Assembly: GCA_031421055.1 (NCBI GenBank)
Contig: JANONY010000064.1
Coordinates: forward strand, 1-40,936
Length of the DNA stretch: 40,936 bases
DNA from: Actinomycetes bacterium
Lineage (GTDB): Bacteria; Actinomycetota; Actinomycetes; Actinomycetales; Microbacteriaceae
Direction: 5' to 3'
Part shown: positions 1 through 40,936 of the stretch, one piece after another
How the letters are laid out: every line of letters begins with the position of its first letter
Numbering within the stretch: the first letter of the stretch is position 1
Program-made: the position numbers and the translations under genes
Notes under the pieces: model-generated
What the model was told of the DNA's origin: nothing
Databases searched by the model: none
Seen by the model: only the letters and a program-made list of their open reading frames with translations

Positions 1-1
1 C

Positions 2-343
2 AATGCCTTGCCAGAGTTGCCTGAGCACTATTTGAGCCACCCCGACCTGCTCGAACGCGTGGAAGAGTGCCAATCCCCCGTGTTCATTTTTGTTGAAGTC
101 GACGACAATCAGATCGTGCACTTGTGGGCGACGGCGCCGAAAGAAGCGCCAACGACCCGAGGATTCGCATCCATTCTCGTTCAAGGCCTCGCCGGCCTCA
201 CCGTCGACGAGGTGCTCGCGGTGCCAGACGACTACCCGAACGAGCTCGGCCTCACCGAAGCCGTGAGTCCGCTGCGAATCAGGGGCATGTCTGCACTGCT
301 CGGTCGTACCAAACGGCAGATCAGAGAAAAGATCGCCGCGTGA
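2..343 (+). CDS. sufE: SufE-family Fe-S cluster assembly protein (5' end outside the window)
   Basis: Frame is open to the window edge. ECQSPVF (SufE Cys motif), EAPTTRGFASIL and VSPLRIRGM are typical of actinobacterial SufE. Confidence 0.85.
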   Translation, partial: NALPELPEHYLSHPDLLERVEECQSPVFIFVEVDDNQIVHLWATAPKEAPTTRGFASILVQGLAGLTVDEVLAVPDDYPNELGLTEAVSPLRIRGMSALLGRTKRQIREKIAA

Positions 344-1035
344 TCTTTGAGCGCCTCTACCCGTCACCCGCCGAACGCATCGACGGAGACGACAGGGCGC
401 TGTTGCTTGACGCCTACCGGCCGCCACGCACCGACTGGCTGCGCATCAACCTCATCGCGAGCGTCACGGGCTCGGCAACGGGCGTTGACGGCACGAGCGA
501 GACGCTCAGCAGCCGGCCAGACCGGCGCATTCTCGGCGTGATTAGAGAATTGGCGGATGTTGTCGTCGTCGGCGCCGCGAGCGTACGAACCGAGGGCTAC
601 CAGCACCCTCGCCGCTCGCGCCTCGCGGTGGTGACGATGAGCGGCAACCTCGCTGGCCATCGCCTTGAGGCGCCGGAGGGTGCCGCGCCCATCGTGATCT
701 GCCCTCCCGCGGCGGCGGCGCGCGTGCGCGCGCAAATACCTGGCGCCGAGATTCTCGAGCTTGCGCCGACGGGTCGTACCATCGCCGCAACCGAAGTGAT
801 CGGGGTGCTTCGCGACCGGGGCTTCGCCTCCATCGTCTGTGAGGGCGGACCGTCGCTGGCCGGTCAGTTGCTCGAGGCAGGTGTGGTCGACGAACTGTGC
901 CTCAGCACGTCGCCGCGCGTCGGCGGTGCGCAACTGGCGCTCACCGGTCCCGCCGTCATTTCGGAGCGGACGGTGAGCTTGCACCAGTTGTTGTGCGACG
1001 AGGCGAGCGGGTTGTACGCCCGCTGGACCCTCTGA
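340..1035 (+). CDS. RibD C-terminal / dihydrofolate reductase family protein
   Basis: GTG at 340 overlaps the sufE stop (GTGA). Motifs LRINLIASVTG, ADVVVVGAASVRTEGY and CEGGPSL...VDELCLS. Confidence 0.85.
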   Translation: MIFERLYPSPAERIDGDDRALLLDAYRPPRTDWLRINLIASVTGSATGVDGTSETLSSRPDRRILGVIRELADVVVVGAASVRTEGYQHPRRSRLAVVTMSGNLAGHRLEAPEGAAPIVICPPAAAARVRAQIPGAEILELAPTGRTIAATEVIGVLRDRGFASIVCEGGPSLAGQLLEAGVVDELCLSTSPRVGGAQLALTGPAVISERTVSLHQLLCDEASGLYARWTL

Positions 1036-2197
1036 GCTCGAGCGATCCAAGCCACGAAGAAATCGCCAGGTCAAAGCGTTCTCGATCGCGGTTCCATAGT
1101 TTTGCGTGAAGCGCATCCGTGAATTCTTCGTATCGGACGAGGTCGGGGCGCAGCCGCGCAAGCTCGCGCGACGCGTTGACCGGAACGGATGCGTCGGCGG
1201 CGCTGTGCATGAGCAACGTCGAAACACGAAGGTCAATCGCCCGTTCGACCAGGTCGAGACTATCGAGGTTGATCGGCTCGGACTGGCCCGTCAACGGCCC
1301 GCCCCAACGATTGCCAAGCAACGCGAGCGCCCCGAGGCGAACGAACGACGGCACGCGCTGCTGTTTCGCCTGAAAGTCGACAACGCGACGCCAGTCGATC
1401 ACCGGGGATTCAAGTGCGAGACCACGGAGCAGCTCGCGGTGTGGCGACAAGAACGTCGCCTGCAAACTCGTGGCGCCCCCCATCGACCAACCCATCAGTA
1501 CCACGTCCGTCGCGCCGCGACCAACAACGAACTCAATGGCGGCCTCCACATCGCGCCACTCGGTCGAACCAAGCGCATAGCGGCCGTCGTCGCTGTTCGG
1601 TGCAACAGAGTCGTTGCGGTACGAGATGAGAAGACTGTTGAAGCCAGCCCCGCGAAACACCGGCACGGCTCGAATTGGCTCGGTGCGCGTGACGCCTCGA
1701 CCGTGTACCAGAATCGCCCACTGGTGTGAGGCTTGGGCGGCTGGCACGAGCCAGGCGGGAGCGAGGCCGACCGGTGTCGAGACCTCGACCTCCTCGACCG
1801 GCACGCCAAGCTCGCTGGGATGCAGAAAGAACGCACCAGAAATGCGCGAACGCTTGGCGGCAGCAAGGTTGCCAAACTCGACGCCAAGCACCTGTCGAGT
1901 GACGGTCGTCGCGGTGCGCGACACGATCTCACCGATGCGCGCGTAGCCGCGATCGCCGTCGAACCACAGCCCGTAGCGGCCGGGTGTGCGGCTGTCGTCA
2001 GTGGCCTCGAGCGTCACCGTCGTGGCGGTGCTGTCACGCACGCGAATGTTCTCGACGCGTCGTCTTGGCGGCACGACTACGACTCGCGCGACGTACGCCG
2101 TGAAGGCAGCGGTGGCCACGGTCGCGGCAACCGCGACGCTAACTGCCCCCACCACAACCGCCCAGGCTACCCGATTGCGTGCCGACGGTGCCCGCAT
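956..2197 (-). CDS. Alpha/beta-fold hydrolase with N-terminal membrane anchor
   Basis: HGRG oxyanion motif, GWSMGG nucleophile elbow and C-terminal His (LHAKLWN). Start placed at ATG 2197 behind AAGGAG. Overlaps the convergent gene by 80 bp. Confidence 0.85.
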   Translation of the reverse strand: MRAPSARNRVAWAVVVGAVSVAVAATVATAAFTAYVARVVVVPPRRRVENIRVRDSTATTVTLEATDDSRTPGRYGLWFDGDRGYARIGEIVSRTATTVTRQVLGVEFGNLAAAKRSRISGAFFLHPSELGVPVEEVEVSTPVGLAPAWLVPAAQASHQWAILVHGRGVTRTEPIRAVPVFRGAGFNSLLISYRNDSVAPNSDDGRYALGSTEWRDVEAAIEFVVGRGATDVVLMGWSMGGATSLQATFLSPHRELLRGLALESPVIDWRRVVDFQAKQQRVPSFVRLGALALLGNRWGGPLTGQSEPINLDSLDLVERAIDLRVSTLLMHSAADASVPVNASRELARLRPDLVRYEEFTDALHAKLWNRDRERFDLAISSWLGSLELRGSSGRTTRSPRRTTTGASSPSAPK

Positions 2198-2281
2198 GTT
2201 CTCTCCTTGCGCTACGCTCTCGCCAAGTGGCACCGGCGTGCCTGTCTCAAGAAAAATAGCAAGAAAGTCTAGGCTTCACCT

Positions 2282-2872
2282 GTGTCAGAGTCCATCGCAG
2301 TGCAACCACCCGCCGTCTTCACGACCGCGGTCAACGCTGTGCGTTCTGCGACCCTGCGTCCAGAGCTAGCGGTCAGCGAGATCACCGCACCGTCAGGGGT
2401 TGCGCCCTGGTCACTTGCCCTTGCGGCAGACGTCACTCCCGCGCGCCACGGCACCGACTCCGACCTCGGAACTGGACGCTTCATTCTGCTCCACGATCCA
2501 ACGCTTCCTGAGGCATGGGGCGGCAGTTTTCGAATCGTCTGCTTCGCTCAGGCGCCGCTCGAGACCGAGCTTGGCGTCGATCCTTTTCTTGCGAATGTGG
2601 CGTGGTCGTGGCTTGTCGACGCGCTAGGGTCTCGTGGCGCTCGCTACACATCCGCCTCCGGCACGGCCACCAAGACACTGTCGACCGGTTTCGGCGAACT
2701 TTCTACCCAAGAAGATTCAGCACAGATCGAGTTGCGCGCCTCCTGGAGCCCACTTGACACTGACCTCACGAGCCACGTCGAGGCATGGGGCGAGTTGCTG
2801 TGCATGTTAGCCGGGCTGCCACCAGCAATCGAGGGAGTGAGTCTGTTGGCAGCGCGCAGAGGGAGTGCTTAG
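2282..2872 (+). CDS. DUF3000 family protein
   Basis: GTGRFILLHDP, FRIVCFAQAPLE and IELRASWSP. Conserved position upstream of RNase D. TAGGCT -10 lies 6 nt before the GTG. Confidence 0.85.
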   Translation: MSESIAVQPPAVFTTAVNAVRSATLRPELAVSEITAPSGVAPWSLALAADVTPARHGTDSDLGTGRFILLHDPTLPEAWGGSFRIVCFAQAPLETELGVDPFLANVAWSWLVDALGSRGARYTSASGTATKTLSTGFGELSTQEDSAQIELRASWSPLDTDLTSHVEAWGELLCMLAGLPPAIEGVSLLAARRGSA

Positions 2873-4157
2873 TTCTAGCGAGGCAGGGGCTGGCGAGGCG
2901 GGGGCTGATGGGGCAGGGGTGAACTCGGCCGAGCCGCCCGCCGCGCCCGAGCAGGCACCGCACGTCACCGTCGCCGTCATTGATAATCGCACCGACTACC
3001 TCGCCGCGGTTGCCGCCATCACGGCGGGCACCGGGCCGATCGCGATCGATGCTGAGCGAGCGTCTGGGTACCGGTATTCGCAGCGGGCGTACCTGATCCA
3101 GATTTTTCGCCGCGGCGCTGGCACGTTTCTGTTCGACCCGCCCGCTGTCGGTTCTTTTGCCGAACTCAATGACGCGCTCGCCGACGAGGAGTGGATCATC
3201 CACGCGGCAAGCCAAGACCTCTCTTGCTTGCGCGAAGTCGGCATTGACCCCGCACGACTGTTCGACACCGAGCTAGCCGCGCGCCTTGCCGGGATTCATC
3301 GGGTTGGACTCGGCACGGTGGTCGAGGAGTTGCTGGGAATTCACCTCGCCAAAGAGCACTCGGCCGCGGACTGGTCGACGCGCCCCCTGCCGCAGTCCTG
3401 GCTGGTGTACGCGGCCCTCGACGTCGAACTTCTCGTCGATCTGCGCGAGGCCCTTGGGCGCCTGCTCGCAGAACAGAAAAAGACGGTGATCGCAGAGCAA
3501 GAGTTCAGCTCGACCCTCGGACGCGATTTCGTGATCGTGCGGGCCGAGCCATGGCGGCGCCTCAACGGCGTCCACTCGGTGCGCGGCTCCCGTAGTCTCG
3601 CTGTTGCGCGGGCGATGTGGGAGTCGAGAGACAGTTACGCGAGAGAGATCGACACGGCGCCAGGAAGGCTCGTGCCCGACGCTTCGCTCGTCGCGGCAGC
3701 CAAGGCCCTCCCCGCAACCAAGAGAGATTTGGCTGCCCTGAAAGAATTCTCAGGCCGCGCGAGCCGTAGCCAGCTCGATCGGTGGTGGGCCGCGATTGAA
3801 GCCGGGCTCGCGTCAACGGAACCCGTGTCGTTGCACACACCGGGGGAATCCATTCCGCCACCGCGCGTGTGGGCAGACAAGAACCCAGAGGCCGACCGCC
3901 GACTCAAGCTCGCGCGTGCGGCACTCACTGTCGCGGCCGAAGAGCTTGCGATTCCGCTCGAGAACGTGTTGACGCCCGACACACTGCGACGACTTGCATG
4001 GCAACCACCCACTCCGCTCACGCGGGATGCAATCTCCGGAGTGCTCGAAAGCGGCGGAGCGCGACCCTGGCAGATTGACGTAACTGCACAGCTAATACAC
4101 GAAGCCTTTGTAGAAGCACTCCAAGAGCCCGAACCGGCGCCGGACGACGCTTCGTAG
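2865..4157 (+). CDS. rnd: Ribonuclease D (3'-5' exonuclease plus HRDC domain)
   Basis: DEDDy motifs AIDAERASG, HAASQDL, DWSTRPL and YAALDVE, followed by an HRDC region. Exact start uncertain (2865 or 2919). Confidence 0.9.
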   Translation: MLSSSEAGAGEAGADGAGVNSAEPPAAPEQAPHVTVAVIDNRTDYLAAVAAITAGTGPIAIDAERASGYRYSQRAYLIQIFRRGAGTFLFDPPAVGSFAELNDALADEEWIIHAASQDLSCLREVGIDPARLFDTELAARLAGIHRVGLGTVVEELLGIHLAKEHSAADWSTRPLPQSWLVYAALDVELLVDLREALGRLLAEQKKTVIAEQEFSSTLGRDFVIVRAEPWRRLNGVHSVRGSRSLAVARAMWESRDSYAREIDTAPGRLVPDASLVAAAKALPATKRDLAALKEFSGRASRSQLDRWWAAIEAGLASTEPVSLHTPGESIPPPRVWADKNPEADRRLKLARAALTVAAEELAIPLENVLTPDTLRRLAWQPPTPLTRDAISGVLESGGARPWQIDVTAQLIHEAFVEALQEPEPAPDDAS

Positions 4158-4245
4158 GAACAATCAAACGATTCCCTCGCCAAAACGGGGGTGTCTAGCA
4201 TGATTGAGCACAGCACATGGGTTGCTGTCGATCGTTGGAGGCATT

Positions 4246-5460
4246 GTGGCCGAAAGAGCTGAAGTCGTATTCGTCGATGGGATGCGCACGCCGTTCGGTC
4301 GAGCCGGCGAAAAGGGGATGTTCTGGCAGACCAGAGCCGATGATCTCGTAGTCAAGGCCATGATCGGTCTGCTCGAGCGCAACCCGTCCCTACCGAAAGA
4401 CCGCGTGGACGATGTCGCAATCGCCGCAACGACCCAACAGGGCGACCAAGGCCTAACGCTCGGCCGCACGGCCGCCTTGCTCGCGGGTCTGCCACTCTCT
4501 GTGCCCGGCTACGCCATCGACCGCATGTGTGCCGGAGCCATGACCTCGGTCACCACGATTGCCGGCGCGATCGCGTTTGGAGCTTACGACGTTGGAATCG
4601 CTGGCGGCGTTGAGCACATGGGGCGCCATCCGATGGGCTTTGGGGCAGATCCCAACCCGCGCTTTCTCGCCGAAAAGCTCGTGAGTGCCGACGCACTCAA
4701 CATGGGCAACACGGCTGAGCGCATTCACGACCGCTTCCCGCATCTCACCAAAGAGCGCGCTGACCGTTTTGCCATGGCCAGCCAGGTCAAGGCCGCCGCG
4801 GCCTACGACGCTGGCAAGCTGCAACCAGACCTCGTCTCGGTCGCCATCAAGAGCGACTCTGGATGGGGCCTAGCGACGCGCGACGAAAGCCTGCGCCCCG
4901 AGACCACCATGGAGGGCCTCGCCGCCCTCAAGACGCCGTTCCGGCCGCACGGCAGGGTCACCGCAGGAAACTCGAGCGGCCTCAACGACGGAGCAACCGC
5001 GTCGATCATTGCCTCGGCCGATGCAGCAAAAGAACTCGGCCTCCAGGTCAAGATGAAAATGGTGAGCTTCGCATTCGCCGGAGTCGAGCCAGAGATCATG
5101 GGTATCGGGCCAGTGCCATCCACCGAGAAGGCACTGCGCAAGGCGGGGCTCGCGATCAGCGATATCGGCCTCTTCGAGTTGAACGAAGCATTCGCTGTTC
5201 AGGTGCTCTCGTTGCTCGATCACTTCGGCATCGACGACGATGATCCACGGGTCAACCAGTGGGGTGGGGCAATCGCGATGGGGCATCCGCTCGCTTCGTC
5301 TGGCGTTCGGCTCATGATTCAGCTTGCCGCACAGTTCGCTGAGCGCCCAGACGTTCGCTACGGCCTCACGGCGATGTGCATTGGACTCGGCCAGGGTGGC
5401 TCGGTCATCTGGGAGAACCCGCACTACAACGGAAAGCCAAAACTCAAGGGAAAGAAGTAG
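4246..5460 (+). CDS. fadA: Acetyl-CoA C-acyltransferase (thiolase)
   Basis: Catalytic motifs DRMCAGAM, NEAFA, GHPLASSG and MCIGLGQG. GTG at 4246 follows GGAGG. Confidence 0.93.
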   Translation: MAERAEVVFVDGMRTPFGRAGEKGMFWQTRADDLVVKAMIGLLERNPSLPKDRVDDVAIAATTQQGDQGLTLGRTAALLAGLPLSVPGYAIDRMCAGAMTSVTTIAGAIAFGAYDVGIAGGVEHMGRHPMGFGADPNPRFLAEKLVSADALNMGNTAERIHDRFPHLTKERADRFAMASQVKAAAAYDAGKLQPDLVSVAIKSDSGWGLATRDESLRPETTMEGLAALKTPFRPHGRVTAGNSSGLNDGATASIIASADAAKELGLQVKMKMVSFAFAGVEPEIMGIGPVPSTEKALRKAGLAISDIGLFELNEAFAVQVLSLLDHFGIDDDDPRVNQWGGAIAMGHPLASSGVRLMIQLAAQFAERPDVRYGLTAMCIGLGQGGSVIWENPHYNGKPKLKGKK

Positions 5461-5463
5461 ACG

Positions 5464-7602
5464 ATGGCCTACGAGTTCACTGCCTCAGACTTTGACCATC
5501 TGCTCGCCCTCGCCGGTGACGAGGTGGTCACCCACTCGTTCGTCCGTGACGTGCCCATCTCCGGCGGCAAGACGCTCGCCCTTGTCACTCTCGACAACGG
5601 GCGTGACCACACCCGCCCAAACACCCTCGGGCCGGTCTCGCTGCTTGAGTTTGCCGCTGTGCTCGATGCGCTTCGGGCGCGCGCGGCGGCGGGAGAAATT
5701 TCGGGTGTGGCGGTCACAGGAAAGCCCTTCATCCTGGCGGCGGGTGCCGACCTCAGCAAGGTCGGCGATGTGCCGTCACGCGAGTTCGCACTCAAGATGG
5801 CACAAGTCGGACACTGGAGCTTCGACAAGTTGAGCACGCTCGGGGTTCCGTCATTCGTGTTCATCAACGGACTCGCCCTCGGCGGCGGCACCGAGGTCGG
5901 GCTCAACGCCGACTACCGCACGGTCGACCGTTCGATTGCCGCCCTCGCGCTGCCAGAGGTCTTCCTCGGCCTCATTCCCGGCTGGGGCGGGTCGTGGTTG
6001 CTACCAAACCTCATCGGCATCGAGAGTGCGCTCAAGGTGGCGCTCGAGAATCCGCTCAAGAACAACCGAACACTCACCGGCACCGAGGTCTTCGAACTTG
6101 GAATCGCCGACGCGATCTTTTAGCCAGCCAACTTCTTAGAAAACTCAATCCACTGGGCAGACGGCGTGATCACCGGCCGCGTTAAAGTCAAACGCGCTCA
6201 CGAGCCCGGGTTGATTGAGCGCAAAGCGAAGTGGCCGATCGCGATCAAGATCGCCTCTGAATCCGTTTCCAGTCGCATCGGCACGGTTGCCACGTCACCA
6301 CAGGCGGTCATTGAGCTGCTCAAGGCAGCCGGCTCAACCGATAAACACACCGGCTTTCGCGCCGAAGACGAAGCACTCGCTGACCTCGTCGCTGGCGACC
6401 AGTTTCGGGCGTCGATGTACGCGTTCAACCTCGTGCAGAAGCGCGCAAAACGGCCAGCGGGGGCTCCGTCCGCCGAGCTGGCCAAACCGGTGACCAAAGT
6501 GGGCATCATCGGTGCCGGACTCATGGCGCGACAGTTTGCGTTGCTCTTCGTTCGGCGCCTGCGCGTTCCCGTCATCATCACCGATCTCGACCAGGTGGCA
6601 ACAGACGCCGGGGTCGCGGCTATCCACGGCGAGATCGAAACCTTGCTAGGCAAAGGGCGCATCTCATCCGACGAGTCCAACCGGCTCAAGGCGCTCGTGA
6701 CCGGTACAACCAACAAGGCCGATTTCGCCGACTGCGACTGGGTGATCGAGGCGATCTTCGAGCAGCTCGAGGCGAAGCAGAACGTGTTCGCCGAGGTCGA
6801 GCAGTACATCTCTTCTTCGGCCATCTTGGCCACCAACACGTCGTCGCTGTCGGTTGAGCAGATCAGCGCACTGCTCAAGCACCCGGAGCGAGTGGTCGGC
6901 TTCCACTTCTTCAACCCGGTTGCCGTCATGCCGCTCATCGAGGTGGTGCGCACGCCCTCGACCGACGAGGCCTCGCTGTCGACCGCGATGGTCGTCGCGT
7001 CAGCGCTGCGCAAGAACGCTGTTATCACCCGAGACACACCCGGGTTCGTCGTCAACCGCATCCTCGCGAAGGTGCTGGGCGAGGCGATGCACGCTGTCGA
7101 CACCGGCACTCCGTTCGAGGTTGTCGAAGAGTCGACCCGCCCGTTCGGCCTGCCGATGACGCCGTTCCAGCTGCTCGAGCTGGTCGGACTCAAGGTTGGC
7201 GCGCACGTGCTCGACACGCACCACGCGGCATTTCCCGACCGCTTCTTCGAGAGCAAGAATCTGCACAAACTCGCCGAGCTCGGACACATCTTCGCGCGCG
7301 ATGCCAAGGGCAAGGCGACCGGCATTGACAAGAAAGCGCTCGACATCGTCGCGGGTGGTACGACCCCGATGACCGCGGTCGAACTCCAGAAGCGCATCGA
7401 AGACGGACTCGCCGACGAAATTCATCGGATGCTCGAAGACAAGGTCGTCGAAGCTCCAGAAGACATTGACCTTTGCCTCATTCTCGGCGCTGGCTACCCG
7501 TTCCAAATGGGTGGAGCGACCCCGTACCTCGACCGGGTGGGAGCATCAGAGCGAGTATTCGGCACCACATTCCACACCCCACGCATCGCGGGCGTCGCGT
7601 AA
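5464..7602 (+). pseudogene. fadB: Fatty-acid oxidation multifunctional enzyme (enoyl-CoA hydratase / 3-hydroxyacyl-CoA dehydrogenase) interrupted by one in-frame TAG at 6121-6123
   Basis: ORFs 5464-6123 and 6166-7602 are in the same frame and read ADAIF*PANFLENSIHWADGVITGR. Crotonase motifs (AGADL, ALGGG, LPEVFLGLIPGWGG) precede the stop. GIIGAGLM, ATNTSSL and GFHFFNP follow it. Confidence 0.85.
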
Positions 7603-7617
7603 CCCATCGCGCCTGCT

Positions 7618-7695
7618 GAAAACGCAGGAGATTCTCGCCGTTTAGCGCCGTTCTCACTCAAGACGCGCCATTGGGCGAGATTCTCCTGCGTTTTC
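7618..7695. repeat. 78-bp inverted-repeat element, copy 1
   Basis: GAAAACGCAGGAGATTCTCGCC (7618-7639) and GGCGAGATTCTCCTGCGTTTTC (7674-7695) are 21/22 complementary. The 12-bp core arms are 54 nt apart. Confidence 0.92.
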
Positions 7696-8611
7696 GTGTG
7701 CGCGCGCGATAGGGGTGCGCGCGGCGATAGGCCGACAGCGCACGGTCGTCGCCGATGGCGCGGTGAACGGCGGCAAGCACACGCGGCCAGTCCGAGTAGA
7801 GCTGGCGGTAGGTGAATCGAAGCGTGCGCCCACCATCGATCGCAACAGTGGTGTCGCGATCGTGATCGCGCTCCCACGTGCTCGGCGTGTCTCCCGTCCA
7901 CAACGGGTCGTGCTGCCCACCGTCGATCTCGACGTAACTGCATTGCCCGAGCTGGAAGTCGATCCATCCAACGCCTTCCACGAACACCTGCTGCTTGAGA
8001 CGTAGGCCCGCGTCCAACGTCCAGAGCCGAAAGAAGGTTTCGCCGTGGGAGTCGTCGAGAGCACTCGGTAGCTGCCGCCAACGTTGTGCGCGATCGGGTG
8101 CTGCGGCGAAAACCCTGGCCAGCGCAGCGTGGGTGATCTTTCGATGGCGCAGAGCGGCGCTGCAGCAGGCGACCGCCACATCCCGAGTCTCGGTGGAAAG
8201 CACCGCGAGCAACGCTGCACCAACGGACACGCGCCACGGCGTACCGCCAGAGGCGGTGCCGCTCCAGTACACAGTCACCGAGTCGCCGGTGAGCAGGCGC
8301 GCACGGCGATCGATCGGTCGCCGCAGACGGCTCGCAGTCGGTTTTACCTCGACGTGCAGGTTCGGCTGACGAGGCACGCGTAGCCCAAGATCTTCGAGCG
8401 CGCTGAACGAGGTGAGCCGCCCACCGATGCGAACCGCCAGAACCCCGGCGGATGAGGCACCCTGCACCGAATACCACCCCTGTCGCACCCGAAATATGCG
8501 CCGATCACGCAGCGCTCGCTGAATCGCGCCGTCGGAGTACCCGCGTGCGAGCAGGTCGCGTCGCCGCAGGAAGAACCCGTTGCGGCGGATGACCCTCTCG
8601 ATCGGAAGCAT
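7658..8611 (-). CDS. AbiEi-like wHTH / DUF559 (Vsr-like) endonuclease-domain protein
   Basis: N-terminal RRRDLLARG...FRVRQGWY (AbiEi_4-type wHTH) and GGRLTSFSAL. C-terminal DSHGE, QQV, IDF, VEIDGGQH, DHDRD and LRFTY match the DUF559/Vsr-type pattern. Confidence 0.8.
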   Translation of the reverse strand: MLPIERVIRRNGFFLRRRDLLARGYSDGAIQRALRDRRIFRVRQGWYSVQGASSAGVLAVRIGGRLTSFSALEDLGLRVPRQPNLHVEVKPTASRLRRPIDRRARLLTGDSVTVYWSGTASGGTPWRVSVGAALLAVLSTETRDVAVACCSAALRHRKITHAALARVFAAAPDRAQRWRQLPSALDDSHGETFFRLWTLDAGLRLKQQVFVEGVGWIDFQLGQCSYVEIDGGQHDPLWTGDTPSTWERDHDRDTTVAIDGGRTLRFTYRQLYSDWPRVLAAVHRAIGDDRALSAYRRAHPYRARTRKRRRISPNGAS

Positions 8612-8695
8612 GCAGGTAGCATGCGGCGCTCGCGCGCCCCTCAGCGTCGCTTCTCACGAGTTGTGCACGCGCGACCTCCCTGCGGAGTAGTGACC

Positions 8696-8773
8696 GAAAA
8701 CGCAGGACTCTCAGCCTCGATTGACCGAAACGGCCCCAAAGAGTCACCGGCAGCCAATAGTTCCTGCGTTTTC
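8696..8773. repeat. 78-bp inverted-repeat element, copy 2
   Basis: GAAAACGCAGGA (8696-8707), a 54-nt spacer, then TCCTGCGTTTTC (8762-8773). Confidence 0.9.
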
Positions 8774-8809
8774 AGAGCGAGCGCAGCGGCGCGAGCGGTG
8801 CGCGGGGCG

Positions 8810-9436
8810 CTACGGCGCGGGAGTCGGTGTGGCGGAGGGCAGAGCTTCGACCGCGCCGCGTACGGCCGTGAGCGTGTACTCCGTGGTCGTCGTGACGGGC
8901 TCCCGCGAGCAGCCAGCCAGGAGCGCCTCGTCGGTGACGGTGTCGGTGTAGCTGAGGGTGCCGTCGAGCGTGGTCGCCTTCGTCGTGTCGAGTTCGTCCG
9001 TGCCGATCACCGTCAGCGAGACCGTCGCCGTGTACGCGTATCCGTTGGGCACCAACACCGAACCCGTTGCCTGATCCACGCAGTTGAGGAAGTCGGTGAA
9101 GACGTAGCTGATGACGTCGCCTGACGACGAAAAGTCGCCAACTTCGCGCACGGCCTGGGTAGGGCCGCTCAGCACCAATCCGGTGCACGGCCCGTCGGAG
9201 CACACGACATCCGTGAACTTGACCAGTCGCGTCGACACCGCGGCGACCGCGTGAGCCGGGTTGTTCACATCGTCGGTAGACACCACCGTTCGGGTGAGAA
9301 TCCACTCTCCAACAATGCTCGCCTGCACCGCGTTATTAACCGGCGTCGTGGATTGCGATGGAACGGGCATGACCGCGCCACTCGAGCATCCGGCAAGTAG
9401 TGCCGCCACACCGAGTACAACAAAAGGCCGAATCAT
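8810..9436 (-). CDS. Putative lipoprotein of unknown function
   Basis: Signal peptide with lipobox LAG-C, four further Cys and a Thr/Pro-rich tail. Its ATG overlaps the dxs stop (ATGA). Confidence 0.75.
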   Translation of the reverse strand: MIRPFVVLGVAALLAGCSSGAVMPVPSQSTTPVNNAVQASIVGEWILTRTVVSTDDVNNPAHAVAAVSTRLVKFTDVVCSDGPCTGLVLSGPTQAVREVGDFSSSGDVISYVFTDFLNCVDQATGSVLVPNGYAYTATVSLTVIGTDELDTTKATTLDGTLSYTDTVTDEALLAGCSREPVTTTTEYTLTAVRGAVEALPSATPTPAP

Positions 9437-11382
9437 CGCTCTTCTCGCAACGAGGCGTCAGAATTCACATCTGACTCCGTGGGAAGCGGGCGAGCGATCG
9501 GCACCTTTCCGCCGAGCACTTGCGAAACAAGGTCGCGCGCAACGTCGTGCGCGGTCAGCCCGACCTGCTCAAGAATCTCCTCCCGCGAACCGTGGTCAAG
9601 AAACTCGTCAGGCAACCCAAGCTCGGTGACAGCGGTATCGACTCCAGCAGCTCGAAGGTCTTGCCGAACCCGTGTGCCAATTCCGGCAACCCGCACACCG
9701 TCTTCGATGGTGACCACGATGCGATGCGCACGGGCGAGTTCAACGATGCTCGCTGGCACAGGAACGACCCACCGCGGGTCTACGACAGTCGCGCCTATCC
9801 CCTGGTCGGCAAGGCGCTCCGCGATCTCGAGACCCAGCTTTGCCATCGGCCCAACGGTGACGATGAGAACGTCTTTGTGCGCGGCCTCTCGCAGCACATC
9901 CACCCCATCGGGGGTGCGCCGGATGGCCTCGAACTCGTTGCCGACGCTGCCCTTCGAGAAGCGCACGACGGTCGGCCCGTCGTTGACGGCCACCGCCTCC
10001 CCGAGTTCTTCACGCAGTCGAGTCGAGTCGCGAGGCGCCGCGATGCGAATGTTTGGCACTACCTGCAGCAACGCGAGATCCCACATACCGTGATGGCTCG
10101 GGCCGTCTGGGCCGGTAACACCCGCGCGGTCGAGAACGAACGTCACGCCGGCTTTGTGCAGGGCGACATCCATGAGCACTTGGTCGAAAGCGCGATTGAC
10201 GAATGTCGCGTACAACGCGACCACGGGGTGCAAACCACCGAATGCGAGACCAGCGGCGGATGTCACGGCATGCTGCTCGGCAATGCCTACGTCAAAAACA
10301 CGCTCTGGGTACTTCTCCGCAAACTTGTGTAGCCCGACCGGTCGAAGCATCGCGGCCGTAATGCCGACCAACGACGGATCTGCGTCTGCGAGCGAGACGA
10401 TCTCGTCGGCGAACACGCTCGTCCATGAGGGCCTGCTCGCCACCTCGATCGGCTCGCCGGTCTCTGGGTCGATCTGGCCAACGGCGTGAAACTGGTCAGC
10501 CACGTCGGCGAGGGCGGGCTCATAGCCGCGGCCCTTCACGGTGATGGCATGAACAATTACTGGCGCGCCGTAGTTCTTCGCCTGGGTCAGCGCCTCCTCA
10601 AGCGCGCGGATGTCATGGCCGTGCACCGGGCCGAGGTACTTGATGTCGAGATTCGAGTACAAGGCCTCGTTGTTGGTCAGGCGCGAAAGGAAGCCGTGGG
10701 TTCCGCCCCGAATTCCTCGATACAGCGCCCGACCGGCCGGGCCAAAGCGATGGAAGACCTTGCGACTCGTCGAGTAGAGACTGCGGTACGAGCGGCGCGT
10801 GCGCACGTTGTTGAGGAAGTGCGCCATCCCCCCGATGGTCGGCGCGTAGGAGCGTCCGTTGTCGTTGACGATGATGACGAGGTTGCGACTGTTGTCGTCG
10901 CTGATGTTGTTCAGCGCCTCCCAGGTCATGCCACCGGTGAGAGCGCCATCACCGACCACGGCGACGACGTGCCGATCGGTTTGACCGGTCATCGTGAACG
11001 CACGAGAGATGCCGTCGGCCCACGAGAGCGAGCTTGAGGCGTGAGAACTCTCGACGATGTCGTGCGCGGACTCTCGGCGCTGCGGGTACCCCGCGAGCCC
11101 GCCCCGCTGTCGCAACCGGCTGAAGTCTTGGCGGCCCGTGAGTAGCTTGTGCACATAGGTTTGGTGACCGGTGTCAAACACCACGGCATCGTGCGGCGAC
11201 TGAAACACCCGGTGTATCGCAATGGTTAGTTCGACGACGCCGAGATTCGGCCCGAGGTGCCCCCCGGTTTTCGACACGTTCGCAACGAGGAACGCGCGAA
11301 TCTCTGCCGCGAGCTCGACGAGCTCCGCGGCACTGCGCCCGTCGAGGTCGCGGGGACCGTGAATGTTCTCAAGCAGGCCCAT
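9433..11382 (-). CDS. dxs: 1-deoxy-D-xylulose-5-phosphate synthase
   Basis: GGHLGPNLG, FDTGHQ, GDGALTGG (TPP motif), DVGIAEQH, DRAGVTGPDGPSHHG. Confidence 0.97.
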   Translation of the reverse strand: MGLLENIHGPRDLDGRSAAELVELAAEIRAFLVANVSKTGGHLGPNLGVVELTIAIHRVFQSPHDAVVFDTGHQTYVHKLLTGRQDFSRLRQRGGLAGYPQRRESAHDIVESSHASSSLSWADGISRAFTMTGQTDRHVVAVVGDGALTGGMTWEALNNISDDNSRNLVIIVNDNGRSYAPTIGGMAHFLNNVRTRRSYRSLYSTSRKVFHRFGPAGRALYRGIRGGTHGFLSRLTNNEALYSNLDIKYLGPVHGHDIRALEEALTQAKNYGAPVIVHAITVKGRGYEPALADVADQFHAVGQIDPETGEPIEVASRPSWTSVFADEIVSLADADPSLVGITAAMLRPVGLHKFAEKYPERVFDVGIAEQHAVTSAAGLAFGGLHPVVALYATFVNRAFDQVLMDVALHKAGVTFVLDRAGVTGPDGPSHHGMWDLALLQVVPNIRIAAPRDSTRLREELGEAVAVNDGPTVVRFSKGSVGNEFEAIRRTPDGVDVLREAAHKDVLIVTVGPMAKLGLEIAERLADQGIGATVVDPRWVVPVPASIVELARAHRIVVTIEDGVRVAGIGTRVRQDLRAAGVDTAVTELGLPDEFLDHGSREEILEQVGLTAHDVARDLVSQVLGGKVPIARPLPTESDVNSDASLREER

Positions 11383-11391
11383 GGATCGAGC

Positions 11392-14202
11392 CTAGACGAG
11401 ACTCCTCAACACATACTGCAGGATGCCGCCGTTGCGGTAGTAATCCGCTTCGCCCGGGGTGTCAATGCGCACAACCGCGTCGAACTCGATCGCCGCCTTA
11501 CCCGGCGCCGAGTGCGCCGTCGGAGACGCGACAACGTGCACAGTCTTCGGCGTCACACCCTCGTTGAGCTCCTGCAGGCCAGTAATCGACACCTCTTCAG
11601 TGCCGTCGAGCCCCAGCGACGCCCACGACTGCCCAGCCGGGAACTGCAGGGGCACCACGCCCATTCCGATCAGGTTCGACCGGTGGATGCGCTCGAAACT
11701 CTCGGTGATGACAGCCCTGACCCCGAGAAGGGAGGTTCCCTTCGCTGCCCAGTCTCGCGACGAGCCTGAACCGTATTCCTTTCCGCCGAAAATGACGAGC
11801 GGAGTTCCCTGCGCCTGATAATTCTGAGAAGCGTCGTAGATGAACGACTGCGGGGCATCAGGTTTCGTGAAGTCACGCGTGTAGCCACCCTCGACGCCAT
11901 CCAACAGTTGATTTTTCAGTCGGATATTCGCGAAGGTTCCACGAATCATCACCTCATGGTTGCCGCGGCGCGAGCCGTAGGAGTTGTAGTCGATGCGAGC
12001 GACGCCGTGCTCGTCGAGGTACTTGCCCGCCGGGCTGTCGGCCTTGATATTGCCGGCCGGGCTGATGTGGTCGGTGGTGACGGAGTCGCCAAGGGCCGCG
12101 AGTACGCGAGCGCCGGCGATGTCGGTGACTGGGGTCGTCTCGATGGTCATGCCGTCGAAGTAGGGAGGCTTGCGCACATAGGTCGAGGTGGGGTCCCATT
12201 CAAACGTCGCACCGGTCGGAGTCGGCAGAGAGCGCCAGCGCTCGTCACCGTCGAAGACGCCAGCGTACTGATGATCGAACATGCCTGTTTCGATAGACGA
12301 ATCGATCGTCGCCTGCACTTCTGCGGCATCCGGCCAGATATCTTTCAGGTACACGTCGTTGCCGTCTGAGCCGACGCCGAGAGCGTCTTTCTCGAAATCG
12401 AAGTTCATCGAACCGGCGAGCGCATAGGCGATCACGAGTGGCGGCGAAGCAAGGTAGTTCATCTTCACGTCGGGGTTGATGCGGCCTTCGAAGTTGCGGT
12501 TGCCAGAGAGCACAGCGGTGACGGCTAGATCGTTCTTGTTGACCGCCGCCGAGATCTCTTCGATCAGCGGGCCTGAGTTGCCGATGCAGGTCGTGCAGCC
12601 GTAGCCGACGGTGTAGAAACCGAGGTCTTCAAGGTAGCTGGTGAGTCCGGCCTTCTCGTAGTAGTCGGTAACGACCTTGGAGCCTGGCGCGAGCGTTGTC
12701 TTGACCCACGGCTTAGCTTTGAGGCCCTTCTTGCTGGCGTTGCGCGCGAGAAGCCCGGCCGCGAGCATGACGCTGGGGTTGGACGTGTTGGTGCAGCTGG
12801 TGATGGCCGCTATAGCAACGGCGCCGTGATCGAGTGTGAAGCGACGGCCGTCTTCTAGCGTGACCTTCGTCGGGTGCGAGACGTGCGAGGGGCTGTGACT
12901 GACGTGAGAGACCTCGTGGGCAGACTCTTCGTCTTCTGGCGTGAGCCCGATCGGGTCAGAAGCCGGAAAGGTGCCTTCGATAGCTGCATCGACCTTGGAG
13001 TGATCGGTCGAGGCGTAGGCGTTGAGATCGATCTCAAACTGCTCTTTCGCGCGGCTGAGCTCAACGCGGTCCTGCGGGCGCTTTGGCCCGGCGATCGACG
13101 GCACAACGGTCGAGAGGTCGAGCTCGAGGTACTCGCTGTACACCGGCTCGACCGCCGGGTCGTGCCACAGGTTCTGCAGCTTCGAATAGGCCTCGACGAG
13201 CTTGACCTGACTCTCGCTGCGGCCGGTGAGGCGCAGGTAGTCGAGCGTCACGTCGTCGATCGGGAACATCGCGGCGGTCGAACCGAACTCCGGGCTCATG
13301 TTGCCAATCGTGGCGCGGTTCGCGAGCGGCACTTCGGCCACTCCTGCGCCGTAGAACTCGACGAACTTGCCAACAACGCCGTGCTTACGCAACTGCTCGG
13401 TGATCGTGAGCACGACATCCGTCGCGGTGACTGCGGTAGGAATCGCGCCGGTGAGCTTGAACCCGACCACCTTCGGGATGAGCATGGAAACCGGCTGGCC
13501 GAGCATCGCGGCCTCCGCTTCGATGCCGCCGACGCCCCATCCGAGCACACCGAGGCCGTTGACCATGGTCGTGTGGGAGTCAGTGCCGACACAGGTATCG
13601 GGATACGCGCGCAGCACGCCGTTGACCTCGCGAGTGTAGGTCACGCGCGCGAGGTACTCGATGTTGACTTGGTGCACGATGCCGGTTCCCGGCGGAACGA
13701 CCTTGAAGTCGTCAAACGCGGTCTGGCCCCAGCGCAAGAACTGGTAGCGTTCGCCGTTTCGCTCGTATTCGATTTCGACGTTGCGCTCCAGCGCATTCTC
13801 CGTGCCGAAAACGTCGGCGATGACGGAGTGGTCGATGACCATCTCGGCTGGCGACAGTGGGTTGATCTTGGTCGGGTCTCCCCCGAGTGCTTCGACGGCC
13901 TCGCGCATCGTGGCGAGATCGACAATGCACGGCACGCCGGTAAAGTCCTGCATGATCACGCGCGCGGGCGTGAACTGAATCTCGGTATCTGGCTCCGCCG
14001 TCGGAACCCACGCGCCGAGCGCTCGAATGTGCTCCGCCGTGACATTGGCGCCGTCTTCGGTGCGAAGCAGATTCTCAAGCAGCACCGTGAGGCTGAACGG
14101 GAGCTTCTCAAAACCGTCAACGGTATCTACCCGAAAGACTTCATAGTCCGTGCCCTCAACAGTGAGAGTGCTCTTCGAACCGAAGCTGTTAATTGCGGAC
14201 AT
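11392..14202 (-). CDS. acnA: Aconitate hydratase A
   Basis: [33 protein letters not shown] and [13 protein letters not shown]. Start placed at ATG 14202 behind AAGGGAG. Confidence 0.97.
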
Positions 14203-14304
14203 CTGCCGTCTCCCTTGCTGACTTGGCTCAATCCTTGCGCCCGGCAGGCGGCCCTGCCAGCAAGGCAAGCCTAAGCCTGCACCGAGCCGATCATCCCCAG
14301 TATA

Positions 14305-14322
14305 TATCTTGACGTCAAGATA
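14305..14322. promoter_or_regulatory. Perfect 18-bp palindromic operator upstream of acnA (TamR/MarR-type site, tentative)
   Basis: TATCTTGACGTCAAGATA is its own reverse complement and abuts a minus-strand TATACT -10 hexamer (14299-14304). Confidence 0.7.
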
Positions 14323-15073
14323 CTTTTGGCGCCACGGGTGCGCCGTCGGGTGCGCCGGTCGTGACCGGCGGCGTCAGTATCGCGCGCACGAGAATCCAGG
14401 TGATCCAGAGCACAACGGCGTACAGCGGCACGCCGAGAATGAGCTTCGATAGACCGAGTCCTGCGGCGTTATCGGCGAAGTACAGCGGCAACTGGATCGC
14501 GAGGCGGATGGCGAACATCGCGCCCCAAATTACGGTTGCGAGGGTCAGAATCCAGAGCTTTCTCGGCGACGTGCGCCAGCCCGCTGCCCGCGGACCAACC
14601 AGGTAGGCCACGACGACGCCGAGCAGCGGTCGACGCGCGATCAGGCTGATCACGATCGCAGTGAGGTACGCGGCATTGAGCCAAAGACCAAGCACGAAGT
14701 TGTTGGACGCGTTGTTAGTGCTGATCGCGAGAATCGCGGTCACAGCCACGATCACAGCGCCGCTGACTGCCGGGACAATCGGCAATTTGGTGGCCGCGCG
14801 AACGGCGATGAATGCAAGCGCGACCGCTACTGGCGCCAGAGAGGCGATAACCACCTGCTGTGTCTTGTCCAGGTGGTCGCTGCTCTGCACGATGAGGTAG
14901 ACCACCAGGAAGAGAAAACTCGGCAGAATCGACTCGATCACGCCGCGCACACCGCCGACAGCCTCGAGCACTGCGGTGCCGGTTGGCTTGTTGTCAGGTG
15001 AAATTTTGCCGAGGCGTGACGTGCGCGCCGCAGCCGCTAGTGCGTCGTTGATTGAGGTGTCTTTCTCGGCCAT
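14315..15073 (-). CDS. DUF3159 membrane protein
   Basis: [20 protein letters not shown] and RLAIQLPLY...KLILGVPLY. Several TM helices; synteny with DUF3710 and dut. Confidence 0.85.
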
Positions 15074-15678
15074 CAGGTGCTCGCCGGCCCGCCCTGAGGC
15101 ATGTGCAGCGGAATGAGGTCGCGAGGCGGCATCGGTGTGGCACCGCGCACAACCACAATGCTTCTGAACAGTTCTTCGACCTTGCCCCCTGCCTCAGGGT
15201 TGACGATCGCGTCACCGGCGATCACTCCTCGCAGAAACCAACGCGGACCATCGACGCCGATGAAACGGGCGAGGCGGGTCGACTGAGGCTCACCAGGAGT
15301 TGCGACCGGGATCTGCGCCTGGACTTCTGGACCAAAAGTTCCGGTAACAACGCGCGTCGTGCCGCCCTGCTTCTGGATCTGCTCAATAATTTGCTCGCGA
15401 ATCTCGCGCCAGAGCCCGCTGTTTCGCGGCGCGGCGAACGGCTGCACTTGCAAGGTCGAGCCAACGTAGTCGAGCGCAACAGCGATCACACGCTTGCTGT
15501 CTTCCTCAACCTCGAGGCGCAGCTGCAAACCGGTTCGTGGCAAGATCTTGACGCCGCCAAGGTCGACGTAGGGCCGAACCGCGTTGGCTTCGCTCTCGTC
15601 GAGTGGACCGTTGATCGCCCGATCGGCCGGGGCCGACTTCCCATCAGTATTGGCGGCGCCGCCGAACGTGTCTGTCAC
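15073..15678 (-). CDS. DUF3710 family protein
   Basis: YVDLGG, QPFAAPRNSGLW, RFIGVDGPRWFLRGV, PMPPRD. Confidence 0.88.
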   Translation of the reverse strand: MTDTFGGAANTDGKSAPADRAINGPLDESEANAVRPYVDLGGVKILPRTGLQLRLEVEEDSKRVIAVALDYVGSTLQVQPFAAPRNSGLWREIREQIIEQIQKQGGTTRVVTGTFGPEVQAQIPVATPGEPQSTRLARFIGVDGPRWFLRGVIAGDAIVNPEAGGKVEELFRSIVVVRGATPMPPRDLIPLHMPQGGPAST

Positions 15679-16136
15679 GACTGCTCCCTCACTTGTGCTG
15701 GTTCGCCATAGCCCGTCGAACCAAAGCCGCCATCGCCGCGGTGGCTACCTGGCAGGGTCTCGACCTCAATGAATCGCGCGCGCGTCACGGGCATAACGAT
15801 AAGTTGTGCGATTCGATCGCCCACCGCGACGGGGTACGCCTTCGCGCTGTCCGTATTGAGCAGAGTCACTCGAATCTCGCCGCGGTAACCAGCATCGACG
15901 GTGCCTGGGCTGTTCACGATCGTAATGCCGTGTTTCATCGCGAGCCCGCTTCGCGGCACGACGAACGCTACGTAGCCGTCGGGAAGGGCGATGGATACGC
16001 CCGTGCCAACTGTTGCGCGCTCGGTTGGGCCGAGCACCACGGCCTCGTTGGCGACAAGATCAGCGCCAGCGTCGCCCGGATGAGCGTATTGCGGAACGAC
16101 CCCCGCGGCGATGAGTACTTCAACAGATTCAGCCAC
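15675..16136 (-). CDS. dut: dUTP diphosphatase
   Basis: dUTPase motifs AGADL, PRSGLA, GTVDAGYRGE, RIAQL and RGDGGFGSTG. Confidence 0.97.
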   Translation of the reverse strand: MAESVEVLIAAGVVPQYAHPGDAGADLVANEAVVLGPTERATVGTGVSIALPDGYVAFVVPRSGLAMKHGITIVNSPGTVDAGYRGEIRVTLLNTDSAKAYPVAVGDRIAQLIVMPVTRARFIEVETLPGSHRGDGGFGSTGYGEPAQVREQS

Positions 16137-16207
16137 CCAACGAGGTTAGTGCAGAACGGTCGTGCCCCCGGAATCGCGGGTGACGCAAAATCTGTTCAAA
16201 TGGATGC

Positions 16208-16669
16208 ATGACCATCTACCGCGAGAGGCTCTGGCCAGCGCCTTGGCTCTTCATCAGCACCGCCCTGGTGATTCCGGCCAGCCTGCTCGTCTTCTTGCCG
16301 ATCGACACGACCACGGGTGTCGTTGCAGCAATTGTGTTGTACACGACGTGCGTCGTTGCTCTGCTCATGGCTGCACCCGTGGTCGCAGTCACGACGACCG
16401 AGGTGCGCGCCGGGCGTGCACGGCTACCACTCACCGTCGTCGGCTCGGTCGAGGCCTACCGCGGCGATGAAGCCCGGCTCGAACGCGGACAGCGACTCGA
16501 TGCTCGGGCGTGGTTGCTCATCCGCGGCTGGGTATCGCCGGTCGTAAAAATCGAGGTGCTTGACGAAACTGATCCGACGCCGTACTGGCTGGTTTCAACG
16601 AGAAGGCCGGACGCCGTGATCGAGGCAATCGCCCAAGCCAGACAAAGCCCTCTCAGCGAGCGAGGCTAG
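16208..16669 (+). CDS. DUF3093 membrane protein
   Basis: YRERLWP, two TM helices, and DPTPYWLVSTRRP. Divergent from dut. Confidence 0.88.
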   Translation: MTIYRERLWPAPWLFISTALVIPASLLVFLPIDTTTGVVAAIVLYTTCVVALLMAAPVVAVTTTEVRAGRARLPLTVVGSVEAYRGDEARLERGQRLDARAWLLIRGWVSPVVKIEVLDETDPTPYWLVSTRRPDAVIEAIAQARQSPLSERG

Positions 16670-16959
16670 GCCGCACACTCCACGCAGATCTGACCGAGTT
16701 TGGTTTGGTGGTCGATCTGGGAGCGGTGCTTCACAAGAAAGCAATTGACGCAGGTGAATTCGTCGGCCTGCGGGGGAAGAACGACAACATCCAGATCTAG
16801 GTCTGAAAGATCACCGCCCTCGAGGTCGAAACTGCCGGGGTTATCGGCGTCATCAACGTCGATTGAACCCGACGTTTTGTCGGGGACGCGCTCCTTGAGC
16901 GCCTCGATCGACTCCGTGTCGTCGTCGGTCTTGCGCGGAGCGTCGTAGTCGGTTGCCAT
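16666..16959 (-). CDS. DUF4193 family protein
   Basis: MATDYDAPRK start and EFTCVNCFLVKHRSQ...CVEC. ATG at 16959. Confidence 0.9.
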   Translation of the reverse strand: MATDYDAPRKTDDDTESIEALKERVPDKTSGSIDVDDADNPGSFDLEGGDLSDLDLDVVVLPPQADEFTCVNCFLVKHRSQIDHQTKLGQICVECAA

Positions 16960-17180
16960 GCCCATCCACTTCTGTATTGCCGAGAGTTCTTTGTTTTCAC
17001 GAGAAAAAATATGAAATCGGCGGGCACAGTCTGCATCATCGGATTGGTATTCGCAAACCGCCGTGCCGGTGCCCGTGTCGTGCGCCCTGTGCAACCCACG
17101 GCACGCCCGCCGTATTCCCGGGAATTGCACTAAAGGCGTGGCATCCTTGAGCAGAATCTCGAGCGCTGGAGGCGGCTCAT

Positions 17181-18254
17181 ATGCAAGACCTGAAGGTTAT
17201 CGGAGTAGAGGACGGCGCGCTGCTCGTCGTCGCCGACGATGGTGAACGCTTCCGCCTAGCGATTGACGACCTTCTCCACTCGCGAATTCGTCAAGCATCA
17301 CCGGAACAAGGCAACGGGCGAAAGCTTTCGCCGCGCGAGATTCAAGACCAGATTCGATCCGGAATGTCTGCGCACGATGTTGCGGCAGTGACCGGCATGC
17401 CCGTCGACCACGTCGAGAAGTACGAGGGCCCGATTCTCGCCGAGCGGGAGCACATTGTGCTCTCTGCGCTCGACGTGCCAGTCAACGTCGCCTTCGACAG
17501 CGGCGCGCCTTCGTCTGGAGTGAGTTTCGGCACGGCCATTCGCACCCGCCTCAGCGCGATCACCGCCATCAACGAACGCTGGGCCTCATGGAAAGACCCG
17601 GCCGCCGGCTGGGTGGTGAAGCTGAGCTTCACAGCAAACCAGATCGATCACGATGCTCGCTGGAGCTTCGACCCACGACGCCGCACGCTCTCTGCGCTCA
17701 ACACTGAGGCGACCACGCTCTCCCAGCAGGGGGATGTACCGACCCAGCTGATTCCGCGCTTGCGCGCCGTCGCGCCGAATCTGGAACAGGTACCCGATCG
17801 CTTCGACAGTGGGGCGTTTGCTCCGGTGATAGCGAGCGAGCAGCCCGCTTCACGTTTTGCTCCGCGCGCGCAACCCTTGCACACCGAATCCAATCAGACA
17901 GCCGATCTCCTCGACGCGCTTCGGCGCCGTCGGGGCGAACGCGAACCGGCCGCCTACAGCGACGATGCGGCGCAATCTGCACACCCGTCGACCGGAAAGA
18001 TCCGTGTGATCGACGTGCCAATGCCCGAACCAGAGCCCGATATTGTGCCAGAGCCCGAGTTTGACGCGGGTTTCGACGACCAGCCTGACACTGCGCGGGC
18101 GGGCGGGACTGCGCGCGCGGGCGGCTTGCGTGCCACCCTCCCCCAACCGGGCGTTCAGCCCGCGCCGCAGTCGAAAGCGCGCAAGGGCCGCTCGGCGATG
18201 CCAAGTTGGGACGACATCGTTTTTGGCGCGCGACCCGACGACAACCCGGCGTAG
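17181..18254 (+). CDS. sepH: Septation protein SepH (DUF3071)
   Basis: LSPREIQDQIRSG HTH, YEGPILAERE and C-terminal MPSWDDIVFG. Confidence 0.88.
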   Translation: MQDLKVIGVEDGALLVVADDGERFRLAIDDLLHSRIRQASPEQGNGRKLSPREIQDQIRSGMSAHDVAAVTGMPVDHVEKYEGPILAEREHIVLSALDVPVNVAFDSGAPSSGVSFGTAIRTRLSAITAINERWASWKDPAAGWVVKLSFTANQIDHDARWSFDPRRRTLSALNTEATTLSQQGDVPTQLIPRLRAVAPNLEQVPDRFDSGAFAPVIASEQPASRFAPRAQPLHTESNQTADLLDALRRRRGEREPAAYSDDAAQSAHPSTGKIRVIDVPMPEPEPDIVPEPEFDAGFDDQPDTARAGGTARAGGLRATLPQPGVQPAPQSKARKGRSAMPSWDDIVFGARPDDNPA

Positions 18255-18258
18255 AGCT

Positions 18259-19368
18259 CTACGCGGCGAAAGCCCCGAGTCCAATCAGGGGAACCTGCAG
18301 TTCTGCGCTCGACCAGGATCCGTGCTGGCCGACCATCGCTCGCGAGCGTGCGCTCGCGGTCGTCGCGTAGTAGGCGATCGATTTTCGCGCAGCCACGATC
18401 ACGTCGCCGATGCGGTCTATCACGTCGTCGCGCACCGGCCCGAACCAACCAGCAGCTATTGCCTCGTCGCGCGTCACCACCCAGCTGCGCGACTCTTCGC
18501 TCTCCCGCCACGCGGCGAGAGTAGCCGCTCGATCGGCGTCCGGCGCGAAGTACAGCTGCAAGCAACGCGGCTCTCCCCCGACATGCCCGATGCCCGCCAT
18601 GAGTTCGTGCGACGAGTCGAACAGGATGTGGTTGTGGGCCGCGACGTCAATGATGCCGTGGTCGCCGGTGACAATGAGACCCACATCCGCGGGAACCCCG
18701 AAGTCGCGCACAGCGCCGTCGATGCGCTCGAGCGTCGTGGTGAACAGCTCGGACTCCCAGCCATGCGCGTGCGCGACCTTATCAAGCTCGTTGGCGTACA
18801 CGTAGATGAGTTGCGGGGCGCTAGGCGAGGCGAGCAGCCTCGTCGCGGCCTCGAACCGGGCGGCGAGGGTTGCGCCGGCGACGAAGCCTGCTCCGCGAAG
18901 CACCGCGCGAGTGAACGCCGTGTCGCGATAGCGCTGCGGGGCGACGAAGGCCGTGCGGAATCCCTCCGCCTGTGCGCGTTCGAACACCGTCGGCTGTGTC
19001 TGCCAGGTGCTCGGGTCGATGCCCTCCCAGCCACTCAACTGGTTGATCACCCTGTTCTGTGTCTGGTCGAGAACCGTGTAGCCGACCAGCCCGTGCTGGC
19101 CGGGCCGCACCCCCGTGCTCAGGGTGGCGAGAGCGCTCGCCGTCGTGGTCGGAAATCCAGAATCGATGGTGGTGAACTGCGCCGCCAGGGTGCGTGCGTG
19201 ACCAGCTCTCGCCGTGAGCGACGCTGCGCCAAGCCCGTCAACCAGCAGTACGACGGCGGCGCGAACCGGTGGTAGCCCGAGAGAATTGCGCTCACCGCGC
19301 ACCGCAGAGAGGCAACTTGGGAACACGTCGGCAAGGCTCAGCTCGTCTGTTCTGAGCGCCGGTAGCAT
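18259..19368 (-). CDS. Alkaline phosphatase / nucleotide pyrophosphatase family protein
   Basis: LLVDGLG, FPTTT (Thr nucleophile), LDKVAH, TGDHG, GQHGS. Confidence 0.88.
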
Positions 19369-19380
19369 GGGGGCAATCTT

Positions 19381-21852
19381 ATGGCTACTCCCTCAGACAC
19401 CCCGGTCGAATCCATCGGTGAGCGCATCGAAGACGTCGATGTCTCGACCGAAATGCAGAGCTCATTTCTCGAGTACGCGTACTCCGTCATCTACTCGCGT
19501 GCGCTTCCTGACGCCCGTGACGGGCTCAAGCCAGTGCAGCGGCGCATCCTGTTTCAGATGTCAGAAATGGGGCTTCGTCCAGACAAGGGGCACGTCAAAT
19601 CGGCTCGCGTCGTTGGCGACGTCATGGGCAAGCTGCATCCGCACGGTGACGCGTCCATCTACGACGCGATGGTTCGCCTCGCCCAGGACTTCATCCTGCG
19701 CGTGCCGCTTATCGACGGGCACGGCAACTTCGGCACTCTCGATGACGGTCCGGCCGCCGCCCGCTATACCGAGACGCGACTCAGTGCCGCCGCCCTAGCT
19801 CTTACCGAGAACCTCGACGAGAACGTCGTCGACTTCGTGCCCAACTACGACAACTCGCTTGAGCAGCCGTCTGTCTTGCCTGCCGCGTTTCCCAACCTCT
19901 TGGTCAATGGGGCCTCCGGCATCGCCGTCGGCATGGCGACCAATATGGCGCCGCACAACCTCATCGAGGTGGTCGGAGCTGCACGCTTTCTGCTGGATAA
20001 CCCACGGGCTTCGCTAGAAGAGCTGATGGCCTTCGTGCCAGGCCCCGACCTGCCGACAGGCGGCACGATCATCGGCCTCGACGGCATCAAAGACGCCTAC
20101 GCGAGCGGTCGCGGCGCCTTCAAGACCCGCGCCCGCGTGTCGGTCGAGGCGATCTCCGCGCGCAAGACCGGACTGGTCGTCACCGAGCTCCCTTACCTCG
20201 TGGGCCCAGAGAAGGTCATCGAGAAGATCAAGGACGGCGTCAACTCGAAGAAGATCAGCGGCATTTCGGATGTGACTGACCTGACCGACCGCAAACACGG
20301 CCTGCGCCTGGTCATCGGCATCAAGACCGGATTCAGCCCAGACGCGGTGCTAGAGCAGCTCTACCGACTGACGCCGCTCGAAGACAGTTTCAGCATCAAC
20401 AATGTCGCACTCGTCAACGGTGGCCCGCGCACGCTTGGGCTTCGCGAACTTCTGCAGGTCTACATCGATCACCGTCTTCAGGTCGTGACTAGGCGCTCGC
20501 AGCACCGGCTCGCTCGCCGTCAGGAGCGGCTGCACCTCGTGCTCGGGCTGCTCATTGCGATTCTCGACATCGACGAGGTGATTCAGGTCATCCGGGGCTC
20601 CGACGACGCTGACGCCGCGCGCCTTCGCCTGCGCGAGGTATTCGATCTGAGCGAGATCCAAGCCGAGTACATTCTTGAGTTGCGGTTGCGGCGCCTGACA
20701 AAATTCAGCCGCATCGAGCTTGAGAAAGAGAAGCAGCAACTCGAGAAAGAGATTGCAGAACTGGAGGCGCTGCTTGGCGACCCGAAGAAGGTGCGCAAGC
20801 TGGTCTCGCGCGAGCTTGACGACGTCGCTGAGCGCTTCGGAACGCCGCGACGCACTCTGCTGACCGAAGCGCGCCCCTCGGTCGCCACGACCGGCTCTGC
20901 TTCGCGCAAGGTCGCACCGGTGCTGGAGATCGCGGATGCGCCATGCCGCGTGTACTTGTCGACGACAGGGCGGGCTATTCGGGTTGACGACAGCGTCGAC
21001 CAGACACGGGATGAGCTCGCCACTCCCCGCGCCCGTCGCCGCACAAAGCACGATGGGATTCGATCGGTGCTCACGACGACCGCGCGCTCAGAGATCGGCG
21101 CCGTGACGAACCTCGGCCGCCTCATTCGCTTCACCGCCGTTGACCTGCCGAACGTTCCAGAGAACTCGATTCAGCTCGCCGCGGGTGCAAAGATCGGCGA
21201 CTATTTGGCGATCGGTAACAAGAAGGAGCGCGTGCTTGCACTTGTTTCGCTCGACTCTGACCAGCCGATTGCCATCGGCACACGCCAGGGCGTGGTCAAA
21301 CGCATCGCGCCAGGCACGTACCCGCCCCGCCCCGAATTCGAGATCATCGCCCTCAAGCCGGGTGACGAAATTGCAGGAGTCTCGCAGGGAAGCGACGCTG
21401 ACGAACTCGTTTTTGTCACATCCGATGCACAACTCCTTCGTTTTGGTGCGGCGCAGGTTCGGCCGCAGGGCCCGTCTGCGGGCGGCATGGCCGGCATCAA
21501 TCTCGGCGCGAAGGCTAGCGTGATCTTCTTCGGCGCCGTCGACCCTGCGGCGGATGTGGTGGTCGCGACTGTCTCGTCGTCGACTTCAACCATCGCCGGT
21601 GCCGACCCCGGTCGCGCAAAGGTCTCAGCGCTTAGCGAGTTCCCGGCGAAGGGCCGCGCTACCGGCGGAGTGCGCGCGCACTCGTTCCTCAAGGGCGAAG
21701 ACGTGCTCGCGCTCGCGTGGGCAGGCACGGCTCCCGCTCTGGCGGTCGGCGCCGACGGCTCACAACGACAGCTGCCAGAGAGCGGCGCCAAGCGCGACGC
21801 CTCTGGCACGCCCGTCGAGAGTCCGATCGGGTCGATCGGCGTCAGCCTCTAG
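19381..21852 (+). CDS. parC: DNA topoisomerase IV subunit A (second GyrA/ParC paralog of actinobacteria)
   Basis: [21 protein letters not shown] and AAARYTE (catalytic Tyr). Degenerate C-terminal pinwheel without a canonical GyrA box. Confidence 0.88.
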
Positions 21853-21886
21853 CCCTCGAGTGACCAGCCACGTGCGTTTGCCTGCT

Positions 21887-21964
21887 GAAAACGCAGGAGA
21901 TTTTCGCTCCACGCGCACGAAGCGCATCCCGAGACGCGATTTGGAGAGAAAGTCCTGCGTTTTC
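21887..21964. repeat. 78-bp inverted-repeat element, copy 3 (solo)
   Basis: CTGAAAACGCAGGA (21885-21898), a 54-nt spacer, then TCCTGCGTTTTCAG (21953-21966). Lies between convergent parC and the esterase gene. Confidence 0.92.
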
Positions 21965-21981
21965 AGAGGGTGTGCGGGCTG

Positions 21982-23514
21982 TTATAGGTGCGGAACGAAC
22001 GCTTGCCACGCGACGCGGCGTGAGCCGTGCGGGTCGCTCTCAACGCGCTCGTCGACGTTAATGATCAGCGTCTCGCGCTCGGCGGTCGAATACGTCGGCC
22101 AGTTGTCGCCGACACCACCGTCCCGCGCGAAGCTCAACCAGCGAGCACGCATGCGAGCGCCAGCGCGCTTGAACTCTGAACGCCCGCCCAGCAGTCCCCC
22201 GGCTCTCGCTAGCGCCGTGTCACCGAGGTCGAACACCGCGAACAACTCAAGGCCGTGCGTCGCGTCGAGCCCAATCAGTCGAAGAGCGGGAGTCGCGAGG
22301 TCAAAGCGGTAGAAGTGCACTGGGGAGTGTCGAGCATGTCCCTCGGCGAAGCGAATCGATGGGTACCAGAAGCTGTAGTCGCCGCCAAACTGAGCGGCGG
22401 AGGTGCGCAGCGGCAGCGCCCGGTACTCGTCGAAGAGACGGCGGCGCGCCTGACGCTCGGTGCGCGCGAACACCGCACGGATGCGCGGCCGCGTCGACGC
22501 CAAAAGGTCAAGCCGCCCACGAAACAGGCTTCCCTCGCGGGCGTTGGTTCCAATGATGAGCGGTACCGCGTGGGTGCGACCTTCGGCCGCCGCGTCGAGC
22601 GGGTGCTGCGGGAGCAGGTCTCCATCGATTACCGGAGCGAATGCAATGGTGCCAGGGACGGCATCCGGGGTTCGTTGACGCATGATCGACGCGGCGCGGG
22701 TGAGCGTCGCTGCGTCGGTGGTCGTGAGCAGGTCTGAAGCACTTGCCGTGGTGTTACGGGCCACCTCTCGAATGATCTCGACGTAGTCTGCGCCCCACTG
22801 CGTGGTCAATTCGCTCGGGTAGACGGCGGCAGGGGCAGCGCTCTCTACGATCGCGCGGGTGAACAGGCCGGCCGCGGCGGGCACCGCGAGCATCGTGGTG
22901 ATCGCGGTGGCTCCTGCAGACTCACCGAACAGCGTGATGTTGTCTGGATCGCCTCCAAACTCGCGAATGTTGTCGCGCACCCAGCTCAGCGCAGCGAGTT
23001 GGTCGCGCAGGCCGAGATTGGTGTCAAAGGTGCGCTGCGTGGTTGAAAATCGACTGAAGTCGAGAAAGCCGAGCGCGCCAAGCCGATAGTTGAAGTTGAC
23101 GAACACGACATTGCCTTGACGAACCAGCGCCTCACCGAGCCGCGGAATCTCCCGCGACGAGCCCGCCGTGTATGCACCACCGTGAATGAAGACCATCACC
23201 GGGAGCGCCGCAGCAGCAGGCGTGCGCGGAGCGATCACGTTGATGCTGAGGCAGTCTTCCGACTGGGGCGCGAGCCACGGCGGGGCACCGGGCGCGATGC
23301 GACTTTGGTGCGAGATCGCGCCAAAGCGGCTGACGTCGCGCACGCCGTCCCACGGCGTGACCGGTTGCGGCGCGCGAAAACGCAACGTGCCGACGGGTGC
23401 TGCTGCGTAGGGAATGCCGCGCCAATGCCGGAGGTCACCGGCAACGAAGCCTCGCACCGAGCCGCCCGTCACTTCGGCGAGGATGCCGCTTAAGGCTGCC
23501 CGAGTTGTGCTCAT
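21982..23514 (-). CDS. Carboxylesterase type B (pNB-esterase family)
   Basis: WRGIPYA, SEDCL, HGGAY, NYRLG, FGGDPDNITLFGESAG (catalytic Ser), GTNAREG and ATHGLEL. Confidence 0.93.
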   Translation of the reverse strand: MSTTRAALSGILAEVTGGSVRGFVAGDLRHWRGIPYAAAPVGTLRFRAPQPVTPWDGVRDVSRFGAISHQSRIAPGAPPWLAPQSEDCLSINVIAPRTPAAAALPVMVFIHGGAYTAGSSREIPRLGEALVRQGNVVFVNFNYRLGALGFLDFSRFSTTQRTFDTNLGLRDQLAALSWVRDNIREFGGDPDNITLFGESAGATAITTMLAVPAAAGLFTRAIVESAAPAAVYPSELTTQWGADYVEIIREVARNTTASASDLLTTTDAATLTRAASIMRQRTPDAVPGTIAFAPVIDGDLLPQHPLDAAAEGRTHAVPLIIGTNAREGSLFRGRLDLLASTRPRIRAVFARTERQARRRLFDEYRALPLRTSAAQFGGDYSFWYPSIRFAEGHARHSPVHFYRFDLATPALRLIGLDATHGLELFAVFDLGDTALARAGGLLGGRSEFKRAGARMRARWLSFARDGGVGDNWPTYSTAERETLIINVDERVESDPHGSRRVAWQAFVPHL

Positions 23515-23715
23515 AAAACAACGCTACGTCGCGTAGCTGGGAGTCGGCTATGCGCGCGCTGTGGCCTGTCCGAGATTCGCACGCTCGAGCTGGCGAGTCA
23601 GGCGAGTCAGCCGGTACCCGATCAGTAGCGCGAAAATTCCGAATACCCCAAAAGACGCGTTGCGAGCGGGTAGTGAAGAACGCCACGTGGAAGAAGTAGG
23701 ACACGGGGAGTTCGT

Positions 23716-25797
<2,082 letters not shown>

Positions 25798-26000
25798 GAA
25801 TGAATTCCTTAGCTGTCGTTGGCCCGGCCGTAGGGCAGTTTGAAGCTTATTGAATCGCCGAGGGCGAGCGGGCACCGACACCCCCCGCTTTGGGTTGCTA
25901 CGCGCAGAGCGAAATACCGGGTCACTGCCACACGCTTGTCACACTTGCGTGCTTGGATAGACCAAGAGCTTCTTAGAAGCCACAGGGTGAGGAGTCAACC

Positions 26001-26234
26001 ATGAACCAGATCTCGACAGACGAGACCATCGAAGCAATGGACGACGCCTTCACGCTTACCGCGCTCGATCGCTGCGACAGTTGCGGCGCCCAGGCATATG
26101 TCAAAGCGACCATGTCGAGCGGCGAGTTGCTGTTTTGCGCGCACCATGGCGCGAAGTACAAAGAGAAGCTGGCCTCGACCGCTCTCAACTGGCACGACGA
26201 GTCAGCTCGACTGCTCGAAGACAGCCGCGCCTAG
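26001..26234 (+). CDS. Small conserved actinobacterial zinc-finger-like protein (DUF7455-type)
   Basis: LTALDRCDSCGAQAYV...LLFCAHH, with a GAGGAG RBS. Conserved position next to parE. Confidence 0.8.
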   Translation: MNQISTDETIEAMDDAFTLTALDRCDSCGAQAYVKATMSSGELLFCAHHGAKYKEKLASTALNWHDESARLLEDSRA

Positions 26235-26249
26235 CGGTATAGAACCAGC

Positions 26250-26276
26250 GAAGGGCTCCCCACGCGGGAGCCTTTC
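26250..26276. terminator. Intrinsic terminator hairpin between convergent genes
   Basis: GAAGGGCTCCC-CACGC-GGGAGCCTTTC. Confidence 0.7.
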
Positions 26277-26288
26277 TGTGTGTGTGGG

Positions 26289-27365
26289 CTAGCCGCCAAA
26301 CTGCTGGCACCACCAGTTGCCGTCGGCAACGAAACCGATGCCCATGGCAGTGTACGACGGCTTGAGAATGTTGGCCCGATGTCCAGCGGAATTCATCCAC
26401 GCGTTGAAGACCGACACCGACGAGCCGTAGCCGCGCGCGATATTCTCGCCCCAACGGCTGAATCCGGGCGGAACAGCCGCAGGGCTGTGGGTCATCGCAC
26501 CCTCATCGTGCATTCGCTGTGCGCAGGCCTGCGCCGCTGAGTTGAGCGTGCCGCTGGAGCAGAGCCCCCCGAGCCCGTAGTAGGCGCGGATCTGATTCAC
26601 ACACGTGAGCACGTCGCTTGCGCACACCGGTTCGGGTACCCCAGCAGCCGCAGGACTTCCGGCCCGGATCGTCACTCCACGTCGAGCGGCGGCAGCGGCA
26701 GCCGCGGCAGCGGCAGCGGCGACGGCCGCAGCCTGCGCGGCGTCCACTGTTGCTGCCGAAGCGGTCAGCGCCGTGAACGGCTCAGCAATCGATGCGTGAT
26801 GTTTCGACGCAGACTCAAGCGCGCTCATTGCGTCAACGAGCGCCTGTCGCGAGGCGCCATCGGCAATCGGAGCGGCATCGAGATGAACTTTCGCTGCAGC
26901 AGTCGCCGCGGCGACAAAGACCCCGAATCGCTCGCGCGCACCGGCGATCATCGCCCACTGCGAGTCGAAGAGCTGCTCGAGCTCTGCGCTCGTGGCGTCG
27001 GGTGCTGGTGTGCGAGCAAGGGAACCGCTGACCGAGTCCACGGTGTTTTCTATCGCCGAAACATCGGCAGAGGTAAGCAGCGGGGACGCACTGGCTGCCA
27101 AACCCGCTGCGTCGTCGACGAGCTGCTTTCCATGCGGCTGAAGGCGCTCGATAGCGCCGAGGTAGTAGTCAATGAACTTTTGTTCCAGCGCTTCGGCCGC
27201 CGCTGCCTCGACCCGCGCTTGCTCTTCGGCTGAGGCCTGAGCGCTCACGGCGACTGCCGTTGTTGACCCAACGACGACGAGCACGCCGACGGTAAGTGCG
27301 GCCAGAAGAATTCGGTGTCGCGATGCACGTTGACGCAACGCAGGCACAAGATTGGCAATCGCCAT
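26289..27365 (-). CDS. Membrane-anchored or secreted CAP (SCP) domain protein
   Basis: N-terminal TM helix, Ala-rich helical region, and C-terminal VNQIRA, MTHS, GENIARG, WMNSAGHRANIL and WCQQFG. Confidence 0.88.
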   Translation of the reverse strand: MAIANLVPALRQRASRHRILLAALTVGVLVVVGSTTAVAVSAQASAEEQARVEAAAAEALEQKFIDYYLGAIERLQPHGKQLVDDAAGLAASASPLLTSADVSAIENTVDSVSGSLARTPAPDATSAELEQLFDSQWAMIAGARERFGVFVAAATAAAKVHLDAAPIADGASRQALVDAMSALESASKHHASIAEPFTALTASAATVDAAQAAAVAAAAAAAAAAAARRGVTIRAGSPAAAGVPEPVCASDVLTCVNQIRAYYGLGGLCSSGTLNSAAQACAQRMHDEGAMTHSPAAVPPGFSRWGENIARGYGSSVSVFNAWMNSAGHRANILKPSYTAMGIGFVADGNWWCQQFGG

Positions 27366-27417
27366 GACTTTACCTCCCCCAAGGTATGACTAGTCTGCGA
27401 CCAAGCCGCCGAGAAAG

Positions 27418-27690
27418 CTAGCGTCGAGAAGCCACCCGTTCGACCGGGTGCCAGCGCTTGCGTTCACGGAAGTCATCGAGTCTCGCCTCGTACGCCGCAC
27501 GAGCGAGTTGTTCGTGCGCGAGCACGGGCTCAGAATCTAGATCCAACTGCGTGAGAAGGCTGCGAATGAAGTGCGGGTTCGTGATCAGCAGCGGACCAAT
27601 GAGTGATGTGCCGATGAAGCCGCGTCGTCGCACACCCTCGACGGCGGTAGCGGTGCTTCGCCCGATACCTCGCTCAGCGCCTCGATGCGA
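27418..27690 (-). pseudogene. C-terminal remnant of a GatD/CobQ-like glutamine amidotransferase
   Basis: The frame of ORF 27418-27633 extends upstream as AERGIGRSTATAVEGVRRRGFIGTSLIGPLLITNPHF. This resembles the GatD GxGN...EG...GTYxHGPxLxxNP segment. The N-terminal two-thirds is missing. Confidence 0.65.
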
Positions 27691-27835
27691 TTGCGGGGCG
27701 CCGCACAGCGCCGATGATGCCAGGGTGCACCGCGTGCGCGATGATGCCGGGCACCTGTGTGTGCGCCTGCCCGAACACTGTCAGAACAAGAACCGAGAGT
27801 TTGACAATCCAGATTGTCAGGAGCACGCGCACCAC
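27674..27835 (-). pseudogene. N-terminal remnant of a MurT-like (Mur ligase / DUF1727) protein
   Basis: Manually translated 53-aa ORF starting 8 nt after the sigma-factor stop: VVRVLLTIWIVKLSVLVLTVFGQAHTQVPGIIAHAVHPGIIGAVRRP. It resembles MurT N-termini (K-L...G..T..PG..A....P). Confidence 0.55.
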
Positions 27836-27843
27836 GCGCAGGC

Positions 27844-29373
27844 CTACTCGAGGTAGTCGCGCAGTGACTGCGACCGCGAGGGGTGGCGCAACTTGGCCAT
27901 CGTCTTCGACTCAATCTGGCGGATGCGCTCGCGGGTCACCCCGAACGTGTCGCCGATCTGGTCGAGCGTCTTCGGCATTCCATCGCCAAGCCCGAAGCGC
28001 ATGCGAATGACGCCAGCTTCGCGCTCTGACAGGGAGTCGAGCAGGCTCTCCAACTGCTTCTGCAGCATGGTGAATCCCACTGCATCGGCCGGCACAACCG
28101 CCTCGGTGTCTTCAATCAGGTCACCGAACTCGCTGTCGCCGTCCTCGCCGAGCGGAGTGTGCAGCGAGATCGGCTCGCGACCGTACTTCTGCACCTCGAT
28201 GACCTTCTCTGGCGTCATGTCGAGTTCGCGACTGAGCTCTTCTGGCGTTGGCTCGCGGCCGAGATCCTGAAGCATTTGGCGCTGAACGCGGGCGAGTTTG
28301 TTGATGACCTCGACCATGTGAACGGGAATGCGGATCGTGCGCGCTTGGTCGGCCATTGCCCGGGTGATTGCCTGGCGGATCCACCAGGTTGCGTAGGTCG
28401 AGAACTTGAAGCCCTTCGTGTAGTCGAATTTTTCGACCGCGCGAATGAGACCGAGGTTGCCCTCTTGGATCAGGTCGAGAAACTGCATACCTCGGCCGGT
28501 GTAGCGCTTGGCGAGCGAGACGACGAGGCGCAAGTTCGCACCGAGCAAGTGACTCTTTGCGCGAGCACCGTCTTTCGAGACCCAGATGAGCTCGCGACCA
28601 AGCTGGGACTTCATCTCGGCTTCCGTCATCTGCGAGAGCTTGTCGTCGGCGAAGAGGCCAGCCTCAATGCGCATCGCGAGTTCGACTTCTTCTGCAGCGT
28701 TGAGCAGCGCAACCTTGCCGATTTGCTTGAGGTAGTCCTTCACCGGGTCAGCGGTTGCGCCCGTGATGGCGCTCGAATACACCGGCACTTCGTCTTCGTC
28801 GTCAACGAGTGACAGAACGAGTGCGCCGCTCGGAAGCGTTTCGTCTTTACTGGTCGAACGCTCGTCGTCGGAGTCGTCATCGGCGTCATCGGCGTCCGGA
28901 TCGACCACCTCGGCCGTTTGAAGCTCAACGTCAGCGACAACAATGACGGCTTCGACATCGTCCTCGCCGTCAAGGTCGACGACCTCAATTTCGTCGTCCA
29001 TCGCTTCGCCCGCACTGGCGGACGACTTCGTTGCCCTGGTGGCTTTAACTGGTACGGCCTTCGCAGGCGCTTTGGCCGCGGGGGTCTTACTGGCAGGTGC
29101 CTTCGCGGCTGCGGCCTTGGCGGCTGGCACGGCCTTGGCTGCTGGCACTTTGGCTGCCGGGGTCTTGCTGGCAACTGTCTTTGCGGGCGCGGCCTTCGCG
29201 GGCGCGGCCTTAGCTACGGCCGGCGTCTCTGCGACCGGGGCGGACTGTTCGACCGGCTCAGCGTGCCTGCGCGAGAACACGCCGCGCCTAGCGGTCTTGA
29301 CTGCGACTGTGGAGTCGACACTGACTTCACTCGCACCCGATTCGAGAGTTGGGTTCTTGGTTCGGGATGCCAT
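27844..29373 (-). CDS. sigA: Principal RNA polymerase sigma factor (SigA/HrdB/RpoD)
   Basis: [64 protein letters not shown]. Ala/Lys-rich and acidic N-terminus. ATG at 29373 follows GGAAGG. Confidence 0.95.
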
Positions 29374-29418
29374 GGCAACACCTTCCGGATTCTTGCTGGA
29401 GCCGTCTTGTGGACAGCG

Positions 29419-29469
29419 CACGCTTGAGGGCAACACACGCTTTGGGGCAACACACGCTTTTGGGCAACA
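29419..29469. repeat. Three tandem 17-bp repeats in the sigA leader
   Basis: CACGCTTGAGGGCAACA / CACGCTTTGGGGCAACA / CACGCTTTTGGGCAACA. Confidence 0.9.
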
Positions 29470-29587
29470 CAAAGACCCTTGTCAAGTCTTGAGCCACCAG
29501 ATAACTAGTCAAAAAGTGGGCCACGGACTCGACCGGGTCTTAGCTGCAATTATTGCACGCTTTGCCGCTGAGCTTCGCCACAGCTGT

Positions 29588-30919
29588 CTATTTGGACCGG
29601 CCATCACGTCGACGACGCCACGCTCTCATAAGCGAAACCCACAGCGGGGCTACTTCTATTCCTTCGTCAGCGTGCAACTTACGGCGGGTGCGTCGTCGAG
29701 CCAACAACATGAACGCGATGCCGAAACCAACGACGATGTACTGCACGAGGAACGCGATCCGAAACGACTCGAGCGAATAGAGCACCCGCGCATCGCGCGA
29801 TCCGCCAGACAGTGCGTCTAGCACGAGCCCGATCAGCAGCATCATCATCAGGCTCGCCGAGAATCCGCCCACGTTGACAATGCCGCTCGCCGACCCAAGA
29901 CTGCGCGCCGGGTTGAAGGTGCGCGCGAAGTCCAAGCCGATGAGGGAGGCCGGACCGCCGATCGCAATTGCCACGAGCAAAGCAATCACCAGCCACAGCG
30001 GTGGGGCGCCAGGCCAGGCCAGCACAATCGACCAGGCGACTCCCATCGCGATCACGACTCCGAGCACAATGTTGCTCCGACGAAACGGAAAACGAGCGCT
30101 CAAAAGCCCGAGCAGCGGGCCAGCAACCATCGCCGTCACCGTGATGAGGGTGAGCAAACCCGCGGCCATCGACGGGCCATAGCCGAGGCCCACCGAGAGA
30201 AACGGGAAGCCCCAGAGCAGCGTGAACATCGTCGCTGAGGACTGCGAGACAAAGTGCGACCAGAAGCCGAGCTGCGTGCCTGGGCGCGCGAGACTCTCAC
30301 GCAGAGTGTGCAGCGCGGGCGCCCTCAGCGCGATGGGGTCGGTCGGATGCGCCGCATCCGGTGAATTGCGCACAAGTACCAGCAGCAGAACTCCAGCAAG
30401 CACCGAGAGGGATGCGGCACCGAGATAGGCGGGAGTCCACCCGAATGAGTGCAGTACGAACGACAGCGGAATTGCCGAGAGCAATTGCCCGAGCTGTCCG
30501 GTGGTGCCGAGGGCTTGCGCGAGGAACGGCAAGATGCGGCCGCTGAACCAACTCGCGAGCAGACGGCTGGCCGGAAGAAACGTCATCGCATCCCCTGCAC
30601 CAACCAAGACTCGGCCAACGACGGCGATCCACAAGGAGGGTGCGAGTGCGAGTGTTATTTGCCCAGCGACGAGGAGCAGCGCTCCGATGGCCATGATTGT
30701 GCGCGGACCGATGCGATCGAGCATGACTCCGACCGGAATCTGGAGTGCGGCATAGACCAATATCTGCAGAACCGCGAGGCTCGACAGTGCCGCGGCCTGA
30801 ACGTCGAACCGGTCGGTGGCGTCGACTCCAGCAATACCGAGCGATGTGCGCTGCAATACGCCGACTAGGTAGGCAAAAGCACCGACAGAAACGACGAGCC
30901 AGGCGCGTTTCGAATTCAC
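29588..30919 (-). CDS. MFS transporter
   Basis: About 12 hydrophobic segments and motif A GVMLDRIGPR. GTG at 30919 lies 7 nt after TAGGCT. Confidence 0.9.
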   Translation of the reverse strand: MNSKRAWLVVSVGAFAYLVGVLQRTSLGIAGVDATDRFDVQAAALSSLAVLQILVYAALQIPVGVMLDRIGPRTIMAIGALLLVAGQITLALAPSLWIAVVGRVLVGAGDAMTFLPASRLLASWFSGRILPFLAQALGTTGQLGQLLSAIPLSFVLHSFGWTPAYLGAASLSVLAGVLLLVLVRNSPDAAHPTDPIALRAPALHTLRESLARPGTQLGFWSHFVSQSSATMFTLLWGFPFLSVGLGYGPSMAAGLLTLITVTAMVAGPLLGLLSARFPFRRSNIVLGVVIAMGVAWSIVLAWPGAPPLWLVIALLVAIAIGGPASLIGLDFARTFNPARSLGSASGIVNVGGFSASLMMMLLIGLVLDALSGGSRDARVLYSLESFRIAFLVQYIVVGFGIAFMLLARRRTRRKLHADEGIEVAPLWVSLMRAWRRRRDGRSK

Positions 30920-30929
30920 GGTCGAAAGC

Positions 30930-31853
30930 CTAGCTACCCTTCGGCTCCTGCCCGTTTCGGCGAATCGCCAAGAAATTCTCGAGCTCTGCCGCGATGTCAT
31001 CGGCGCTCGGCAAGGCACCGTCTTCGTCTGTCAGCGGTGACCGAAGCGGATTCTCGATCATGTAACTGTCGTGGCGTTCTTCTAGGGCTCCGACAAGTTT
31101 GGCGAGCTCGGCGTTGTTCTCGATCTGCTCGTCAATTTTTACCAAGAAGGCGCGACCCTCATCGCGCAGGGCGTCGGTTGGAAAAATCAGCCCCGTGGCG
31201 GCGCTGACCGTCTCAAGCGCCTTGACCGCGGCGAGCGGAAACTCGGTGTCGGCGAGGTAGTGCGGAATAAGCAGCACGAATCCGACCGTTGGATGACCAA
31301 GTTGCTGCAAACGGTACTCAACAAGGTGGAGGGCGTTGGCCGGGACCTTGGTGTGCGGTTTCCACACCGACATCGCATCCGTCAGCTCTGTTCTGTTGCC
31401 GCTCACCGTGACGCCGATCGCCCGCGTGTGCGGCACTGGCATAGGAATCGCGTGCACCCACGTCGTGGTCTTCACGGCAAACCGGTCGATCAGTGCAAGC
31501 ACGGCCGCGGTGAACCGTTGCCACTGGAAGTCAGGCTCGAACCCGCTGAGCAGCAAGAATTGCTGGCCGATCTCGTCTTTTACCAAATACAGATTGAGGC
31601 TGAGCGGCTGGTAGTCGCTCAGGTGGTCTTGTTCAAAATAGATTGTCGGCCGGCGGGCACGGTAGTCGAGCAGTTCGTCTACGTCAAACTCGGCCACAAT
31701 CTGGTGATCAAGACTCGAGAGCAAGTACTCGCCCAGCTGGGTAACGCCCGCGCCAGCGTCGGCAAATCCCGTGAGGCCAGCGACGAGGTGAAGACCCGCT
31801 GGCACGTCGTAGGCGACCGAAGTGAGTTCGTAAAGTCCGTCAGGGTCGCGCAT
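30930..31853 (-). CDS. PAC2 / proteasome assembly chaperone family protein
   Basis: GFADAG, LLDYRARRP, GFEPDFQW, PMPVPHTR, PHYLA, LEERHD. Confidence 0.9.
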   Translation of the reverse strand: MRDPDGLYELTSVAYDVPAGLHLVAGLTGFADAGAGVTQLGEYLLSSLDHQIVAEFDVDELLDYRARRPTIYFEQDHLSDYQPLSLNLYLVKDEIGQQFLLLSGFEPDFQWQRFTAAVLALIDRFAVKTTTWVHAIPMPVPHTRAIGVTVSGNRTELTDAMSVWKPHTKVPANALHLVEYRLQQLGHPTVGFVLLIPHYLADTEFPLAAVKALETVSAATGLIFPTDALRDEGRAFLVKIDEQIENNAELAKLVGALEERHDSYMIENPLRSPLTDEDGALPSADDIAAELENFLAIRRNGQEPKGS

Positions 31854-31946
31854 GGTTCAACTCTAATCGCGGGCTTTGCGGCGTACCTTGGCTTCGGCGC
31901 TCAGCCGGCATGCCCTGAGCGAACACGATCAGCTTCTTGGGTCGAC

Positions 31947-31991
31947 ATGCGGACGCTCGTGCGGCTGGCCGAGGAGATTTCTGAGGAGTAG
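31947..31991 (+). pseudogene. Probable C-terminal stub of leucyl aminopeptidase (pepA)
   Basis: MRTLVRLAEEISEE* resembles the M17 aminopeptidase C-terminal helix (VRTLxxLAE). It lies directly upstream of lpdA, where pepA usually sits in actinobacteria. Confidence 0.45.
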
Positions 31992-32084
31992 TACAGTCAT
32001 TACGGCGACATCGCGCCGCCCACGTGACAGCGGCACGATCCTGCACGCAGGTCTACAACACCTTTTACCAGAGGGAGCTTCCGA

Positions 32085-33458
32085 GTGTCCGAACAGAACT
32101 TTGACCTTGTTGTACTTGGCGGCGGAAGTGGTGGTTATGCTGCAGCGCTGCGCGCGAGCCAGTTGGGCATGACCGTTGGTCTGGTAGAGAAAGGCAAGCT
32201 CGGCGGCACCTGCCTGCACGTCGGCTGCATCCCAACCAAGGCGCTTCTGCACTCGGCCGAAGTAGCGGATGTGACTCGCGAGTCAGCCAAATATGGCGTC
32301 ACCTCCACCTTCGGCGGCATCGACATCGCCGCGGTCACCGCGTATCGCGAAGAGATCGTCGCGAGCAAGTTCAAGGGCCTCACCGGCCTCATCAAGGCTC
32401 GGGGCATCACGGTGATCGAGGGCGAGGGCAAACTCGTCTCCGCCACGACGGTTCAGGTCGGCGCAGACACCATCGTCGGCAAGAACATCGTGCTCGCCAC
32501 CGGCTCGTACTCGCGCTCGCTGCCCGGTCTCGATATCGGCGGAAAGGTCATCACCTCGGAACAGGCCCTTGAGCTCGACTTCGTGCCGAAGAGGGTTGCC
32601 GTGCTCGGTGGCGGCGTCATCGGCGTCGAGTTCGCGAGTGTCTGGAAGTCGTGGGGCACCGATGTGCACATCATCGAGGCACTTCCGCACCTCGTGCCGA
32701 TGGAAGAAGAGTCGATCAGCAAGCAGTTCGAACGCGCATACCGCAAACGCGGAATCGAGTTCACGCTCGGCGTTCGCTTTCAGTCGGTCGTTCAAAATGA
32801 CCAAGGCGTTGTCGTCACGCTCGAGAACGGTGCGACGATCGAGGCAGACCTGCTGCTGGTCGCGGTCGGCCGTGGACCCTCGACGGCGGGTCTCGGCTTT
32901 GAAGAGATCGGAATCACGATCGACCGCGGCTTCGTCATCACCAACGAGCGCCTCGCCACCAACATTCCAGGCGTCTATGCCGTTGGCGACATCGTGCCTG
33001 GGCTGCAGCTTGCGCACCGTGGCTTCCAGCACGGCATCTTCGTTGCAGAAGAGATCGCAGGGCTCAACCCGCTGGTGGTTGACGACCTCAATATTCCTAA
33101 GGTCACCTACAGCGACCCTGAGGTCGCGTCCATCGGGCTCTCCGAGGCAAAGGCCGCCGAGAAGTACGGCGCTGACAAGATTTCGAGCTACGACTTCAAC
33201 CTTGCAGGCAACGGCAAGAGTCACATCATCGGCACAACGGGATCGGTCAAGGTTGTTCGAGTGAACGACGGCCCGATCGTCGGAGTGCACATGATCGGCG
33301 CTCGCGTCGGCGAGCTGATCGGCGAAGCCCAGCTCGCGGTCAACTGGGAGGCCTACCCCGAAGACATCGCACCGCTGCTTCACGCCCACCCGACGCAGAA
33401 CGAGGCCCTCGGCGAGGCGTTCCTCGCCATTGCCGGAAAGCCACTGCACGCTCTCTGA
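32085..33458 (+). CDS. lpdA: Dihydrolipoyl dehydrogenase (E3)
   Basis: GGGSGG, GGTCLHVGCIPTK redox disulfide, GGGVIG and HAHPTQNE. Confidence 0.97.
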   Translation: MSEQNFDLVVLGGGSGGYAAALRASQLGMTVGLVEKGKLGGTCLHVGCIPTKALLHSAEVADVTRESAKYGVTSTFGGIDIAAVTAYREEIVASKFKGLTGLIKARGITVIEGEGKLVSATTVQVGADTIVGKNIVLATGSYSRSLPGLDIGGKVITSEQALELDFVPKRVAVLGGGVIGVEFASVWKSWGTDVHIIEALPHLVPMEEESISKQFERAYRKRGIEFTLGVRFQSVVQNDQGVVVTLENGATIEADLLLVAVGRGPSTAGLGFEEIGITIDRGFVITNERLATNIPGVYAVGDIVPGLQLAHRGFQHGIFVAEEIAGLNPLVVDDLNIPKVTYSDPEVASIGLSEAKAAEKYGADKISSYDFNLAGNGKSHIIGTTGSVKVVRVNDGPIVGVHMIGARVGELIGEAQLAVNWEAYPEDIAPLLHAHPTQNEALGEAFLAIAGKPLHAL

Positions 33459-33515
33459 GCTGCTGTACAGGCGCCGAACTAAACTACCTAGAACAGTTAC
33501 TAAGGAGCATCACTG

Positions 33516-34982
33516 ATGAGCGAATCCGTCAACCTCCCAGCGCTCGGAGAGAGTGTCACAGAGGGCACGGTTACCCGCTGGTTGAAAAAGGTCGGCGACC
33601 GCGTGGAGGTCGACGAGCCGCTGGTTGAGGTGTCGACCGACAAGGTCGACACGGAGATCCCATCGCCCATTGCTGGTGTGATAGAGGCGATCCTCGTTGC
33701 AGAAGACGAGACCGTCGAGGTTGGCACTCCCCTCGTCACGATCGGTACTGGCGACGCCGCACCCGCAGCGTCCGCCGCACCGGCCGCAGAACCCGCCGTA
33801 CCTGCTTCGCCATATGTCGAGCCCGACCTCGGCGTTCCCGCACCAGAGCCGACCCCAGCGCCGACCCCAGCGCCGACCCCCGAGCCAGAGCCAGCTGCTG
33901 CTCCTGCTGCACCTGCTGCTGAACCTGTTGCAGAACCTGCCCCGCTGCCGGTCGACGCACTACTCGCAGCGGCACCACCGCCCCCCGTCGTTGCAGCACC
34001 GTCGGCGTCACCGCCCCCCGCTGCGCCACCCGCGGTGCCCGTTGGCGACGCATCGAACGCGGGCTACGTGACGCCGCTCGTGCGCAAGCTCGCGAACGAA
34101 AAGGGTGTCGCGCTCGACACGATCGCTGGCACGGGTGTTGGTGGTCGCATCCGCAAGCAGGACGTGCTCGCCGCAAGCTCGGCGCCGTTCGGAGACTCTG
34201 CTCCTGCTGCCGGCAGCTCTGCCCACGCTGCCGCCGCGGTCCCGTCCGCACCGCTCGAGGTGTCGCCCCTGCGCGGCACCACCGTACCCATGTCTCGACT
34301 GCGCAAGGTCGTCGCGGAGCGCGCTGTCATCTCGATGCAGACCTCCGCGCAGTTGACCACGGTTGTCGAGGCCGACGTGACGGCCATCGCCGTCTTCCGC
34401 GAGCAGGTTAAGGCACAGTTTCTTGCCAAAACCGGCAACAAGCTCAGCTTTCTCCCGTTCTTCGCTCTCGCCGCCGCCGAGGCGCTGCGGGCGTACCCCA
34501 TCATTAACGCGACAGTCGACGGCGACACCATCGTCTACCCGCCGAGTGAGAACATGAGCATTGCCGTCGATACCGAGCGTGGCTTGCTGACACCGGTGAT
34601 CCGAGATGCAGGCACACTCAACCTCGCGCAGTTCGCGGCCCAAATCGCCGACCTCGCCGACCGCACCCGCAACAACCAGCTCAAGCCAGACGAGCTGGCC
34701 GGTGGCACCTTCACCCTGACGAACACCGGATCACGCGGCGCCTTGTTCGACACCCCGGTCGTGTTCCTACCCCAGGTCGCGATTCTCGGCACCGGCATTG
34801 TCGTGAAGAAGCCCGTGGTTGTCACCAACCAGGGCCTCGACTCCATCGCAATTCGCCAGACCGTGTTCCTCGCGCTCTCGTACGACCACCGCATCGTCGA
34901 TGGTGCGGATGCCGCGCGGTTCCTCAGCGCGGTCAAGAACCGCCTTGAGGGCGGCAACTTTGCCGCCGACCTCGGTATTTAG
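33516..34982 (+). CDS. sucB: Dihydrolipoamide acyltransferase E2 (SucB/DlaT)
   Basis: One lipoyl domain (EVSTDKVDTE), Pro/Ala linker, E3-binding domain (TPLVRKLA...GTGVGGRIRKQD) and catalytic DHRIVDG. Confidence 0.93.
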   Translation: MSESVNLPALGESVTEGTVTRWLKKVGDRVEVDEPLVEVSTDKVDTEIPSPIAGVIEAILVAEDETVEVGTPLVTIGTGDAAPAASAAPAAEPAVPASPYVEPDLGVPAPEPTPAPTPAPTPEPEPAAAPAAPAAEPVAEPAPLPVDALLAAAPPPPVVAAPSASPPPAAPPAVPVGDASNAGYVTPLVRKLANEKGVALDTIAGTGVGGRIRKQDVLAASSAPFGDSAPAAGSSAHAAAAVPSAPLEVSPLRGTTVPMSRLRKVVAERAVISMQTSAQLTTVVEADVTAIAVFREQVKAQFLAKTGNKLSFLPFFALAAAEALRAYPIINATVDGDTIVYPPSENMSIAVDTERGLLTPVIRDAGTLNLAQFAAQIADLADRTRNNQLKPDELAGGTFTLTNTGSRGALFDTPVVFLPQVAILGTGIVVKKPVVVTNQGLDSIAIRQTVFLALSYDHRIVDGADAARFLSAVKNRLEGGNFAADLGI

Positions 34983-34994
34983 CTAACACGACAC

Positions 34995-36341
34995 CTATCC
35001 AGCAACGTACGTTCTGATCCGCCAACCGGCCTCTCCCTTCACCAGAAGGGCGGAGGCCGGTTCGCCCTCTGGCCCGTGTTGGTAGGTCAGAAGCACAGCA
35101 TCGCCCATTCGTTCGCCGACCTCGACATTGAGCGGCCTCAGCACCGCGGTTCCACCATCGCCCCGCTCGATCGACTGAATGAGCGCGACATCGTCATCCA
35201 TGGCTGCCGAGTTCTCTTGCAGCACGGTGTCAAGGCACAAGATAGACAGATCGCGGACGCACTGATTGCGCGCCGGCACCAACTCCGCAAAGGCCGCGAC
35301 GGGGTCGTCCTCGACAACTGCACCAGCGGCAGCCGGGGTCGGGGCGAGGGTCGGCGTCAGCGCAGCCGTGCCGCCGCCCGCTGGTACCACGGCAATGGCC
35401 ACGAGCAACGCAGCGACACCGGCCGCGACGGCAGCGTATTTCGGCTTGCGGAAGCGCGGCGGGACTCGATCGAGGTAAGGCGCAGCGGCGGCTCTGGCGC
35501 GCTTCGCGAGTGCCGTCATGAGTGTTGGCGCCTTGGTCTCGACAGGCTCGACCCGCTCACGAAGCTCGACGGGCACCACGGGCTCGACCTGCCCACGGGG
35601 CCCGACCTGCCCATGGGACTCGACCCGCAGAGTGGCCACGACCCGCCCGGGAATGTTACTGACCTGAGTTGAATCGGCCGCGAAGCGCACCGGAGTCGCC
35701 TCGGCCAGCTCGAACAGACGCGCTGAAAATTCGCTCAGCAGGGCGTCGGGGTACACCGAGAGCGCGGCGAACCACTCCCGCAGGTGACTGGCGGCCGGCA
35801 CACGGTCGAGCGCGGCGAGTGCGAGTGAGGCAAAGCTCCTGTTGTCCGCCTCGCATCCCGCCGGGTTTGCCGTCGCAGCGCTACCGAACCCGCTGAGCAC
35901 CGGGGCGCCAGAGCCGCGAAACAGCACGCGGCTCGCCGCGATCGACCCGTGCGTGAAGCCACTCTCGTGCACCGCGAGCACGGCGGCTGCGAGCGGAGCG
36001 AGCAGAGTGACCGCCTCTCCGGCCCCGATCGTCGAGCGGCCCGCAAGCAGGTGCCCGAGGCTACCGCGCTCCAGTTGCTCGAGGATGAGAGTCGGTGCCG
36101 CCGGTCCTGTGCGCGAGACGTCGCGCAACTGAACGACGTGCGGATGGTCGATGCCGCTGAGCGCGCGAAGTTCTGCGTCGATCGATTCGTCGGGTGCGTC
36201 AGCGCGAAAGCACTTGAGCGCGGCTGTCGCGTTCACGCCGCTCGAGGCGAGCGCAGCAGCGTGGCCGAGGTACACGTCTGCGCGCGAACCGGAGCCGAGC
36301 TTGCGCAGAATTCGGTAGCCGGCGATGGTGTCTTCTGGCAT
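34995..36341 (-). CDS. Ser/Thr protein kinase-like membrane protein with degenerate catalytic motifs
   Basis: LGSGSRADVY, AALK and HPHVVQL are present. HGSIAASRV replaces HRDLKPxN and SGFG replaces DFG. A TM helix and external domain follow. ATG at 36341. Confidence 0.8.
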   Translation of the reverse strand: MPEDTIAGYRILRKLGSGSRADVYLGHAAALASSGVNATAALKCFRADAPDESIDAELRALSGIDHPHVVQLRDVSRTGPAAPTLILEQLERGSLGHLLAGRSTIGAGEAVTLLAPLAAAVLAVHESGFTHGSIAASRVLFRGSGAPVLSGFGSAATANPAGCEADNRSFASLALAALDRVPAASHLREWFAALSVYPDALLSEFSARLFELAEATPVRFAADSTQVSNIPGRVVATLRVESHGQVGPRGQVEPVVPVELRERVEPVETKAPTLMTALAKRARAAAAPYLDRVPPRFRKPKYAAVAAGVAALLVAIAVVPAGGGTAALTPTLAPTPAAAGAVVEDDPVAAFAELVPARNQCVRDLSILCLDTVLQENSAAMDDDVALIQSIERGDGGTAVLRPLNVEVGERMGDAVLLTYQHGPEGEPASALLVKGEAGWRIRTYVAG

Positions 36342-36433
36342 TGGGCAAGCATCCGTGAAGAGGGCAGAGATCGGGCCAGAACGCCGAATGCTGTGAGCAA
36401 GCGCGCGAAACAACCGCGGGTTAGGATTGGCCA

Positions 36434-37072
36434 GTGATCGACCTAGTCGTCGCGGGGCTAAGCGCCAACTCCGTGCCGTATGTCGAAGCTCTAGAGCTTC
36501 AACGCGCTGTGCACCGATCCGTTGTTTCGGGCGAACGCCCAGACACGGTGATTCTTCTCGAACACCCGAGTGTGTACACCGCAGGCAAGAGAACCGAAGA
36601 CAGCGAACGCCCGACCGACGGCACCCCCGTTATCGATGTGGATCGTGGAGGCAAGATCACCTGGCACGGCCCTGGCCAGCTCGTCGGCTATCCGATTCTT
36701 CGTCTCGCTGAGCCGGTCGACGTCGTCGGATACGTGCGCCGCCTCGAAGGGCTGCTCATTGACGTGCTCGCCGAGCTCGGCGTCGAGTCTGGCCGCGTCG
36801 AAGGCCGCTCTGGGGTGTGGGTAGGCAACGCTTCTGACGGGTACGACAAGATCGCGGCAATCGGCATTCGTGTCGCGCAGGGCGTCACGATGCACGGCTT
36901 CGCGCTCAACTGCAACAACGGATTCGAGGCCTACGCTGGCATCATCGCCTGCGGTATTCGCGACGCCGGCGTCACATCGATCAGCCGAGTGCTCGGCGCC
37001 GAGACCACGACAGAGCAGGTCGTTCCGCTGATCGAACGCGCCTTCACCACCATGTACGAGGGAGCAGCGTGA
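36434..37072 (+). CDS. lipB: Lipoyl(octanoyl) transferase
   Basis: [47 protein letters not shown]. Confidence 0.96.
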
Positions 37073-38076
37073 CCATCTCAGACACAACCCACGACCCAGC
37101 GGGCGGCCGCAAAATGCTGCGCCTTGAGGTACGCAACGCCTCGCACCCGATCGAGCGCAAGCCGGAGTGGATCAAGACCGTCGCCAAGATGGGTCCGGAG
37201 TACCGGCAGCTGCAGGCGCTCGTGAAGAGCGAGAACCTGCACACCGTCTGCCAAGAAGCGGGTTGCCCAAACATCTTCGAGTGCTGGGAAGATCGCGAGG
37301 CCACCTTCCTCATCGGCGGTAGCCAGTGCACACGTCGCTGCGACTTCTGCCAGATCGACACGGGAAAGCCCGCCGACTACGACACGGATGAGCCCCGCCG
37401 GGTAGCGGAATCCGTCGTGCAGATGAACCTTCGCTACGCCACCGTTACCGGGGTTGCCCGCGACGACCTGCCCGACGAGGGAGCATGGTTGCACGCCGAG
37501 ACCGTTCGGCAGATACACGCGATGAACCCGTCGACCGGCGTCGAGATTCTCGCAACCGATTTCTCTGGCAACCCAGAACTGCTGCGAGTGGTCTTTGAGT
37601 CGCGGCCGGAAGTCTTCGCGCACAACGTCGAGACGGTGCCTCGCATCTTCAAGCGCATCCGGCCGGCATTTAAGTACGAACGCTCGCTCAATGTCATCAC
37701 CCAGGCCCGCGATTTCGGCCTCATTACCAAGTCGAACCTCATTCTCGGCATGGGCGAAACGCGCGAGGAGGTCAGTCAGGCTCTGCACGACCTGCACGAC
37801 GCTGGCACCGACATCATCACCATCACGCAGTACCTTCGGCCGACGCCGCGACACCTGCCAGTCGACCGTTGGGTGCGCCCGGAAGAGTTCGTTGAGCTCA
37901 ACGCGGAGGCAGAAGAGATCGGATTTCTCGGCGTTCTCAGCGGCCCGCTCGTGCGGTCAAGCTACCGCGCTGGCCGCCTCTGGGCTCGTTCGATGACGTC
38001 GAAGGGCCGTGAGATTCCTGCCCATCTCGCCCACATCGCCGACGCACCGACGGAGTTCGCGCAGGCGGTATCTTAG
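37069..38076 (+). CDS. lipA: Lipoyl synthase
   Basis: [12 protein letters not shown] (CX4CX5C), CTRRCDFC (radical SAM) and VRSSY. Confidence 0.97.
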
Positions 38077-38081
38077 ACACC

Positions 38082-38789
38082 ATGGCACGAGTGAAAGACC
38101 CGAACAAAGAACCAGGACGACTCAAGCAGATCTGGCAAGTACTGCAGATGACTCGGCGGATCAGGCCCGCCATAACGTGGTGGTTGCTGCTGGCACTGAT
38201 TGGCCCGATCGTGGTCGGAGTCGTTCTGGCGCTCCTTCTTGCGCCATGGGGTAGCAACCCCGTCGGGTTCGTGCTGTACGTGATCCTTGGTGTGTTCAGC
38301 GGCATCCTCGTTGCGATCATCGTGCTTGGCCGCTCGGCCGAACGCGCGGCATACTCGCAGATCGAGGGCCAGCCGGGCGCGGTTGGCGCGATCCTGAAGA
38401 ACAGCCTCCGTCGCAGCTGGATCGCCAGCGAAATGCCAGTGCACGTGAGCCCCAAAAGCCAAGACGCTGTCTACCGCGCGGTCGGCCGAGGCGGCATTGT
38501 GCTGTTCGGCGAAGGCCCGCGCACCCGCACGCAGCGTTTGCTCGAAGACGAGCGCCGCAAGGTGCAGCGCATCGTTCCGAACGTGCCCGTGAGTTTCATC
38601 TACGTCGGGCCTGATGCCGACTCGACCCCGCTGCACCGCATCACGGCTGAGTTGCGCAGGCTCAAGCGAGCGTTACGCAAGCAAGAGGTGCTCACGGTCA
38701 ACAACCGTCTGCAGTCGCTCGGCAAGAACCTGCTGCCGATTCCCAAGGGCATCGACCCGTACAAGGTTCGCGCCTCGCGCGGTCGCTAG
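38082..38789 (+). CDS. DUF4191 membrane protein
   Basis: Two TM helices, AYSQIEGQPGA, VYRAVGRGGIVL and PIPKGIDP. Conserved position after lipA. Confidence 0.88.
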   Translation: MARVKDPNKEPGRLKQIWQVLQMTRRIRPAITWWLLLALIGPIVVGVVLALLLAPWGSNPVGFVLYVILGVFSGILVAIIVLGRSAERAAYSQIEGQPGAVGAILKNSLRRSWIASEMPVHVSPKSQDAVYRAVGRGGIVLFGEGPRTRTQRLLEDERRKVQRIVPNVPVSFIYVGPDADSTPLHRITAELRRLKRALRKQEVLTVNNRLQSLGKNLLPIPKGIDPYKVRASRGR

Positions 38790-39202
38790 CGGCGAACGAG
38801 CACCGTACCGGCCAGTTGGTCGTGCAGGCCACGCTGGTCGCGGTCCCACACTGCCGCGGGAATCACCACACACAGCAGCACGGTTCGCACGAGCGGGCGC
38901 AGCAATCCGATCCACACAGGCCGCAGCGGCACGAGGCGCAGTCCGAGCATGAGGTGACCGATGCTGCCGCTCACGATCACAAGAAACAGGTACTGCAGCA
39001 CCGCGAATGCTAAGAGAATCGCAAAGCCGTCACCCGCAAAAAATGCATAACCGACGCCGGATGCGATGGCCCAGTCGATCAGGAGAGCCGCGATTCTGCG
39101 GCCAAAAGTAGCAATCGATCGCGTGCCAGAGGCCGGCAGACCGAGGCGCTTTCCCGGCCAGTCGGGCGGCGCGACGTGTGGCGCGGAAGCGGGATCCGAC
39201 AT
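38786..39202 (-). CDS. RDD family protein
   Basis: [20 protein letters not shown] and [12 protein letters not shown] at 39202 lies 6 nt after TACGAT. Confidence 0.88.
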
Positions 39203-39229
39203 CCATCCATCGTAAGCGGGCGCAGACGC

Positions 39230-39267
39230 GTAACATGCCGGAAACATGGGGGTCACCACAGCGAAAT
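39230..39267 (+). promoter_or_regulatory. GlnR box (a-b-a-b array) upstream of glnA
   Basis: GTAAC-n6-GAAAC-n6-GTCAC-n6-GAAAT matches the actinobacterial GlnR consensus. A TACCCT -10-like hexamer follows at 39278-39283. Confidence 0.85.
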
Positions 39268-39340
39268 CGCGAGCCAATACCCTGACCGAAGGCTGTTGTT
39301 CGCAGTCCACCACGCTCTGGCACCCTTTGGAGTACGTCCC

Positions 39341-40777
39341 ATGCCCACGCCCAAGTTCAAAGACTCGTCTGAAGTCCTCAAGTTCATCAAGGACACTGAC
39401 GTCAAGTTTGTTGACATTCGCTTCACCGACCTGCCGGGTATCCAACAGCACTTCAACATTCCGGGCTTCACGGTCGACGAAGAGTTCTTCCAGATCGGCC
39501 AGCTGTTCGACGGCTCGTCAATTCGCGGCTTCCAGTCGATCCACGAATCCGACCTGCAGTTGATTCCGGATGTGACCACGGCCTACGTTGACCCATTCCG
39601 CGTCGAGCGCACCCTCATCATCGTCTTTGACATTTACAACCCGCGCAACGGCGAGATTTACGGCCGCGACCCGCGCCAGGTCGCCAAGAAGGCAGAGCGC
39701 TACCTCGCGTCGACCGGCATCGCCGACACCGCGTTCTTCGCGGCGGAGGCCGAGTTCTACATCTTCGATGACGTGCGTTACGAAGTGAAGCAGAACAAGA
39801 GCTTCTACGAGGTCGACTCTGAAGAGGCGGCTTGGAACTCCGGCCGCATCGAAGAAGGCGGCAACCTCGCCAATAAGACGCCGTACAAGGGCGGCTACTT
39901 TCCGGTCAGCCCGGTCGATAAGCACGCCGACCTTCGCGACGACATCTGCCTCAAACTGATTGACGCTGGCCTCATTCTTGAGCGCTCGCACCACGAGGTC
40001 GGCACTGCAGGCCAGGGTGAAATCAACTACCGCTTCGACACTCTCGTCAACGCGGCAGACGACATCCTCAAGTTCAAGTACATCGTCAAAAACGTTGCAC
40101 AGGAGTGGGGCAAGGTCGCGACCTTCATGCCGAAGCCGCTGATGGGCGACAACGGATCTGGCATGCACACCCACCAGTCGCTGTGGAACGACGGTAAGCC
40201 GCTGTTCTACGACGAAAAGGGATACGGCGGACTCTCCGACCTCGCTCGCTGGTACATCGGCGGAATCCTCAAGCACGCTCCGGCCGTGCTCGCGTTCACC
40301 AACCCAACGGTCAACTCGTACCACCGCCTGATCCCGGGCTTCGAGGCGCCGGTCAACCTGGTCTACTCGGCCGGTAACCGCTCTGCGTCGATCCGCATCC
40401 CGATCACGGGCACGAACCCGAAGGCCAAGCGCATCGAGTTCCGCGCGCCAGACGCCTCCGGCAACCCGTACCTCGCGTTCGCTGCTCAGCTGATGGCTGG
40501 CCTCGATGGCATCAAGAACAAGATCGAGCCACACGAGCCGGTCGACAAGGACCTGTACGAGCTGCCGCCAGAAGAGGCGAAGCTCATTCCTCAGGTGCCC
40601 GCATCACTCGAAGAGGCGCTGCGCGCTCTCGAGGCCGACAACGCCTTCCTGCAGGAGGGTGGCGTCTTCACGCAAGACCTCATCGACACCTGGATCGACT
40701 ACAAGCGCGAGAAGGAGCTTCTCCCCTTCGCGCAGCGCCCGCACCCCTTCGAGTACGAGCTGTACTTCGGGGTCTGA
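39341..40777 (+). CDS. glnA: Glutamine synthetase type I (GSI-beta)
   Basis: [42 protein letters not shown] and adenylylation site [11 protein letters not shown] at 39341 follows GGAG. Confidence 0.97.
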
Positions 40778-40807
40778 GTTCACTAGAAGCGCTGGCCGCT
40801 AACTGAC

Positions 40808-40839
40808 CGGGCCGCATCCTTCGGGGTGCGGCCCGTTTT
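40808..40839 (+). terminator. Intrinsic terminator after glnA
   Basis: CGGGCCGCATCC-TTCG-GGGTGCGGCCCG followed by TTTT. Confidence 0.85.
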
Positions 40840-40936
40840 GCGCGCGCGGCTTGCCCGCGCTGAAGCCGTACGCCTCAGGAGAGTTCAGACGGTCGTGTGG
40901 CGCCGGAGAGCTCGAGGAGCACATTCGGCTCGTCGC

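What the first reader, a model, noticed from the sequence alone, without database searches (positions are those of the whole stretch)
7611..8777. Orphan AbiEi/DUF559 nuclease gene bracketed by fixed-length 78-bp palindromic elements: candidate REPIN/RAYT-like system with a different enzyme
Seen: three elements (7618-7695, 8696-8773, 21887-21964) share identical 12-bp arms GAAAACGCAGGA and TCCTGCGTTTTC. All have exactly 54 nt between the arms although the spacer sequences diverge. Copies 1 and 2 flank one 317-aa gene with an N-terminal wHTH and a C-terminal DUF559/Vsr-like nuclease pattern. In copies 1 and 3 the left arm also forms a REP-like mini-hairpin, CCTGC-TGAAAAC-GCAGG. Known: REPINs are fixed-spacing inverted doublets that flank their RAYT (HUH) transposase and disperse into intergenic sites, often between convergent genes. 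Inference: conserved arms and conserved geometry point to a protein recognising paired sites, and the enclosed nuclease-domain protein is the obvious candidate. No HUH or DDE transposase and no integrase lies nearby.
Basis: partly seen in the sequence, partly recalled or inferred. Interest (0 to 1): 0.88.

Follow-up and report, generated by a model that had tools for sequence, protein, structure and literature searches.

The report
Nuclease whose sites overwrite host genes
A gene for a predicted DNA-cutting protein sits between two paired DNA sites of fixed spacing, and in related bacteria that carry the gene the same paired sites also stand inside ordinary host genes, formed by letter-for-letter substitution rather than insertion, which points to a likely new kind of selfish element that rewrites host DNA into its own predicted binding sites.

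Summary
Observation confirmed and extended. The 12-bp arm pair with a 54-56 nt spacer is a genome-wide family (15 copies here). Among 151 Microbacteriaceae genomes it occurs in 9: the 8 holding a close homologue of the enclosed gene plus one relic. Other paralogues carry their own arms and spacing. The protein is an AbiEi (winged helix plus C-terminal domain) fused to a Vsr/EDxHD nuclease with an intact active site, predicted to dimerise through the nuclease domains. It is not a REPIN/RAYT member: no HUH enzyme, arms are not REP hairpins, and the spacer carries 10-bp phased A/T, as in bent duplex sites. The main surprise: in purK, mtlD, hrpA, parC and an SDR gene the doublet aligns gap-free with site-less orthologues. 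The spacer is host coding sequence and the arms arose by substitution, amino-acid changes included (purK: 4 or fewer mismatches in 8 of 10 gene-bearing genomes, 1 of 46 others). Whole-element in-frame insertions also occur (mutM, hemE). Best model: dimer binding, central nicking and biased repair write and keep the sites. No binding or cutting has been shown. I found no description in print.

The parts
7618..7695 (.). Downstream doublet: 12-bp inverted arms, 54-nt spacer; overlaps the last 38 nt of the gene
   Evidence: folds as a long hairpin, spacer z -2.3
7658..8611 (-). 317-aa AbiEi-Vsr (DUF559/EDxHD-type) fusion gene, P0001
8054..8611 (-). Residues 1-186: AbiEi-like winged helix (1-51) plus C-terminal domain; predicted arm reader
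   Evidence: Foldseek 6y8q E 3.9e-6; Z 6.7, rmsd 4.6, 174 aligned; PADLOC AbiEi hits in 32 of 35 family members
7715..8053 (-). Residues 187-299: Vsr/EDxHD nuclease domain (E191, D218, E228, D230, H234, D249); predicted dimer interface
   Evidence: 3r3p Z 12.6, rmsd 2.9, 96 aligned; 1cw0 Z 10.1, rmsd 3.3, 105 aligned; conservation; homodimer model
8696..8773 (.). Upstream doublet, 84 nt before the start codon; position of an AbiEi-type operator
   Evidence: spacer does not fold on its own, z +1.05
21367..21445 (.). Degenerate doublet (55-nt spacer) formed in place inside the topoisomerase A-subunit gene (19381-21852; 'parC' is my label from recalled gene order)
   Evidence: 3 mismatches here, 10-12 in 9 of 9 orthologues, all gap-free
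21887..21964 (.). Solo doublet between the convergent topoisomerase and carboxylesterase genes
   Evidence: no such doublet after the same stop codon in 9 relatives; in 3 of them the next gene ends at once

Best explanation
The elements are paired 12-bp sites at a fixed 54-56 bp spacing that the enclosed AbiEi-Vsr fusion protein likely binds as a dimer, and repair after its predicted central nick likely writes these sites into host DNA, keeps them near-perfect and occasionally copies them. Shown by sequence: (1) each gene clade has its own arm and spacing, and the doublets occur where that clade occurs; (2) in rigid host genes the arms arise by substitution around an unchanged-length host spacer, track the genome's own arm variant and are mostly absent where the gene is absent; (3) in tolerant places (gene ends, protein loops) whole doublets are inserted or locally duplicated. 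Predicted by structure: two monomers lie tail to tail, winged helices on the arms, DNA bent over 10-bp phased A/T tracts, nuclease domains meeting at the centre. Inferred: a nick at the centre starts repair synthesis running outward over an arm; heteroduplexes that bind the dimer better are nicked more often, so the better-binding letter is kept (a ratchet toward the consensus). Rarer breaks repaired on a neighbouring doublet would give copies with ragged ends, and two flanking doublets would let the gene itself move now and then. My odds: protein-site coupling about 0.9; gene-dependent in-place rewriting about 0.85; this nick-and-biased-repair mechanism about 0.5.
For: Co-occurrence: pattern in 9 of 151 genomes = own genome + all 7 with best P0001 E <=1e-72 + G128; reversed control 0. 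Prediction test: the GACGGA arm read from three gene flanks occurs in 6 of 151 genomes (G068 73, G103 17, G133 7, G008 6, G048 6, G039 1), none shared with the 9; the first four hold the matching protein clade. Six paralogue families with own arm and spacing in this genome. Four-arm layout at 32 of 42 family loci and 13 of 29 class-wide loci against controls 0 of 26 and 1 of 29. In-place substitution: purK 55 nt in 56 of 56 orthologues, <=4 mismatches in 8 of 10 gene-bearing vs 1 of 46 others, in genomes whose flanking GC3 is up to 0.98; mtlD 1 mismatch in 2 vs 7-12 in 29; hrpA 0, 0, 2 vs 7-9 in 4; SDR 3 vs 10-15 in 13; parC 3 vs 10-12 in 9; all gap-free. purK arms follow each genome's variant, including R->Q in G153. 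In-place upkeep: 13 of 15 copies here have <=1 mismatch while 0 of 105 spacer pairs are alike; orphan half-sites at chance level. Duplex geometry: A/T period 10 bp, power 22.8 vs shuffle maximum 0.53; purK spacer A/T gains fall mostly on the phased positions. Nuclease-less short paralogue has an upstream doublet with a 20-25 nt spacer in 3 of 5 genomes, close to AbiEi's 27 nt (PMC3985639). Active site conserved. Homodimer model through residues 230-299: score 0.56, best control 0.16, runs agree in >=77% of contacts, pLDDT >=85; the mark was reached by 20 of 30 solved pairs and 1 of 23 single chains.
Against: No binding, nicking or repair bias was measured. Purifying or positive selection on binding gives the same sequence pattern. 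Having the gene does not guarantee a site: purK has 8 and 11 mismatches in G084 and G110; G156, G153 and G050 lack the parC site; this genome lacks the hrpA site. Sites persist without a detected gene in G128, G048, G039, and partly in G076 and G152. The purK tree does not exclude a single origin, so its carriers are not independent. This genome's parC and SDR cases are weaker (2 seen, about 0.04 per distance expected) and its GC3 is lower than its relatives'. Two of three window spacers fold as hairpins (z -2.3, -2.6) and 26% of 243 spacers have z < -2, which leaves room for a single-strand step. Spacers are not hypervariable between strains, so frequent mutagenic cutting is unlikely. The first steps from about 11 mismatches would have little binding to act on. 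The dimer score may come from likeness to solved Vsr-type dimers and used my own alignment.
Confidence: 0.5

Rival explanations
1. REPIN-like replicators with a new enzyme: the protein excises or copies whole doublets, probably through a hairpin or cruciform, and copies persist by birth and death; the in-gene sites are a side effect of binding under some separate selection.
For: RAYT-like layout: single chromosomal gene, no phage or plasmid hit, next to manA in 10 of 13 close-homologue genomes. Net in-frame insertions: mutM loop 38-46 aa with a doublet (6 rows) vs 11-21 aa without (6 rows); hemE +44 aa. Near-identical neighbours in G116 (5 of 561 pairs), G110 (10 of 210), G084 (5 of 10). Convergent 39 vs divergent 7 contexts by a crude gene caller. 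Some spacers fold.
Against: Does not explain arms on host spacers in five genes. Old orthologous copies keep perfect arms while spacers turn over (mutM in G000 and G153). No excess of decayed relics. Arms are not hairpins. Duplicates have ragged ends and I saw no target duplication.
Confidence: 0.18
2. Host-beneficial binding: the protein is a domesticated regulator or nucleoid organiser, and ordinary selection builds and keeps its sites; the upstream doublet is an AbiEi-type operator and the nuclease is incidental.
For: AbiEi binds an 11-bp inverted repeat with a 27-nt spacer and represses its own promoter (PMC3985639, passages). Left and right arms of in-gene sites differ from each other and fit coding constraints, as stepwise affinity selection would give. 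Vertical position beside manA.
Against: Sites avoid divergent (promoter) regions and sit mid-gene in unrelated enzymes. The gene is patchy, relocates and has up to 7 paralogues per genome, each with private sites. Catalytic residues are kept at about 30% identity. Copies cluster near the gene in G116 (21 of 42 on a 132-kb contig), G028 (10 of 32 on 45 kb) and G050 (8 of 14 in about 110 kb).
Confidence: 0.15
3. Harm avoidance: the nuclease cuts loosely bound near-cognate doublets but not perfect ones, so host selection pushes trapped sites, such as those in conserved codons, to the perfect state.
For: Bimodal mismatch spectrum: 13 copies at 0-1, none at 2, two at 3; in-gene sites lie where the protein already favours one arm (xLRF-like codons).
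Against: Site-less orthologues sit at 7-16 mismatches, so escape by synonymous change was open. Half-sites are not depleted. Does not explain whole-element insertions.
Confidence: 0.13
4. Chance, base-composition drift or assembly artefact.
For: The genome is a fragmented assembly (397 contigs) with lower GC3 than its relatives.
Against: the cassette and both doublets are spanned by an independent contig of run X6.
Confidence: 0.02

Closest known systems
REPIN-RAYT systems (bioRxiv 10.1101/2021.07.10.451892, section 4 and passages; PMC3733652, section 16 and passages)
   Same: Single chromosomal gene flanked by inverted doublets with conserved arms and variable spacer; solo copies; paralogue-specific repeats; mostly extragenic.
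   Different: Enzyme is AbiEi-Vsr, not HUH/Y1; arms are not small palindromes; spacing is fixed to +/-1 nt with 10-bp A/T phasing; sites also form by substitution inside conserved genes; the gene has moved between loci.
AbiEi antitoxin of AbiE type IV toxin-antitoxin systems (PMC3985639, passages; PDB 6y8q, 1zel)
   Same: Winged helix plus C-terminal domain fold; inverted-repeat pair with a fixed spacer upstream of its own gene.
   Different: Fused to a nuclease; no AbiEii partner beside it; spacer twice as long; second doublet at the 3' end and many elsewhere.
EDxHD homing endonuclease I-Bth0305I (PMC3239194, passages; PDB 3r3p)
   Same: Vsr-like catalytic domain; homodimer through the nuclease domains with outer DNA-binding domains over about 60 bp.
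   Different: No intron or intein; AbiEi instead of NUMOD; specificity lies in the outer arms, not the centre; the site is gained beside and away from the gene rather than destroyed by insertion.
DNA uptake sequences of Pasteurellaceae and Neisseria (PMC2817400, abstract only)
   Same: A protein-recognised motif accumulates in place inside coding sequence and changes host proteins.
   Different: Here a 24-bp bipartite site with fixed geometry, a few to 73 copies, tied to one nuclease gene; no known uptake step.
Vsr very-short-patch repair (PDB 1cw0; its tendency to create its own short motif is recalled, from no call)
   Same: Same nuclease fold; precedent for nick-directed repair that enriches a motif.
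   Different: No methyltransferase gene among the scanned window ORFs; long bipartite site read by a separate domain.
Small stand-alone DUF559 nucleases with hairpin repeats
   Same: DUF559 gene between palindromic repeats; solo copies; in-frame insertions into host genes.
   Different: As summarised, those are small nucleases with hairpin ends; none shown mentions an AbiEi fusion or arms formed by substitution.

Membership tests
REPIN-RAYT | Flanked gene is an HUH/Y1 tyrosine transposase | tested here: not met
   Fold is AbiEi plus Vsr; PF01797 found in 1 of 5 doublet-bearing genomes, on a 1954-bp contig without these arms
REPIN-RAYT | Each arm is a short (~14 bp) palindrome | tested here: not met
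   12 of 480 half-sites
REPIN-RAYT | Inverted doublet, conserved arms, variable spacer | tested here: met
REPIN-RAYT | Almost exclusively extragenic | tested here: inconclusive
   18 of 214 tested lie in coding-like frames (12 of 13 scanned hit Pfam); one search found further purK cases that this filter missed
REPIN-RAYT | Single-copy chromosomal gene, same locus, absent from plasmids | tested here: met
   No phage or plasmid match; beside manA in 10 of 13 close-homologue genomes; but beside fadB here and in G156
REPIN-RAYT | Enzyme duplicates the doublets | not testable with these tools
   Needs experiment
AbiE type IV toxin-antitoxin | AbiEi winged helix plus C-terminal domain | tested here: met
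AbiE type IV toxin-antitoxin | Bicistron with AbiEii nucleotidyltransferase toxin | tested here: not met
   Neighbours are fadB-like, an unknown ORF and dxs; PF08843 in 2 of 5 genomes, never on the gene's contig
AbiE type IV toxin-antitoxin | Binds and represses an upstream inverted repeat | not testable with these tools
   Upstream doublet is in place; no sigma-70-type promoter found by the simple scan
EDxHD homing endonucleases | Vsr-like domain with E, D, H, D catalytic motif | tested here: met
   Z 12.6, rmsd 2.9, 96 aligned to 3r3p; E191, D218, H234, D249 conserved; residue correspondence is by pattern and spacing, not by superposition
EDxHD homing endonucleases | Encoded in an intron or intein and cuts the empty allele | tested here: not met
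   Free-standing intergenic gene; no arm-like target seen at the fadB 3' end in 7 cassette-less relatives
EDxHD homing endonucleases | Homodimer through the nuclease domains | tested here: inconclusive
   Prediction only: 0.56 vs best control 0.16, interface 230-299
MITE / IS with terminal inverted repeats | Defined ends, target-site duplication, cognate DDE transposase | tested here: inconclusive
   Ragged ends and no duplication seen by eye, but empty sites were only about 75-80% identical; no transposase among 29 scanned window ORFs; DDE families not searched genome-wide
DNA uptake sequences | Motif accumulates in coding sequence by substitution | tested here: met
DNA uptake sequences | Hundreds to thousands of copies and biased DNA uptake | tested here: not met
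   1-73 copies per genome; uptake itself not testable
Vsr very-short-patch repair | Nicks T:G mismatches; gene paired with a cytosine methyltransferase | tested here: inconclusive
   No methyltransferase among 29 scanned window ORFs; activity not testable

The most novel reading that the evidence does not exclude
A widespread actinobacterial selfish gene whose nuclease drives its own 78-bp recognition geometry into the host chromosome by biased repair, rewriting codons of core metabolic genes and updating them when its specificity changes: a site-gaining drive, the reverse of enzymes that erode their own targets.
Probability: 0.45. Interest if true: 0.95.

Novelty: categorically new. Interest (0 to 1): 0.86.

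Why it matters
It gives a function and a readable target to a large family annotated as hypothetical, DUF559, AbiEi-domain or very-short-patch endonuclease (98 of 151 Microbacteriaceae genomes; 38 of 151 across the class). It shows host proteins changed in place by a DNA site tied to one gene, a route to amino-acid change that would be mistaken for adaptation. Each paralogue's target can be read from its own flanks, so binding, cutting and repair bias are directly testable, and the family may supply long-site nucleases with natural specificity variants.

Tried and rejected
Hypermutable spacer from self-cutting: not seen in four runs (2 of 40 listed differences fall in the copy-1 spacer, none in arms or the copy-2 spacer; 49 rows not shown). 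Empty-site joints in other strains: none across the cassette; at 85% likeness was too noisy to use. No RNA holder listed, no evidence either way. Depletion of lone half-sites: none. Dispersed sites for the nuclease-less paralogue: inconclusive, short pattern, 1-6 hits vs 0-3 in controls. Independent origins of the purK site: tree unresolved, quick method only. manA linker as insertion: lengths vary too much in site-less genomes. An apparent exact 26-codon insertion (L086) proved intergenic and was dropped. L012 was a self-match and is not counted. Rfam: one chance hit, E 4.8. NCBIfam: no family for P0001. PDB by sequence: only 3hrl, E 0.016. (self-comparison) was uninformative. Family size among cluster representatives: job still queued, no result. 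Arm-to-arm copying as the source of in-gene arms: rejected as general cause, since left and right arms differ at up to 4 positions. Ten paper searches found no description.

Full report
OBSERVATION. The six arms are exact and far beyond chance (6 matches, 0.26 expected). Each pair encloses 54 nt. The ORF at 7658-8611 (-) encodes 317 aa with weak AbiEi_4 and DUF559 hits below the curated cut-offs; it ends inside copy 1. The window is contig C64 of a 2.39-Mb, 397-contig genome whose homologues are named Microbacteriaceae by their sources.

A GENOME-WIDE FAMILY WITH FIXED GEOMETRY. Allowing 4 mismatches over both arms, 15 inward pairs lie at 54 or 55 nt and 3 at all other distances up to about 190 nt. 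Eight have 0 mismatches, five have 1, none has 2 and two have 3. None of 105 spacer pairs is alike. Lone half-sites are at chance level (12 vs 13.5 expected at 1 mismatch). A/T peaks recur at positions 1-4, 13-14, 23-25 and 33-35 from each end; the period is 10 bp (power 22.8, shuffle maximum 0.53). Self-complementarity of the spacer is only modestly above the between-copy baseline (median z -1.08, 26% below -2). Two of the three window spacers do fold, one does not, nor does the parC copy. I read this as a bent duplex site, with a single-strand step not excluded.

SITES FOLLOW THE GENE. In 151 family genomes P0001 has relatives in 98. The doublet is in 9 of 151: this genome, all seven with best E <=1e-72 (3-42 copies) and G128 (2 copies, no close homologue found). 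The next clade has a GACGGA arm at its flanks. Searching that arm found it in 6 of 151, disjoint from the 9; four hold the matching clade, G048 and G039 had no such homologue found. Arm type clusters on the protein tree (6 changes, shuffled mean 11.8; quick tree; kin share labels, so this is not proof of co-evolution). Doublets on both sides were found at 32 of 42 family loci (9 misses, 1 self-match dropped; some loci recur between calls, so I do not add counts) and 13 of 29 loci across the class, against controls 0 of 26 and 1 of 29. This genome has five further paralogue families, each with its own arm, spacing and 2-11 copies; one faces outward. Copies cluster near the gene in G116, G028 and G050 but are spread widely in G068. 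The gene lies beside manA in 10 of 13 close-homologue genomes (coordinates), beside fadB here and in G156, and is missing from the fadB site in 7 relatives. No phage or plasmid record matched. A Y1 transposase was found in 1 of 5 doublet-bearing genomes, without these arms; AbiEii was never on the gene's contig.

THE PROTEIN. The model is confident (mean pLDDT 89.8). Residues 1-186 match AbiEi (6y8q, E 3.9e-6; 1zel) and 187-299 match the I-Bth0305I catalytic domain (Z 12.6), 3hrl (11.7) and Vsr (10.1). D218, E228 and H234 are invariant in 88 close homologues, and E191, D218 and E228 in 35 diverse ones. AbiEi binds 11-bp inverted arms 27 nt apart (PMC3985639, passages). I-Bth0305I is a homodimer through its nuclease domains, footprinting about 60 bp (PMC3239194, passages). 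A homodimer of P0001 scored 0.56 against a best control of 0.16, with the interface in residues 230-299, runs agreeing in at least 77% of contacts and pLDDT at least 85; the mark was reached by 20 of 30 solved pairs and 1 of 23 single chains, and may reflect likeness to solved dimers. A short paralogue lacking the nuclease has an upstream doublet with a 20-25 nt spacer in 3 of 5 genomes. Together these predict winged helices on the arms and nuclease domains at the centre.

THE SURPRISE: ARMS WRITTEN IN PLACE. The degenerate copy at 21367-21445 lies in the topoisomerase gene. Nine orthologues align gap-free with 10-12 mismatches to the arm pair, against 3 here; the changes include V->I, V->A and H->R and use A/T-ending codons. 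In purK the spacing is 55 nt in 56 of 56 orthologues examined (the 30 best matches to a site-bearing query, 5 genus relatives, 20 picked by hand from 149 matches, and the query). Mismatches are 1, 1, 1, 1, 1, 3, 4, 4, 8, 11 in the 10 gene-bearing genomes and 7-16 in 43 of 46 others; the exceptions are G128 (1), G076 (5) and G152 (5). G028 and G116 carry the A/T-ending arm codons although their flanking GC3 is 0.97-0.98. The arm follows the genome's own variant: GCAGG-type in G156 and G135, GAAGG-type in G028, G050, G116 and G031, and in G153 the variant of its gene flanks, at the cost of R->Q. This genome's purK keeps a GAAGG-type arm although its gene flanks are GCAGG-type. mtlD (1 mismatch in 2, 7-12 in 29), hrpA (0, 0, 2 vs 7-9 in 4) and an SDR gene (3 vs 10-15 in 13; orthology uncertain) behave alike, all gap-free. 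Nine metagenome purK loci carry the site too. Against: gene-bearing genomes often lack a given site, and the purK tree does not exclude one origin.

INSERTION ALSO OCCURS. The mutM loop is 38-46 aa with a doublet (three different families, 6 rows) and 11-21 aa without (6 rows); hemE of G103 has 44 extra residues against this genome's. Near-identical neighbours with ragged shared flanks exist in G116 and G110. The mutM copies of this genome and G153 keep perfect arms and a 59-nt spacing while their spacers no longer resemble each other by eye, so upkeep acts on each copy where it stands. Strains of the same species show no hypervariable spacer and no joint across the cassette.

MECHANISM. Shown: coupling of clade and site, in-place substitution, tracking, insertion. 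Predicted: dimer geometry. Inferred: a central nick followed by outward repair synthesis, more frequent on better-binding heteroduplexes, would ratchet sites toward the consensus, much as uptake sequences accumulate in coding DNA (PMC2817400, abstract) and as very-short-patch repair enriches its motif (recalled). Rarer breaks repaired on a neighbouring doublet would give copies. Sequence alone cannot separate this from selection on binding or from harm avoidance; the rivals and their tests are listed separately.

COMPARISON AND NOVELTY. It is organised like REPIN-RAYT (bioRxiv 10.1101/2021.07.10.451892, passages and section 4; PMC3733652, passages and section 16) but fails two defining tests. 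It is not an AbiE pair and not an intron-borne homing endonuclease. Ten full-text searches gave no description of this gene-repeat link or of in-place arm formation; the library lacks most subscription papers, I read no supplements, and PMC3424549 was seen only as a listing. PMC2267715 (passages) lists unexplained 72-92 bp repeat families in a mycobacterial genome; I did not test whether they belong here. This scan's own unchecked notes hold 156 findings on DUF559 with palindromes (8 shown), so the broad link has been noticed within the scan; look-ups for the AbiEi fusion, for substitution in host genes and for this sequence returned nothing.

VERDICT. Categorically new in its combination; interest 0.86. 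The mechanism is a committed inference at about even odds.

Noticed in passing
L046, L048-L051 (fadB 3' end in G151, G152, G155, G042, G157): Five of seven cassette-less relatives carry a different palindromic repeat (GAGCCTGTCGA-like) at the same fadB 3' site; a similar remnant seems to sit in the mutM loop of G042.
   Followed up: no
G000:C125:958 (mutM), C328:6123, manA, an FGGY kinase, adenosine deaminase: The same protein loops host doublets of different arm families in different genomes: insertion hot spots, or one family rewritten into another.
   Followed up: partly
G000:C191:3794-4900 and five solo or flanking copies: One paralogue family has outward-facing arms and two spacer classes (53-54 and 64-65 nt).
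   Followed up: no
G000:C211:6849-7390 and C393:1-330: A short nuclease-less paralogue stands directly before a dapA-like gene and reads in frame into it in G000 and G034; a small array of its arm lies upstream.
   Followed up: partly
window 7658-7695: The conserved K307-R308-R309 tail of the protein is the arm read in frame, so its conservation may be at the DNA level.
   Followed up: no
P0001 residue 44 (window 8480-8482): In the winged-helix wing, Q goes with the GCAGGA arm in 8 of 9 loci and H with GAAGGA in 7 of 9; a candidate specificity residue, confounded by kinship.
   Followed up: no
G110:C63:7900, C100:12931; G116:C1:14259-14303: Extra single arms lie 21, 32 or 34 bp from doublet arms, roughly in helical phase.
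   Followed up: no
G128:C1:2007546, C2:74756, C2:85307: Three copies of a doublet with a fixed 26-nt spacer; its gene was not traced.
   Followed up: no
G000:C391:3047 and G050:C4:377748: Doublets at the orthologous intergenic site in two genera, with unlike spacers; in G000 one arm is still of the GAAGGA type, as is purK, both near the manA region where relatives keep the gene.
   Followed up: partly
G000:C29:1494-1769: A Y1 transposase-family gene with its own upstream palindrome on a 1954-bp contig.
   Followed up: no
window 18089: All four runs laid lack 18 nt present in the window, inside the DUF3071 gene.
   Followed up: no
G000:C119 and C240; C55 and C58: Near-identical contig pairs, probably strain variants within the assembly; one C240-family copy may be counted twice.
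   Followed up: no
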